Shown here: positions 1 through 64,000 of the stretch, in pieces
How positions within the stretch are numbered: position 1 is the stretch's first letter
Layout of the letters: each line of letters begins with the position of its first letter
DNA from: Candidatus Methanoperedenaceae archaeon
GTDB lineage: Archaea; Halobacteriota; Methanosarcinia; Methanosarcinales; Methanoperedenaceae
Length of the DNA: 64,000 nt
Direction of reading: 5' to 3'
NCBI GenBank assembly: GCA_963753595.1
Contig: CAVWCX010000030.1
Location: 33,985-97,984, forward strand
Made by a program: the position numbers and the translations under genes
The notes under the pieces: generated by a model
Told to the model about the DNA's origin: nothing
Databases searched by the model: none
What the model saw: the letters and a program-made list of their open reading frames with translations, nothing else

Positions 1-386
1 AACGGCCCTGCAAACTCAGCCGCCGCAGCAATAATAGTTAATATCAACAATCCGATCCAGCCCCAGAAGATCAGGATATGCATGAACCATTCAAGTTTCC
101 TGCGCCTGTATGTCCTGCGCTGGAATGCCACATCCAGAATTAATATTTCAAGGGCATGTCCTAAACCTTTTTCAAATATTTTGCTAATTATAAATTTAAG
201 GGCGCCCCATGCACCATAAGCTTTTGTAGCGCCTTCGGGGATTCCGCGGCCCCATTTTTCTAATTGTATGTAAATTCCAACAATGAACAGGATGATAGAT
301 ATGATCGCTGCGATAACCATGATCCTGTAATCGATGAAAAGTGTATCGAATACCGTTTTACCAAATATTGTAAGGCCTTCTGCCAT
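1..386 (-). CDS. Partial membrane cytochrome b-like subunit (NarI/HdrE/DsrM-like), runs off the window start
   Basis: Not in ORF track. ATG at 386 preceded by GGAGGA on the minus strand. Reads MAEGLTIFGKTVFDTLFIDYRIMVIAAIISIILFIVG...LDVAFQRRTYRRRKLEWFMHILIFWGWIGLL; the W-x-x-H-x-x-I-F-W-G motif is typical of NarI/HdrE-like heme b proteins. Confidence 0.6.
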   Translation of the reverse strand, partial: MAEGLTIFGKTVFDTLFIDYRIMVIAAIISIILFIVGIYIQLEKWGRGIPEGATKAYGAWGALKFIISKIFEKGLGHALEILILDVAFQRRTYRRRKLEWFMHILIFWGWIGLLILTIIAAAAEFAGP

Positions 387-549
387 TTTATCCTCCTATT
401 ATAGCCTGACGGCTTTCTTTCCCCTAAGAATCTATGTAATATTAAGCTTTCTATATGAAGTCAGGATGTTGAATCCGATATTTTTCGGATTTAGACATTA
501 TGAGGTCATGACACATGTTTTATTATCTTACAAAATAAAGAAACTCATA

Positions 550-1767
550 ATGCTGGAACTCTTTAATTCTCTTACCAGAAAAAAAGAAACATTTGAACCT
601 TCAGGAGACATAGTCGGAATATACACATGCGGTCCCTCTGTTTATCAGTATGCACATATCGGGAATTTCAGGACTTTTGTGTTTGAAGATGTGCTTGTAA
701 GGTACCTGAAGTTTAAAGGTTATAAAGTAAAAAGAGTGATGAATCTTACTGACATTGAGGATAAAGCAATAACCACTGCAAAACATGACGGAAAACAGCT
801 TTCTGAATTGACAGAATATTATTCAAAGATTTTTTTTAAGGATATGGAAACCCTGGATCTATTGCCAGCAGATGTTTTTCCAAAAGCCACAGAACATGTG
901 CCTGAAATGATCGATCTTATAAAAAAGATAATGAAAAATGGTTACGCTTACCGCGGAGATGACGGTTCAATTTATTATGATGTCTCAAAATTCAAAGATT
1001 ATGGTAAACTCTCACACCTTAAGCTCAGGGCAGGAAAGAAAAAAATAAAACGGGACGATTGGGGCGAAGATACTTCAATTATCTCGGATTTCGCTGTCTG
1101 GAAGTCATATGAGAAAAAAGACGGGGATGTTTTCTGGGAAACTGAACTTGGAAAAGGCAGGCCTGGCTGGCATATCGAATGCTCTGCCATGGGTTCAAAG
1201 CATCTTGGCAAACGTTTTGATATTCATGTTGGAGGGATTGATAACATTTTCCCGCATCATGAGAACGTAATAGCCCAGAATTTCGGGGCATTCGGTATTA
1301 ATCCGTCCAGATACTGGCTTCATTGCAGGCACCTCATGGTTAATGGCAAAAAAATGTCAAAATCAGCAGGGAATTTCTATACACTTCATGATCTTATCGA
1401 TAAAGGATTCAAACCTATGGCGATAAAGTATCTGCTGCTTTCCATGAACTTCAGGCGAAGGCTGAATTTCACATTCGATGGACTCGGGGAAGCCACCGAA
1501 AAATTCGACAGGATCTGTGCTTCGATAAAACGCCTGAAGATACAAAATGGCAACGATGATATCCAGAAGATCGTAACCAAAACAAGAAAACAATTTGAAA
1601 ATGCGATGGATGATAACCTGAACACAGGAAAAGCTCTGAAAATTATGGAAGAATTCACAGATGAAATAAAAAATATTAATCCTGACAAAGCATCCACACA
1701 AAAAATCCTGGGATTGTACAGGATTTTTGATTCCATTTTCGGATTACAGCTATTTACATCCTTCTAA
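550..1767 (+). CDS. cysS: Cysteine--tRNA ligase (or CysRS paralog), C-terminally short
   Basis: [13 protein letters not shown] start at 550; [28 protein letters not shown] and KMSKS motifs, then a DDNLNT helical region; about 405 aa. Confidence 0.88.
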
Positions 1768-2101
1768 TTTGCATCTCATGCTTCTTGGGCTGAAGCTGCA
1801 TAAGTAGCGACTTAAGTTTTGCATCATCAATCTTTCCCGCAAGCCTTCCGCTCTGGGCAAGTGACACAAGCTGTGCCTCAACATTTGCCACAAGCTCAGG
1901 CTTTGTCATCTTAAGAGTGTTCAATCTCTCTCTTGCTTCAGGCGTGAGGATCTGGCGCATGATAGCCTGCTTTTTAGCCTCATACTCAGCACGCGCCTGC
2001 TCCTGCTGTGCAGCCTGTGCCTGGCCTGAATACTGTTGCTGTTGTAATTGCTCAAGCCTTCTTCTTTTTATTTCTTCCAGATCCTCATCCATATTGATCA
2101 A
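1754..2101 (-). CDS. PDCD5-like double-stranded DNA-binding protein
   Basis: [26 protein letters not shown] and AQSGRL motifs; usual neighbour of rps19e. Confidence 0.9.
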
Positions 2102-2124
2102 TCTCCGTAATTACTACGGTCCGC

Positions 2125-2574
2125 CTAATATTTTGCAAGAGCCGGATTGGTTTTTACAAGTTCGGATTTGACTTCATTTGCTGAATTATCCATGAAAGCC
2201 TGGCCTGATGGTGAAATCATCCTGCCTGTCTTCTGGTTTTTCACAAATCCTGCCTTTTCAAGCTGCTGCAATGCTTCTCTTGCAATAGAGCCGCTTCCTT
2301 TGGCATGATGGATAGGTTTATTTCCATTCCGATGGCGTCCGCCATAGAAACTCCGAAGTCTTGAAACCCCGACCGGTCCGTCTATATAGACACGTCTTAA
2401 AATTGAAGCGCATCTTACATACCACCAGTCAGCATTATCCGGTGAAAGCTCTTTATAAGCGCCTGTTTTAACAAAACCTGCCCACTCGGGCGGTTTGGCT
2501 TTCTCGTTCGTTTTCAGTTTCTGCGCCACATTGTTTATGAGCATTTCTGCGGGCACATCATATATTGTTGTCAA
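2125..2574 (-). CDS. rps19e: 30S ribosomal protein S19e
   Basis: TTIYDVP, PEWAGFVKTG, WWYVRCASILR, GSGSIAREALQQLE. Confidence 0.97.
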   Translation of the reverse strand: MTTIYDVPAEMLINNVAQKLKTNEKAKPPEWAGFVKTGAYKELSPDNADWWYVRCASILRRVYIDGPVGVSRLRSFYGGRHRNGNKPIHHAKGSGSIAREALQQLEKAGFVKNQKTGRMISPSGQAFMDNSANEVKSELVKTNPALAKY

Positions 2575-2660
2575 GTTAGTCCTCCGTAAAATTATCTTTA
2601 TATGTAATCAAGATAGTCCCTTGAATGATTCAAGGGTCTTATTTAATTATCGTATAGTAT

Positions 2661-2915
2661 TTACCTTTTTCGGCAAAAAACCGCCGTATTACCCCTGACC
2701 TCAATAAGTTCTGAATTTGAAAGGTCAGCAAGTTTTTGGGCCAGTTCTTTTTTTCCAGTTTCAGCAAACGCAGATTTAAGAATTTTAACTTTTACCATAT
2801 TCCTGTTCTTCAACTGGATTTTTAACTCTTCAACCACAACGTCGATGCCTGATTTCCCCACATGTAACGTGGGTTCAATAGATGTGGCTTCTGCTTTTTT
2901 TTCCTGTTTGTTCAT
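2661..2915 (-). CDS. YhbY/CRM-domain RNA-binding protein
   Basis: PTLHVGKSG, VKVKIL, EVRGNTAVF; upstream of rps19e. Confidence 0.88.
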   Translation of the reverse strand: MNKQEKKAEATSIEPTLHVGKSGIDVVVEELKIQLKNRNMVKVKILKSAFAETGKKELAQKLADLSNSELIEVRGNTAVFCRKR

Positions 2916-3280
2916 GTTAATATCTCTTTTAACTTTTTCGCTGATTTGTCCAGTTCCAGAAGTATCAAACCCAACCCGATATTCGGGCTTGCAAGAAGAA
3001 TCAGTAAGGCCTTGGGTCCTGCTCCTATTACAATTAATTTTCCATGATCCGATTCAACAATAACCCTTGTCGGTACGCCCATTTCAACATGCGTTGTTGC
3101 AGTCTCAGCTGCTCCGAGCATCGTGGCAGACATCGCAGCCAGCGATTCTACATATTGTTCTTTTTGCATAATAGCCCGAATGAGCAATCCATCACGGCTT
3201 GCGGCGGCACATGCTATCACACCGCCTACATTTTTCAGATCTGTCAGCAGCTTATCTACCATTTCTATAGTATCGGACAA
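2912..3280 (-). CDS. Roadblock/LC7 (MglB-like) protein
   Basis: SRDGLLI, LAAMSATMLGAAE, VIVESDHGKLIVIGAG; TTG start immediately after the GTPase gene. Confidence 0.88.
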   Translation of the reverse strand: MSDTIEMVDKLLTDLKNVGGVIACAAASRDGLLIRAIMQKEQYVESLAAMSATMLGAAETATTHVEMGVPTRVIVESDHGKLIVIGAGPKALLILLASPNIGLGLILLELDKSAKKLKEILT

Positions 3281-4450
3281 TCAGTTCCCTCCCGTGATCC
3301 TATCTATTAATACTTCAAATGCTTCAAATACCCCGATCTTATCTTTTGCTACTGCACGAACGATAGGTACGTCCTCTGGTAGATGGAATTGTTCCCTTAT
3401 TTCTTCAGGAGTTAATGCTCCCGGCAAATCCTGTTTATTTGCGACCACAACATATGGAAGTCCATAGGACTTTGTAATGTCAAGCATATGCTTTGCCCGA
3501 ATAAAATCAGAAGGATTTGTTGAATCCACAATAAGAAAAACACCCATCGATTCACCGCTGAGCAATTTTATGATCGGATCAAACCGTTCCTGCCCCGGTG
3601 TCCCGAATATATCGGCGCTAAAACCCTTATAATTCACATGACCGTGGTCCATGGCAATAGTTGTACCGAGCCTGTCAACTGATATCGCCCGCGTTGACAG
3701 CGCATGGACAAATGTGCTCTTTCCGGCATCAAAAGGACCTGTGACAAGAATTTTAGGTATAAATATCTTTATCCCGCCCGGCCTTAAAACCCTGAAAAGC
3801 ATTGATTTCCTGGATGCCTCTGCCCAATCTGATTTCAATATTCCAAAATACTGGCCAAAGATAACACGTTCAGCTATTCCGCCGATAGAAATAATTGAAT
3901 TAAAAAGGTCTCCCTTGATCAAATTCAATGTTTCATCAGAATAAGGCCACGCCGTGAAATTATAAACGATGGTATGATCATACAACATCGCCATCTTATT
4001 CCATGCCCTGACCGCTTCAATTGTTTCTTTCTCCCCGCACAGGTCCATTATTGTTGAAAGAGAACCGAAAACAATAGTACTTGGCGGTAATTCTTTTATA
4101 ATATCCATTATTGTCTTGTCAAAATCTTCTATCTTATCAGGATTTGAAACAACATACTTTTCATTAGATTGAGCGCCTATTAAAGGATTATAGGAATCTA
4201 CAAAGAATAATTTATCTTTGAATGCACTAATATCCCAGCCAAACTCTTCAAATTGGCCTTTAACAATATCAGGTATAGTGCTTGATACCACAAAAACGCA
4301 TTTTCCTCCCGTCTTAAGCGTGCCATAAACGGTCTGCAAGCCAAAAATCTCACCTTCAACACCGGGCTGGCTATAATAAACAAGACTCTTACCTTTCGGG
4401 ATACCGCCCCCAAGAATTTCATCCAGCTTGGGGATACCTGTCTCTACCAT
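3281..4450 (-). CDS. Fusion of a degenerate KaiC/RAD55-like domain and an MglA-like small GTPase
   Basis: N-term TGIPKLDEILGGGIPKG with degenerate P-loop (SQPGVEGE); C-term GPFDAGKST, GTPGQERF, NKQD. Confidence 0.85.
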   Translation of the reverse strand: MVETGIPKLDEILGGGIPKGKSLVYYSQPGVEGEIFGLQTVYGTLKTGGKCVFVVSSTIPDIVKGQFEEFGWDISAFKDKLFFVDSYNPLIGAQSNEKYVVSNPDKIEDFDKTIMDIIKELPPSTIVFGSLSTIMDLCGEKETIEAVRAWNKMAMLYDHTIVYNFTAWPYSDETLNLIKGDLFNSIISIGGIAERVIFGQYFGILKSDWAEASRKSMLFRVLRPGGIKIFIPKILVTGPFDAGKSTFVHALSTRAISVDRLGTTIAMDHGHVNYKGFSADIFGTPGQERFDPIIKLLSGESMGVFLIVDSTNPSDFIRAKHMLDITKSYGLPYVVVANKQDLPGALTPEEIREQFHLPEDVPIVRAVAKDKIGVFEAFEVLIDRITGGN

Positions 4451-4451
4451 T

Positions 4452-5162
4452 TCAATTTCCCCTTATGATCTTTATATTATGACCATCGATCTCATATTCA
4501 AACCATGGGGTTGGTTTTTGAGATATTCCGACTACTCGTATGAAATTTTTATCCTCCGCAGATTTTATCTCGATCATGCCGTCAAACAATTGTTTTAAAG
4601 TTGCGATTGCCTGGTCGTCATGCATACCGCTCTCTATTACATAAATTCCCAGAGCACCCGCTGCTTTAATACGGCCGGTAAAAACATGAAGGAACCTGAA
4701 AACAGTCTGAATATTTGAGTACATTAATATTGTTGAGAGTGAATTTATATATAACTGGATCTTCTGGGTATTCTTTTTCATAAAGAATTCCTCAAAAAAC
4801 TGGCTGATCTTAACTCCGATACCTGTAAGATCAACAGGACTGCTTGCGATTTTGATATTCTCATTTTCAATCGAAGCGCCGCCAAGAGTTTTTGTAACAC
4901 AGTCTATTATCCCGATCCTTGACATTGGAAGATTCAAATTGTGTTCCTTGAACCATTCAAGAATATGGACTGCGGATTCACGTGTAGTGACTGTAATAAT
5001 TGCATTTTCATTTTGTACCACGCCATTATACATGATGTGGTTCAAGATGGCTTCCTTCCCACTCATAGGTGGTCCTATAAGCATTATATTCGAACCTTTT
5101 TTTATGCCTCCAATCGCATCATCCAGTTCCTTAATACCTAGTGTATAATCGCTCATTGTCAT
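4452..5162 (-). CDS. KaiC/RAD55-like RecA-superfamily ATPase
   Basis: GIKELDDAIGG, GPPMSGKE P-loop variant, IIDC, SLSTIL, FDGMIE. Confidence 0.8.
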   Translation of the reverse strand: MTMSDYTLGIKELDDAIGGIKKGSNIMLIGPPMSGKEAILNHIMYNGVVQNENAIITVTTRESAVHILEWFKEHNLNLPMSRIGIIDCVTKTLGGASIENENIKIASSPVDLTGIGVKISQFFEEFFMKKNTQKIQLYINSLSTILMYSNIQTVFRFLHVFTGRIKAAGALGIYVIESGMHDDQAIATLKQLFDGMIEIKSAEDKNFIRVVGISQKPTPWFEYEIDGHNIKIIRGN

Positions 5163-5260
5163 CGTGCTTATGATGCTATTAGGATTTTGATGTATATAAA
5201 TCCTAACAAGGGTTTTGAAAAAGTTATAATTATCATGCAGTCAATAACAATACTCAAGAT

Positions 5261-6610
5261 ATGGTAAATATAGTAATAATCGGACTGGGAAGTGGTGGCT
5301 TTGCAGCTTCTCTTTCTATTCGAAGGACTGACCCGGATGCTTTCATAACTATCATAGAGAAAAGATCTTATGATATGTTTTCTCCTTGCGGAATGCCTTA
5401 TGCAATAGAAGGTTTAGTGCGTCTGGAAGAACTCATGTTCTCGCTGCCGGAAGATAAGCAAATAACAAAGCTTCTTGAGCATGAAGCCGTGTCAATAAAT
5501 CCTGTTGAAAAAATTGTCAAAGTGAATAACCGAAAAACCAGGGAAACCCTATCTATTCCATATGATTCATTGATCATCGCATCGGGAGCACAACCGTTCA
5601 TCCCACCCATAAAAGGAGCAAAAGATAATCCTGGTAATGGCGTTTATGTGCTCCACGATATTGAAAGCGCGCGAATAATTTCAGGCAATGCAGGGGAGAC
5701 AAAAAAAATATCAGTCATAGGAGCAGGCCCTATAGGTCTTGAGATCGCAGTGGCTTTACGAACAAAGGGGCTTGAAGTTGTGGTGATCGAGATGCTTTCT
5801 TTTGCAATGCCCCGCGCACTTGACAGGGATATGGCAAAGCTTGTTGAACAATCGCTAAAGGAAAGCGGGATTAGATTACTATTTAACAAAAGCGTTGAGA
5901 GTATAAATGGTTCTCCGGTGAGATCAGTTTCAGTGGGCGGTGAAGCAATAGAAACTGATATGGTAATTCTTGCGTCAGGTGTAAGGGCCGACTTTGAGAT
6001 CACAAAAAATGCGGGGATAGAGCATGGGAAATGGGGCATTAAAACAAATGCAAAAATGGAGACGAATATCAAAGGAATTTATGCGGTAGGCGACTGCATT
6101 GAGACCGTAAGCCTCATCAATCACAGGCCAACGATGATGCAATTATCATCCGCAGCTTACAGGCAGGGAACGGTAGCCGGCACTAATGCCGCAGGTGGTT
6201 ATGATATTTATGAAGGGGCGCTTGGAACTTTTGTTACGGTCATTGGAGATCTTGAAGTTGCAGCTACCGGTTTCAATGAATTCTTTGCCGAAGCGGCAAG
6301 ATATAAGATAATATCAGGCAAAGCTCATGGAAAAAGTAAGCCCGAATATTATCCCGGCGCAAAAGATATTACTGTAAAACTCATCTGCGATGCAAAAACC
6401 GGAAAAGTGCTTGGCGGCCAGGCAGCAGGAGAGGGCGCCGGGGCAATTATAAATGTTATTTCACTTGGAATAAGATGCGGTATTGATGTTTTTTCCCTGG
6501 CCAGGACGGAAATGGCATATTGTCCCATGGTTGGTGAGAATTATAATGTCCTGAATAAGGCAGCGGATTTTACGGTGAGAAAGCTTGAGAAGGTACAAAA
6601 ACAGAAGTAA
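5261..6610 (+). CDS. NADH oxidase / CoA-disulfide reductase family flavoprotein
   Basis: GLGSGG FAD motif, single redox Cys in SPCGMPY, GAGPIGLE, TNIKGIYAVGD, AYCP. Confidence 0.88.
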   Translation: MVNIVIIGLGSGGFAASLSIRRTDPDAFITIIEKRSYDMFSPCGMPYAIEGLVRLEELMFSLPEDKQITKLLEHEAVSINPVEKIVKVNNRKTRETLSIPYDSLIIASGAQPFIPPIKGAKDNPGNGVYVLHDIESARIISGNAGETKKISVIGAGPIGLEIAVALRTKGLEVVVIEMLSFAMPRALDRDMAKLVEQSLKESGIRLLFNKSVESINGSPVRSVSVGGEAIETDMVILASGVRADFEITKNAGIEHGKWGIKTNAKMETNIKGIYAVGDCIETVSLINHRPTMMQLSSAAYRQGTVAGTNAAGGYDIYEGALGTFVTVIGDLEVAATGFNEFFAEAARYKIISGKAHGKSKPEYYPGAKDITVKLICDAKTGKVLGGQAAGEGAGAIINVISLGIRCGIDVFSLARTEMAYCPMVGENYNVLNKAADFTVRKLEKVQKQK

Positions 6611-6798
6611 AGACATCGAAATAGTGTCTCAAGGTCAGCATTCTTCTTTTCAAGTTCAGCAGTGCGCTCTCTAACGCGCTGTTCAAGTAAGGTGTTGAGT
6701 TTATACAGTTATTCTTGCACATGTTTGCGCTCTTCTATCTCCTTTATTAATTTTTCATTACTAACGGTCAATTCATAAGTGCGCTCCTTGATGCGCAT
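6611..6798 (-). pseudogene. Relic of a sensor-kinase signalling helix
   Basis: Minus strand reads MRIKERTYELTVSNEKLIKEIEERKHVQE*LYKLNTLLEQRVRERTAELEKKNADLE: ERT S-helix motifs with an in-frame TAA. Confidence 0.55.
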
Positions 6799-6878
6799 GC
6801 TAACAAAATAAAAATTATTGTGACTTTATATTTTTCTGTTATATTAACCTGTATCAACTTATCTCCCCTTCCTTAGTT

Positions 6879-9668
6879 CTAATTTGTCAATGATTTCAAT
6901 GTAGGTGTCCCCTCATCCAGGATAAGAATTGCCTTCAGTGTACCATCTTCCATTGATTCAATAGTAAATCCCATTTCCCGGAACAGTTTTATTGCCTTGT
7001 AATTATCCGGTAACATCACAGCATGGATCTTCTCCAGTTGTTTATCCTTGCATATTTCGATCATGAAATCCACCATTTTTGAACCAAGACCCTTGCCCTG
7101 CCATGGATCTGACACAATAAAGGATATCTCGCCTGCATTTTCAGTATGTTCGATATTAAGTCTCACAACCCCGAGCATTTTTCTCTTGCCTTCTTCTTCA
7201 ATCTCTGCCACAATAGCAAGTTCCCTGTCATAGTCGATATTACAGTACATGGAACTGTACTCGTGTGCTACTGGCTCTATTATAGTTTGAAACACCCTGA
7301 AATGTATGGACTCCTGGGAAAAAGTGTGGAACATCTCAAGCCATAATGGTTCATCTTCAGGTTTAATTGGTCTCAGTATTACAGTTCGACCATCCCGGAG
7401 CTTCCATAAAGATTTATATTTTTCCGGATAAGGGCTAATTACCAGATGCGAATGAGGTTTTGCATTGAGCAGTTCTTTATCGATCACTCCGCGTGCATCA
7501 AGAGCAAAAACCTCATTTTCATTAATAAAGAGCGGATTAATATCAAATTCTTTCAATTGCGGGAAATCCACAAGCATCTGGGAAAAACGAACAATAATTT
7601 CTTCCAGGAGTTTGATATTCGCAGGAGGAAGATTTCTGTAGCCCTGGAGAAGCCGATATACTTTTGTTTCTTCCACCATTCTTCTTGCAAGCGTCTGATT
7701 AAGCGGCAAAAGCCCGATAGCGACATCTTTGTATATCTCCACATCAATCCCTCCCCTTCCGAACATAATTACAGGACCGAATAGTGAATCAGTTTTTGCG
7801 CCAAGAATTAATTCAATGCCCTTTTTCTTGATCATCTGCTGGACAGTTATCCCCTGGATATGCGCATCCGGTTCGTGTTCTTTTACACTTTTCATTATAT
7901 CATCATAAGCCGACCGGAGTTCAGGTTCGGAATTAATGTCAAGTTTAACACCCCCTACATCCGTTTTATGAGATATTTGCTCTGACAGGATCTTAAGGGC
8001 TACAGGATAACCTGTTTGAATCGCACAAGTTACAGCTTCATCCACCGTTTTTGCCAATCTTGTTTTAACAACAGGGATATTATAATAATCAAGGAAACGT
8101 TTTGATTCGGTTTCTGTCAAAGTATATCGGTCTTCTTTGACAGCATTTTTGATAATAGAGATCAAGGGTTGTTTTGGCGGGGCGCTATCCACAGGTAACT
8201 CTACAGGGGTTTCATAAAGTAACTCAAGGCTGCGCTTATATTGATACATATACATATATGTCGCAATTGCCTGTTCCGGAGTGGAATAAGTCGGTACACC
8301 ATTATCTGTCAAAATATGATTTGCTTTTTCCACGTCATCATAACCCATAAAAGAAGTAAAATATGGTTTTGAGAACTTTTTCTTTTTGTAAATATCCACA
8401 ATTTTTTCGGCTATTTCGGCTGGATCCGAACTTCCCTGGGGGGTATAGATAATAACCACGCCATCAACTTTATCATCGTTGAAGCATGCTTCTGCCGCAG
8501 CTTCATACCTCTTTGCATTTGCATCCCCAAGCAGGTCAATGGGATTGCTCTTGCTCCAGTGAGGCGGAAGGATGCCATTTAGCTTCTCGATCGTTTCGCT
8601 GCTTAATTGGGCAAGTTCCCCGCCAAGGGCTATGATCGAATCTGAAGCCATTACACCAGGACCACCTGCATTAGTAATTATGGCAATGTTTGCCCCCTTG
8701 GGAAGCGGCTGCTTTCCTATAGCTTCGGCACAGTTGAACAGGTCCTCAATATCCTTTACCCGCACAATTCCCGCCCGCTTAAACGCAGCATCATATACCA
8801 TATCTTCGCCGGTTATAGCGCCGGTATGTGAAGCGGCTGCCTTTGCGCTCTGTGCTGTTCTTCCCGATTTCACAACAATTATTGGTTTTGTTTTTGAGAA
8901 GTGCCGTGCTGCGCTCATGAATTTCCTTGCTTCTGTGATCCCTTCGATGTACATTAAAATGCTTCGTGTTTTGGGATCAGTGCCAAAATAGTCGATCAGA
9001 TCCCCGAAATTCACATCGATCATTGAACCTACTGAAACAAAATTGCTAAAATTTATATTCTCATGAACAGCCAGGTCAAGAATTGCTGACCCCAGAGCTC
9101 CGCTCTGGGACAGGAATGCAATACTTCCGGGTTTTTGCTTTTTTGAAATAAAAGTCGCATTAAGATATATGTCAGGGTGTATTATTCCCAGGCAATTCGG
9201 ACCTATTATCCTCATATCATACTTCCTTTTTATTTCAAGTATCTTTTCTTCCAGAAGTTTTCCGGATGCCCCCACTTCTTTGAATCCGGCTGAGATGATG
9301 ATCAATCCCTTAATTCCGGTATTTCCGCATTCCTCTACTATATCGGGAACGGTTGCTGCGGGAGTGGCAATGATAGCAAGGTCAACGACCTGGGGAAGTT
9401 GTGATATTGAAGTATATGCTTTTTTTCCAAGGATTTCGGGTTTGTGAATGTTAACGGGATAAACGATTCCCTTATACCCCATTTCCGTGAGGTTTTTCAT
9501 TAAAATGAATCCTACAGAGCCTTCTTCATCACTTGCTCCTATTAGCGCAATGGTTTTTGGATTGAAAATACTATCAAGATTTGATGATGCCAAGATATTC
9601 CCCCAGTTAAATGCATTATAGTAATCTGGAAAAATAAATCTTTGCTTTTTTGGACAGAATTTATTCAC
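6879..9668 (-). CDS. ADP-forming acyl-CoA synthetase alpha/beta fused to GNAT (Pat/PatZ-type acetyltransferase architecture); true start probably about 9593
   Basis: IALIGAS, IIGPNCLG, SQSGA, ASHTGA, NAGGPG, NPIDL, ATP-grasp HKTDVGGV and DINPL, C-terminal GNAT with WQGKGLG. Confidence 0.9.
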   Translation of the reverse strand: MNKFCPKKQRFIFPDYYNAFNWGNILASSNLDSIFNPKTIALIGASDEEGSVGFILMKNLTEMGYKGIVYPVNIHKPEILGKKAYTSISQLPQVVDLAIIATPAATVPDIVEECGNTGIKGLIIISAGFKEVGASGKLLEEKILEIKRKYDMRIIGPNCLGIIHPDIYLNATFISKKQKPGSIAFLSQSGALGSAILDLAVHENINFSNFVSVGSMIDVNFGDLIDYFGTDPKTRSILMYIEGITEARKFMSAARHFSKTKPIIVVKSGRTAQSAKAAASHTGAITGEDMVYDAAFKRAGIVRVKDIEDLFNCAEAIGKQPLPKGANIAIITNAGGPGVMASDSIIALGGELAQLSSETIEKLNGILPPHWSKSNPIDLLGDANAKRYEAAAEACFNDDKVDGVVIIYTPQGSSDPAEIAEKIVDIYKKKKFSKPYFTSFMGYDDVEKANHILTDNGVPTYSTPEQAIATYMYMYQYKRSLELLYETPVELPVDSAPPKQPLISIIKNAVKEDRYTLTETESKRFLDYYNIPVVKTRLAKTVDEAVTCAIQTGYPVALKILSEQISHKTDVGGVKLDINSEPELRSAYDDIMKSVKEHEPDAHIQGITVQQMIKKKGIELILGAKTDSLFGPVIMFGRGGIDVEIYKDVAIGLLPLNQTLARRMVEETKVYRLLQGYRNLPPANIKLLEEIIVRFSQMLVDFPQLKEFDINPLFINENEVFALDARGVIDKELLNAKPHSHLVISPYPEKYKSLWKLRDGRTVILRPIKPEDEPLWLEMFHTFSQESIHFRVFQTIIEPVAHEYSSMYCNIDYDRELAIVAEIEEEGKRKMLGVVRLNIEHTENAGEISFIVSDPWQGKGLGSKMVDFMIEICKDKQLEKIHAVMLPDNYKAIKLFREMGFTIESMEDGTLKAILILDEGTPTLKSLTN

Positions 9669-9764
9669 CGCATTTAGTATTGAATAAAAAAAACCTCATA
9701 ATTATAAGTATAAGACGAATAAGTATTTATATAGTGAAAGAATATTATATCAAGGTTGAATTTC

Positions 9765-10535
9765 ATGGTTGATAAGAAAAAAATTAAGACAGAAAAAGGT
9801 GATTCAAAGCGCGTTCCTACCGGGATAGAAGGTTTTGATGAATTGTGCGGCGGTGGCTTACTAAGAAACAGGTCATATCTATTATCAGGAGCAGCAGGTT
9901 GTGGAAAGACCATATTTGGGCTCCAGTATCTCTATAATGGCATAACAAAATATGGAGAAAATGGTATTTATATAGCGACAGAGGAGAGACCTGACCAGGT
10001 CAGGGAAAATGTCCTGAAATTCGGATGGGATTTTGAGGCCCTTGAGGATGAAGGAAAACTTGCGATAATTGATGCATGTTCAACCAAGATAGGCATTCCA
10101 TCCCATGAAAAATACGTTGATGTGAGACCTTTTGATCTTCGCTCAATGATGGACCAGATAATTGCCATACAGGATACGATCGACGCCAAGAGGGCGCTCG
10201 TTGATGGAACGACATCTATCGGTTTTTACCTGCAGGACCCTTCAAAAATCAGGGTTGAGCTTCTAAAATTGAGCACAACTCTTGAAGTACTGGGATTGAC
10301 ATCGCTTATGACCTGTGAAATTATAGATGAAACTTCAACAAGCAGGTTTGGAGTTGAAACGTTCGTAACTGAAGGTACAATAGTAATGTATAACAAACGG
10401 GTCAATGATGTCAGGGTTCGAAGTGTCGAGGTTTTCAAGATGAGAGGATCAGACCATAGTAAAGGCATCCACCCATATGAAATTACACCAACTGGAATAG
10501 TTGTGCATCCTGGAGAAGGAGTTTATACTTCTTAA
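9765..10535 (+). CDS. Single-domain KaiC-like ATPase
   Basis: PTGIEGFDELCGGG, GAAGCGKT Walker A, TEE, KMRGSDH. Confidence 0.9.
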   Translation: MVDKKKIKTEKGDSKRVPTGIEGFDELCGGGLLRNRSYLLSGAAGCGKTIFGLQYLYNGITKYGENGIYIATEERPDQVRENVLKFGWDFEALEDEGKLAIIDACSTKIGIPSHEKYVDVRPFDLRSMMDQIIAIQDTIDAKRALVDGTTSIGFYLQDPSKIRVELLKLSTTLEVLGLTSLMTCEIIDETSTSRFGVETFVTEGTIVMYNKRVNDVRVRSVEVFKMRGSDHSKGIHPYEITPTGIVVHPGEGVYTS

Positions 10536-10556
10536 TTTTTTTAGATCTCTATTCCC

Positions 10557-11228
10557 ATGGGTCAAAAACCATTGATAGTATTGAATTTTAAAACCTATGC
10601 CGAAAGCATGGGCGAGAAAGCGGTACTGATGGCGAAATACTGTGAAGAAGTCAGTATTGGGTCAGGCATCGAGATAATTGCCTGCCCGCAGACGCCTGAT
10701 ATTTTCAGGGTTGCATGCGCGGTAAAAATACCAGTTTTCGCCCAGCATGTCGATAGCGTTAGCGCAGGAGGTTATACCGGTCACATAACTGCGGATTGCG
10801 TCCTGTCAGCAGGGGCAAAAGGAACACTTATCAACCATTCGGAGCGCCGTATCCTGTTATCTGAACTCGATTCAGCAATTCAATCCGCAAAAAAAGCAGG
10901 GTTGCTGACAATTGCCTGCACGAATAATATTGCAGTAACATCAGCAGCAGCAGCGCTTTCCCCTGATTTTGTCGCAATTGAGCCGCCTGAACTCATTGGT
11001 TCTGGCATTCCTGTTTCTAAAGCAAATCCTGAAATCGTTATCGGCTCGGTGAGCGCTGTGAAAAAAATAAACCCAAAAGTCAAAGTCCTTTGCGGTGCAG
11101 GGATTTCCACAGGAGATGATGTGGCAGCGGCAATTGAACTGGGGACACAGGGAGTGCTTCTTGCATCAGGTGTTATCAAGGCAAAAGATCCAAAGGCAGC
11201 GCTTTTTGACCTGGTGACGAAGATTTAA
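10557..11228 (+). CDS. tpiA: Triosephosphate isomerase (archaeal type)
   Basis: NFKTY, NHSER, AIEPPELIG, CGAGIS, GVLLASG. Confidence 0.97.
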   Translation: MGQKPLIVLNFKTYAESMGEKAVLMAKYCEEVSIGSGIEIIACPQTPDIFRVACAVKIPVFAQHVDSVSAGGYTGHITADCVLSAGAKGTLINHSERRILLSELDSAIQSAKKAGLLTIACTNNIAVTSAAAALSPDFVAIEPPELIGSGIPVSKANPEIVIGSVSAVKKINPKVKVLCGAGISTGDDVAAAIELGTQGVLLASGVIKAKDPKAALFDLVTKI

Positions 11229-11267
11229 TGCAACGTTTATAGCATTACAAGTTGTTTTGATTTCTGA

Positions 11268-12875
11268 ATGACTTCCATCGAATTAGCAGCCAGGGATATT
11301 ATAGAACAACTCCTTCGAAATGAGATCCCTGATGAAAAAGCCCTGAACGCAGCAAAAAAATCCGCAAGCATTCGATATAAGCTTTCATCCCTTCCTGGTA
11401 ATTCCCAGATCCTTGCCGCTGCACGTAACATTGGGGAGAAACAATTCGTCCTTGAGCATCTCCAGTTAAAACCCGTTAGAACGATCTCAGGAGTCGCTGT
11501 GATAGCAGCCATGACATCCCCTGCGCCTTGCCCTCATGGTCTTTGCATCCCATGCCCTGGTGGCGCTGATTCCAAATTCCACTCACCACAGAGCTATATG
11601 GGAGCTGAACCCGCCGCCAAAAGGGCTTTTGAGAATAATTTTGATCCCTATTTGCAGGTCTCATCGCGCCTGAAACAACTTTCACAAATAGGCCACCCGA
11701 TCGAGAAGGCAGAACTTATCATAATGGGTGGAACATATACGTCGCGTACATTGTGCTACCAGGAATGGTTCGTTAAACGTTGTATCGAGGCCATGAATGA
11801 TTTTTATGGAACAGAATGGCGAACAGAAAGGGATTATGTTTCAGTGGAAGAAGTCCAATCTGCAAACGAGAGCGCCCAGGTAAGAAATGTAGGGATAACC
11901 ATTGAGACAAGACCCGACTGGACAAAAAAAGAGCATATTGATACCATTCTTGAACTTGGTGCGACAAAAGTGGAGATAGGTGTCCAGAACACGTATGATT
12001 TTATCCTCTCGGGCATCCAGCGCGGCCATACGGTCGCCGCCAGCGCGGATGCCAATATGAGACTCAGGGACAGCGGATTAAAAGTTGGATTCCATATGAT
12101 GCCAGGGCTTCCAGGCTCAACAGTGGATTCTGATCTTCGTGTGTTCCACAGATTATTCGAGGATGAGCGCTTCATGCCGGATTATCTCAAAATATACCCG
12201 ACACTTGTCACTGAAGGAACACGGCTTCACGGGATGTGGGAAATTGGAAATTATGCGCCTCTTGAAGTGCTTGAAGCTGTCGGGTTGCTTGCAAATATAA
12301 AAGCCCTGCTGCCCAGATGGGTACGCCTTCAAAGGATCCAGCGCGATATTCCAGCCTACCAGGTGCTTGCGGGAATAAAGAAAAGCAATATCAGGCAGCT
12401 TGCACAAGAGCGGTTGAAGGAAATGGAAGGGAAATGCAGGTGCATAAGGTGCCGTGAGGTCGGGCATAAGGAACTTTCAGGAATAAAACCGGGGAATATT
12501 GAACTGACAAGCGAAAAATACAGGGCTTGCGGTGGTCTGGAACACTTCATTTCATTCGAAGATGCAACAATGGATGTATTGGTCGGCTTCCTGAGGCTGC
12601 GCTTCCCGGCATCGCCCCATAGGGCAGAACTTAAAGGCGCAGCGCTTATCCGTGAACTTCATGTCTATGGCTCGATGGTAGCTCCGGGTGAGGACGCAGG
12701 TGAATCACAGTGGCAGCACAAAGGCTATGGTGAAGAGCTCCTGGCCCATGCAGAAGAAACCGCAAGAACTTGCGGATATGAGAAAATTGCGGTAACAAGC
12801 GGCATGGGTGTAAGGGATTATTACAGGAAATTCGGGTACGAGCGAGAAGGACCATACATGACGAAAAGATTGTGA
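11268..12875 (+). CDS. elp3: Elp3 tRNA U34 carboxymethyltransferase (radical SAM + GNAT)
   Basis: KPVRTISGV, CPHGLCIPCPGG, ETRPD, KIYPTLV, RIQRDIP, CRCIRCRE, RELHVYG, QHKGYG. Confidence 0.95.
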   Translation: MTSIELAARDIIEQLLRNEIPDEKALNAAKKSASIRYKLSSLPGNSQILAAARNIGEKQFVLEHLQLKPVRTISGVAVIAAMTSPAPCPHGLCIPCPGGADSKFHSPQSYMGAEPAAKRAFENNFDPYLQVSSRLKQLSQIGHPIEKAELIIMGGTYTSRTLCYQEWFVKRCIEAMNDFYGTEWRTERDYVSVEEVQSANESAQVRNVGITIETRPDWTKKEHIDTILELGATKVEIGVQNTYDFILSGIQRGHTVAASADANMRLRDSGLKVGFHMMPGLPGSTVDSDLRVFHRLFEDERFMPDYLKIYPTLVTEGTRLHGMWEIGNYAPLEVLEAVGLLANIKALLPRWVRLQRIQRDIPAYQVLAGIKKSNIRQLAQERLKEMEGKCRCIRCREVGHKELSGIKPGNIELTSEKYRACGGLEHFISFEDATMDVLVGFLRLRFPASPHRAELKGAALIRELHVYGSMVAPGEDAGESQWQHKGYGEELLAHAEETARTCGYEKIAVTSGMGVRDYYRKFGYEREGPYMTKRL

Positions 12876-13858
12876 AAAGCATACAAAATTATAAATTAAC
12901 GGTAAATAATTGGATGCCTGTGCAAAAAAAGATCGCGATCACTGCTCTTGTCCCGCCGGAATTAATATTTGCGTGCAGAGGTGAACCATTTGATGTCAAT
13001 AATGTCATCCCCGGATCAAAAAAATACCCGCGTAACAAATTATGCGCCTGGACTGCCATCTGGCAGGAGATGCTTTCAAAGAGAGAGATAAATATTGACT
13101 CTCTTATCGTAGTAGCAGGCGGGGATTGCCATAATGCGCTCGTAGATGGCCAGAAAGTTGCAATGAGCGGCATTCCCACCCACTTTTTCTTTTATCCTTT
13201 CGACGGGGATCCCGATTACCTGGAATCACAATTGTATAAACTCAGTGATTTCCTTGGAAATATTGGATCACCTGAAAAACCCGGGCAGATCAGGGAGCTT
13301 AAAAAATTAGGGAAAAAAATAGATAAAAAAAGAGCAGATGGCAAGATCTCATCAGGGGATGCTTTCAGGATCATGATCTCTTTTTCCGACCTCATGGGTG
13401 ATCTTGATAAATTCAAGAAAGTTATTTCCTCAACAAAAGAGCGAAAAATTGAAATGAAGAACAGGGTTGCATTGATAGGTGTTCCTCCGATATTTCATGA
13501 TTTCCATGATGTGGCTGAGTCTCTGGGACTTGCGGTGGTTTTTGATGAACTTCCTTTTGAATTTATCAGGCACTCAGGAACTGATATTCCTGAGATCGCC
13601 CGTGATTACTGCAACTACACCTTTGCCAGGCCGCTTGATTTCAGGATAAAATTCCTCCAGCAGGAACTTGAAAAAAGAAAAGTTGACGGTGTAATACATT
13701 ATACGCAATTTGCCTGCCATCACATGCTTGAAGATGAGATCATGAGGTCAAAGCTTGATTACCCGATGCTGACCATACAGGGAGACCTTCCGGGAAATAC
13801 TCCTGAGCAGATAAAATTGAGGCTTGAAGCCTTCAGGGAGGCGCTTGAAAGGTCATGA
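12872..13858 (+). CDS. 2-hydroxyacyl-CoA dehydratase family subunit (HgdAB/FldBC-like)
   Basis: VPPELI, LCAW, GGDC, DGVIHYTQFAC, RLEAFRE. Confidence 0.8.
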   Translation: MKSIQNYKLTVNNWMPVQKKIAITALVPPELIFACRGEPFDVNNVIPGSKKYPRNKLCAWTAIWQEMLSKREINIDSLIVVAGGDCHNALVDGQKVAMSGIPTHFFFYPFDGDPDYLESQLYKLSDFLGNIGSPEKPGQIRELKKLGKKIDKKRADGKISSGDAFRIMISFSDLMGDLDKFKKVISSTKERKIEMKNRVALIGVPPIFHDFHDVAESLGLAVVFDELPFEFIRHSGTDIPEIARDYCNYTFARPLDFRIKFLQQELEKRKVDGVIHYTQFACHHMLEDEIMRSKLDYPMLTIQGDLPGNTPEQIKLRLEAFREALERS

Positions 13859-14541
13859 TAGGGCTTGACGTGGGCAGTACGACTGCAAAAAAAGTTTCAA
13901 TTGAAGATGGCGAATTAAAATATAAGATAACAGGGACACACAATTGGATAGACCTGGTAACTGGAATTGATGGGAATGATATTATTTCAACCGGGTATTT
14001 CCGGAACTCAGTCCCGCATCGCGCCTCTGTCACTGAAATAACAGCTGCCATTTATGGTGTCAGGCATTATTTCCCTGATGCTGATGTGATCGTGGATATC
14101 GGGGGACAGGACACAAAGGTCATAGATGTCAAAAAAAATAATTTCATAATAAACGACAAATGCAGCGCAGGAACAGGTGCTTTTCTTGAGTTCGTTGCAA
14201 ATTATTTCAAGATCGATATAAAAGAGCTTGGTTCATTTCACAGCAGGGCAAAACGAATTCCTGCGATAAATAACACATGCGGAGTATTTGCTCTTTCCGA
14301 GATGATCTCACAGCTTGTAGCCGGATATACACAGGAAGAAGTTATTGCAGGGATGCATTATGCATTTGCGCGCAGGATCTCATTTATGATACCAGAGGCA
14401 GAAGAACTTGTTCTTATTGGCGGGACTGTAAAGAATAAAGGAATGTTATCAGCTCTTAAGGATATCCTCCAAAAAGAAGTACTTGTACCGGAAGAACCAC
14501 AGATCGTGAACGCTCTGGGTGCCCTTAAGTATTACTGCTGA
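13855..14541 (+). CDS. Dehydratase activase (HgdC/BadF-G ATPase)
   Basis: GLDVGSTTAK, STGY, DIGGQDTK, NDKCSAGTG, CGVFA. Confidence 0.9.
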   Translation: MIGLDVGSTTAKKVSIEDGELKYKITGTHNWIDLVTGIDGNDIISTGYFRNSVPHRASVTEITAAIYGVRHYFPDADVIVDIGGQDTKVIDVKKNNFIINDKCSAGTGAFLEFVANYFKIDIKELGSFHSRAKRIPAINNTCGVFALSEMISQLVAGYTQEEVIAGMHYAFARRISFMIPEAEELVLIGGTVKNKGMLSALKDILQKEVLVPEEPQIVNALGALKYYC

Positions 14542-14637
14542 TCAATTTTAGTATAATCAATACCATCGAATTCCAGGTTTATTAAAATATTCTCCACAAT
14601 TCTTATTTAGTGTTAGAACAAGTATCGGTGGGATTTC

Positions 14638-15669
14638 ATGGAAAGGTTCAAATCGAGAAATATTCTGTTTGTAATTATAATAGGTGCGATTATTTTTGCA
14701 ATTTTCGCAAAACAGATAGGATTTGAGAAATTTTTTAGTTTAGTGAATAACGCCAATAAACTTTTCCTTCTTCTTGCAGTATTTTTTAATTTAATGAATA
14801 TGATAACCTTTACCATCTCATGGAGATTCCTTATACCTGCAAAGATCAGCCTGTATAAATTATTCAAATTCTATATGGCTGGAACATTTATCAATAACAT
14901 AACTCCATCATTCGGGACAGCCGGAGAACCGGTAAAAGCAATGTACCTGGGGAAAGAAACAGGAACGAGCAAGTCTGAATGTTTTGCAGGTATCGTATCA
15001 GTGAGGATGCTAAATATGTTCCCATTCTTAACGATCGGGATGTTTGGTATCTGGCTTCTGTTTTCCAATCCTATGATAAAACTGGGGTTCTGGGCGATAG
15101 TAGGATTGGTTTTCTCTATAGGGCTTGCTCTTTCAATATTCTTTCTTATAATCTATTTTTATATAAGAAAAGATAAATTATCTTCATTTGTCCATTCATC
15201 CATCCGATTTTTTGCTCCATTTATCGGGCTGGTGAAAAAAGGTTTTGACCATACTTCATACATTACTGCTGTGGATGAGTCGATCAACTCATTCCATGGT
15301 GGTCTCACGAATATACGCCATGATAAAAAAGGCCTTGCAAAAGTACTTGTTTTATCATATCTGGGGTGGGTTTTTGACATGCTGGCGATATATATGGTAT
15401 TTCTTTCCATAGATGGAAATTATATCCATATCAGTGTATTGATCATTTCCTATACCGTATCTATGGTAAGTAGCTGGCTTCCTCTTTTCCTGCCCGGAGG
15501 GCTTGGGATTGTTGATGGTACAATGGCGATCCTTTTCATTTATGGAGGCGTCCCTGCTGAGATAGCGATACTTGCAACACTTCTTTACAGGCTTTCATCC
15601 TACTGGTTCAATACTATATTGGGAGCATTCTATTTCTGGATTCTTTTAAAACCAGCTGATCCTTCGTGA
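14638..15669 (+). CDS. UPF0104 / lysylphosphatidylglycerol-synthase-TM flippase-like membrane protein
   Basis: NNITPS..AGEPVK, PGGLG, LYRLSSYW; multiple TM helices. Confidence 0.85.
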   Translation: MERFKSRNILFVIIIGAIIFAIFAKQIGFEKFFSLVNNANKLFLLLAVFFNLMNMITFTISWRFLIPAKISLYKLFKFYMAGTFINNITPSFGTAGEPVKAMYLGKETGTSKSECFAGIVSVRMLNMFPFLTIGMFGIWLLFSNPMIKLGFWAIVGLVFSIGLALSIFFLIIYFYIRKDKLSSFVHSSIRFFAPFIGLVKKGFDHTSYITAVDESINSFHGGLTNIRHDKKGLAKVLVLSYLGWVFDMLAIYMVFLSIDGNYIHISVLIISYTVSMVSSWLPLFLPGGLGIVDGTMAILFIYGGVPAEIAILATLLYRLSSYWFNTILGAFYFWILLKPADPS

Positions 15670-16549
15670 AAGTGAAACTGCCTTTTATATCCACATGGTC
15701 GGGAAGTTCCCCGAATTTTGCCTTTAATATCAGGTCAGCTATCTGGGTTTCCATCACTTTTGATATCCCTATTATGGATGAAGTTGGCCTGGGATTAACA
15801 TCCACAACATATGGTTTATCCCCGAGCACTATATCCACGCCTGCATACCCGCGGCATCCCAGTATCCTTGCAGTTCTTGTTGCCACGTCTATTATCTCTT
15901 CGTTCCGTTCGCAATGATATGGCACCACGCTTCCTTTGTACGAAAATCCGTCTTTAATTTCGATCAACTGCCTGTTTACTGTAAGGGGAAGCTGGGTTTT
16001 TCCTGTTATCAAACTGACGCTTAAGTGTTCTCCTTCTATGAATTCCGTAGCGATGTAACCTTCTTTTAATTTCCCTCTTTTGCTTCTGTGTATTCCTTCG
16101 GAAGCGCAGCCAAATCTTGGTTTTATCACGAAATCACCATTATATTCCCCATCATTTTCACTGTTTCCAATGGTTTCCGGGACAGGTATATTTTCATGGG
16201 AAAGTGCGCGGGTACATTCCAATTTATCCGCGCACAGGCGCACTGAATCAGATGGGCACCCGAGGTTCACGGAATTATTTTCAACTATCCCGGTCATTTC
16301 CCCCAGGAGTTCATCAGGCGCAATAACTAAAGCTGCATCACATTCTTTTGACAATTTCCTCAGCGTTTCCTCAAATCCGGTTGTTCTGACAGCCTTTCCT
16401 GATTGAAGTTTTACACCTGCCGAAGGATAAAATACAAAATGTCCGCATGAAACAAAACTTTTCACAAGGGTATCAAGCATTGCTTTTCCTTCAAGCATGA
16501 ATTCCTCGATGCCTGCACCCACTGCATATTCTGCGACAAGGATTTTCAT
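15614..16549 (-). CDS. mfnD: ATP-grasp enzyme, probable tyramine--L-glutamate ligase (methanofuran biosynthesis)
   Basis: MKILVAEYA..EGKAML N-terminus, IAP, CADK, VIKP..GC, GYAGVD, VNPRPTSS. Confidence 0.7.
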   Translation of the reverse strand: MKILVAEYAVGAGIEEFMLEGKAMLDTLVKSFVSCGHFVFYPSAGVKLQSGKAVRTTGFEETLRKLSKECDAALVIAPDELLGEMTGIVENNSVNLGCPSDSVRLCADKLECTRALSHENIPVPETIGNSENDGEYNGDFVIKPRFGCASEGIHRSKRGKLKEGYIATEFIEGEHLSVSLITGKTQLPLTVNRQLIEIKDGFSYKGSVVPYHCERNEEIIDVATRTARILGCRGYAGVDIVLGDKPYVVDVNPRPTSSIIGISKVMETQIADLILKAKFGELPDHVDIKGSFTFTKDQLVLKESRNRMLPI

Positions 16550-16575
16550 AGGATAATGTAATGGAGTGGTAAATA

Positions 16576-17116
16576 TTAAAACTGCGGTTTCTTTTTGAAA
16601 TACCGCTCTTTTTCACTGAATATACATCCGCAATATTTTTGCATATAAAGTCCCAGTTCCTTTGATATATCACGGGATTCCTGATATCCTTCCCTGAAAT
16701 CCTCATAATAGAATTCGATCCCGGATTGTTCAGCTATTTTTTCTCCAGACCCGCGCGAGTGTATCGTGTTTCTGGTATGGCGAAATGAGAAGTGTGGTCG
16801 TGAAAGCATCAAATTCCAGTTGTTTTGCCATTTTTGCGGTTTCTTCAAGTCTGGCAGTGTAGCAGAATGTACATCGTTCTTCTGCGGCAAGAGCTCCCCT
16901 GAGATAGTTTTCTATCTCGTAATTATTATCGTAGATCACTTTTGTTCCTTTTAACTCCACATATTTTTCCACCGATAACAGACGATTTTTATATTCCTGG
17001 TATGGATGAATATTGGGATTATAAAAAAAAGCTGTTACATCATGTCCTTCCTCCAGCATTCGTTTATGAGGATATGTGAAACACGGGGCACAGCAAACAT
17101 GGGTGAGAATTTTCAT
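16576..17116 (-). CDS. queH: Epoxyqueuosine reductase QueH (DUF208) family, split by a 1-nt frameshift near 16751
   Basis: HVCCAPC, YNPNIHP, RCTFCY, TTLLISP, then YMQKYCGCIFS in the other frame; removing one base of CCC at 16750-52 fuses them. Confidence 0.8.
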
Positions 17117-17191
17117 AATATCTATTATCTTGTTTCCTTATACTTTAATATAATACCGACGTGATTTATTCATCTTTTCAATGAGGATTTT

Positions 17192-17932
17192 TTATTGACA
17201 AGGATAACTTTTTTCTTCCCGGTAGTACTGGAAGAGATTTTTGCACCAATCCCTGAATCGGTCGTCATAGCCGAAGATTGCAGTATTATGATCTATCTTT
17301 CCATCAGGTCCGGGAAGTTCCAGCATGCAAAATTTATCGCTTACGATCACTGATATTTTAATCTCGTCCATGACTTTAGTTTCTATCTTTTTCCTGTTTT
17401 TTTCACTAAGCAGCGAACCGGAGCATTTGTCTTTTGGAAGTATTACTCTTATTTCCACTCCCTCTTCCAATTTATTTTCGATATCGGGCAGATGGTGCCT
17501 TGGAAAATCATCGGACATGTACCACATGTAGCTTTTTATACCATCCCCCAATTTTTCATGGGTATTTAATATATTATAGACACCTGTTATTATCTCTCCT
17601 GTAGAGAGGGCGTCTATTTGTCTCAGGAGATTAAGAGGAATATGTGAAGTTTCATGGTTCAGGAAGAATCCTGATTTCCCGGATATTAAGTCCAGACTTG
17701 ATATGCTGGATAAAACCAGTTTCCCGAAGAGTGTATTATAATATTTGCCATCCCCTTTTTTCTCGATCAACTGGGCTTCTGTTAATCTTGAAAGTTGTCT
17801 TGATGCTTCAGTCGAGTTCATGTCAACTTCTTTGATCAGGCTGGTGAACGTCATCGGTTTTCCATCCAGGGTTTTGAGAATACAAAGCCTGTTTTCTGAA
17901 GACAGTTCCGTAAATAGCTCGTAGATTTTCAT
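17192..17932 (-). CDS. Winged-helix transcription regulator with DUF1724-like C-terminal domain
   Basis: ELSSENRL..EASRQLSRL HTH, HETSHIP, WCKNLFQYY; paralog of 28391-29116. Confidence 0.8.
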   Translation of the reverse strand: MKIYELFTELSSENRLCILKTLDGKPMTFTSLIKEVDMNSTEASRQLSRLTEAQLIEKKGDGKYYNTLFGKLVLSSISSLDLISGKSGFFLNHETSHIPLNLLRQIDALSTGEIITGVYNILNTHEKLGDGIKSYMWYMSDDFPRHHLPDIENKLEEGVEIRVILPKDKCSGSLLSEKNRKKIETKVMDEIKISVIVSDKFCMLELPGPDGKIDHNTAIFGYDDRFRDWCKNLFQYYREEKSYPCQ

Positions 17933-17943
17933 CGTTTTTCCCT

Positions 17944-18012
17944 GTTACATTTGTGTAACCTTTGTTATATGTTTTTTGCTAATTTTACATTCATGCCAGA
18001 TTTTTATTAAGC
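17944..18012. promoter_or_regulatory. Divergent promoter with palindrome GTTACA-N4-TGTAAC and TATA-like TTTATTAA
   Basis: Palindrome at 17944-17959; block conserved at about 29128-29198. Confidence 0.55.
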
Positions 18013-18048
18013 ATTTCCTGAACCATTTTTCCCCTGGTGATAAGAACA

Positions 18049-18285
18049 ATGGTCGGACACGAATTTGCATTCTATGTGACCCTGAAGCCAAACATGATAA
18101 AAGACCTCAAGATCAGATGCGATTACAGGGAAGAATTTGAGTTCGGAGGAACCCTGGACGTCGATGAGATCAAGATGGTCGAAGATGAGATCCTGAGGGT
18201 CGCGGGTAAATTCGGTGTAATAGATTTGGGCATTTCGATGTCTGAGTTGAAGACGATCATAAAAAAACAGAGGTTAAAGAAATGA
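18049..18285 (+). CDS. Small hypothetical protein
   Basis: ORF preceded by GGTGA; first gene of the ABC operon. Confidence 0.55.
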   Translation: MVGHEFAFYVTLKPNMIKDLKIRCDYREEFEFGGTLDVDEIKMVEDEILRVAGKFGVIDLGISMSELKTIIKKQRLKK

Positions 18286-18400
18286 ACAAACTACACGAAA
18301 ACACTCGGAATATCCGTAAATTTGAGAGATTCGGGGAACTCAGAAATAAGGCAATAATTCATGAAGGCAAGAAGCTTGCTGCGATAAAGGGTGATCTGCA

Positions 18401-19567
18401 ATGAAACAGCCAATACTAACTCTAATTGCAGTATTTGCTCTCATTTTTATGATCGTTCCTGCTAACGCTGAACTTGAGGTCGTACTGGAACAGCTCTCAC
18501 CCCAACCCGTTGAACCGGGGCAGGATCTGACGCTGTCAATAAGGCTAGAAAATGAAAATAGCGATATGGAAAATGTACGTCTTGAGATCGTTCCGGATTC
18601 GCCGATTACAATCAAGAATGAAAACAGGCGCATTATCGATGAAGGCAGGATTGTCCAATATGGCGCCATAACTGAAACCTACCTGTTACATGTCGATCCT
18701 CTCGCAGCTTCCGGCACATACGAGATCGAATTCAGAACACGCTGGTCTGGCAATGGCATGTCCACTGAAACAAACAAAACCTTCAAGGTATTGGTCAGGG
18801 GAGCGCCTCAGCTTATGATTTCCAAACTCACAGTAAATCCAGGAGGAATAAGCCCGAAGGATAAAATTGATCTAACGTTCCAGGTCTCAAATGAAGGAAC
18901 CGGTATGGCACGGGAAATTCAGGTAAGTGCCGACATGAGCGATCTGCCTTTTGTATCCCTGGATGCTGATACCAAGGTCATAAAAAGACTTGAACCTGGA
19001 GAAAACATTCAATTGAACTACCCTATCCAGGTTAAAGACAAGACCGAAATTTCATCCTACTCTATCCCGATTAAAATGGATTATAAGGACGAGAACGGCA
19101 AAAACATAAGCTCGAAAAGTCTTGCAGGAGTCCGGGTTCTTGGTAAAGCAGAACTTGCGATATCAGATATAAAGATCGAACCACAAAATCCGGTAATTGG
19201 TGACCTTGTTACTGTTAATATGCGCATTGAAAATTCAGGAACAGGCGAGGCTAGATCTGTTAAGATAAAACTTGATGCCCCGTTTGAGGGAACAAAATCC
19301 GCATTCCTTGGCAAGATCAAGCCCGATGACGATGCACCCGGGATTTTTACATTCTACGCAACAAAAGATGGTAATATTCCATTGTCCGCATCGATAGAAT
19401 ATGAAGATGATCTGGGCATGCGATCTGTCAAAGAATCACTGGATCTTCATGTATATAAACAGAATGAAAATAGCATGATGGCACCTATAGTTGTGGCTGT
19501 GCCTGTTATTGGTTCGATCGCATATTATCTATCCCGCAGGAAGAAAAACCCGGGCAATACTAAATGA
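18401..19567 (+). CDS. COG1361 / CARDB-like surface protein with signal peptide and C-terminal TM anchor
   Basis: Signal peptide, repeated N-x-G-T-G-x-A Ig-like motifs, TM followed by RRKK. Confidence 0.8.
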   Translation: MKQPILTLIAVFALIFMIVPANAELEVVLEQLSPQPVEPGQDLTLSIRLENENSDMENVRLEIVPDSPITIKNENRRIIDEGRIVQYGAITETYLLHVDPLAASGTYEIEFRTRWSGNGMSTETNKTFKVLVRGAPQLMISKLTVNPGGISPKDKIDLTFQVSNEGTGMAREIQVSADMSDLPFVSLDADTKVIKRLEPGENIQLNYPIQVKDKTEISSYSIPIKMDYKDENGKNISSKSLAGVRVLGKAELAISDIKIEPQNPVIGDLVTVNMRIENSGTGEARSVKIKLDAPFEGTKSAFLGKIKPDDDAPGIFTFYATKDGNIPLSASIEYEDDLGMRSVKESLDLHVYKQNENSMMAPIVVAVPVIGSIAYYLSRRKKNPGNTK

Positions 19568-19576
19568 AGAGGGGTT

Positions 19577-20776
19577 ATGTTCAACAACTTTAAACTTTCT
19601 ACATTCCTGGCATTGCGGTCAATGATGAAAGGAAATAAAAGCACACTGCTTTTAATAATCTTCATAATGTCAATGGTCTTTGTAAATCTAGTATTTATAA
19701 ATTCCATTTTTCTTGGAGTGACCGAAGCCACCAATAACCAGGTGATCAACTCGCTCTACAGTAACATTGTGATCGAACCAAAAAAGGATGCCAAATATAT
19801 AAGCGATGTTTATTCCCTGGAACAAAAGATAAAAAATATCCCTGGTGTAGCAGGCATATCTGCACAATATGTAACAGGCGCCACGCTTTCATTTGAGGAT
19901 AAACATGGAACATGGACAGTTCGCTCTATTGATCCTGATGATGAGATGAAAGTTACTACAAATTATAATTTCCTGATCGCCGGAAAATACCTGAGCAGGC
20001 TTGACAGGAACGAGATCCTGCTTGGAAAAGAGATCGCAGGAGGATATGGAGGAGATCTTGATTATAGTTCACTTGGAGTTAAAGTTGGTGATAACATAGA
20101 TGTGCTGTATAATAATGGAGTTAAGAAAAGCTACAGGGTAAAGGGAATTTTTGATGCGAATTTCATACAAACCAATACTATGGCATATATCAGCCAGAAA
20201 GAGATGGAATCCGTAGTCGGCCTGGAAGATAAGGCCTCACAAATACTGGTCAAGACCATTGATAAGGGAAATGAAGACAGCTACATTAAACAGTTCCAGG
20301 AGATGGGTATTAAAGAAGAAATAAAACCATGGACTGTCTATTCCGGCATGGTAAAAAACATAACGAACAGCTTTAATATGATCTCAATGATGATATCTGC
20401 TATCGGTTTGTTCGTGGCTGTTATTACTATATTTATTATTGTCTATACCAGTACTATCAGCAAGCGAAAACAGATCGGAATTTTGAGGGCTATCGGAATA
20501 GAAGAATCTGTGATAATACAATCCTATATATTCCAGGCATTGTTCATTGTGATCTGCGGTATAATTATTGGTTTGATAATTATATTTATTGCAATAAAAC
20601 CATATTTCATTGAGCATCCATTGAAATTCCCAATCGGACTGGCTTCATTACTGATCCTTCCTGAAAGAGTAACATTTAATGCGATCAGTCTGGTTATTGC
20701 TGCCATTGCTGCGGGGTTTATACCTTCCTGGCTGGCTGTGCGAAAGACGATAATAGATACAATATGGGGTGATTAA
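19577..20776 (+). CDS. ABC transporter permease (MacB/FtsX)
   Basis: KRKQIGILRAIG; one N-terminal plus three C-terminal TM helices. Confidence 0.9.
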   Translation: MFNNFKLSTFLALRSMMKGNKSTLLLIIFIMSMVFVNLVFINSIFLGVTEATNNQVINSLYSNIVIEPKKDAKYISDVYSLEQKIKNIPGVAGISAQYVTGATLSFEDKHGTWTVRSIDPDDEMKVTTNYNFLIAGKYLSRLDRNEILLGKEIAGGYGGDLDYSSLGVKVGDNIDVLYNNGVKKSYRVKGIFDANFIQTNTMAYISQKEMESVVGLEDKASQILVKTIDKGNEDSYIKQFQEMGIKEEIKPWTVYSGMVKNITNSFNMISMMISAIGLFVAVITIFIIVYTSTISKRKQIGILRAIGIEESVIIQSYIFQALFIVICGIIIGLIIIFIAIKPYFIEHPLKFPIGLASLLILPERVTFNAISLVIAAIAAGFIPSWLAVRKTIIDTIWGD

Positions 20777-21479
20777 AATGATAAAAATGACAGATTTTAC
20801 CCATACCCCTCTGGAAATAAAGGGACTTTCCAGGATTTATGGAATGGGAGATGTGAAAGTAAAGGCGCTGAATAATGTCTCATTTGAAATTCCGCACGGG
20901 GAATTTGTAGCCATTATGGGTAAAAGCGGAAGCGGTAAATCAACATTGCTGCACCAGCTCGGATTACTCGATACACCTGCTTCAGGCCAGATCATTTTCG
21001 GTGGAAAAAACATACTTGAGCTGTCCGAATCCGGCAAAGCGAGATTTCGTCTTTCAAAATTCGGTTATGTCTTCCAGGAGTATGCGCTTCTTCCAGAGCT
21101 CAGTGCACTTGAAAATGTCTATCTTCCTGCAATCGCACTCGGGAGAAATGAAGATGATTATATTAAAGCTGCAACTGTTGTACTTGAACAGGTTGGACTT
21201 GGCACAAGGTTGCATCACCGCCCCCGCGAGTTGTCAGGAGGAGAGCAGCAGCGTGTTGCGATCGCAAGAGCGCTGATAAACAAACCTGAGATACTATTTG
21301 CGGATGAGCCAACTGCAAATCTTGATACTGCCTCTACAAAACAAATCCTTGAGTTATTCAAGGAATTAAATAAGACCGGGCTGACGATCCTGATGGTGAC
21401 CCATGAACCCGATGATATGAAGTATGTGAGCAAGGTGATCTGGTTGAAGGATGGAGAGCTTGCAGAGAGGGGATCATGA
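20769..21479 (+). CDS. ABC transporter ATP-binding protein (LolD/MacB type)
   Basis: GKSGSGKST, LSGGEQQR, ADEPTANLD, VTH. Confidence 0.95.
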   Translation: MIKMIKMTDFTHTPLEIKGLSRIYGMGDVKVKALNNVSFEIPHGEFVAIMGKSGSGKSTLLHQLGLLDTPASGQIIFGGKNILELSESGKARFRLSKFGYVFQEYALLPELSALENVYLPAIALGRNEDDYIKAATVVLEQVGLGTRLHHRPRELSGGEQQRVAIARALINKPEILFADEPTANLDTASTKQILELFKELNKTGLTILMVTHEPDDMKYVSKVIWLKDGELAERGS

Positions 21480-21486
21480 CTATTTT

Positions 21487-21623
21487 CACCGCAAAGTCAA
21501 ATATAAATCCCTGGTTCATAAATGACATGAAAAAAGCAACGAACTGGAACGAACTCCGGTTGCGTTGGTTCGTATGGAGTTCAATGTTAATTTTTTCATA
21601 CCAGAGCACAAAGTAATGCTAAG
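21487..21623. repeat. CGCAAAG-type periodic arm interrupted by miniature element copy A (21497-21604)
   Basis: caccgcaaag | tc...atgaaaaaagcaacgaac...ttttttcataccag | agcacaaag taatgctaag; reverse-complement homolog of 24850-24996. Confidence 0.7.
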
Positions 21624-21648
21624 ATTGTTTGAAATAAGGTTGATAAAC

Positions 21649-22440
21649 ATGACTAAAAAGGTTGAAATGAACGAATGGAATCCGGAACAGTATTTACAAT
21701 TTAGATCAGAAAGGACTCAGCCAGCTATTGATCTGGTTTCAAGAATAAATATTGCACATCCCAGATCAATAATCGATATCGGTTGCGGACCTGGAAATAG
21801 TACACAGATATTAGTGAATCGATGGCCGGATAGTGAGGTAGTCGGTTTGGATAACTCGACCGCAATGATCGAGAAAGCAAGACAGGATTATCCAGACCAA
21901 AAATGGATCGTTGCTAATGCAGAAAATATTGATCCGAATAGCAAATATGACCTTATTTTTTCCAATGCAACACTTCAATGGCTCCCTCATCACGAGACAC
22001 TTTTACCAGAATTATTTAATTGTGTAAATCCCGGAGGCGCCATTGCTGTACAGATACCCAAATTTAAGAATATGCCAATTAATGTGGCTATTGAGACTGT
22101 AGCAAATAAATGGATAAACTATACAAAAGGCTGCGAAGAACTTTTTACTCTTAAATATATGGATTTTTATTATGATATTCTCAATAAATTAGCGACAGGA
22201 GTTGAATTATGGGAAACTTCCTATTTTCATATTTTAAATTCCCAGGAATCTGTAATAGATTTTATCAGGACTACAGGACTGAAGCCATATCTTGATCGTC
22301 TGCCAACCGATGAAATGAGATATGGATTTGAGCAGGAAGTATTAACAGAGTGTAGAAAATATTATAAAGTACAATCTGATGGCAAGGTTTTATTTCCATT
22401 TGATAGAATGTTCTTTATCGGATATAAGGGTTTATTATGA
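21649..22440 (+). CDS. tam: Trans-aconitate 2-methyltransferase
   Basis: WNPEQYLQF..ERTQPA.DL, DIGCGPGNST, NATLQW, FPFDRMF. Confidence 0.85.
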   Translation: MTKKVEMNEWNPEQYLQFRSERTQPAIDLVSRINIAHPRSIIDIGCGPGNSTQILVNRWPDSEVVGLDNSTAMIEKARQDYPDQKWIVANAENIDPNSKYDLIFSNATLQWLPHHETLLPELFNCVNPGGAIAVQIPKFKNMPINVAIETVANKWINYTKGCEELFTLKYMDFYYDILNKLATGVELWETSYFHILNSQESVIDFIRTTGLKPYLDRLPTDEMRYGFEQEVLTECRKYYKVQSDGKVLFPFDRMFFIGYKGLL

Positions 22441-23243
22441 AAAATATGAATAAGATATCTAAAAAGAAATTGGTTTTCATTGCACTGCTGGCAATTTTTG
22501 CAATAATCGTACTGGCATGGCTGGCCCCTTTGCAAAGAACTGCAGGGGTACGAATTGGTTTTAGCGTTGGTAGTTCTCAGGGAGCAACAGAAAACAACAC
22601 CGAAATTGAAATTGTAAAGGTGCATGGAGAATTCTTTAATGAGGGAGATATAATTGCAAAAAATCTGACTGCTACGGTAATATTTACAGATGATGCCCAC
22701 AATAAAGTTGTCAGGAAAACTGTGAAAGAAGGAGTGGATCTGCTCCCGAACAAAAGGTTAATAGTAGAATTTGATTCAGAATATTCAAGAGAGAAGACCA
22801 TACCGAAAACATATGTCAACGTTACCGTTCAGTTCGATTATATGGAAAACGGGATTTTAAAAACAACGAGCGATGAACCAGATTCTTCAGACAAGGGGAA
22901 TAATAACACTGGCAAATTAATTTATGGCAACGCTACTGTTGAGAGTATTGAAATGATGGCCCTTGAATCATTTCCCGTTCAGATAAAAGTCAACGCTAAT
23001 GGCTATCTGCCTGATGGCTGCACCAAAATAGACGAAATCAAGGAAGAAAAAAAGGATAACACCTTTTTAGTCATCATTAAAACAGTTCGACCTGCGGATA
23101 TATTTTGCACTGAGGTTATAGTGCCCTTCCAGGAAGTGATTTCGCTTGACGTTTATGGATTGAAAGCTGGAGAATATAATGTCGATGTCAACGGTATAAA
23201 AGGAAAATTCGAATTAGGAACAGATAATATCATCCGGGAATAA
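22437..23243 (+). CDS. Membrane-anchored/secreted hypothetical protein
   Basis: N-terminal TM; C-terminal ESFPVQ..GYLPDGC..CTEVIVPF two-Cys domain. Confidence 0.65.
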   Translation: MKNMNKISKKKLVFIALLAIFAIIVLAWLAPLQRTAGVRIGFSVGSSQGATENNTEIEIVKVHGEFFNEGDIIAKNLTATVIFTDDAHNKVVRKTVKEGVDLLPNKRLIVEFDSEYSREKTIPKTYVNVTVQFDYMENGILKTTSDEPDSSDKGNNNTGKLIYGNATVESIEMMALESFPVQIKVNANGYLPDGCTKIDEIKEEKKDNTFLVIIKTVRPADIFCTEVIVPFQEVISLDVYGLKAGEYNVDVNGIKGKFELGTDNIIRE

Positions 23244-23287
23244 TATCTAAATTTGAATTGTAAGTATATTGCAAAATTTAAGAAGAG

Positions 23288-24031
23288 ATGAGTATGGATA
23301 AAAATAATAATATCCAGCAACACTATGATCAGTTGCTTGCCAGGCAATATACATGGGTTTTTGGTGATGTTCAATCAAGAGTCGAGGAAAATAGAATATT
23401 GTTTCATTCTTTGGGATTGGGAAATGGGGCTGGCGCTCTTGCCGTCGATCTTGGCTGTGGGCCCGGTTATCATTCCCTGGCATTGAGCAACTTGGGATAT
23501 GAAGTCGTGGCAGTCGATTCATCGCAAGCCTTGCTGAATGAGCTGGTAAGTCATGATGATAGCAAAAGGATAAAGACGGTACGTGCGGATATTCGCAAGA
23601 TCCGTGATATTGTTGGTTGTCAGGCAAATCTTGTGATTTGCATGGGGGATACTCTTTCTCTTCTGGATTCATATTTGGATCTAACAAAACTTTTAAAGGA
23701 TGTTCGCCAATGTTTATCCGGGAAAGGACTTTTGATTCTTTCATTTCGCGACCAGACTCGCGCATTGGAAGGGATTGACCGGATATTGCCGATCAAGAGT
23801 GAACGGGATAGAGTATTTACCTGTTTACTGGAGTATGAAAAAGACAAGATTGAAGTAACTGATATCCTGTATAAGTTTGCTGACAGGAAATGGAGCCTTG
23901 AGAAGAGTTCTTATAAAAAGATCCGGATTTTTTCTGAAAAACTGGAAGCCATCATTTGTGACGTTGGTTTTAAGATAATACGGAAAGATGAAAATATTGG
24001 GTTTGTGACATTGTTCATGGAAAGGGAATAG
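23288..24031 (+). CDS. Class I SAM-dependent methyltransferase
   Basis: VDLGCGPG, AVDSS, CMGDTL. Confidence 0.85.
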   Translation: MSMDKNNNIQQHYDQLLARQYTWVFGDVQSRVEENRILFHSLGLGNGAGALAVDLGCGPGYHSLALSNLGYEVVAVDSSQALLNELVSHDDSKRIKTVRADIRKIRDIVGCQANLVICMGDTLSLLDSYLDLTKLLKDVRQCLSGKGLLILSFRDQTRALEGIDRILPIKSERDRVFTCLLEYEKDKIEVTDILYKFADRKWSLEKSSYKKIRIFSEKLEAIICDVGFKIIRKDENIGFVTLFMERE

Positions 24032-24094
24032 TGATGTGTGAAACCCTGGAAAATACAAAAAACCTTATGGGCTCCATAGTTAATTGAAATTAAT

Positions 24095-24763
24095 ATGGCA
24101 ACGCTTGATCCTACCTACTGGGGCTTTTTCGTATTCGGCATTCTTGCGGGCCTTTGCCCCTGCAATACCGTGCTTTGTCTGGCGCTCATAGGCTCGGTGG
24201 CAGGCGATGGTGCGGTTCGATACCCATTTCGGGATTCACTAAGGCTGACCCTGCCGTTTGGCATAGGCACGCTGCTCATTCTTACTCCTCTTGGAGGCAT
24301 CGTTGCGTACATTGGGAAAAGCGTAGTACTGTTCAATGCATCTATAGCGTATGCATCCGGTGGTGCCGTGATGCTAATAATGGCACTCCAGCTTTTTGGC
24401 GTTTATCATTTGCCTGTTCGGGATATTTTTATGCGTTTACGTCTGCCGGCATCATTCACTCCTATGGGAACATTCCTGCTTGGCGTTTCATTCGGGGCTA
24501 TTACCATTGGGAGAGTGGCTCCAATGCTCTTTTCCGTGCTTGCAGTTGCAGCATTATCAGGTTCGGTTGTATATGGCGTTACTGTATCGTTCCTTTTCGG
24601 GATAGGCATGATGCTGCCCCTTGTAATCATAAGTTCCATCGGTGGTGCAACAGGTAAAACCGTTCGTGGAAAGCTTAAAGATGGAGGCATATTGCTTGAT
24701 CGTATCCTTGGTATAATTATGGTTTTTGCAGCAGGATATTTCTTCTATATGGCAATGAAATAA
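24095..24763 (+). CDS. CcdA/DsbD-like transmembrane protein
   Basis: GILAGLCPC first Cys-Pro motif, about 6 TM, FGIGMMLP. Confidence 0.7.
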   Translation: MATLDPTYWGFFVFGILAGLCPCNTVLCLALIGSVAGDGAVRYPFRDSLRLTLPFGIGTLLILTPLGGIVAYIGKSVVLFNASIAYASGGAVMLIMALQLFGVYHLPVRDIFMRLRLPASFTPMGTFLLGVSFGAITIGRVAPMLFSVLAVAALSGSVVYGVTVSFLFGIGMMLPLVIISSIGGATGKTVRGKLKDGGILLDRILGIIMVFAAGYFFYMAMK

Positions 24764-24788
24764 CAATTTATATATATATATATTTAAA

Positions 24789-24996
24789 CACCGCAAAGGG
24801 CGAAAAGTACGCAAGGAACGATTTTCCTAACCTTTGCGCCCCTTGCGTTCTGGTATGAAAAAACAACGAACTAATACGAACTGAAACGAACTCAAGCTAC
24901 CAGAGTTCGTTCGTGTTCGTTTATGTTCGTTTATGTTCGTTGTTTTTTTTCATTTTTATTTATGAATCGGGAGGATTCATGGCCGACTTTGCGGTG
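24789..24996. repeat. 3+3 unit 9-bp-period CGCAAAG hairpin interrupted by miniature element copy B (24850-24986)
   Basis: caccgcaaag ggcgaaaag tacgcaagg / ctttgcgcc ccttgcgtt [insert] ctttgcggtg; the insert carries its own ACGAACT/GTTCGT hairpin. Confidence 0.8.
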
Positions 24997-25039
24997 AGTC
25001 CTTGAATAAGAAGCTACCTGGTAATTCAAGTTCAATGAG

Positions 25040-25726
25040 TTATGGGCTCTTGCCAGCTTGATTCGTGATCCGGTTCCTATCGACCCAAAAAGCAATAACA
25101 ACAAGCCCGATCTGGCCTGCTGTCATAGTGAGGGCGACAGAAATCATGTCCGGTGGAGGGGGGCTGAAGATATTGCCAATAAAAAGGACCATCAGGATCA
25201 ATACCATAATGGCAAGCCCATATTTTCCCGGCGATGAAACACTATGGGTCACGCTCCTGTAAAGATAAATCCCTATAAACAAAAGTCCAATTTCTACGAT
25301 CATTGTACCTGCAAGGCTGTTCCAGAGAGATAAACCAAGTATGGGAGAATTTTTTCCAGAGATCGTCATATCAGGTGTATGTGAGATTACATCCAGAATA
25401 AAATGCGAGAAGATCGCAATTGCGAGTATGAATGCCGGCCGCTTCCTTTGCGAGCGAACCCCTGTTGGCCAGAGCCAATATACCAGAAAACCGGCTGTTG
25501 CCCACACAAATGCACCCAATGCGCTGTGGCTCAGGGGATAATCGTAGAATTCAAATGGTGATACGACCGTGGCGCCGGGGACGATCTTTGCGTGCTCAAT
25601 CCCGAAAAGCAAAAAGAGCCCAAACAGGATGTCAAGTATGATCGCACCGAAAAGCAGCAGACCAAGTGATAATCTTGGCTCCACCTTTTTGAGTGCAAGT
25701 CCGATGCCATAGTGACCGATAAACAT
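25040..25726 (-). CDS. Membrane-bound metal-dependent hydrolase-like protein
   Basis: MFIGH, SHS, SHFILD..SH, GLSLWN. Confidence 0.7.
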   Translation of the reverse strand: MFIGHYGIGLALKKVEPRLSLGLLLFGAIILDILFGLFLLFGIEHAKIVPGATVVSPFEFYDYPLSHSALGAFVWATAGFLVYWLWPTGVRSQRKRPAFILAIAIFSHFILDVISHTPDMTISGKNSPILGLSLWNSLAGTMIVEIGLLFIGIYLYRSVTHSVSSPGKYGLAIMVLILMVLFIGNIFSPPPPDMISVALTMTAGQIGLVVIAFWVDRNRITNQAGKSP

Positions 25727-25764
25727 TTTTTAACCTCGTTCGATATTTATGATGAGAGAAAAAC

Positions 25765-26000
25765 TCACCCGGCCTTTTTATTCTCTATCTCAACCAATTT
25801 GTTTATTCGTTCTTCTACAATATCCATCGAATCTTCAAACAATTTCCTGTTAATATCAATATTGAAGTATTTTTTAAGTTTCTCTTTCGGGGTAAGTGTA
25901 GTGCCTGCTGAAAGATATTCAATATAATTCTTGTTGAATTCTTCCGGATCATCCCTGTATTTTTTGAAAAGAGAAAGAGAAATTGCCTTTGAATTCGTTT
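25765..26000 (-). pseudogene. C-terminal remnant resembling oligoendopeptidase F (M3 family)
   Basis: SKAISLSLFKKY..FNKNYIEYLSAG..TP.E.L; no N-terminal part present. Confidence 0.5.
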
Positions 26001-26563
26001 CTTCAAAAACCCCCCTGCGTTTCAGTATCCAGCCTGCGCGCAAAAAAGGGAACCAACAGGTTAGTGGCTCGATGATGAAAATGTGCTCACCATCGAACAG
26101 GTATCAGTAAGTGCGCCAGTCCATTTCACGACCGGGGGGCATTATCAACGTGTTTTCCATTTGACCCTTACTAAGGGGTGCCAATTATACGTATGAATAG
26201 ACTTTTAAAAACTAAAATATCCATCACCGTACTTTTAAAAACTAAAATATCCATCATCGTACCTTTAAAAAACAAAATAAACTGAAATAATTGTCAGGAT
26301 ATTTATATTGTTTTAAGTCTTGTAAGGAAAGTGAGGAAGCCATTACCATACCTTTCCTATACCACAAGAAATGTACAATGTTTCTGGCCTCCTCTTTCTT
26401 TCATACACTCTAAGTCCCTGCCAGTTCTCATTATGTGCATGCCCTTTATTTGGATTTCTTTTATTTTTCTCCTTCCGCCCGCAGTTTGAGAGCTTGATTC
26501 ATAACTTCAAAACCCCTGCGTGTTTCAGTATCCAGACTGCGCGCAAAAAGGGGAACTAACAGG
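26001..26563. repeat. Direct repeat pair of about 58 bp (26001-26059 and 26504-26563)
   Basis: cttcaaaa(a)cccc..gtttcagtatccag.ctgcgcgcaaaaa(a)gggaac.aacagg in both; both are followed by ggctcgatgatga. Confidence 0.7.
26201..26280. repeat. 30-bp tandem repeat, two copies plus a partial third
   Basis: acttttaaaaactaaaatatccatca(c/t)cgt x2, then acctttaaaaaacaaaataa. Confidence 0.85.
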
Positions 26564-26649
26564 CCAGTAATGATTTCACGCTGTATAAATCGCACACCTC
26601 CAGCAACAAGCGGCTCGATGATGAGCAGCTAAAATTGCAGCATCCCATG

Positions 26650-26780
26650 GATGGATATAACTGTACGGAGATTGTTCTCATGGCGATGCAGGAAGCCGGA
26701 TATCCCCACAGCCTTTGGAACAGGGATCGGGAGACGGGACTGCGGTGCCGTAACCGGAGGGATAATTGCAATTATAGTTC
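26650..26780 (+). pseudogene. Fragment of a C-GCAxxG-C-C family redox protein
   Basis: GYNCTEIVLMAMQE and AFGTGIGRRDCGAVTGGIIA in different frames. Confidence 0.55.
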
Positions 26781-26878
26781 TCCGCATAACATCATTTTGG
26801 GATAGGGTGATCATTAATCCAAATTTTATTACTTTCACAATGCCCTATCTTAGCGTATAAAACCATGCAAACGAATTG

Positions 26879-27387
26879 GAACGCGGATGACGCGGATTGC
26901 GCGGATGCCCGCGGATCGAATTATCCTTATTCCAATAGAAGGAGATACAAAATGTTGTATTCAGAAATGACAGAAAAAATCATCAATTCGTTTTACAAAG
27001 TTTATAATGTATTGGGCTATGGCTTTCTGGAAAAAGTTTATGAAAATGCCCTGGTAATTGAATTAAAAAGTGCGGGTTTCAAGGTCTTACAGCAGCAAAA
27101 TATCAAAGTTTTCTATAAAAATCAGGTAGTTGGAGATTATTTCGCAGATATTATTGTGAATGACCTGATAATTTTAGAAATAAAAGCGTCTGAGGGTTTA
27201 AGGGATGAAAATAAGGCTCAGTTGATCAATTATCTAAAAGCTACCAATAAAACAAGTCGGGCTTTTGTTTAATTTTGGTAAAAAACCAGATTTCAATAGA
27301 GCAATCTTCTCGAATGATAGAAAGGAAATATCATATACAGAAGCCTCAAATCCGTGTGAATCCGCGCAATCCGCGTCATCCGCGTTC
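26879..27387. repeat. Perfect 28-bp inverted repeat of 9-bp CGCGGAT units bracketing the GxxExxY gene
   Basis: gaacgcggatgacgcggattgcgcggat (26879-26906) vs atccgcgcaatccgcgtcatccgcgttc (27360-27387); imperfect extension to about 50 bp. Confidence 0.92.
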
Positions 27388-27402
27388 TATTCGTCTGGAT
27401 GA
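26952..27402 (+). CDS. GxxExxY family PD-(D/E)XK nuclease, frameshifted at AAAA 27249-27252
   Basis: RBS AAGGAG; LGYGFLEKVYENAL, ADIIV..LEIKA, AQLINYLKAT; the other frame continues VGLLFNFGKKP to TGA at 27402. Confidence 0.85.
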
Positions 27403-27530
27403 ATACTATTCTTTAAATCCCGGACAACCATGCAAATAACTCAACCCATCCTGCTGTAACAAACACCGATGCTGACTTCTGCGCAGTATTTTGACGGATA
27501 TTCCAGCCTTTGTCTGGACAGGCAATTTCT

Positions 27531-27678
27531 AAACAACGAACTAAAACGAACTGCAACGAACTCAAAGCAATCAGAGTTCGTATTGAGTTCGTCGGAGTTC
27601 GGTGTTAATTTTTTTCATACCAGCTCACGGAGGAAATAGAGCAACGTTGACTCTGTGATTTCTGAGGCATCTGTAGTT
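27531..27678. repeat. Miniature element copy C (27531-27623, one end truncated) abutting a CACAGAG-type periodic hairpin (27624-27678)
   Basis: acgaact x3 / gagttcg x3, ending ttttcataccag; then ctcacggag gaaatagag / ctctgtgat ttctgaggc atctgtagtt. Confidence 0.72.
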
Positions 27679-27718
27679 AATTATCATTACCAGATGCAAT
27701 CAAACAAACAGCATTCCA

Positions 27719-28371
27719 TCAATGCTTGTGGTCATCACCTTTCAAGATCAGAACACCAAGGGCCACCAGCCAGATACTCCAGAGAATGTAGCCAATAAAG
27801 TTGGCGGTATCAGTGCCGGGGACACCCAGCGGGATAAGGAGACCAAGCATTATGAGGAGCGCCGAGATGATCCCGAGCCATGAAAACCAGAGGCGTCCGA
27901 TGTTTTTACCCAGGGATTGGATGATAAGAATAGTCCAAACTCCTGTGAAGAGATAACCGAATGTCTCACCTATGATCGTCCCCAGGATCTTATTGAGCAA
28001 CTGGAATGTTGCCACATCACCATTTTGCGCAAGACCTGGCACGATCAATATCCATCGTGATAAGCCAATGACCTGCACAACTGCGGCCAATACACCCATC
28101 CACACCGCCATGCGGCTGCTCCCCAGGCGGCCAAGGATGACAGCAATGGGGCTAACAAACCAGCGCCAATCGCAAGGATGCTAAACCAGAAAATTATCGC
28201 GGTTTGGTTTGCCATGAATTGCCGAAGGATCTCATTTGCCGGCTCTTGCAAGATATCGGGATAATTAAAAACCGATCCTAATCCAATAAACGCTATGTTT
28301 GCCAGAACCGCACCAAGTACGAGCAATGCCGCCGCCAGTTTTCTGTAGGACCGCTCTGAAAATTCGTTCAT
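27719..28371 (-). CDS. DUF4386-like membrane protein split by a 1-nt frameshift at the G-run 28148-28151
   Basis: FNYPDILQEP N-half and QVIGLSRW..GETFGY C-half join if one base is added. Confidence 0.65.
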
Positions 28372-28390
28372 GCTTTCCTCATATTAGTCC

Positions 28391-29116
28391 TCATTTTGCG
28401 TCCCAATAGTACTCGAATAGCTTTTCGCACCACTTCCTGAACCTTTCATCATGGCCGAAAAAGGCAGTATTCTGGTCGATCTTGCCATCCGGTCCGGGCA
28501 GTTTGAGCATGGAGAAACTATTTGCCGTCATTATAGATAATTTGATCTCATCCAATGCCCTGAACTGTAATTTTTCCATGTTTTTTTCCCTGAGTTTCAA
28601 AGTTGAGATCAGATCTTTTGGAAATATTACCCTTATCTCCATTCCCTTTTCCAATACCTTTTCAACATTAGGCAGATGATGCCTGGGAAAATCATCTGAC
28701 ATGTACCAGAAGTGGCCTGAAAGACCTTCGCTCAATTTTTCCTGTGTGTTTAAAATATTATAAACGCCTGTCACGATCTCTCCTTTAGATAAAGCGTCTA
28801 TTTGTCCAAGGAGATCAAGAGGGATTGATGAAGTATCATGTTCAAGGAAATATCCTGATTTCTCAGATATGAAGTTCATCCCCGATATGCTGGATATAAC
28901 CAGTTTCCCCAGAAGCGTATTATAATATCTCCCATCCCCTTTTTTCTCAATTAGCCTTGCCTCAGCTAATCTTGATAATTGTCTTGATGCTTCTGCCGAG
29001 GTCATGTCAACTTCCTTGATCAGGTTGGTGAATGTCATATGTTTTTCATTCAGGGTCCGGAGTATATCAAGCCTTTTTCCTGAAGACAGTTCCGTGAATA
29101 GCTCATAGACTTTCAT
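28391..29116 (-). CDS. Winged-helix / DUF1724-like regulator, paralog of 17192-17932
   Basis: Near-identical motifs (YELFTELSS, EASRQLSRL, WYMSDDFPRHHLP, LPGPDGKID). Confidence 0.82.
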   Translation of the reverse strand: MKVYELFTELSSGKRLDILRTLNEKHMTFTNLIKEVDMTSAEASRQLSRLAEARLIEKKGDGRYYNTLLGKLVISSISGMNFISEKSGYFLEHDTSSIPLDLLGQIDALSKGEIVTGVYNILNTQEKLSEGLSGHFWYMSDDFPRHHLPNVEKVLEKGMEIRVIFPKDLISTLKLREKNMEKLQFRALDEIKLSIMTANSFSMLKLPGPDGKIDQNTAFFGHDERFRKWCEKLFEYYWDAK

Positions 29117-29127
29117 GGTATTTTCTT

Positions 29128-29198
29128 GTTACATTGGTGCAACCTTTGTAATATGCCTGTTGCCTGGATCTGCATTGTGCCAGATTTTTATTAAGCAT
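29128..29198. promoter_or_regulatory. Second copy of the divergent promoter/operator block
   Basis: GTTACA-TTGG-TGCAAC at 29128-29143, followed by tgccagatt..ttattaagcat. Confidence 0.55.
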
Positions 29199-29239
29199 CT
29201 CCGGATCAATTTTTCCTCTGGTGAAAAAGGTGATAAAAC

Positions 29240-29938
29240 ATGAACAATGAAAATATAATCCGGTTAACCGGGGTCACTAAGACCCATGAAGCTGCAGGAG
29301 GTACATTCCATGCGCTTCGGGAAGTTAATTTGGACGTGAAGCCTGGTGAGTTCGTTGCCATAATCGGTAAATCAGGCAGCGGTAAATCGACCATGCTCAA
29401 TATGTTAAGCGGTATCGACAGGCCGACATCAGGGGAAATATGGATCGGCGATACTCCTGTTCATACGCTGGACCAGGATCAGCTTGCAAAATGGCGCGGG
29501 AAGAATGTCGGCATCGTGTTCCAGTTCTTCCAGCTGCTGCCCACGCTGACCATTCTTGAGAATGTGATGCTGCCTATGGACTTCTGCAATTCCATCCCCG
29601 CACGTGAACGTAAGGGGAGGGCGCTGAGCCTGCTGGAACAGGTCGGTATCAGTGAGCAGGCATATAAGCTTCCCGCACTTCTTTCCGGCGGTCAGCAGCA
29701 GCGTGCTGCTATTGCACGCGCTCTCGCGAATGACCCTGCATTGCTTATGGCAGATGAGCCGACCGGAAATCTCGATTCTCATACCTCGGAGGCTATTTTA
29801 CAGCTTTTTAAGGGCCTTGCAGCATCGGGTAAAACCGTTATAATGGTGACGCATGAACGAGACATAACGCAATGGGTTTCAAGCGTGGTAAAGTTATCAG
29901 ACGGGCAGGTTGTTAATGGAAGTGGTTCACATGATTAG
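29240..29938 (+). CDS. ABC transporter ATP-binding protein
   Basis: GKSGSGKST, LSGGQQQR, ADEPTGNLD. Confidence 0.95.
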   Translation: MNNENIIRLTGVTKTHEAAGGTFHALREVNLDVKPGEFVAIIGKSGSGKSTMLNMLSGIDRPTSGEIWIGDTPVHTLDQDQLAKWRGKNVGIVFQFFQLLPTLTILENVMLPMDFCNSIPARERKGRALSLLEQVGISEQAYKLPALLSGGQQQRAAIARALANDPALLMADEPTGNLDSHTSEAILQLFKGLAASGKTVIMVTHERDITQWVSSVVKLSDGQVVNGSGSHD

Positions 29939-30747
29939 TGTACGCTGGCGCAAAGTGCTGGGCGATCTGTGGATTAACAAGACACGTACATTGCTGGCAG
30001 TACTGGCTATCGCTATCGGGATTTTCGGCGTCGGCGCAGTCCTGACCGGTTATTCTATCCTGACGCATGAAATAAACGCAAATTTCCTGGGTACAAATCC
30101 GGCATCAGCGATCCTTTACACAGACAATGCTGATGATAAACTGGCTGCAGCTGTCGAAAGTCTCCCCGGGGTTGCAAACGCTGAGCCACGACGTATTGTC
30201 ACTGCTCGCATCCAGGCAGGACCAAACGAGTGGCGCAGGCTCTTACTCTTTGTAATTGATGACTTCAACAATTTGCGTGTTTCAACGTTTAAACTCGAAA
30301 GGGGTGATTGGCCGCCCGCTGACCACGAAATACTCATCGAACGTTCAGCTCTGCCACTAATCAAAAAGCAGATCGGTGACACTGTAATAATCCAGACTCC
30401 AGATAATGGACAGGATCACGAACTGAAAGTGACCGGGATCGTCCATGACCCGGGCCAGTCACCGGGCGATGTGGATAATATCGCCTACGGTTACATCACC
30501 CTAAATACCCTTGAGACGCTTGGCGAGACACGTGCCTTGAATGAACTGCGTATCGTTGTAGATGAAAATAAGAAAGATGTTCCCCGTATCACAAACGTTG
30601 CTAATCGGGTCAGGGATGTAATGGAAGAACGCGGATACAATGTTTCACGTGTCGAAATTCCTAATGCAGGTAAACATCCGCATGCTGATCAGATGGACTC
30701 GCTATTGTTCTTATTGGAAGTATTCGGCATTCTCGCCCTGATCCTTA

Positions 30748-32045
30748 GGGATTGCCGAAAAATAACTTATCTAAATTAATTCCCTTCCTCTTTTGGGGAA
30801 AGAGAATAATTCCATTTTGGGTGTAAAGAATGGTATTCTATCTTCAATCTTGCCATATCTTCATCAGAGAATTTAACTCCTTTATTATATTCCTTTTCAT
30901 CTAATAGCGATGCCACAGTAAGACCTTTGTTTGTCTTTGTGCCACTGATCAGTTCAATAATTGTTTCAAAACTAACGAGCGGTTTCCCCTTCCAATTCAT
31001 TGTAATGAATGAGAACATGCGATGTTCTATCTTGTTCCATTTGCTTGTCCCAGGAGGGTAATGGCATACGGTAATAGGTATTTTTATTTGGTTCACCAAT
31101 TCTTGTAAATGAAATTTCCAGCCTTTATTGCGACTTCCATTGCTCCCCCCACCATCTGCACATATCATCAGACCTTTTGCATCTGGATAATTATTTCTTC
31201 CAAACATAAGCCACCATTGCCTTATGCTTTCAACGGCAAATTCGGACGTATCATAACTCATTCCCACATTTACCATTCCTTCATTTCTCTTAAGATCATA
31301 AATCCCATATGGTGTCGCCCTTCCAATCCCAAGTGAAGGAAAATCATACACATTTACTTCTTTTGCCTTGCCTTTTTTCTCCCATGTTCTTCCAGGATTT
31401 TTGAATTCTCCTACATTTTCTTTCTTTTTTGCATCAACTGATATTACGGGATACTCCTGATTTATAAATTCTTTAGCTTTTTCGTTTATATACCTGAACT
31501 GGGCATCTCTTTCGGGAACTGAAGAACCTTCGATGTTTTTCTTATTGGCCTGAAGCGAGTAATCGTTTTCCTTCAATAAACGTCCTACTGTATCTGGATC
31601 GATTTTATGTTTTAGCTTTTTCAATTCATCAGCGATCTTGTAGGTTGATTTGTTTGTCCATTTCAGCAGGCTCATTGGGTCGCCTGAGGTGTTTTCATCC
31701 ATTATTTTTTCAAGATCTCCAATTATTTCGGGATCTTTTATTTCTACCTTTTTTCTTCCTCCTCCAAGTGCTCGAAGTCTTTCTGGAGGTTTAAGTTTCT
31801 CTGACGTTTTGAGTTCCTCTATCCCTTTATGGATAGTCGAATGGGACATGCCTGTTAATTCTTCAACTTTTGAGACTCCACCCCACCCAATTTCAAGTGC
31901 TATGGCTCCTGCAAAACGTCTTGCTTGAACTTCATCCGCTCCTGATAGGGCTTTTAGCCACCATGTGTACTCCTTGTTAGTATCCATGCCACTATATATG
32001 ATGGCTTAGATTATATAATTTACTAATTTATTTTTAGGTATTGCC
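30748..32045 (-). mobile_element. ISAzo13-family insertion sequence, about 1298 bp, imperfect about 30-bp TIRs, TTA target duplication
   Basis: Left end gggattgccgaaaaataacttatctaaatta vs reverse-complemented right end ggcaatacctaaaaataaattagtaaatta; TTA at 30745-47 and 32046-48. Confidence 0.9.
30776..31987 (-). CDS. ISAzo13-family DDE transposase
   Basis: GDPMSLLKWT, SVDAKKKENVG, CADGGGSNG, PPGTSKWNKIEHRMFS. Confidence 0.93.
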   Translation of the reverse strand: MDTNKEYTWWLKALSGADEVQARRFAGAIALEIGWGGVSKVEELTGMSHSTIHKGIEELKTSEKLKPPERLRALGGGRKKVEIKDPEIIGDLEKIMDENTSGDPMSLLKWTNKSTYKIADELKKLKHKIDPDTVGRLLKENDYSLQANKKNIEGSSVPERDAQFRYINEKAKEFINQEYPVISVDAKKKENVGEFKNPGRTWEKKGKAKEVNVYDFPSLGIGRATPYGIYDLKRNEGMVNVGMSYDTSEFAVESIRQWWLMFGRNNYPDAKGLMICADGGGSNGSRNKGWKFHLQELVNQIKIPITVCHYPPGTSKWNKIEHRMFSFITMNWKGKPLVSFETIIELISGTKTNKGLTVASLLDEKEYNKGVKFSDEDMARLKIEYHSLHPKWNYSLSPKEEGN

Positions 32046-33659
32046 TTAGCAGCATACTTGTCGCAAGCACAGTATCTGCTTTGCTTGCACAGCAGATAAG
32101 ACAAATTGGAGTGATGAAGGTCATCGGGGCAAGGACTTACCAGATAGCCGGACTTTATTTCGGCTCGGTGCTGCTGCTTGGCATTGGAGGACTTGTTATC
32201 GGTATTCCTGCAGGGGTTTGGGCTGGCCGGGCATTTGCGGTATTCACGGCCAACATATTGAACTTCAACATCACAAGCGACTTCATCCCGCACTGGGTAT
32301 ATGCCGTCCAGATTCTCGTAGGGCTGTCTGTTCCATTGCTTGCTGCCGCCGTTCCGGTATACAGGGGCAGCCGGATTACCGTCCAGCAGGCTATTAGCGA
32401 TTACGGCATTGGCAAAAACAAATTCGGTACAAACCCTATTGACAGAGTGTTTTCCCGTATGAGTGGCCTGAGCCGTCCGCTTTTGCTCTCGCTGCGTAAT
32501 ACTTTTAGGCAGAGGACTCGCCTTCTGCTTACGATCGGTATCCTGGCCGTAGGAGGCGCCACATTCATGAGCGCTATTAATGTCGGAGAGTCATGGTCAA
32601 ACACTATTGATGTGGCAATGAATGCCCGCCATTATGACATTGAGGTGAAGTTCAGCCAGCCTTACCCCATTGAATATGTAGAAAAAACGGTTCTTGCTGT
32701 GCCGGGTGTATCTATTGTGGAGAGCTGGGGGCAGATTTTAGCGGCACGAAAAAATTCCGATGGGACAGATGGCATCAGCTTCACCCTCACCGGAGTACCG
32801 CCAGCAACGGATATGATCACTTTTCCGATTATTGAGGGGCGCTGGCTGCTGCCAGATGATACGAATGCATTGGTTATAAATCATGAACTTCTGGAGGGAG
32901 CAGGCATCAAAGTCGGGGATAGGGTCATGCTTAAAACCGCAAATAGAGAAATGGATTGGACAGTGGTTGGCGCAGTGCGTGAAATTGGCGCCCGCAGGCG
33001 TGGGCAGAATATTGCGGCATCCGCATATGTTAATCATGATTACCTGGCTCGAATTACAGGTATGGAAGGTAATACCGCGGACATCCGTATCAAGACATAT
33101 CAGCACAGTGACGCTGAATTGAGGATAGTCTCCGGGCAGCTTGAACAGCAGTTTGATAGCGCCGGATTGCATCGAATTTCAGTCAATCCAAGTTCTGAAA
33201 GAATGCAGGAATTAAAAGACCACCTTGTGGTCATCCAGATGTTCCTGCTGTTAATGGCGGCATTAGTCGCTGCCGTTGGGGGACTGGCTCTTGCTTCCAC
33301 AATGAGCATAAACGTTATGGAACGGACCCGTGAATTCGGTATTATGCGAGCCATCGGCGCTTGCTCCGATGATGTGCTGCAGATAGTCGTCATCGAGGGA
33401 ATTTTAATAGGCATCCTGAGCTGGCTGGTTGCCATCGTACTTGCGTGGCCGCTTGGCGTGATCATCGGGGATTTCGCAGGGAATATATTTATCCGGGCAC
33501 GGCTGGAGCATGTCTTTTCACCATTGGCAATGGCAGGATGGCTTGTATTGGTGATCCTTATTGGAATTATTGCAAGTGCCTACCCTGCCTGGCGGGAAGC
33601 GCGATTGCCGGTTCAGCAGGTTCTGGCTTATGAGTGAATATGAAAGGAGGTGACACAAC

Positions 33660-33788
33660 ATGAAACATATTAGCATGAAATGGATCCTAATTCTTGCAGT
33701 AATACTGGCCATAATTCTGGTGTTCGGAGGTTTAGCCCTCCTAATCCACGGTGGATTGCCGCCGCATCTGCAACAAATTATACAGTAA
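33660..33788 (+). CDS. 42-aa single-TM small protein
   Basis: Strong RBS GGAGGTGA; MKHISMKWILILAVILAIILVFGGLALLIHGGLPPHLQQIIQ*. Confidence 0.6.
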   Translation: MKHISMKWILILAVILAIILVFGGLALLIHGGLPPHLQQIIQ

Positions 33789-33868
33789 GAAAAGAACGGG
33801 AAGAGGGCAGAAGCGCTGGTGCGCCTGGAAAATGCGAAGTGAAATTTTTTCAGGCTGGAAAGTAAGTA

Positions 33869-34588
33869 TCAGGGATACGAAGGAATAGACTTCTTGCAGT
33901 AATATACTGCAGAAAAATCATCCTTATGTCGAATTTCAAATTCAAATCCTGATTTATTGAGCATTTCCTCTATAATCCAATCGAAGGTTGAATATTCTTC
34001 CTTAATATGCATTTGCGCTTCCTCTGCAAAATTTATTCCAACTTTTTCTTTTAAGGTATCAATCCAATTGTCGATTTTATAGTCATATTCTTCAATCGGA
34101 AATGAAAAAACGACATCACCTAAATAAAAAGTCCCGCCATTCTTAAGCATATTATAAATTCTTTTTAGAGCGATCATTTTCCAGAAGTCCGGCAAATGAT
34201 GCAAAGCAAGATTCGAAACGATCATATCCAGAGGAGCTCCGTTATGCTCATAGCTTAAAAAACCCGCCTGGAAAAATGAAATATTGCTCATCCCCATTTT
34301 TTGTGCTTTTTGTTTTGCATAAGCTATCATTGTGGATGAAACATCAATAGCATAAACCTTATTACAATTCTTTGCTGCTTCAATTGCAAAATTACCTGTT
34401 CCCGTACCAATTTCAAGTAATGAATGTTCTTCCCCCAGGCATATGGCTTTAATTATATCAGTTGCTTCTTTTTTAGCATCCCTGAATTTTGCCATCTGCA
34501 TATCATATGCCTGGACATTCGAAATATCCTGATAATCTGTGCCAACTTGTACTGCTTCATCATAGAACCATTTCATATTTGATTTCAT
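33869..34588 (-). CDS. Class I SAM-dependent methyltransferase
   Basis: LEIGTGTG, AIDVS, LALHHLPDFWK. Confidence 0.88.
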   Translation of the reverse strand: MKSNMKWFYDEAVQVGTDYQDISNVQAYDMQMAKFRDAKKEATDIIKAICLGEEHSLLEIGTGTGNFAIEAAKNCNKVYAIDVSSTMIAYAKQKAQKMGMSNISFFQAGFLSYEHNGAPLDMIVSNLALHHLPDFWKMIALKRIYNMLKNGGTFYLGDVVFSFPIEEYDYKIDNWIDTLKEKVGINFAEEAQMHIKEEYSTFDWIIEEMLNKSGFEFEIRHKDDFSAVYYCKKSIPSYP

Positions 34589-34726
34589 AATTCCTTCAAC
34601 GTTTTAGCTTTTTCCTTGCTAATGTATTTTCGCTCCATCTTTTCTAAACCACCCCTGGGGCAATGCCATACAAAAAGATTTATAAATTAAAAAATGAAAT
34701 TACAGTTATTTTAGTGGCATGAAATT

Positions 34727-35176
34727 ATGAACGATGCTGAAATAGGTTTTTTAATAGCCATGCTTGCTTGTATAATAGGTGGATCGTGGGGTATCAACGA
34801 GAAAAAAGGAACTGATTTTTTGACTAAACAATTCTACAAAGACGCTTTTGGCTGGGGATTCATTCTTTGGCTTATCGGCTACGCACTTGGGATAATGCTT
34901 TTTACCGTTGTGCCACTTTCCGTCGTTGGCTGGATTATTATGCCAATCGGGACAATTATCACGATTTGGGTATTGTTCAAGAAAGTCAAAGCGGATTCGT
35001 TTCAGTATTACGCTTTATTGGCTGTTATTTGGTTGCTCATTGCCGTTGTTTTTGATTACCTTTTCCTCGTCAAAGCTTTCAATGTGGACGGATATTATAA
35101 ACTGGATGTGTATCTTTATTACACATTGACCTTTGTTCTTCCTCTTTTAGCTGGCGCAAAAAAAAGACATAGATAA
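34727..35176 (+). CDS. Hypothetical membrane protein
   Basis: Four to five hydrophobic segments, GYYKLDVYLYY. Confidence 0.6.
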   Translation: MNDAEIGFLIAMLACIIGGSWGINEKKGTDFLTKQFYKDAFGWGFILWLIGYALGIMLFTVVPLSVVGWIIMPIGTIITIWVLFKKVKADSFQYYALLAVIWLLIAVVFDYLFLVKAFNVDGYYKLDVYLYYTLTFVLPLLAGAKKRHR

Positions 35177-35389
35177 TTTTAATGCGGATAATTTTTCGAA
35201 CAAGTCCGACTTTAATAGGATATAAAGATTTTTCGTGGGGCACACACAGCGTTTGTCACTTTCGTAGAGTGTTTGCAGTTTTTCGAATGACGAATCAGAT
35301 GTGCGAGTGAGTTTTTCAGCAGCATTTCTGTTTGCTCAGGCATCACCTTTTTATATCGCGGATCATAATTATTTAAGGAGGAACAAGAT

Positions 35390-35764
35390 ATGAAGACATT
35401 GGGGTTTTGCGGATTGAACTGTGAAGATTGTCCCGTATTCATTGCCACAGCAAATAACGACAGCGGATTGAGGCAAAAAACCGCCATTGAGTGGTCTGGA
35501 CTCTATGCTGCACAATTAAGCGAGTATCTCGGAAAGAATAGTCTTTCACCCGAAGATCTGAATTGCACCGGTTGTCAGTCGAAGAGTGGCCTTTTCATAG
35601 GATGCATGAACTGCCCGATAAGAAAATGCGCTAAAGAAAAGGAATTCATTTCATGTGCGATCTGCAATGAATATAAAACGTGCGGTATGCTGAACGGTTT
35701 TTTTTCTATTCATCAGCATGCAAAAGAGGGGCTGGATAGGATACGTGAAAAGATTGCTCCGTAG
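35390..35764 (+). CDS. DUF3795 Cys-rich protein
   Basis: CGLNCEDC, CTGC, CMNCPIRKC, CAIC; RBS AGGAGG. Confidence 0.8.
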   Translation: MKTLGFCGLNCEDCPVFIATANNDSGLRQKTAIEWSGLYAAQLSEYLGKNSLSPEDLNCTGCQSKSGLFIGCMNCPIRKCAKEKEFISCAICNEYKTCGMLNGFFSIHQHAKEGLDRIREKIAP

Positions 35765-35945
35765 CGGTCACTGAGATCAAAACTAAAATCGACCTCATCT
35801 GGCTCTTATTTCAATCAGAAAGCCCATTAAAGGCAATACCCTCCCTTTATCTGAACCTTTATTAGTCATTTTTCTACCTCAATTTTGGACAATCAGATTC
35901 CTCTGGCATATCGCCTTCAATCCTATACCATCATATCTCCCATTC

Positions 35946-36689
35946 TCAACTACCCGCCGAATCAGTATTGATCTTCCCATCCCTCATTGTTATTATCCTG
36001 TCAGTCTCTCGCGCCACCTCCATGTCATGCGTCACAACGATAATCGTCTGGCCTTTTTTACTCAATCCTTTTAAGAGGTTAACTATCACTTCGCGCGTCT
36101 TAGTATCAACTGCCCCCGTGGGTTCATCCGCAAGAATAATGGCAGGTTCATTTGCAAGCGCCCTTGCAATAGCAACGCGCTGCTGTTGTCCTCCTGATAA
36201 TTCCGATGGTTTATGCTTTACCCTGTCGCCAAGCCCCACCATGGTAAGAAGTTCAAAAGCCCGTTCTTTGCGCCTGTTCTTTGAAGTTCCGGTAAACCGC
36301 ATCGCAATATCCACGTTCTCCATTGCGGTAAGAGTTGGAAGCAGATTGAAATGCTGGAATACAAATCCGATCTTTTCCCGCCGAATACGGGGAGCATCGC
36401 TTTCTTTTGATTTTGTGATCTCAACATCATCAATAAAGACGCTGCCATCAGTTGGTCTGTCAAGAAGTCCTATCATTGCCAGGAGCGTGGATTTTCCGCT
36501 GCCTGAAGGTCCAACTATGCTCAGAAATTCGCCTTTATTTACATCGAAACTGACGCCATCAAGAGCAGGGACAGGGATCTTGCCCTGCATATAGGTCTTT
36601 TTGAGATCCCTGATACGAAGAACGGGTCCAACGTCTGCGGCATGGTTTCCGTTATGGCCGTTATTTCCATTTTTTTCACTATTATTCAT
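35946..36689 (-). CDS. ABC transporter ATP-binding protein
   Basis: GPSGSGKST, LSGGQQQR, ADEPTG. Confidence 0.95.
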   Translation of the reverse strand: MNNSEKNGNNGHNGNHAADVGPVLRIRDLKKTYMQGKIPVPALDGVSFDVNKGEFLSIVGPSGSGKSTLLAMIGLLDRPTDGSVFIDDVEITKSKESDAPRIRREKIGFVFQHFNLLPTLTAMENVDIAMRFTGTSKNRRKERAFELLTMVGLGDRVKHKPSELSGGQQQRVAIARALANEPAIILADEPTGAVDTKTREVIVNLLKGLSKKGQTIIVVTHDMEVARETDRIITMRDGKINTDSAGS

Positions 36690-37836
36690 ATCGCAGCGCC
36701 TCCATTGGACTCATTTTTGTGGCCCGGTACGCAGGGTAAGTGCCGCAGATTACTCCAAGCGATATTGCGAACAATAACCCGATCACGACAAGTCTGGGTG
36801 TTATTGCAAAAAGCGCTGAACCCTGCGCCTCGAATGACTTATTCAGGAAATACACAAGTACACTTCCACCAGCTATGCCTGTAATTCCCCCAATTACTCC
36901 CATGAGTGCAGCTTCACCCATTGTCATGAGAAGAATGGTTTTCCGTTCTGCTCCAAGCGCTTTTAGGAGCCCGAATTCTTTTGTTCTTTCAGAAACTGAC
37001 ATAAGCATCGTGTTCATGACGCTCAAACCACCGATGATCGCTGCAAGCACAGCCGCACTTATTGTTATCAAACCGAAAATCATAAGATTTCCTTCGATCT
37101 CTTTTCGTAGCTGTTCCGGGGATTTGCTTTTTACTTTATCTACACTCAAGTCTATCCTTCTGGCAATTTCAGAAGGATCGGAACCAGGGGCATATTCAGC
37201 ATAAATTAATGAAACTGTGTTTTCCATTTTATAGAATTTCTGTGCCCTGTCAAGAGGGATCTGGACTGAACTATCAAAAAATGAACCAGTGTATTCCAAT
37301 ATTCCTACGATGCTGACATTTCTTGTATTGGTTATGGATGATGTGCGCTGCAATCTCTTGCTTTTCATCTCAAGTTCATCTCCCACCTTAAGATTGTATT
37401 TTCGGGCTATGCTGCTCCCCACAACTGCTTTATAACCATCTCCGGGTACAAGGTATCGACCTGATGTAAGCAAAGCATCTTTCATCTGTTTTTCAGGAAG
37501 AACTCCTAAAATCATATCACCTCCTCCAAATCCACCTCCTCCCCCTTCCGGATCAAGTGCAGTTACTAATACTCCAAAGGCATCTGAAACTCCTGGTACG
37601 CTTTTAACCTGTCTGATCTTTGATTCATCAAGCGTGCCGATCCCGCCAAATGTTCCATCGGGTCCTACCTCGATATTATTCGCTAACAACTTTAATGACT
37701 TATCAACAACGAGGTTCATTTGCTCAGACATCCCGCCCATAACGATAACCGCAAAGATCCCCAGCGCTATCCCGAATATGGTAAGACCCGTTCTCATTTT
37801 TCTCTGTGTCATGCTCCGGATGATCAGATCGAACAT
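36682..37836 (-). CDS. ABC transporter permease (MacB/FtsX)
   Basis: RTGLTIFGIALG, SVSERTKEFGLLKALG, PMEALRYE. Confidence 0.92.
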   Translation of the reverse strand: MFDLIIRSMTQRKMRTGLTIFGIALGIFAVIVMGGMSEQMNLVVDKSLKLLANNIEVGPDGTFGGIGTLDESKIRQVKSVPGVSDAFGVLVTALDPEGGGGGFGGGDMILGVLPEKQMKDALLTSGRYLVPGDGYKAVVGSSIARKYNLKVGDELEMKSKRLQRTSSITNTRNVSIVGILEYTGSFFDSSVQIPLDRAQKFYKMENTVSLIYAEYAPGSDPSEIARRIDLSVDKVKSKSPEQLRKEIEGNLMIFGLITISAAVLAAIIGGLSVMNTMLMSVSERTKEFGLLKALGAERKTILLMTMGEAALMGVIGGITGIAGGSVLVYFLNKSFEAQGSALFAITPRLVVIGLLFAISLGVICGTYPAYRATKMSPMEALRYE

Positions 37837-37837
37837 A

Positions 37838-38947
37838 CTATCCCCCTCTTTTTCTCCTTACTGCCAGAAGTACGACTATCACAATAACAATAGCTGCGAT
37901 TCCTGTCGATCCTGTTAATCCCGCCAATCCAGGAGCATTCGATGCCGCAGGTGTTCCAGATCCGACATCCGCTTCCGGAATGCGAAGGACTGTTTCATAT
38001 TTATCCAGCGCGATATTTTCTTTATTTACAGCCCGGATACTGACATCATACGTTCCAGATTTAAGGTCTTTCCATACCACTCCTGCTGTGTCTTCTTTTC
38101 CAGAAGTAAGAATTTCTTCGACCTGCTGTCTGTATGTTTTGATCTCTTTTGTCGCCCTGTTGGTTGCTGAAATATCGATGAATCCATCAAATGGTACCTG
38201 TGAATTGCCTCGAAGCGTTACACTGGCACCGTATTCATCTACCTCAACATCATCCGGCAATATCTCAACATCTTCACCTGCTGTGAAGGATGCGACGTAT
38301 GTATTGATCAAAGGTTGTGCATAAAGCCTGTGCGAGAGTATTTTTGTGCGAACGGTATATTTTTCATTATTGATCAAAAGAAAAGGCCAGTCTATTTTCA
38401 GTTCTGTGTTTGATGTAAGTGAAACATCTTCCTTTGTATTTGTATAAACAATGTCATTGTTGTCCAGAAGGTCAATTTTGATATCAACTGTGCTGGGATT
38501 AAAAGGTTGCAGGAGCAATTGCACGCCTTTATTGGATGCTGAGAAATCAACGACATGGAAGCTTGGCATGGCAACAGTGCCGTATATAACCTGATAGGTT
38601 TTGTTCCCTTCAAGCAGTTTGTCATTAAATATACTGACTTTTGCAGTGTAATAATCTTTCTGCAGCTTATTCTGCCATAATATTACTTTGGAAACCTCTT
38701 CTCCTGCACTGGCTTTAAATGGAACTTCGTGAGATTCCACCACCGTCGTTCCATCAAGAAGTTGAAATACCACTTTTCCCTGATGATCCTGACCGGCTCT
38801 TATCGTGACTTCGCTGCTTGTGAAATCTGAAAAGAAGTCTGTGATCTCAAGAGTAGCGCTTGCCGTGCCAGAAAGCATTAATGTGAATGCTGATATCAAT
38901 ATTATTCCAGCTAATAATTTCTTAAACACTTTACAAACATTTTTCAT
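37838..38947 (-). CDS. Secreted protein with C-terminal TM/basic sorting-like tail
   Basis: Signal peptide; APGL..IAAIVIVIVVLLAVRRKRGG. Confidence 0.7.
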   Translation of the reverse strand: MKNVCKVFKKLLAGIILISAFTLMLSGTASATLEITDFFSDFTSSEVTIRAGQDHQGKVVFQLLDGTTVVESHEVPFKASAGEEVSKVILWQNKLQKDYYTAKVSIFNDKLLEGNKTYQVIYGTVAMPSFHVVDFSASNKGVQLLLQPFNPSTVDIKIDLLDNNDIVYTNTKEDVSLTSNTELKIDWPFLLINNEKYTVRTKILSHRLYAQPLINTYVASFTAGEDVEILPDDVEVDEYGASVTLRGNSQVPFDGFIDISATNRATKEIKTYRQQVEEILTSGKEDTAGVVWKDLKSGTYDVSIRAVNKENIALDKYETVLRIPEADVGSGTPAASNAPGLAGLTGSTGIAAIVIVIVVLLAVRRKRGG

Positions 38948-39091
38948 TATTCTCTTCCCCTATCAACAAATCCTCGAACATCCTCGAAATAAGCATTCTG
39001 ATATATCCCAAATCTTCACACATAATGATCCTCCTGATTTTGTTAAGGTCTTACGATCAGATTTACCTTAACCTTTAATACAACATAATGA

Positions 39092-39126
39092 TACTTAAAC
39101 TTGACGATTAATAGTCGAGTAGGTGT
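39092..39126. promoter_or_regulatory. Near-palindromic putative operator ACTTGACGATTAATAGTCGAGT
   Basis: Conserved colinear block at 58583-58617. Confidence 0.5.
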
Positions 39127-39260
39127 AATATTGCTATAAGTTATATCTATTTAAGAGATAAAAGTGTGTACATAAACGTAGGGAATATGAAAAATAGGTG
39201 AGTACAAAAATGTATTTATTGGATTTGTATAAAATCTTTGTCTCCTTTTTTGTTATTATG

Positions 39261-39473
39261 GATACGTTCTATCAATGACCGGTTTTATCTTCCCCGCCTC
39301 AATAAGATTTTTGATCAAAATTAAAGATTCAATACATATCTTTGGTGTTCCATCATCGACTGATATGTATTTCCCGTTCGGAGTTAGCGCTTTTTTGCAC
39401 TGTAATTTTGAGCTATATCTTTTTCCAACGGCATCAAAGATAAGATCATAAGATTCCCCGCTGTTCGTAAAAT
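39261..39473 (-). pseudogene. Fragment of an MDR oxidoreductase gene, close copy of 53138-53350
   Basis: Encodes [48 protein letters not shown]. Confidence 0.8.
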
Positions 39474-39503
39474 CATCTGTTTTTGGGACAATGGATTAGA
39501 TTT

Positions 39504-40613
39504 TCATGCTACATACTCCAGATACCCCTTTGTCGTATATGAGATTTTTTTCCCATCTATGTATCCGCTGACCTTGTATGATCCAATCAATTCCCAAACA
39601 ATACGATACCCACCGCCACTTTCAAGAAGCACCGGAATTGGTGTGAAATGTTCCGTAGTAAATACAATATGTACTGTGTTTTCTCCGGATTCAGCTTTTA
39701 CAGACGTAACCAGCGGAAAAGAGGTTTCTGGAAGTTGAGATATATTCATCATTATATCTCGTTCTATTTGTATTTCATTGCCTTCAAAGCGTGCTGTTAT
39801 TTTCTTATTTGTCCATATTTCAAGGACTGCTGCCTTTGATTCGGTGTGATTTTTATTAGTTATGTTACCAAAGGAAAATGCATAGGTTCCTGTATCATCT
39901 GCTCTCTTGAAGTTTTCCTTTTCAGTAGCCTGTCCCCAATCCCACCCGATATCATCTTCCCATAGCCAGAATCCCCAGTTATGGTCATGATAACCTCTAA
40001 CATTTTTCAGAAAATATGTCTTTTCTGAAGTAGTTCCTTTATCGATAGTTAGCGCGCCATTCACCTTCATCTTAGGCGATATTACAAGCCAGTTGAATAT
40101 CTTATACCCCTCATATGAAGCTGTTAAAACAGGAGACTGCTCTGCTTCCGGTTTAAATATTGCATCTAAAACAGTATGTGCATCACTGGATTCTAAATGC
40201 ACAGAGTATCCCTGTTCAGTCAGCTTAACAGCGCTTGCAGCTATTCGCATATCTGGCGTTTTATCAGACCATTGTGCCAGAGTAACAGGGTAATTATCTA
40301 TTGTCAAATTTTCTTTAGCTTGCGTAAGATAATTCATAAGGACTACAGCAACACTCATTGTTGGATCAGAAGTATTTCCCATTAATGTCAATGTAGTAAC
40401 AAAGGACAGGTTTTGTTCTTCATCCAGGATATTGAAGTAGTGCCATTCTTTGTACGTCAAGATTCTCGGATCACCGCTTGATGGAGGGTGAAAAGAATCT
40501 ATCTCTGGTAATTCCTTGTTCCAACTCATTGCTTCATGTGCTAAAACATTATTTGAAGCTGCTGGAAATAGCAATCCTGCTAAAATTATTAAGACTAATG
40601 GTTTATATTGCAT
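39504..40613 (-). CDS. Secreted CrtC/AttH/tocopherol-cyclase-like beta-barrel protein
   Basis: Signal peptide; EWHYF, GYHDHNWG and WDWG motifs. Confidence 0.6.
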   Translation of the reverse strand: MQYKPLVLIILAGLLFPAASNNVLAHEAMSWNKELPEIDSFHPPSSGDPRILTYKEWHYFNILDEEQNLSFVTTLTLMGNTSDPTMSVAVVLMNYLTQAKENLTIDNYPVTLAQWSDKTPDMRIAASAVKLTEQGYSVHLESSDAHTVLDAIFKPEAEQSPVLTASYEGYKIFNWLVISPKMKVNGALTIDKGTTSEKTYFLKNVRGYHDHNWGFWLWEDDIGWDWGQATEKENFKRADDTGTYAFSFGNITNKNHTESKAAVLEIWTNKKITARFEGNEIQIERDIMMNISQLPETSFPLVTSVKAESGENTVHIVFTTEHFTPIPVLLESGGGYRIVWELIGSYKVSGYIDGKKISYTTKGYLEYVA

Positions 40614-40886
40614 GTTTTCAACTCGTATGTTTTTTTTTACTCGTTTATGTCATTTTTTTTAATGCGGGTCAATTAAAGTAGCCATCGAATATACATCTTT
40701 CAGGTGCATCGTAGATACCATGATATTCACTTGCAGGAGCAATGATAAATCTTTCTTTTTTAACCGTATTTTCATTTATTAGGGTTCAGTCCATACATAA
40801 TGTTTATAAAAGATGAAGTTAATTAAAAATCAAACATGGGAAAAGTTTCGATATAACTAAACAATGTGAGGAGAGGGGTCAAAAAA

Positions 40887-41696
40887 ATGAATGAAATTTT
40901 AAAAACGGTTAAAAATGACATCAAACAACTTGAAAGTATTCAAGATATATTTGCTTCGAAGATGCAAATATTACTGCTGATCAATTTTTCTGAAGGTGCA
41001 AAAAATTTAAAGGAACTGGAGTTACTCACAAAAAGTAGGTCGCAAAACCTGTTACCTAAAATAGGTGAATTAGTAAAAAAAGGAATACTGAAAAAAAGTG
41101 AAAGAGGTATTTATAAGGCAACACCTGCTGGGGAAATAATTATTTCTAAAATCCTGGATTTATTAGATACATGCGAAATCCTGATGAACGAATTTTGGTT
41201 GTCGCACAACCTTAATGCAATCCCGAAACCACTTTTATCTAATCTGAGCGCCCTGAATAATTCACAGTTCCATCAGTCAGAAGTTACATTAGATGTAGCA
41301 CAGCGAGCTACAATACAGTTCCTTGAAAACTCTAAGGAGAATATATGGAGCATCTCCCCTGTTGTGACCCTTGACTGGGCGAAAACGATTGTCCATAAAG
41401 CAAACCATGGTGTAAAAGTATCAATCATTACAACTGAAAAAGTTTTAAAAATGGCTGATACTGAAGAATTTAAAAAGTTTTCTCCTTTAAATAATTCTAA
41501 TATAGAGCTTTGGATTTACAAAAATCTTGAGCTCGCTTTCATGTCTGATGAAGAGCGCATCGCTCTTGCTTTACCGGATAAAATAAGCAATGTTCTTGAT
41601 CTACAAAATTTTTTAATATGTGAGGGTCAAGAAGCAGTGGAGTGGGGGAAGTATTTGTTTGAATATTTAAAAGATAAATCTATCAGTCTTAAATAA
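40887..41696 (+). CDS. Winged-helix / DUF1724-like transcription regulator
   Basis: N-terminal HTH, FWLSHNLNAIP, EWGKYLFEY. Confidence 0.78.
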   Translation: MNEILKTVKNDIKQLESIQDIFASKMQILLLINFSEGAKNLKELELLTKSRSQNLLPKIGELVKKGILKKSERGIYKATPAGEIIISKILDLLDTCEILMNEFWLSHNLNAIPKPLLSNLSALNNSQFHQSEVTLDVAQRATIQFLENSKENIWSISPVVTLDWAKTIVHKANHGVKVSIITTEKVLKMADTEEFKKFSPLNNSNIELWIYKNLELAFMSDEERIALALPDKISNVLDLQNFLICEGQEAVEWGKYLFEYLKDKSISLK

Positions 41697-41756
41697 AATC
41701 CAGTTTTTTCTTATTCAGGGTGGGATACACTAAGGTATATTTCGCGATAGCTGGTC

Positions 41757-42872
41757 TTAATATTTATGAGCAATCATATAATCTGCAAGCCCGATAAGTA
41801 TATTTTTTGAGTTAGAATCAGGAAGTATGCCCAGCGCAGATTTACCTTCGTCCACAAAGCTGATAGCTTTATTCATGGCGTAATCAATTGAACCCGATTC
41901 TATTAAAGCAGTTATGGATGAAGACACTTCACTTCTTGATGCATTGCATTTCCCTAGTGCATCAATAGCAACTCCTTTTGACAGCGCATGGATCACAATA
42001 AGGGTGCTTTTTCCTTCGATTATGTCCCCACCCTGTGCTTTTCCAAGTATCTCTTCCGGTGTAATAAGATCTATTACATCGTCATATATCTGGAATCCAG
42101 TACCTGCCAGGCGGCCAAAATCCCATAAGGCTTGCGATACATCTCTATTCGCACCAGACAATATGGCGCCGATTTTCAGTGCTGCGGCAAAAAGAACAGC
42201 AGTTTTTTTCTCCACCATGCTCAGATATTCTTCCTCTGTCACATCTTTTCTTCCCTGGAAATTCATATCCATCCACTGGCCTTCACATACATCGACGCAT
42301 GTAGTAGATAGAAGTTTGATACTTTCAATAATATGCGAAGGCTCACCTTTGGCACACGATAAAACATCGATGGCTTTAGAGAAAAGAGCATCGCCAGCAA
42401 TGATAGCCTTTGGTACCCCCCATATTTTATGAACTGTTGAGATTCCCCTTCGAATATCTGCCTCATCCATGATGTCATCATGGACAAGGGTGAAATTATG
42501 AATCAATTCAATTGCTACTGCCGCAGGGAGCACATTTTCTGCCATGCCGCCTGCCGCTTCTGCGGCAAGTAGCATTGCTGACGGACGAAGCCTTTTTCCC
42601 CCTGCATCAAGAAGATGGCGCATGGCACAGTATAACCCATCCAGGTGAGTTATTGGAAGAAATTCAAGGAGAGATTCATTCAAAAGTCTGGCTTTTTCCT
42701 GTAAATAAATAATCTCAGACTCACTTTGATATGGCAATATATTGCCCGAATGGGGGGCAGATATTTTTATTTCACTCTTTAACCCATTCTCCTCTGAAGT
42801 TCTGAAAACAGGGTTCATATTTAATTTATCAGATTCCACTTTTATTGAATTCAATTTACACCACATCCTCAA
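41757..42872 (-). CDS. Polyprenyl (geranylgeranyl) diphosphate synthase, IdsA-like; start uncertain
   Basis: GGKRLRP, HNFTLVHDDIMD..RRG, GQWMD, KKTA, FQIYDDVID. Confidence 0.92.
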   Translation of the reverse strand: MRMWCKLNSIKVESDKLNMNPVFRTSEENGLKSEIKISAPHSGNILPYQSESEIIYLQEKARLLNESLLEFLPITHLDGLYCAMRHLLDAGGKRLRPSAMLLAAEAAGGMAENVLPAAVAIELIHNFTLVHDDIMDEADIRRGISTVHKIWGVPKAIIAGDALFSKAIDVLSCAKGEPSHIIESIKLLSTTCVDVCEGQWMDMNFQGRKDVTEEEYLSMVEKKTAVLFAAALKIGAILSGANRDVSQALWDFGRLAGTGFQIYDDVIDLITPEEILGKAQGGDIIEGKSTLIVIHALSKGVAIDALGKCNASRSEVSSSITALIESGSIDYAMNKAISFVDEGKSALGILPDSNSKNILIGLADYMIAHKY

Positions 42873-43004
42873 TTCCTAATTAATTTCAGTGCTTTTCCCC
42901 CATTTGATAGTTTGGAGAGTAGAAACCTGAAAGATATTTTGATTAATATTTCCAATCTATAATATCTACATTCATTTGAGATTTTTTCCATCATGTTTCA
43001 AACT

Positions 43005-43604
43005 CTACAATGAGAGCAGCAATATAACAATAAATTGAGTGGGAATAAATACGATTGATGAGATTAGATTTTTTGTACTATAAAATAAATATCCACTGAT
43101 TATACCGTTAATGGTGACGCTAGCCATCGAATAAACTCCTTCTATCTGGTCGGTCAAACCAAGCAGTACAGCGGCGAATAATATGGCTATAAAAGGTGAA
43201 AAGCGTCTAATAAATCTTGTCTGGAGATACCCTCTATAGAATAACTCACGCACCATGTCCCCCACAAATATCATTAATATATATACTAAAATGCCAACTT
43301 TTGGAAGATAATCTGTGGTATATTTTAAAAATCCTGATGTTAACAATGGGAATGTAGAAGAAAAGTAATATTTGAGAAGTCCAACACCAATTCCAAAAGC
43401 TAAGCCCAAAACTACCGCCTTTAAAAGATTCACTTTTGTGATTCCAAATTCTGTTGACTCTTTTGATAGAAGCAGCCAGATCAAAGGAATTAATAACCAG
43501 AACAAATAAATTATCTGATTCCCTGTGGTCACAAGTATTGCCGCTATTGACACGATTGCTGCAGCAGCAAACAATGTTATTTGAACTATTTTTTTCATTT
43601 TCAT
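43005..43604 (-). CDS. CPBP/Abi (CAAX prenyl protease 2-like) membrane protein with degenerate catalytic motifs
   Basis: RELFYRGYL (canonical EExxxR); expected His positions not found. Confidence 0.6.
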   Translation of the reverse strand: MKMKKIVQITLFAAAAIVSIAAILVTTGNQIIYLFWLLIPLIWLLLSKESTEFGITKVNLLKAVVLGLAFGIGVGLLKYYFSSTFPLLTSGFLKYTTDYLPKVGILVYILMIFVGDMVRELFYRGYLQTRFIRRFSPFIAILFAAVLLGLTDQIEGVYSMASVTINGIISGYLFYSTKNLISSIVFIPTQFIVILLLSL

Positions 43605-43605
43605 T

Positions 43606-44526
43606 TCAATTAATCCAATTCTTAGAATATATTAGCATAAAATTAACAGATATTAATATTAAAATAAGTATTAATGAACCTGCTCTGGCATTGAAATTCA
43701 ATCTCATTGAGATATCTATCCACTTCTTATCTACTTCTTTATAATATAACTGCTCAGCATCTTTTTCTGCATCTATGAGATATGTTCTAAATTCAAGGAT
43801 TAGCCAGAGTGTAAAGATCAAAAGCAGCGGGATAAGAATCAGAGAAGCTGCTCCCAAATAAACCAGATAAACATTTAATAATACCCCCACAATAAATAAT
43901 GGAGCTGCAAACAATACTGCCTTAAAGGGGCCGACCATCACCGGTAGCGTATATGCGCCGAGGCTCTGGTCTCCTTTAATATCTTTTAGGCTGGTGATAA
44001 TATTAACTCCGGTGAAGTACAGAAATAATGAGGCTGCGATTGTTATCACCTCTTCAGAAATATTATTCATAATCGCACCCCCATATAATACAGCTGTTGC
44101 AGAAATGGCTCCAACGCACATATGCCCTACCATACCTCTTCTTTTTAAGATTGGATAGATTATTGAGAAAAAGACTCCTATTGTTGCTATTATTGCAGAA
44201 ATTTTGCTGATGTAAATACTCAATAAGATCCCAGTAAGAAATAGAACACTTGAAAGAATTAAAGCACTGGAAGACGATATGCGGTTAGATGGAATTGGAC
44301 GTTTTGGGGAGTTTAATTTATCGATATCTTTATCAAAAAAATCATTAAGAGATAGATTGCCTCCTGTTATAAAAATCACTGATCCTATAGCCAAAATAAA
44401 TCCAACATTCAGCATTACACCGCTTGCATATATTGCACCTATCAGCATTCTTGCAATAGCTGCGAAATATATCCTCCATTCATACAGCCTCATCAATTCC
44501 ATGTAAGCTAATAATTTTGATTTCAT
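43606..44526 (-). CDS. UbiA prenyltransferase (DGGGP-synthase-like)
   Basis: AYMELMR, NDFFDKDIDKLNSPKRPIPS, YPILKR, KDIKGD..GAYTLP. Confidence 0.88.
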   Translation of the reverse strand: MKSKLLAYMELMRLYEWRIYFAAIARMLIGAIYASGVMLNVGFILAIGSVIFITGGNLSLNDFFDKDIDKLNSPKRPIPSNRISSSSALILSSVLFLTGILLSIYISKISAIIATIGVFFSIIYPILKRRGMVGHMCVGAISATAVLYGGAIMNNISEEVITIAASLFLYFTGVNIITSLKDIKGDQSLGAYTLPVMVGPFKAVLFAAPLFIVGVLLNVYLVYLGAASLILIPLLLIFTLWLILEFRTYLIDAEKDAEQLYYKEVDKKWIDISMRLNFNARAGSLILILILISVNFMLIYSKNWIN

Positions 44527-44548
44527 ATAAGTGAATTTACACCATATT

Positions 44549-45286
44549 TTATTTTATCTCTTTCATGCACCACATCTTCTTTTTCATAAACCACATGAAA
44601 TTATTCACATTCGGTTGGTTAAATCCAATATATTCACCATAGGCTTCCTTTTCTTCTTTTTTTGAAAACTTTTTGGCATCCGAACCAGCTAACTGTGCAA
44701 TCTCTTCGCCGAGTAAATCTAATTTTGAAGAAAACGAGTCCATATCTTTTAGATGCAATGCGACCCCAGGCAGAATGCGCTCGCATTGTTCAAATAAAAC
44801 TAAATTAAGATGCTTTAATACAATATCCTGTCCTCCACTGGCACCCGCTAATGATATCCCTGCTCCGACTCTAAAAGGTTTATGTACCCCATGTATAACA
44901 AAGTTAGAGAACTCTTTTAATAATTTCCAGTTACTGCTAAAAGTCTCATTAAATGAATACCATTGTCTAGTAACACCCATCCTTCGTTCTGTGAAATTCT
45001 TTAATATTCCTGGAACATTGTAGGTATAAACAGGCGATGCTATAATTAATGCATTTGCATCTGAATCAAAAACTTCTCTATAAATTTTACTTGCATCGTC
45101 TTCTATCACGCAGTTTCCATTGATGCAGTTCCAGCATCCTCTGCAATGTTCAATTCTGTAATCAGAAAGATTCACGATTTTTGTTTCTGCTCCTTTTTTT
45201 TCCGCGCTTTTCAGTACCTTTTTGAGTAATAAATTTGTGTATCCATCTTTTCTTGGGCTTCCCGATATTCCAATTATTTTCGTCAT
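44549..45286 (-). CDS. Iron-sulfur flavoprotein (Isf/flavodoxin family)
   Basis: GSPRKDGYT, CRGCWNC..C, ASPVY. Confidence 0.85.
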   Translation of the reverse strand: MTKIIGISGSPRKDGYTNLLLKKVLKSAEKKGAETKIVNLSDYRIEHCRGCWNCINGNCVIEDDASKIYREVFDSDANALIIASPVYTYNVPGILKNFTERRMGVTRQWYSFNETFSSNWKLLKEFSNFVIHGVHKPFRVGAGISLAGASGGQDIVLKHLNLVLFEQCERILPGVALHLKDMDSFSSKLDLLGEEIAQLAGSDAKKFSKKEEKEAYGEYIGFNQPNVNNFMWFMKKKMWCMKEIK

Positions 45287-45309
45287 AAATTACCATCCAT
45301 ATGATTTAC

Positions 45310-46181
45310 TTATATCAAACGATTTTTTTTAATAATGTTCTTCTGACGGATTGCATTTCCCAAAATAATCCGTTCATTATCCGTGAGCATGCTCATCGTA
45401 TACATGCTTTCGAGCAAAACCTTATCTGCAAAGGGAGGAGAATAAATCGATATCTGATATTGTATTAACATCTTCTGCGAAAAATCTTCTTCTTTAAGAG
45501 TCTTGACAACCGTTTCGCCAGCAAACCTACCACTCGTTAAAGTGACATGTATTCCTATGGGATTTGTCAATCCTATCACACTGATGCAAATAATTGTGCC
45601 ATCATCTACCAGTTTATTCAAAGATTCACTCACTCGGACAATTCCACTGTTCTTCTCAATGAGAGAAAAACTATTGATGCCGAGATAATTAAAAAAAATA
45701 TCAAGTTCTTTTTTAGAATTGGCAGATATAACAATCGCAAAGTTGTATGAAGAATAGAATTCCAGCCAATCCTCCTCATGAAGAATTGTATCTTCTATTC
45801 CGATCAAAATCCTGCAGAAAAAGGCAGCATCTGGAGATTTTACCCTTATAAATCCGTTTTTTCTCTTGATATTTTTTATTTTGGTTGAAAGTTGCAGATT
45901 ACAGCCAAAATCAACCGCCTCTTGGATTAGAGATTGTTCTAAAAGCCGTCGATCGATACAATATCCTTTCTCATCTTTTACAATCCATTTTTTGTATGGA
46001 TTTATACCATTGTTTTTGAGGGCATTATCACTAATGCCCTCTCCACAATGTACCGGGTAGTCTACTTCGTTCTTCTTTTCAATCACCATAACCGAAATCC
46101 CTCACTTGCTATAGTCCGCGCAGCCATTCCTCCTGCAGGTCATGCGCCAACTATTATTACGTCAAAAATACTCTCAGCCAT
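45310..46181 (-). pseudogene. Decayed geranylgeranyl reductase family gene
   Basis: FDVIIVGA*PAG (TGA at 46140-42 in the GAGPAG FAD motif), frameshift near 46095, EKK..PVHCGEG, DRR, eroded GDAA/GI motifs, internal deletions. Confidence 0.78.
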
Positions 46182-46193
46182 AGGAAGTATCCA

Positions 46194-48683
46194 TCAATCA
46201 TGCATGGTTTGATGCTTTTTAGCATCCTCTATGTTCGAAAAGACCATCATATTTGTCTCACCGCCGGCGCTGTAAAGATGAATCTTCTCATCTGCTTTTA
46301 TCTTGAATTTATAAACAAAGTAGCTTTGACCAGTATTGCTGGCTTTACCTGAGGACTCGCCGTTTAAAGTGTCGTTTTTGATAACATTTACAATATCTAA
46401 AAACGATGCCATCTCTGAGGTTTGCTGAGATAAATGAACTGCATCAGAACTCTCTGCACCTACACCTACATGTTCTCCATAAATGATATTATCTTTGCTC
46501 CTGTAACTGGTACCAGTTACATTTCCGATATATCCACCAACATAAAAAGTCACATTTTCCACCCCTGGAGCTGGATCTATAGTGTACTCAGTAATTGACC
46601 AGCGTTTTCCGCCGACCAGTGTCATCTTACGAGATACCTTGACCTGGCCATCTCCAAATGAATCGAAGATTTCTCCATGGCTGTTATCTGTGATGAGATA
46701 GTTTGGAGCATTTATTCTATAAAGGCTTGTTGTAAGTCCGACAATAGGATAGTAGTGTAACCATTTGAGCTGCTGCCCCGAAGCGTTTGTATATTTAACC
46801 GCAGAGGAGGCAGAGACAAGTTTGTCTCGACCTAAAGACGCTTCCCAGAAAGAGACTGATTCGTTCATGCTCTCGCTGTAGATTGAATTCTGTACTCGCT
46901 CTATACCATCAGACCATTGCACATTAGAGAAGTTCCATCCTTTGGAACCTTTTACCTTTATTTGGTCAAAGTCTGATGAATTTTGATACTTCCCTAACGC
47001 AGCTATTGCAAGCGCATTTGGAAACGCTGTATCGTAGTATCTTTCTTTAGAAGTATACAAGAATATGTCCGCAGCCCTCCATGAGCTATCTTTATTCTGG
47101 TGTTTCGATAGCCATTCCATGCCGTTATCTATGGTTGGCGATTCGCGAGGAATTCCTGCTGTGAGGAGCGTGTATACTGCCAGAGCTGTTTCCTCTGCCG
47201 TACTTCCCGAGCTTTCAGTTCCCCAATACCAGTTGCCCCAGCCTCCATCGGCATTCTGATGACTTATAAGCCAGTTAACTGACTTCTGGATAGAAGGATC
47301 GTCGCTCGATAATCCTGCTTTTAATAGAGCCTGTATCGGATAGGCTGAGCCGTACACAGATCCCATACACCAGAACGCGTCCCATGTACCGTCGGTCCTC
47401 TGCTGAGACAAAAGATATATAGAAGCGTTCTTTATTACAGGCTCATCAGTTGAAATACCCGCATCTATTAGCGCCATAGTTGCCCTAGATGTGACGTCAA
47501 CAGTGGATGGATCCAGGAAGCCGCCACCATATGTGGTCCAGCTCCCATCCTCTTCTTGCGTATTAAGTAAGTACCTCACTCCTTTCTGTATCTCCGCACT
47601 GACGGGCTTCTCACCAATACTGGTGAGAGCGTAAAGAACAATTGCCGTATCATCGATATCGCTTGATTTTTCTTCTATCCAACCCCATCCTCCATCAGCA
47701 TTTTGGAGCCTGTAAAGCCATCTCACAGATATATCTATCTCTTTTGATAATTTATTTGTATTTGTGAGCTCCGATATGCCCTGAAGCATAAGCGCGGTAT
47801 CTGTGACCCTTAAATCTTTTATGTTAGCATATCCTCCATTCGACTGCTGGTTCCCTTTAATCCAGGCAACAGCTCTTTGGATATTTGGGGAATCCATAGG
47901 TTCGCCATATTCAATCAGGGCAATTGTAACTACATATGTTGCTGAGATCTCCTCCCAGCTACCATCTGAGAACTGGGATGATTTAAACCAGTTTATTATT
48001 TTTTCCATTGCCGCCTCTTTTTCTGGCGTATGATTCGCATACTGCAGTTCCTCTATCAGAGCAAATGTGAAAAAAAGCATTCTGACATCAGGGTTCACTA
48101 TATAATCGAAGCGAGTTTTATTATTGATATCTTCGATATCTACCGGGTTAGGTGGGATTTGCTCTGGTGCTATAATTCCCTGATCAGCGAGAAGAGTAGC
48201 AGCGAATATGCCCGTCGCTGGGAAACCTCCATTTCGATTTATGTAATCCATCCCTTTCTGGATAACTGGTGAATCATATGGTAATCCACCGGCAGTTAAA
48301 CCAGCGATTGCCAGCCCTGTAAAAGGCATTGAGCTTGGAACGTTTTTTTGTTCCCCCCAACCTCCATCCCCATTTTGATTGTTTATAAGCCAGTTTACCC
48401 CATCATTGATGTACTTGGTGTCTGGACTTTCGCCTGATTTTATGAGAGCTATCACCGCAAAAGAAGCCCCGCTTGTGCTTGGCGACATCAGGCCGATCCA
48501 TCGCCCTTCAGAATCCTGATTTTTCTTCATCCAGCTCAGCGCTTTATTTAATTCAGGATTAAAATCATTGCCAGTCTTAGATTGCGAAGCTGTTACACTT
48601 GATGTGAGTGAAAATAAAACAATGCCAATCACCATAACAAGTGGGATTATTCGTAGTCTATTCATATTTTTTACAGATTTCAT
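46194..48683 (-). CDS. Squalene-hopene-cyclase-like class II terpene cyclase with signal peptide and C-terminal extension
   Basis: About nine QxxDGxW repeats, catalytic SDIDDTA, DPSTVDVT, W..GSVYG, STAEETA; hydrophobic N-terminal leader. Confidence 0.85.
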   Translation of the reverse strand: MKSVKNMNRLRIIPLVMVIGIVLFSLTSSVTASQSKTGNDFNPELNKALSWMKKNQDSEGRWIGLMSPSTSGASFAVIALIKSGESPDTKYINDGVNWLINNQNGDGGWGEQKNVPSSMPFTGLAIAGLTAGGLPYDSPVIQKGMDYINRNGGFPATGIFAATLLADQGIIAPEQIPPNPVDIEDINNKTRFDYIVNPDVRMLFFTFALIEELQYANHTPEKEAAMEKIINWFKSSQFSDGSWEEISATYVVTIALIEYGEPMDSPNIQRAVAWIKGNQQSNGGYANIKDLRVTDTALMLQGISELTNTNKLSKEIDISVRWLYRLQNADGGWGWIEEKSSDIDDTAIVLYALTSIGEKPVSAEIQKGVRYLLNTQEEDGSWTTYGGGFLDPSTVDVTSRATMALIDAGISTDEPVIKNASIYLLSQQRTDGTWDAFWCMGSVYGSAYPIQALLKAGLSSDDPSIQKSVNWLISHQNADGGWGNWYWGTESSGSTAEETALAVYTLLTAGIPRESPTIDNGMEWLSKHQNKDSSWRAADIFLYTSKERYYDTAFPNALAIAALGKYQNSSDFDQIKVKGSKGWNFSNVQWSDGIERVQNSIYSESMNESVSFWEASLGRDKLVSASSAVKYTNASGQQLKWLHYYPIVGLTTSLYRINAPNYLITDNSHGEIFDSFGDGQVKVSRKMTLVGGKRWSITEYTIDPAPGVENVTFYVGGYIGNVTGTSYRSKDNIIYGEHVGVGAESSDAVHLSQQTSEMASFLDIVNVIKNDTLNGESSGKASNTGQSYFVYKFKIKADEKIHLYSAGGETNMMVFSNIEDAKKHQTMHD

Positions 48684-48704
48684 ATTTTTTTACTCCTTAT
48701 ATAT

Positions 48705-49058
48705 TTATACAATTATTTGATCTTGAGTCTCACCAAAAGGTGGCGACATCGCTATCAGCACTTCCAGCCCTCCGCTGGAAACCGCCCTGTGCCCCACTCC
48801 CGGTTTTATCATTACCAGCGTACCCTCCGTGAGTGAGATCGACCCATCGTCGGTCTCAAGCCATCCTTCTCCTTTCAGCACGTAGTAAAACTCCGTAGTC
48901 TTCTCATGGTAATGCTTCTTCGCATCTGATATCTTCAAATGTGAGAAAGCCACAGATTCGCTATCTTTCTCTGTGATCAGGCGCCTTCTCATCCCGCACG
49001 ATCCTCTCTCTGTCGGTGTTTCTTTCAGATTCCTGATCACTACTTTCGTCTCATTCAA
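48705..49058 (-). CDS. Cupin domain protein (probable TTG start at 49058)
   Basis: HYHEKTTEFYYVLKGEG, IKPGVGHRA. Confidence 0.85.
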   Translation of the reverse strand: MNETKVVIRNLKETPTERGSCGMRRRLITEKDSESVAFSHLKISDAKKHYHEKTTEFYYVLKGEGWLETDDGSISLTEGTLVMIKPGVGHRAVSSGGLEVLIAMSPPFGETQDQIIV

Positions 49059-49062
49059 GTTC

Positions 49063-50097
49063 TCACCCGTGTATTCTTGCCAGATGTATGTTCTCGCTGA
49101 TCCTTTCAACAATCCTGCGCCCGAATGTTGCATCGGTTATTTGTTCATCATTTTCCTCAAACCGCCTGATAATGCTTTTGAGCGTCTCAAGCATTGTATC
49201 GTCGTGTATCTCAAGCTTCTCGCGGATATGATTGTTCTCATAGACTGTGACAGCGCCGAACAGGGCGTCATCTCCTCCTGCCGGGTAATGCGCGCTCACC
49301 CTGATGCCTCCATCGCAATGTATCAAAACGCTCCTGTGCCTTATGGGCAGGTGCTTGTGGCCGTCAAGGCTTGAGAAATTATAGGAGATCGCCCCGCTCT
49401 CATGGTGAAGCGTTATAGCGCCTTCGCCGTGCTCATAGAACCGCTTGTTTTCCAGTACCATGTCCCCGCACCATGCCCCAAAATTTTCAGTGGGATTCCC
49501 GAATAGATAGTTTACTATTGCGATCTGGTGCGGTATCTCTACCGTGAACACATGGGGAGGACCGGTCTTGAGAAAACCCCTGCCTATTGAAGTATCGCCC
49601 CGCCTGTCTTTAGAGAATTCAGTTCTGGCAAACTTGGGTTTCAGGGAGTGTTTTTCTATTGTTTCTCTTAACTGTTCGGTCACTTTAGAATAGACATAAT
49701 TTTCTGCAATAGCGATTTTCGCATTGAGCATTTCTATTTTTCTGGCATCTGTTATGCTATTTGCGATTGGTTTTTCTATTATTATTTTTTTTGTTCCTAA
49801 ATCGATTGCTTCTTTGGCGCACTGGTAATGAATATCATTAGGTACGCAAAGGTCTATGATGGCATCTCCTATGTCCATTTGCCTTGAGACTTCTTCAAGA
49901 GAACTCGCAGCCAGTGGATTTTCTCCATCGTTGAATGTTTTATACAGATAATGGAATCTTTTTAGACGATCAGGATCACTATCAACCATTGCAATTATCT
50001 TGACATTTGAATCTTTTAATTTAGTATAGCATTTGCAATGAATCGAACCTGCTTTACCACAACCTACCAGAATAATTTCAGTCATTTTTGACACCAC
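49063..50097 (-). CDS. Gfo/Idh/MocA family oxidoreductase
   Basis: GCGKAG, PNDIH, IEKP, EIPHQ. Confidence 0.85.
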   Translation of the reverse strand: MVSKMTEIILVGCGKAGSIHCKCYTKLKDSNVKIIAMVDSDPDRLKRFHYLYKTFNDGENPLAASSLEEVSRQMDIGDAIIDLCVPNDIHYQCAKEAIDLGTKKIIIEKPIANSITDARKIEMLNAKIAIAENYVYSKVTEQLRETIEKHSLKPKFARTEFSKDRRGDTSIGRGFLKTGPPHVFTVEIPHQIAIVNYLFGNPTENFGAWCGDMVLENKRFYEHGEGAITLHHESGAISYNFSSLDGHKHLPIRHRSVLIHCDGGIRVSAHYPAGGDDALFGAVTVYENNHIREKLEIHDDTMLETLKSIIRRFEENDEQITDATFGRRIVERISENIHLARIHG

Positions 50098-50122
50098 CTA
50101 TTATTCGGCGTAATGATTGGCT

Positions 50123-50274
50123 ATTATATAACCTTTTCTGAAAAAAAAAACTATAATATGTGGTATTATCAATTTTAAAGTCTTAATAAGTATTAAATTC
50201 ACATAATTAGCAGTATAAAGTATTATTTTGTTATAAAATTATGAATTGACCATAATTTCGATTGCTAATTATGA
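50123..50274. promoter_or_regulatory. AT-rich divergent promoter block, duplicated at 51945-52096
   Basis: attatataaccttttct...ttaata(a/g)gtattaa...taatttcga.tgctaattatga colinear in both copies. Confidence 0.65.
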
Positions 50275-50316
50275 TATATACATAATAACAAAAAAATTAA
50301 ATACTAAAAACTAATA

Positions 50317-51305
50317 TTGACGCCAGGGTGGCTTATAATCAGCTTAATCAAAAGTTACATTAGTATTTATAAATTAAATCGACCCTTCCATGCAACATGG
50401 CTCACTGTACCTACTGTGGTTGCCGGAGGGTTCACTGCACATGGTAGCATTAACCCGGAATTTTTTTTTTATTTACCTCTTTTGCATGGCTTACTACGAA
50501 CATCGGTAACTTTACCAATGACTACTTTGATGTCGAAAGCGATACATTAGGCAGACCAAATGCACCACTTGCATCCGGAGTAATTTCAAAAGCTCTAGCA
50601 AGAAATATTCTTATTGGTGAATACCTCATTTCATGTCTCCTTTTATTCTATATAGTACTTGCAACTGGATCCTTACTATTGTTTATCCTCGGAATTGTAC
50701 CCTTAATATGCACATATGTGTATTCCGTACCGCCATTTAAATCTAAAGATAAGGGGGCTGCAGGACCACTCACTATCTCAATAGCTTACATGTCCATTAC
50801 ACTGGGTGGTTGGGCGCTTGCTTCAGAATTAACTCTTGAAGCGGTCAAATTGGGCCTCTTTTTTGCGATAATGATGCTGGGTATTGGTTTTTCAAAAGAC
50901 TTTATGCATATTGAAGCAGACAGGGGTTTTTCCAATACCCCTCCAATTGCTTATGGAATCAGGAGAACAGCGATTATTGCTGCAATTTCACTAACCGTTC
51001 CCATAATCCTCATTAAATTTTTCGTCAGGATATCAGATAGTGATGAGTTTTTATTGGCAATGCCTTTGATGTTTGCTGTTATTGCAATCTTCTTTATGAT
51101 AAAAAAGCCAGAGGCAAAGAACAGGAACATCGTAATGTCGGCATTTCTGGTTTATATGAATGCCGTTTTTATCATTATTTATGTCTTAGCAAATATGCCT
51201 GTAGTCCTTATTTTATCGATTATGGTGAGCACAGTTATTGCAATAAAGACCTGGGCTTCAGGAAGAAAGTTTGAAATTGTAAAAAAAAGAGAAATAGACG
51301 ATTAG
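50317..51305 (+). CDS. Second UbiA prenyltransferase, frameshifted in the T10 run 50461-50470
   Basis: YKLNRP N-terminus; shifted frame gives NDYFDVESD..RPNAPLASG, YSVPPFK, KDFMHIEAD. Confidence 0.78.
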
Positions 51306-51307
51306 CG

Positions 51308-51883
51308 CTATTTCTGCATCCACATCGAGACATCTTTGAATTTTAACATACCGCCATAGGTACTTGTCCCAAGCTCAATATCGTTCAAAGAACCTTTAGC
51401 AGTAGCCTCTCTCTGTATTGAACTGCTGCTATACTTACTGACATAGTCACCATTTTTTGATGTGTACTTGTAGCTGCCCTTCATGACATCCCCTGTGCCA
51501 GTCCAATCTGCCTGAATACTGATAGTCTCCACAACAGGATTATACCAGTCATAAACATCTACGTTAATAGCAGAAAGAGTTGCTGATCCAAGTTTTTTAT
51601 CCATGGTGAATACGTTGTCCGTGGTGAAAGTATAACCCGACTTGCAAGTATAGTATCCGTATATATCTGATGTGCATATCGATACATAGATATCTGTCCC
51701 ATCATCTGACCTCGCAACTCCCACAAATTTGTCAGTGCTGCCGTTTTGGGTCTGTTCGTACCATTCTGCATATGCCGAATCACCATTTTGTCTGTAGATC
51801 GTTTTTTCTTCAAACGCCCCTACACTCATGGTCACAGAAAAAATGACCAATAAGGCAAAAGCTGCTATATATATTTGTTTCAT
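51308..51883 (-). CDS. Secreted hypothetical protein
   Basis: MKQIYIAAFALLVIFSVTMSVGA signal peptide, upstream GAGG; beta-rich, DWTGTG. Confidence 0.7.
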   Translation of the reverse strand: MKQIYIAAFALLVIFSVTMSVGAFEEKTIYRQNGDSAYAEWYEQTQNGSTDKFVGVARSDDGTDIYVSICTSDIYGYYTCKSGYTFTTDNVFTMDKKLGSATLSAINVDVYDWYNPVVETISIQADWTGTGDVMKGSYKYTSKNGDYVSKYSSSSIQREATAKGSLNDIELGTSTYGGMLKFKDVSMWMQK

Positions 51884-52196
51884 ATTTAACCTCTCTTCTT
51901 TTAGCTTGCATTTATGCAAGCCAACATTCTTGATATGATAACCGATTATATAACCTTTTCTAATAAAAAAAACAATTATAAGTATTATTATTAATTTTTA
52001 AACTTTAATAGGTATTAAATCTAAATAATAACCTATATAAATTATTATTTAATTAGAGAATTATGATCTAAACGTAATTTCGAATGCTAATTATGAAAGA
52101 TACATAAATTCCTGACTGAGTATCAATAGTAATAGTAGGCTGATTGCACCAACAATATCGAGCACTCCCCCTATAATCCTGAAACCAACAGACTCC

Positions 52197-53051
52197 ATCT
52201 GTTCCAGCGGATAGCATCTGTCAATGACCGATTTTAACTTTCCAGCCTTAATAAGCTCTTTAAGGAATATCATGTCTTCAGTTTTAATAACTACTGACCC
52301 ATGAGTGTCATGAGAGGAAAGAAATATTCCATTTTTATTTAGCGCTCTTTTACTACGTGAATGCGAAGCCTTAGCTACCGCATCAAAAATAAAATCGTAT
52401 TTCTCACTGCTTTCTGTAAAATCGGTTGTGGTGTAATCAATTGTCTGATCGGCTCCCAGGGATTTAATTAATTCTAAACCCGGTAACTTCTGCCCCAAAA
52501 TATTTTGCTATCTGGACCGCGGCTGAACCTATCCCGCCGCTGGCTCCATTGACTAAAACCTTTTGTCCTGGCTGGATATTTACTTTTCGAAGCAAATTCA
52601 ACGCCATTATTGCACCATAAGGAACGACGGCCGCTTCCTCATAAGTCATATTGGCGGGTTTTATAGCCACACACCCGTTTTCAGGCATACAAAGATACTC
52701 AGCATAAGCACCCATGCTTTGGCCGAGATATCCAAAAACCTGGTCGCCTTGCTTAAATGATTTTACATCTTTGCCTGCTGATTCAATTTCCCCGGCAAAT
52801 TCACTGCCCAGTATATTTATTTTTGGTTTCCTGAGGCCAAACGCTATTTTCCCGAATATCCAGAAGAGGAAAGGCATGTTGAATTTTCGAGGGGAGATTT
52901 CTCTAAAGTTTCGAGCTGTAATATCCCCGTAATTTACAGATGTCGCATATATTTGTATCAGTATTTCATTATCCTTCGGGGCTGGTTTTGTAACCTCTTC
53001 GAGATGAAGAACATCGGGGGGTCCGTATTTTGTGTATACAACTGCTTTCAT
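52197..53051 (-). pseudogene. MDR NAD(P)-dependent oxidoreductase with an internal deletion/frameshift near 52478 and truncated C-terminus
   Basis: [19 protein letters not shown]; lacks the VCSxxN present in paralogs; homology ends at YPLEQM. Confidence 0.78.
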
Positions 53052-53992
53052 AAGTGTTCCTCTATAGTTATTACTACATTTCCCTTTTTATGTCCTTTTT
53101 CCACATATCTATGAGCTTCGACAATCTGTTCCAGAGGATACGTTCTATCAATGACCGGTTTTATTTTCCCCGTCTCAATAAGATCCTTGATCAAAATTAA
53201 AGATTCAATACGTATCTTTGGTGTTCCATCATCGACTGATATGTATTTCCCTTTCGGGGTTAGCGCTTTTTTGCACTGAAGTTTTGAGCTATATCTTTTT
53301 CCAACGGCATCAAAAATAAAATCATAAGATTCTCCTCTATTCGTAAAATCCTCTTTTGTGTAATCAATTACCTTATCGGCTCCCAGGGATTTCACCAATT
53401 CTAAATTTGCAGTACTGCATACACCGATAACTTCTGCCCCAAAGTACCTGGCAAGCTGTATCGCAAAAGTACCTATCCCTCCGGAAGCTCCATAGATAAG
53501 AACTTTTTGTCCTTTGCGGATATTTCCTTTTCTAAGAAAATGCAATGCTAAAGTTCCCCTGGAAGGAACAGCTGCGGCTTCCTCATAGGTCATATTGGAT
53601 GGTTTTAATGCCATAATACAGTCAGCAGGCATACACAATCCGTCTTCAGGCAGACAGGTGTATTCGGCATAAGCACCAAAACGCTTGCCGGTAAATGAAA
53701 AAATCTTGTCACCTTTTTTAAATCGTTTTACATTTTTGCCTATTGCTTCAATTTGTCCGGCTAACTCAAACCCCAGTATAGGTTTTCTTGGTCTTCTGAA
53801 ACCAATGAATATTCGCATTGGGATCCATAGCAAGAGATTTACTTTGCCACTTCGAACTATACAGTCCGAGACTGTTACTGCTGCCGCATGAATTTTTACC
53901 AGCACTTCATTGTCCTTCGGAGTAGGTTTTTCAACTTCTCTGAGTTCAAGAACTTCCGGCGGTCCGTATTTTGTGCATATAATCGCTTTCAT
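53048..53992 (-). CDS. MDR (alcohol dehydrogenase / quinone reductase-like) oxidoreductase
   Basis: [22 protein letters not shown]. Confidence 0.92.
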
Positions 53993-54450
53993 TCTTTATC
54001 TCCTTTGAACAGGGAATAGCCCGACAGGCCAATGCCCACAACGTATGAAGCGCTCAGAACAACATTCACCTGCCATCTTACATTTTCGATGGGTGCGGAG
54101 GCGATGAAGGCAAATATCTCGACAAAGCCAATCGTGATCAACAACGCCCAAAATGCCCATTTTTGGCCTTTGCTTAGACTTAACCGGATAACAAACCAAG
54201 CCAGTACTGAGAGGGCAATCGCGTAAGAGTTGTACAGGATCGTCAAAGCATTGAGCGATGTAATGACCTTGGAATCCAGGCTAGCGATTTCAGATTTTTC
54301 AAACACCATTCCCAGAAGCGGTGAGTTTCCAAAGTGAAAGACGACAATGGTCAATATCAAGGAGGAGAGAAAAAAATTGAGGCCGCACCATAAGGAAAGA
54401 AATCTTGAACCTGCTTTTAGCATTTTTGAAGTATTGTTAATTGAATTCAT
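53989..54450 (-). CDS. Hypothetical membrane protein
   Basis: Four hydrophobic segments; coupled within the operon. Confidence 0.6.
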
Positions 54451-54461
54451 TTTTTATCTCC

Positions 54462-55184
54462 TTAGTTCATGTCTACTTTAGCATCCCCAGAAACAAGTGC
54501 AACTGGATTGAAACCTTTAACGATCAGCCATGCTGCGAGAGTCAGTTCCTGGAAGAATATAGGGATACTCAATAATGCGATTGGTGACCCCGAAAAAGGA
54601 TTAATCTGGAGGAACATCACCAAGAAGACTGAAGTCAAATGTAATATGATCGCAACAATGCCCCAACCCGACAGCCACCTTGGAATGAGTTTTGATTGGT
54701 AAAATACACAGTAATACATCAAAGCGCCAAGGCAAAAAGCGATTTGTGCCAACACTAAGGGCGCCCAAAAACGCACTGCGAGGAGCAAGTCAACTGCGGT
54801 TTGAAAAGTGGAAGCAGCAGGAGCATCTGCTTTTGCAGCTTCCTGGCTTAGTGTCAGTAATAATAGTAGGCCGAGCGTAGCAACAATCTGGAATACATTT
54901 TCAATAATTCGTAAACCAACAGCCCCAAGAGCCAAGAATTTGTTATGCTTTTTTAAAACGGGATACAGCCAAATTGCAATGTTCGCGCATGCAAATGCCA
55001 TAACTAACTCGAGGAACGCTCCCAACATCACCAGGTTTTTATTCTTGGTTAAATTAATAAGAAGATTTGGGTCATCCAGTATGGGTTTCAAAATAATAGC
55101 GCTGAATGCGCCTGCAAACCCAAGAAGGAATAATATCCCCACAATTATCGCTGCCTTTCTCTCAGAACTCATTTTGTTTGTCAT
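54462..55184 (-). CDS. DUF4386 membrane protein
   Basis: RKAAIIVG, LYPVLKK, SKLIPRWLSGWG, WLIVKGF. Confidence 0.82.
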   Translation of the reverse strand: MTNKMSSERKAAIIVGILFLLGFAGAFSAIILKPILDDPNLLINLTKNKNLVMLGAFLELVMAFACANIAIWLYPVLKKHNKFLALGAVGLRIIENVFQIVATLGLLLLLTLSQEAAKADAPAASTFQTAVDLLLAVRFWAPLVLAQIAFCLGALMYYCVFYQSKLIPRWLSGWGIVAIILHLTSVFLVMFLQINPFSGSPIALLSIPIFFQELTLAAWLIVKGFNPVALVSGDAKVDMN

Positions 55185-55203
55185 TTTAATCCCTTCTAAC
55201 TTA

Positions 55204-56136
55204 TTAAAGTTTATTATTATGTCCCACGGTTATCACTACATTTCCTTTTTTGTGTCCTCTATCCACATACCGGTGAGCTTCGACCATTTGTTCCAATGGA
55301 TATGTTCTATCAATAACTGGTTTTAGCTTTCCCGACTCAACTAGCTCGTTGATGAATAGATACTCTTCAGTTTTTTCACCATCATGGTCAGATGAATAAT
55401 GAACATTAAGATAAATTCCATTCTTTTTAAGCGATTTTTTAACTTGCCGGGAGGTTGTTTTACTTACTGCATCGAAAATAACATCATAGGTCTCACCATT
55501 TTTGGTAAAATCCTCTTTTGTGTAATCAATTACCTTGTCTGCTCCCAGAGATTTTACCAATTCCAAATTCGTGGTACTACATACCCCGGTAACTTCTGCC
55601 CCAAAATATTTGGCAAGCTGTACTGAAGAAGTACCGACAGCTCCAGAAGCTCCATAAATAAGCACTTTCTGTCCTTTTTGAATATTGCCTTTTCTAAGAA
55701 ATCTCAATGCCATATTACTGCCTCCTGGAATAGCAGCGGATTCTTCAAAGGACGCATTAGAGGGTTTTATAAATACCATTCCATTTTCTGGCATGCATTT
55801 ATATTCGGCATATCCACCGAAATTCTCCCCGAAGGTAGATGCAAAAACGAGGTCCCCTTTCTTGAATTTTGTTATGTTTTTTCCCACGGATTCTATTTTC
55901 CCTGCCAGCGACATTCCAAGGATAGCTCTTTTGGGTTTTCTGATACCCAGATATATTCTGGCCGGGAGCCACATTAAAATTGGAACTGTGAAGCTTCGCA
56001 TTCTGGAATCTCCTCTGGTTACCGTTGTTGTATACACTTTTATCAGTACTTCATTGTCCTTGGGCGTAGGTTTCTCCACATCTTTTAGCTGAAGAACTTC
56101 CGGCGGCCCGTATTTTGTACATATAATCGCTTTCAT
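55204..56136 (-). CDS. MDR oxidoreductase
   Basis: [15 protein letters not shown] start at 56136, [15 protein letters not shown]. Confidence 0.92.
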
Positions 56137-56177
56137 AAGTATTCTTCCAATTTTATAAGGTTTTGTTGTTATGTTCT

Positions 56178-56795
56178 CTATTTTTTCTTTGCTACAATGA
56201 AATATAGTTGTCCACTTTGATGCAAACATTCAGTTTCAATAATTTCAAAATTTCCATTAGCTATTGAATCTTCTAATTCGGAGATTTTAAATAATGTTAT
56301 CGGAGGAATTAATCCTATTTTGCTCACAGGCCATAACAGAACTCCTAAAAATGTCCCTCTGATACAAGGTGTTGCAGAAATAATCAATCCACCCGGTTTC
56401 AATAATTCGTTTATCCTTTGCATAACCTTTGGCGTATCTTCCACTAAATGGAGCAAGTGGAAACATAAGATCACATCAAATGATCCTTTTTTTAATTTTT
56501 CATCAAATATTGTTGTTTGCGTGAAATCTATGTTCTTAACTTTACGTTCTACAGTTTTTCTTTTCGCAGCTTCAATCATTTTGGATGAGATATCAATACC
56601 TGTGACGTTATTCACACTGCTTGCAATTTCAATGGCTGCTGTTCCTGTTCCACACCCATAATCTAAAACATTATCACTAATTTTAAGCCAGTTTCTGGTT
56701 TTTTCAATAATCTTAATATTAGTCGGTTCATCTTTTCTTTCTTCCCGATCAAAATACTTCGCCATCCTATCCCAGAACTTTTCTGATTTATTCAT
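56178..56795 (-). CDS. Class I SAM-dependent methyltransferase
   Basis: [24 protein letters not shown]. Confidence 0.9.
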
Positions 56796-57774
56796 TATGC
56801 CTCACAGTTATTACTACAGTTCCCTTTTTGTGTCCTTTTTCGACATACTTGAAAGCTTCGGCCGTCTGTTCCAACGGATAGCTTCTATCTATAACCGGTT
56901 TTAACTTTCCCGATTCAATAAGTTCTAAGAAGAAATTTAGATTTTCAACACTTTCGATTGATATCCCGCCCTTAATTTTCTTACCGCCGATAATTGAGGT
57001 CCAAATTATTTTTAGAATATCCTGTAGCCCAAGCAGATTTTCAAGATAAATTCCTTTTTGTTTTAACGAGCTTTTACATTGTGAGAACGTAATCTTGCCT
57101 ACCACATCAAAAATAACATCATAAGTCTCATCACTTTTGGTAAAATCCTCTTTAGTATAATCAATTACCTTATCCGCGCCTTGTGATTTCACCAGTTCTG
57201 CATTCGTGGCACTGCATACCCCGGTAACTTCTGCTCCATAGTACCTGGCAAGTTGAACTGCATAAGTACCTATAGCTCCCGAAGCGCCATGGATAAGTAT
57301 TTTTTGTCCGGCCTGGACTTTCCCCAGATCTCTTATAAAAAACAGTGCAGTATTCCCTGCTAAAGGAATGGCTGCGGCTTCCTCATAGGTCATATTAGCC
57401 GGTTTTATTGCCAACACCCCATCTTCAGATATACATATGTACTCTGCATGGGCACCAAAATCAGTACCGGATGATCCAAAAACCCGGTCACCTTCTTTAA
57501 ATAGTTTTACATCTTTGCCGACTGCTTCAATTTCTCCTGCCAAATCAATCCCCAGTATATTTATTTTTGGTTTTCTGAAACCAAAATGCATCCGTGCCGG
57601 GAATTTAAACGATCCAGGTACAAATGTGAAGTTACGGACGTTGCAGTCCGTTGTTGTTACTGTTGTTGCATATATTCTTATCAGTACTTCATTGTCTTCA
57701 GGGATGGGTTTTTCCACCTCTTTGAGCTGTAGTTCATCCGGCGGTCCGTATTTTGTGTGTAAAATCGCTTTCAT
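56788..57774 (-). CDS. MDR oxidoreductase
   Basis: YGPPDEL, GASGAIG, GHKKGTVV. Confidence 0.92.
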   Translation of the reverse strand: MKAILHTKYGPPDELQLKEVEKPIPEDNEVLIRIYATTVTTTDCNVRNFTFVPGSFKFPARMHFGFRKPKINILGIDLAGEIEAVGKDVKLFKEGDRVFGSSGTDFGAHAEYICISEDGVLAIKPANMTYEEAAAIPLAGNTALFFIRDLGKVQAGQKILIHGASGAIGTYAVQLARYYGAEVTGVCSATNAELVKSQGADKVIDYTKEDFTKSDETYDVIFDVVGKITFSQCKSSLKQKGIYLENLLGLQDILKIIWTSIIGGKKIKGGISIESVENLNFFLELIESGKLKPVIDRSYPLEQTAEAFKYVEKGHKKGTVVITVRHNE

Positions 57775-57802
57775 GATTATTCCTCCAAATTACTTTGATT
57801 TG

Positions 57803-58497
57803 TCATTTTACCTCGTTTGTATCGGTTTTTGGCGACCCTGAGGCGATTGCAGATGGATTGAATCCTTTCACGATCAGCCATACTGCCAAAAACATTTCTT
57901 GCGGAAGCATCTGCAAATACAAGATATCCAGAGTCGAGCCGAACATAGCGATCAAGCCTCCGGCCAGATACACCACGGCCGCAAAAATCCCCCAGCCGGA
58001 TATCCATCGCGGAATGAGTCTCGCTTGGTACAACAGGTAGTATAACATCAGGGCGCCGAGGCTAAAGACGATGGACATGATTGCAGAGATGGCTGGATAT
58101 ATTGCTTTGACCAATAAAATCCCGATACTACCAAACTGGGAAGTGACTACAGCCCCGGAATCTATATACTGACGGGCCACTACGACCAGGAGAAGCCAGC
58201 AAATCGCCGATGCAATATATGTAAATGTCTCCAGCGCTCCTCTGAAGAGGACATACCCGACAGCTAAAGCCTCGTTCTGTCTCTTGAGGATTGGGAACAT
58301 CATCGCCGGACCAAAATAAGAAGGGCTGTTAAATGGGCTCGGCTTGCACTTGAGGCTACTATGTTGAGGTAGTCGGGAGCGTCCAGAATACCCCACGAGA
58401 CAATCACGCTCAGAACGCCTGCAACCGTCCCAATGATATATAATACTCCCACAATTATCGCTGCCTTTCTGTCTGAATTCATTTCTGTTCCCATCAT
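57803..58497 (-). pseudogene. DUF4386 membrane protein with a small deletion/frameshift near 58310
   Basis: RKAAIIVG N-part (58300-58497) and PAMMFPILKR...LIPRWISGWG..WLIVKGF C-part in different frames. Confidence 0.75.
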
Positions 58498-58775
58498 TTT
58501 AATTCCTCCAGTATGATATTCCACTCGTTTTCAGGTAAGTCCTCTGCCAAGACAAAACTCAATCATAACTATAACATCTTAATACATAAGCTTTACTATT
58601 AATCGTCAAGTTGGTGTTTATTATAACTATATTAGTAAGATAAAACAATATAATTTCCATAGAATTACACATAGTCTTATGATTACAAAAGCATAACTAT
58701 ATGAATACATACGCAAATATATTTAAAAAGGAGCTAACTAAATGTTGTCGCCAGATGGCATAATGAGGACAAAAT

Positions 58776-59105
58776 ATGAGCCCGCTTGAAAAGTTATTTG
58801 GGAAAACAGCACAATTAACTGTACTGGAGTATCTCATGAGAAATAAAGGAGAGATCAATTATCTTTCCGGGATAGCACAGGGCACTGGATTATATCATTC
58901 CAGCGTGGCAAGAGTGATTGAACCTCTTTTGCAGAATAACATAATTATTGAGAAAAAGATCGGAAAACAGATACGTTCGTTTTATCTCAATGAGGAACAT
59001 GAAGCTGCAAAGCTTCTAATAAAATTCTATGATGAATTGAGATTATTACTGGACGAACAATTGCCTTCGCCTGATCTGGAAAAGCCGGTGGTAGATCATG
59101 AATAA
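58776..59105 (+). CDS. Winged-helix DNA-binding protein
   Basis: LEKLFGKTAQL.VL, LSGIAQGTGL.HSSVARVI. Confidence 0.75.
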   Translation: MSPLEKLFGKTAQLTVLEYLMRNKGEINYLSGIAQGTGLYHSSVARVIEPLLQNNIIIEKKIGKQIRSFYLNEEHEAAKLLIKFYDELRLLLDEQLPSPDLEKPVVDHE

Positions 59106-59610
59106 AAATATTGATGATAGGATCGTTGAGCTGATCAAAAAGAATGAAAATATCTCTAACAAAGAGATTTCCAGGATAATCGGTATCCCGGAAAAAGAAG
59201 TTGAAACGCATATCAGAGGTTTTTCTGATTCAAGAGAAAAGATCATGATAGTAGATGATGAGATGGCTACACTTCTTCCATTAAAAAGATCCCTTGAAGC
59301 ACAGGGTTACATAGTTATCGAAGCCTATGACGGTTACCAGGCGATCGAAAAATCAAAAACAGAGATACCAGAATTAATAATCCTTGATCTTATGCTCCCG
59401 GAAATTGATGGTTTTGAAGTATGCGCCCGGTTGAAAAAAGATGAAATTACAGGAAAAATCCCTGTGATAATGTTGACTGCCAGAGATGAAGTACGTGATA
59501 AAGTTGTGGGCCTGGAGATGGGTGCAGACGATTATGTAACAAAACCATTTAACCTGAATGAATTGAAAGCCCGCATAAAGAATGTGCTCAAAAGATCAAG
59601 AGAATCATAA
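59098..59610 (+). CDS. Response regulator (N-terminal HTH + receiver)
   Basis: IVDDE, LDLMLP, MLTA, GADDYVTKPF. Confidence 0.9.
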   Translation: MNKNIDDRIVELIKKNENISNKEISRIIGIPEKEVETHIRGFSDSREKIMIVDDEMATLLPLKRSLEAQGYIVIEAYDGYQAIEKSKTEIPELIILDLMLPEIDGFEVCARLKKDEITGKIPVIMLTARDEVRDKVVGLEMGADDYVTKPFNLNELKARIKNVLKRSRES

Positions 59611-59630
59611 TCCAATATCGGGGCAAATGT

Positions 59631-60106
59631 GTGAGAATACGGTCTGAACAGATCATTTTTTTCCTGATCATATCCATAATACCGCTATCCGCAGTTGTAT
59701 ATGTATCCTATGAGGACAGTCAGGCGGCTATTCGCAATTCAGTCAATACAAACCTGCTTGTTGCAACAGAAAATACTGGCAAGGCTATCGACAACTGGAT
59801 GGATGCAAGAAAGGACGATATCCGCATAATTTCTGTTATTGCTGAAAATTCCGAAGAAGAAAAGATAATGTCGAGATCAGAGTTGAAGATACAGGTATGG
59901 GAATAGATAATGATAAAATCGCGAAGATATTTGACAAATTTTATCAGGCAGATAGCACCTCCCGGCGAAAAACAGGTGGAAGCGGGCTTGGACTTACTAT
60001 ATCAAGCGGGATCATCAGGGCGCATGGCAGTGAGATATGTGTGGAAAGTGAACCGCAAAAAGGAAGTATTTTCTATTTCAAATTGAAAAAGTACGAGACT
60101 AAATGA
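59631..60106 (+). pseudogene. Histidine kinase remnant: N-terminal TM/sensor start joined out of frame to the HATPase end
   Basis: IIPLS..IDNWMD; then VEDTGMGI..IFDKFYQ..GGSGLGL..HG..KGSIFYF; no HisKA domain. Confidence 0.75.
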
Positions 60107-60387
60107 AGAAATATATTTATATAATATCTATTATAAGTATAATATTGCTATTATATGCAGGGATCATCCAGTATGAAAAATCCCCTGCGCAGAAGACTAT
60201 TATTGTGGTTTCAATGACTCCTGATGAGATGAGTTTCGCCCTTAAAAACGGAACAATATCAGGCTTTGTTTCATGGGAACCACATCCTGCAAAGGCTGTG
60301 ATTGACGGTTATGGCAGGTATCTTGTCAATGTTTTCTCCTTATCCGGTATCATCTATCATCCTTATCCACACCCTAATTTTGGATAG
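60103..60387 (+). pseudogene. Remnant of an NMT1/SsuA-like ABC substrate-binding protein
   Basis: N-terminal TM followed directly by ALKNGTISGFVSWEP; only 94 aa. Confidence 0.55.
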
Positions 60388-60404
60388 CAGGGATTGAGCT
60401 GTGT

Positions 60405-61262
60405 TCAGTTCTCAGTTTCGCAAAGAGACTTTTTAGCATTCTGATAACTTTGCTCCGCTATCGTTTTACTGCCCTGAAGTTCCAAAATCTTCAAATTAAA
60501 AGACCGCGCGAAATCCCTTACATTTTCGTCGAAGTCCGGCTCATACGAAAGCCCGGTATTGATCTTCGCAACCTTCCCGTACCTCTTCATATACATTTTA
60601 CCAAGCTCGGAAATCTCTGAGATCATTTCTTTCGGAATCTCCATCCGTCCTGAACCCCACATCGGGGTAAGGTAAAACGTACCCTCGTTGTTTGCCATCG
60701 CTTCATCATAGACATCGTTCCCGCCAAGTGCAACGCTGATACAGTCTTCTACGATCTCCCCTTTGTCATCTTTCAGGAAGTAAAGCTGGCATTCAAGACC
60801 TTCAAAATCTTTTTCAATGTTTACAAGCGAATGCCCGCATGTGCCGTAGAAAATAAGGATACTGTCTGAAAAACGGGACATTTCCCTGATATTCCTGTAC
60901 ACTTCCGCTTTCAGCAATTTAACGTCCATATGCAATCCCATCTTAAGCATGTTGGCAACTACTGTTACTCTTGTTTTATGCCTGTTTTCCAGTCTGCTGC
61001 GGATTTTTTCAGTGAAGCGAAGACCAAAGACCGGCTTCAGGATTGCCAGAAAGGAGTGGTTCGTCTCACCTTTCAGGATTTCCTGGACTCTGTCCAGCGG
61101 AGCCAGTGCAGGAAAGCATCCCAGCGATTTTAGCTTTCTTTGCAGTCCAAAACATTCAGTTTTCTCTACAAGTATCAGCTGCTCAAGATCGCTGTCCTTT
61201 GAGAGCACGTATGCAAGTTCGTCTTCAAGCATATCGCATGCAATTATGCTTAATACCGGCAT
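60405..61262 (-). CDS. DUF1638 domain protein
   Basis: IIACDML, GLH, FYGTCG, DCISVALG, FYLTPMW, INTG. Confidence 0.8.
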   Translation of the reverse strand: MPVLSIIACDMLEDELAYVLSKDSDLEQLILVEKTECFGLQRKLKSLGCFPALAPLDRVQEILKGETNHSFLAILKPVFGLRFTEKIRSRLENRHKTRVTVVANMLKMGLHMDVKLLKAEVYRNIREMSRFSDSILIFYGTCGHSLVNIEKDFEGLECQLYFLKDDKGEIVEDCISVALGGNDVYDEAMANNEGTFYLTPMWGSGRMEIPKEMISEISELGKMYMKRYGKVAKINTGLSYEPDFDENVRDFARSFNLKILELQGSKTIAEQSYQNAKKSLCETEN

Positions 61263-61504
61263 TCATGAACCTCGTGTTAATTGATGATATATTGCCTTAT
61301 CTATTTTACGAGCTAGCCATTCCGATATATCTTTATTGACCGAAATGGATTGCATACTTCAGGAAGAACTCTGATCAGTCCTGAAGTATAAACTTCATCG
61401 GAAATATTTGCTGATGACCTAAAAAAGTTTTTGATATCCTTTCCAATTCTGATCTTGTCATCCTTCTGCAATTGAATTTAATTTAGTTTTGCCTCAAACC
61501 TGCA

Positions 61505-62872
61505 TCAGGTTTCATAATCCTTATATGCATTCTTCATCTGCCGGGCAACTTTCATCCTGAGAGATATCAAACCCGGTATTTCTTTCAATGGATATTTCCT
61601 CATGAATGAAATGCTCTTTCCCAGAGGTATTGTATCGAAATACAAAGAATTGAGATTATTGAAAAATTCTTTTAAAGGAAGTTTTGTTGGAAGCTGGGTA
61701 TGGATAAAATCAAAGAGATCATAATCATTGGTAATGAGACGATCTTTGACTTCTTCATAAAAATCTGCCCCGGGTAAAGGAGTAAGAACAGCAAAGCTTG
61801 CGAAACTGAGTTCCATTCCCCTGCAATATTCTTTAAATTCTTTAAAATCTTCTTCATTAAAATCCGGCCTGACAATGAACGACGCATAGATCTCTATGCC
61901 GTTTGCATTCAATATTTTAATTGCTTCTTTATTATTTTCGACAGTTGAACCTTTATTAATATATTTCAGGTCTTCATCCCTGAAAAATTCAAGTCCCACA
62001 AAAACTCTTTCAAGTCCGATATCTTTCCATATTTTAATAAGATCAGGATTTTTCACGATCGTATCGCTTCTTCCATAAAGAAAATAACGTTTCTTGATTC
62101 CAGCTTCCTTGATCAGTTCAGCAAGTTTTTTCATCCTGCCGGCATCAACCATGGATTCATCATCAGCAAAAAAAACATATTTTTCCTTGATACCTGATAG
62201 CTCCCTGACAATGTTTTCCGGCTTTCTTTTCAGGTACTTTCCACCTGTTAGTTTCCACAGGGCACAGAAATTACACCTGTTCGGGCATCCCTTTGATGTG
62301 CGTATCGATGCAAGCGGTCTCATCCATTCACTGTAATAGTATTTTCTGTATTTTTCCGTAAGTTCCCTGGCCGGAAAAGGAAAGATATCAAGGTCGGTTA
62401 CCGGTTCACGAGGACTCATTACCCGCTCTCCATCTTTCAAATAAGATATTCCGGCAATCCCGTCAAATGGCCTCTTAGATACAAGCCTTGAAATGATCTC
62501 CTTGAAAACAAAAACTCCCTCTCCCATCACTACAAGATCAATAGAGGGATTAAAGAAATCGTCAGGGGCAACCGTTGCATGATGGCCACCAACAACGGTA
62601 AAGATATCAGGATCAATGGTCTTGATCTTATTGAAAAGATTTTTGACCGTATTTACATGAACAGTATATGCAGTGATCCCGACAACATCCGGCCTGAATT
62701 TTTGCATTTGCGAATCAAGGTCTTTGTCGATCCGCATATCAAGTATTTTTACGTCATGTTCGCCTTTGACGCCTGAAGCTAAATATTCAAGCGCAAGCGG
62801 CTCATAAATAAAAACATCCTCTCCACCGATCGTTTTTTGGGCTTTCGCCGGCTGTATCAGTAAAATTTTCAT
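61505..62872 (-). CDS. Cobalamin-binding radical SAM protein
   Basis: PLALEYLA, GGHHAT, SKGCPNRCNFC, FADD, TPLPG. Confidence 0.92.
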   Translation of the reverse strand: MKILLIQPAKAQKTIGGEDVFIYEPLALEYLASGVKGEHDVKILDMRIDKDLDSQMQKFRPDVVGITAYTVHVNTVKNLFNKIKTIDPDIFTVVGGHHATVAPDDFFNPSIDLVVMGEGVFVFKEIISRLVSKRPFDGIAGISYLKDGERVMSPREPVTDLDIFPFPARELTEKYRKYYYSEWMRPLASIRTSKGCPNRCNFCALWKLTGGKYLKRKPENIVRELSGIKEKYVFFADDESMVDAGRMKKLAELIKEAGIKKRYFLYGRSDTIVKNPDLIKIWKDIGLERVFVGLEFFRDEDLKYINKGSTVENNKEAIKILNANGIEIYASFIVRPDFNEEDFKEFKEYCRGMELSFASFAVLTPLPGADFYEEVKDRLITNDYDLFDFIHTQLPTKLPLKEFFNNLNSLYFDTIPLGKSISFMRKYPLKEIPGLISLRMKVARQMKNAYKDYET

Positions 62873-64000
62873 AATTCCTCCTGTTTAGTACGATATACCT
62901 TTCCTTCATCACCATCTACCGTGAGCTGTTCTCCATCTTTCAAAGTCTTCATCACCCCAGGCACATTGACCACCGCAGGAATACCGTATTCCCTTGCCAC
63001 GATAGCGCCGTGAGATGTATAACCGCCCACTTCCATCACAAGAGCTTTTGCCCTCAGGAACAGGGGTGTCCATCCAGGATCCGTGGAAGGTGCAACAAGT
63101 ACATCGCCCTTCTGAAGCTTTGTATTCTCACCCGGATGCCGGACGATCCTGGCAACTCCTGATGCCCGTCCGGCTGCCACGCCAAGACCCCTTATCACCC
63201 TGCCATGGACTTCAGATGATCGCAAAAGCGGCTGCGGCACTTCATCGATGATGACATCAGGGGGTTCAAGTTTAGATAACTCCTCACGCAGGTCTTTTCG
63301 CTCAGAAACCAGCAGTTTCAATCCCGCGCCATCCCAGTATCCCGTAAGGATCGCGATAATCTCAGGTAGAGAGCAGTGATACACATCAATTTGCTGCTCC
63401 AGTATCCCTCTTTCCACCATCCTTCGACCTATTTCCTGGAAAAGCGAACGCGAAGGTTCAAATGTCTTGACAAGTACGGATCTTGACATTTCCCTCATCT
63501 GGGCGCCCTTTACTGCCTGGGCGGTCCACATGTTGAGCTTAATCCTCTTCAAACCCCATTTCATTTTAGCTGCAATTTCTCCTTCCACAGCCTTCTTCTT
63601 TGCAGCCCTGGCTTCCCTGTAACCTTGATTTCCACCTGATTTGACCTGCGCCCGTATGTTCTCAAGCAGATACCGCGGATACTCCCTCCATCGCGGGTTC
63701 ATTATTTCACTCTCATAAACTCCCCTGTGCCCATATTCCTTAAGGAATTCCTCAAATTCCTTCATGAATATGGAGTCTTCCGGGATTGCATCCCTGAATA
63801 AAGATGGATCGAAGTTCTCTGCTGTGAAGTAGCTAAAAGCAGCATTATCCTTTCTTGCGGTCTCCGCTAGGTCCATTAGCCTGTAACCATGCTGCGCGCT
63901 TGTCATGTTCTCTGAAGCACCTGCCAGGAGACTGTTGGCAAGCGAGTAACCGCGGCCGGGAAAATCCGTATCCAGTATTTTGGCCATCAACTCAAAAGGA
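62869..64000 (-). CDS. PEP-utilising phosphotransferase (rifampicin phosphotransferase / PEP synthase-like), 5' part outside the window
   Basis: YGHRG..E..PRWRE, TDPGWTPLF, GGYTSHGAIVAREYGIPAVV phospho-His domain. Confidence 0.85.
   Translation of the reverse strand, partial: PFELMAKILDTDFPGRGYSLANSLLAGASENMTSAQHGYRLMDLAETARKDNAAFSYFTAENFDPSLFRDAIPEDSIFMKEFEEFLKEYGHRGVYESEIMNPRWREYPRYLLENIRAQVKSGGNQGYREARAAKKKAVEGEIAAKMKWGLKRIKLNMWTAQAVKGAQMREMSRSVLVKTFEPSRSLFQEIGRRMVERGILEQQIDVYHCSLPEIIAILTGYWDGAGLKLLVSERKDLREELSKLEPPDVIIDEVPQPLLRSSEVHGRVIRGLGVAAGRASGVARIVRHPGENTKLQKGDVLVAPSTDPGWTPLFLRAKALVMEVGGYTSHGAIVAREYGIPAVVNVPGVMKTLKDGEQLTVDGDEGKVYRTKQEEL

Follow-up and report, generated by a model that had tools for sequence, protein, structure and literature searches.

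A gene-less miniature element at unit junctions of periodic-arm hairpins in a methane-cycling archaeon, probably derived from an IS110-family insertion sequence

The window analysed here is a stretch of 64,000 nucleotides from a Candidatus Methanoperedenaceae archaeon. It contains three copies (A, B and C) of a gene-less, mobile element of about 125 bases from this methane-cycling organism, and all three lie where a first-pass annotation made from the sequence alone had placed them. The copies, the units and hairpins beside them and a neighbouring cassette are as follows.

21487-21496, plus strand: left target unit of copy A, CACCGCAAAG, ending in the AG core
21497-21604, plus strand (orientation of the parent insertion sequence, IS): copy A of the mini element, 108 bp, matching profile positions 1-120 with 56 bits
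21605-21613, plus strand: right target unit of copy A, AGCACAAAG, scored as a unit within the one-mismatch limit
24789-24849, no strand assigned: CGCAAAG-type hairpin hosting copy B (5' arm 24789-24816, loop, 3' arm units 24832-24840 and 24841-24849)
24850-24986, minus strand: copy B of the mini element, 137 bp, belonging to the five young copies
24987-24996, no strand assigned: terminal unit CTTTGCGGTG of the copy B host, separated from the rest of the arm by copy B
26879-27387, plus strand: dead GxxExxY nuclease cassette with inverted arms of four CGCGGAT units, outside the element and given as context
27531-27623, plus strand: copy C, a truncated mini element, matching profile positions 1-88
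27624-27659, no strand assigned: degenerate CACAGAG-type hairpin adjoining copy C, CTCACGGAG GAAATAGAG / CTCTGTGAT

Copies A and B are in opposite orientations. Strands follow the orientation of the parent IS, with TCAAAT at the left end and TTTTTTCATACCAG at the right end, and the left-end region of copy A has diverged. Copy B has CTGGTATGAAAAAA as its first bases and GGCCGA as its last, and copy C keeps the right end, TTTTTTTCATACCAG (the CTGGTATG end), while its left-end region is missing. The truncated copy C is common to the related genome G042, where the locus L063, collinear with C30:61336-63137, has the same truncated copy. Inside the mini element, 10-base ACGAACT units form a 3+3 hairpin, the same ACGAACT-type hairpin of 10-bp period that the first-pass annotation had described. 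Single-strand folds compared with shuffled controls gave z scores of -7.5 for copy B, -3.2 for copy A, -5.0 for copy C and -5.9 for a typical copy. Rfam held no family matching the element, the hairpins or the IS leaders.

A profile search of the genome identified 44 element loci, with a best E value of about 1e-35, and 17 of them are full-length copies. The family is present in 17 of 18 genomes of the same genus and in none of 12 genomes from other genera of the order. Beyond the truncated copies at C22, C34 and C27 lie ordinary genes and no long element.

Copy B was inserted between CCTTGCGTT and CTTTGCGGTG, and removing it restores, as first proposed, a regular 3+3 hairpin with CACCGCAAAG, GGCGAAAAG and TACGCAAGG in one arm and CTTTGCGCC, CCTTGCGTT and CTTTGCGGTG in the other. 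Copy A had been described as lying between the outermost and second units of a hairpin; it does lie between two units, but its host is a one-armed run and not a full hairpin. The hairpin of different sequence noted beside copy C is the degenerate CACAGAG type listed above. The CACCGCAAAG unit likewise flanks the element in the six copies compared. When copies and flanks were tallied across the genome, as the first-pass annotation had proposed, the flanks proved not to be random: a 9-base unit (CTTTGCGnn or CTCTGTGnn), scored with at most one mismatch, adjoins the element at 22 of 24 junctions on the left and at 19 of 22 on the right, whereas 0.19% of 200,000 random 7-mers match such a unit. 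The pattern as a whole is far from chance.

The element always lies directly before the terminal unit CTTTGCGGTG of a run, and this unit is outermost in tail-to-tail hairpins and innermost in head-to-head hairpins. The insertion register is fixed by sequence, not by position in the hairpin, and what is recognised as the target is a one-strand sequence, not the structure of a hairpin. Two earlier descriptions are modified by this result. The proposed constant register within the hairpin holds for the junction itself but not for hairpin position, and in the proposed targeting of structure at a CT core, the core and the hairpin repeats stand whereas the target is a one-strand sequence. As had been reported for copies A and B, CT (equivalent to AG) occurs at both junctions, with no terminal inverted repeats; this is seen across copies, and no other base is repeated at the junctions. 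An empty site reads CTTTGCGTA CTTTGCGGTG and a filled one reads CTTTGCGTA, then CTGG..CCGA, then CTTTGCGGTG. The two bases beside the core on one side differ among insertions, and recognition there must therefore be loose.

In the nuclease cassette, the arms occupy 26879-26916 and 27350-27387 and the gene 26952-27272, with a Pfam match that crosses two TAA stops. GxxExxY remnants lie inside two CGCGGAT-armed cassettes of this genome, which shows that the periodic hairpins here belong to a class tied to a GxxExxY gene. Such cassettes have the same build as the target hairpins, with inverted arms of 9-10-base units. The periodic-arm hairpins are the hosts, and the mini is a second, unrelated mobile element that lands in their arms. 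The literature searched, in its available text, contained no paper on periodic-arm hairpins or GxxExxY cassettes of this kind.

Four of the five young copies agree with one another at 99-100% identity; copy B reaches only 92-93% against those four because it has one extra 10-base GTTCGTTTAT unit. The hairpins that host the five vary in unit number, spacer bases, loop and head-to-head or tail-to-tail build. The small left-end hairpin is altered in young copies of the B type, which have only 17 of 40 ungapped matches there to the parent in G042.

Empty sites were found. Two paralogous copies of a DDE-type MITE each contain the mini, the one at C33 in its left arm and the one at C36 in its right, with the other arm intact each time, and because the hosts hold the element in opposite arms, each displays the empty site of the other. 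At the locus orthologous to the C24 copy, the hairpin of G044 is uninterrupted and that of G008 has the first unit followed by an element end. The first-pass annotation had set against its own insertion hypothesis a composite repeat with no empty hairpin alleles; empty hairpin sites do occur. Comparison of the B locus, the C24 locus, L051 and L054 with relatives gave no clean empty hairpin. Orthologous sites are about 80-93% identical, with spacers mostly replaced by other hairpin families, and the C2, C5, C33:49073 and C4 loci had no collinearity in relatives. Among public reads, the best run contained a fraction of 0.13 of the sampled words, and no RNA run was among those listed; four runs yielded only short contigs of relatives and repeat cross-matches, with no allele of the same strain, empty or filled.

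Longer copies with the same ends enclosing a recombinase, which the first-pass annotation had suggested seeking, were identified in related genomes of the genus as a 1673-bp IS110-family element. It encodes a 412-amino-acid DEDD recombinase that includes the C-terminal domain of IS110 enzymes, with matches to PF01548 (2.9e-24) and PF02371 (9.1e-24). The copy at G042:C76, 1673 bp long, reads AACCACAGAG / TCAGCTATGAACTGCGGTTCATAAATGAACATGAAAAAATTAA ... TTTTTTTTCATACCAG / TACACAGAG, slashes here and below marking junctions, and the minis of G000 at C4:50263 and C36:83018 match it at 35 of 40 bases of one end and 17-18 of 20 bases of the other. The parent sits at the same junction as the mini, with a first unit ending in AG, the element and then the next unit. 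Twelve parent-lineage loci were counted as distinct loci with at least one end found in 49 genomes of the genus; seven adjoin CACAGAG units, three adjoin CGCAAAG units, one is inside another IS110 and one is elsewhere. The CTGGTATGAAAAAA string in L092 marks where a parent-lineage IS, itself lying within another IS110, has its right end. This assembly, which is 92% complete, contains no intact parent, and the sole relative in it (C3:56995-58000) is dead, with one TGA and one TAA within 56995-57768. The IS110 lineage of C18 has ends that differ from those of the mini and was therefore rejected as the parent; a third IS110 group, sharing 37% identity with that lineage, has different ends too.

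Two stretches of the parent leader correspond to the target. The 7-mer preceding TCTGGT repeats the left target together with its AG (CACAGAG in five copies, CCACGAG in L163, CGCAAAG in L166 and L154), so that the guide types in the parent lineage of the mini are CACAGAG, CGCAAAG and CCACGAG. The 7-mer that follows GACCAAT reads as the reverse complement of AG and five bases of the right target, exactly (7/7) in L163 and L166 and at 5-6 of 7 positions in the other copies. The copy in G011 encodes CGCAAAG / GGCGC, which is the site occupied by the G000 minis C10 and C2. The two 7-mers change with the flanking target, as the guides of bridge RNAs do. The leader segment ATACCAG matches the right end and core; no segment complementary to the core and left end was found in the parent leader, and the sole match in a donor-guide search of this genome is inside a coding region. 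The consensus fold of the parent leader has a 15-bp closing stem. Right-guide 7-mers of one IS110 lineage fall into 11 versions across 45 copies, which come from 21 of 49 genomes.

The element is probably a miniature, gene-less derivative of the IS110-family IS of this genus, placed at unit junctions by the recombinase and leader RNA of that IS. The shared ends, shared site, recombinase domains, target-matched leader 7-mers, empty sites and young copies are all observed. The mini would have kept about 40 bases of the parent left end (TCGGCC, a small ATGAAC..GTTCAT hairpin and then ATGAAAAAA) and about 20-25 bases of the right end closing with TTTTTTTCATACCAG, with the long ACGAACT-unit hairpin between these ends. 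The parent DEDD recombinase, guided by a leader-encoded RNA, would recognise the shared ends as donor. The target would be a first unit ending in AG followed by the next unit, either CACCGCAAAG / nnCGCAAAG or AACCACAGAG / nnCACAGAG; spelled out, the CGCAAAG-type junction would be CACCGCAAAG / GGCGCAAAG. Donor and target would be recombined at the AG (CT) dinucleotide, and we infer that the leader is transcribed as a bridge RNA and that movement proceeds via a circle, whose junction would read CATACCAG / TCGGCC. Since the mini is gene-less and would use the enzyme and guides of its parent, it must then move in trans and land in the same register each time. It could enter either arm because the hairpin carries the target on both strands. 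The existence of an autonomous relative in the genus supports the original suggestion of a non-autonomous element moved by an IS110-like enzyme, with the enzyme presumably acting in trans.

The observed arrangement could also be caused by a mosaic repeat, in which element and flanking units form one BIME-like composite that is spread or lost as a block, and insertion is only apparent. The closest relatives at the B and C24 loci lack hairpin and element alike, the right-hand unit CTTTGCGGTG is identical in six of the six copies compared, and the minis of the two MITE paralogues are 96% alike, about as much as their hosts when judged by eye. These same minis, however, are in opposite arms and opposite orientations while the loop is not flipped. 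Near-identical young copies in hairpins of differing architecture, the uninterrupted G044 hairpin beside the first unit and element end of G008, and the full-length IS at the same junction likewise argue against movement as a block, which we regard as very unlikely. The mini could instead be an ordinary gene-less periodic hairpin of the GxxExxY class, moved by the mechanism of that class and only secondarily similar to IS110 ends. Its ACGAACT 3+3 core shares its build with the CGCGGAT, ACAGGAT, CACAGAG and CGCAAAG hairpins of the genome, hairpins nest within one another in this genome, and at about 12 of the 44 loci the profile match is confined to the hairpin. We consider this origin unlikely, as those 12 or so loci still have decayed end sequences, no gene-bearing ACGAACT-armed copy was found in the genome, and the parts of the element conserved across the genus are its two ends, which are the IS110 ends.

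The absence of inverted ends and of target duplication would also be expected from single-strand transposition by an HUH Y1 enzyme of the IS200/IS605 or RAYT type, with two hairpins having ATGAA/TTCAT feet recognised on one strand and insertion 3' of CAAAG. On one side the target shows conservation and strand specificity, compensating changes (AACC/GGTT versus AATC/GATT) preserve the small end hairpin, and the genome has seven TnpB-type matches that pass the Pfam cut-off and one that falls short of it, along with three Y1 remnants. Yet both ends of the element are IS110-family ends, the TnpB element ends are unrelated, and the same dinucleotide is at both junctions, as in core-based recombination. 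The three PF01797 matches each align to only part of the Pfam model, one of them containing two stops, and these repeats flank none of the three. We regard a Y1 origin as extremely unlikely. An IS607-type element (serine recombinase) was rejected, there being no PF00239 match in the genome.

Derivation from the IS110-family parent invites comparison with known repeat systems. REPINs, intergenic repeats that form hairpins, spread within a lineage through a single enzyme gene per genome, the RAYT, a Y1 HUH enzyme flanked by its own repeats. The elements described here resemble them as hairpin-forming intergenic repeats multiplying within a lineage by means of one enzyme, but that enzyme belongs to the IS110 recombinases, and the mini, instead of being the repeat itself, parasitises a different repeat family.

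The closest precedent is MITEPpu9 of Pseudomonas putida KT2440, related to the IS110-family element ISPpu9. MITEPpu9 is a gene-less module whose boundaries are copies of the left and right boxes of the IS; it occurs separately from the transposase gene, lies in palindromic repeats and recombines at an invariant AG, and the authors who described it propose that it uses the IS enzyme in trans (PMC12288879). It has eight copies, mostly adjoining the IS, and carries an sRNA gene, and circles of ISPpu9 were demonstrated (PMC12288879). The two share a module bounded by IS ends without a transposase gene, a palindromic-repeat target and an AG core. Here, in contrast, there are 44 loci per genome in an archaeal genus, the space between the ends is filled by a periodic hairpin, there is no intact parent in the same assembly, and the circle is a prediction.

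In IS621, a leader RNA guides the DEDD recombinase, with one segment copying the left target and another complementary to the right target, both including the core dinucleotide; with the RNA provided in trans, 22 bp of donor suffice, and the natural targets of IS621 and other IS110 elements are REP, hairpin-forming intergenic repeats (PMC11208160). The parent leader follows the same logic of left and right guides, and its targets are also hairpin-forming repeats. It differs from IS621 in having the two target segments in the opposite order, in targeting unit junctions of periodic-arm hairpins and not REP, and in that its RNA is a prediction.

It is possible, though we suggest it only tentatively, that in this archaeal genus RNA-guided IS110 elements and their minis have specialised as parasites of the periodic-arm hairpins, themselves a selfish repeat class, and keep pace with these by rewriting their guide 7-mers, and that the enzyme and RNA for the young burst came from an extrachromosomal element or a recently lost parent.

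The mini is a new, clear example of a kind of element already known from bacteria. It provides a natural archaeal case of an IS110-type element with a high-copy miniature derivative, a combination of which the literature searched yielded one case, and a known mechanism accounts for the pattern of a hairpin within a hairpin. Within the parent lineage, natural retargeting has produced a series of pairs of recombinase and guide whose targets are known and which are directly testable. Periodic-arm hairpins serve as landing pads for other mobile DNA, which bears on how their copy number and structure are read.

Each of the three copies of the gene-less mini element that the first-pass annotation had placed in the window was borne out, at the coordinates claimed, by our reading of the window. 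Bare coordinates are positions in the window, which spans C30:33985-97984, and those prefixed with C are on contigs of the genome under study (G000), whose assembly comprises 2.89 Mb in 37 contigs.

Window copies of the mini element and the siblings of copy B
24850-24986, copy B: starts CTGGTATGAAAAAA, ends GGCCGA; splits the 3' arm of a hairpin of 3+3 CGCAAAG units
21497-21604, copy A: inverted; between CACCGCAAAG and AGCACAAAG
27531-27623, copy C: truncated; adjoins a degenerate CACAGAG-type hairpin
C10:126-252, sibling of copy B
C2:34225-34351, sibling of copy B
C5:14694-14820, sibling of copy B
C24:42421-42547, sibling of copy B

Folded as single strands, the copies are far more stable than shuffled sequences (z -3.2 to -7.5); the structure runs from a tail of 5 bases through a long hairpin closed by ATGAAAAAA/TTTTTTCAT and a small one with the stem ATGAAC/GTTCAT to a tail of 6 bases. 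With a profile made from 11 copies, 44 separate loci were found in G000, 17 of them full length. The C10, C2, C5 and C24 copies are mutually 99-100% identical; the hairpin of copy B is longer than that of these four near-identical siblings by a single 10-base GTTCGTTTAT unit, so the unit number changes quickly. Searches of 18 same-genus genomes found the family in 17, and searches of 12 genomes from other genera of the order found it in none. Copy C is old, as are five further copies, since all six are common to G000 and its relative G042. Within a CACAGAG hairpin arm at C1:45205-45271, CTGGTATGGCCGA consists of the first eight and last five bases of the mini element with nothing between, and may be a copy reduced through internal deletion.

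The flanks of the element are not random. When up to one mismatch is allowed, a CTTTGCGnn or CTCTGTGnn unit precedes 22 of the 24 junctions having a recognisable CTGGTATG end (exceptions at C19:74673 and C30:11512), and such a unit, mostly CTTTGCGGTG and again with at most one mismatch, follows 19 of the 22 junctions with a GGCCGA-type end (exceptions at C36:538, C27:48210 and C24:111039); the chance level for such a match was 0.19% of 200,000 random 7-mers. Runs of CGCAAAG units are directional, with CACCGCAAAG as the first unit on one strand, and pair either tail-to-tail or head-to-head. Because the mini element always lies between CACCGCAAAG and the next unit, whichever way the runs face, its register is a matter of one-strand sequence. 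The single register of insertion proposed earlier thus holds as a constant unit junction, but not as a position in the hairpin. In CACAGAG-type arms there is a subfamily whose end differs slightly (C4:50263, C1:62118, C27:48210 and C4:42370).

Seven uninterrupted CGCAAAG hairpins contain the contiguous site, in which nn is directly followed by CTTTGCGGTG. The best case for insertion is a pair of paralogous copies of a DDE-type MITE, at C33:54585-54880 and C36:82915-83215, which share one head-to-head hairpin, its loop oriented alike in both. The C33 MITE has a mini element in its left arm, as CTTTGCGTA-mini-CTTTGCGGTG, with the right arm intact; the C36 MITE has one inverted in its right arm, as ACTGCAAAG-mini-GGCGCAAAG, with the left arm intact, and the two mini elements are 96% alike. 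The C33 copy of the MITE has a duplication of 8 bp (GAAAAATC), and the orthologous site in G042 lacks this MITE. At the C24 locus, the orthologue in one relative (G044) is an intact CACAGAG hairpin, and that in another (G008) has AACCACAGAG directly followed by an element end. At the B and C24 loci themselves the relatives have neither hairpin nor element, and these loci therefore bear neither way.

The ends of this MITE are those of a 1.3-kb DDE-type IS (GTGGGTGYAAAATCT.. and ..ACTTTTTGACAGCCCC), whose MITE carries the CGCAAAG hairpin. In the C6 and C28 copies of the IS the flanks are exchanged, as an inversion between the two would leave them.

Copies of the DDE-type IS
C6:45378-46699
C1:33000-34321
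C28:51957-53278

Several kinds of enzyme were considered for the mobilisation in trans that had been proposed. No resolvase-type gene was found in G000. The three Y1 transposase matches are partial with respect to the Pfam model, one of them has two internal stops, and none is situated among these repeats. The TnpB elements of G000 have ends unrelated to those of the mini element; two TnpB-only elements (C37:~75975 and C7:~135090) have CTTTGCGC or CTTTGTGC, which resemble a hairpin unit, directly at the left end. Of GxxExxY there are three remnants: the first contains two stops, another is interrupted by a stop and the third spans half of the model. The hairpins that serve as targets are of the periodic-arm class. 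Two paralogous cassettes with dead GxxExxY genes (PF13366, TIGR04256), at 26879-27387 and C2:122570-122950, each lie between inverted arms of four CGCGGAT units, the Pfam match in the window copy passing through two TAA stops, and a further remnant was read by eye in an ACAGGAT-armed copy. Just upstream of the window cassette are a 60-base direct repeat (26006-26065 and 26509-26568, spaced 503 bases apart and 85% alike) and, at 26201-26260, a tandem pair of 30-base repeats. CACAGAG hairpins are nested inside three copies of the ACAGGAT-armed cassettes and inside one CGCGGAT hairpin, and one ACAGGAT cassette contains CGCAAAG units and a mini element.

Nested-hairpin loci in G000
C24:15445
C27:10658
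C27:102253
C23:90030-90300
C34:100500-100900

Among IS110 elements, which had also been suggested, one outside the window is intact (C18:29769-31504; 402 aa; PF01548 and PF02371) and lies between two units in the 3' arm of a CACAGAG hairpin. Its ends (CGTATATAC.. and ..TAATAGTACG) differ from those of the mini element, and its lineage was rejected as the parent. Twelve relatives of it in other genomes of the genus (L071-L087) adjoin CTCTGTG, ATCCTGT or ATCTGCG units. In their leaders the left target is repeated together with TT, and a 7-mer reads as the reverse complement of TT and bases 1-5 of the right target, exactly so in seven of the nine copies whose right flank is known. Pattern searching of 49 genus genomes gave 45 leaders of this kind in 21 genomes, with 11 different 7-mers. 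This lineage shows that periodic hairpins are targets of IS110 elements in the genus.

A second IS110 lineage has the ends expected of a parent. It is dead in G000, where the C3 copy has stops, and intact in G042 on that genome's contig C76 (1673 bp), with the layout AACCACAGAG, then TCAGCTATGAACTGCGGTTCATAAATGAACATGAAAAAATTAA, a 412-aa recombinase, TTTTTTTTCATACCAG and then TACACAGAG. On the other strand, its ends are the GGCCGA end of the mini element, with the small hairpin, and the CTGGTATGAAAAAA end; two typical G000 copies are identical to them at 35/40 and 17-18/20 bases. The parent protein has matches in 16 of 49 genus genomes. Twelve distinct loci had at least one end found: seven adjoin CACAGAG units, three adjoin CGCAAAG units (G031:C11, G011:C126 and G013:C45), one is within another IS110 and one is elsewhere. 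The parent has two sublineages, one per hairpin family, as does the mini element. The G000 assembly has no live parent, though five young mini copies are present.

The parent leader contains segments that match its flanks. Five copies whose left flank is CCACAGAG have CACAGAG as the 7-mer ahead of TCTGGT; a copy flanked by CCCACGAG has CCACGAG there, and those within CGCAAAG arms have CGCAAAG. Following GACCAAT is a 7-mer reverse-complementary to AG plus the right flank, exactly so for GTAATCT (ATTAC) and GCGTGCT (CACGC), and at 5-6 of 7 positions in the CACAGAG copies. In the G011 copy this 7-mer, GCGCCCT, encodes GGCGC; CGCAAAG followed by GGCGC is the site of the young C10 and C2 mini copies. 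The parent-lineage copy with CCACGAG (in L163, G048:C224:326-4403) lies within the leader of a third-group IS110 element, a site to which its guide 7-mers correspond exactly. The parent 7-mers agree with the target-guide rule set out in PMC11208160, by which the left guide pairs with the bottom strand, and so has the sequence of the target itself, the right guide is complementary to the top strand, and both include the core. Unlike the system described there, the parent leader has its two target segments in reverse order. A donor-type match was found for the right end (ATACCAG) and none for the left end, and the consensus fold of the leader leaves the loops unfixed. In the same source, a 22-bp donor is sufficient when the RNA is supplied in trans.

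IS110 elements that target REP hairpins are already in print, as is one MITE-like IS110 derivative, MITEPpu9 of ISPpu9 (PMC12288879). The literature searched yielded no further IS110-derived MITE with a bridge RNA, and no paper on IS110 in Methanoperedens, the one match concerning, by its title and the start of its abstract, bacterial arsenite oxidation. As far as sequence can show, the mini element works in the same way as the MITEPpu9/ISPpu9 kind, to which it adds a new and abundant member from archaea.
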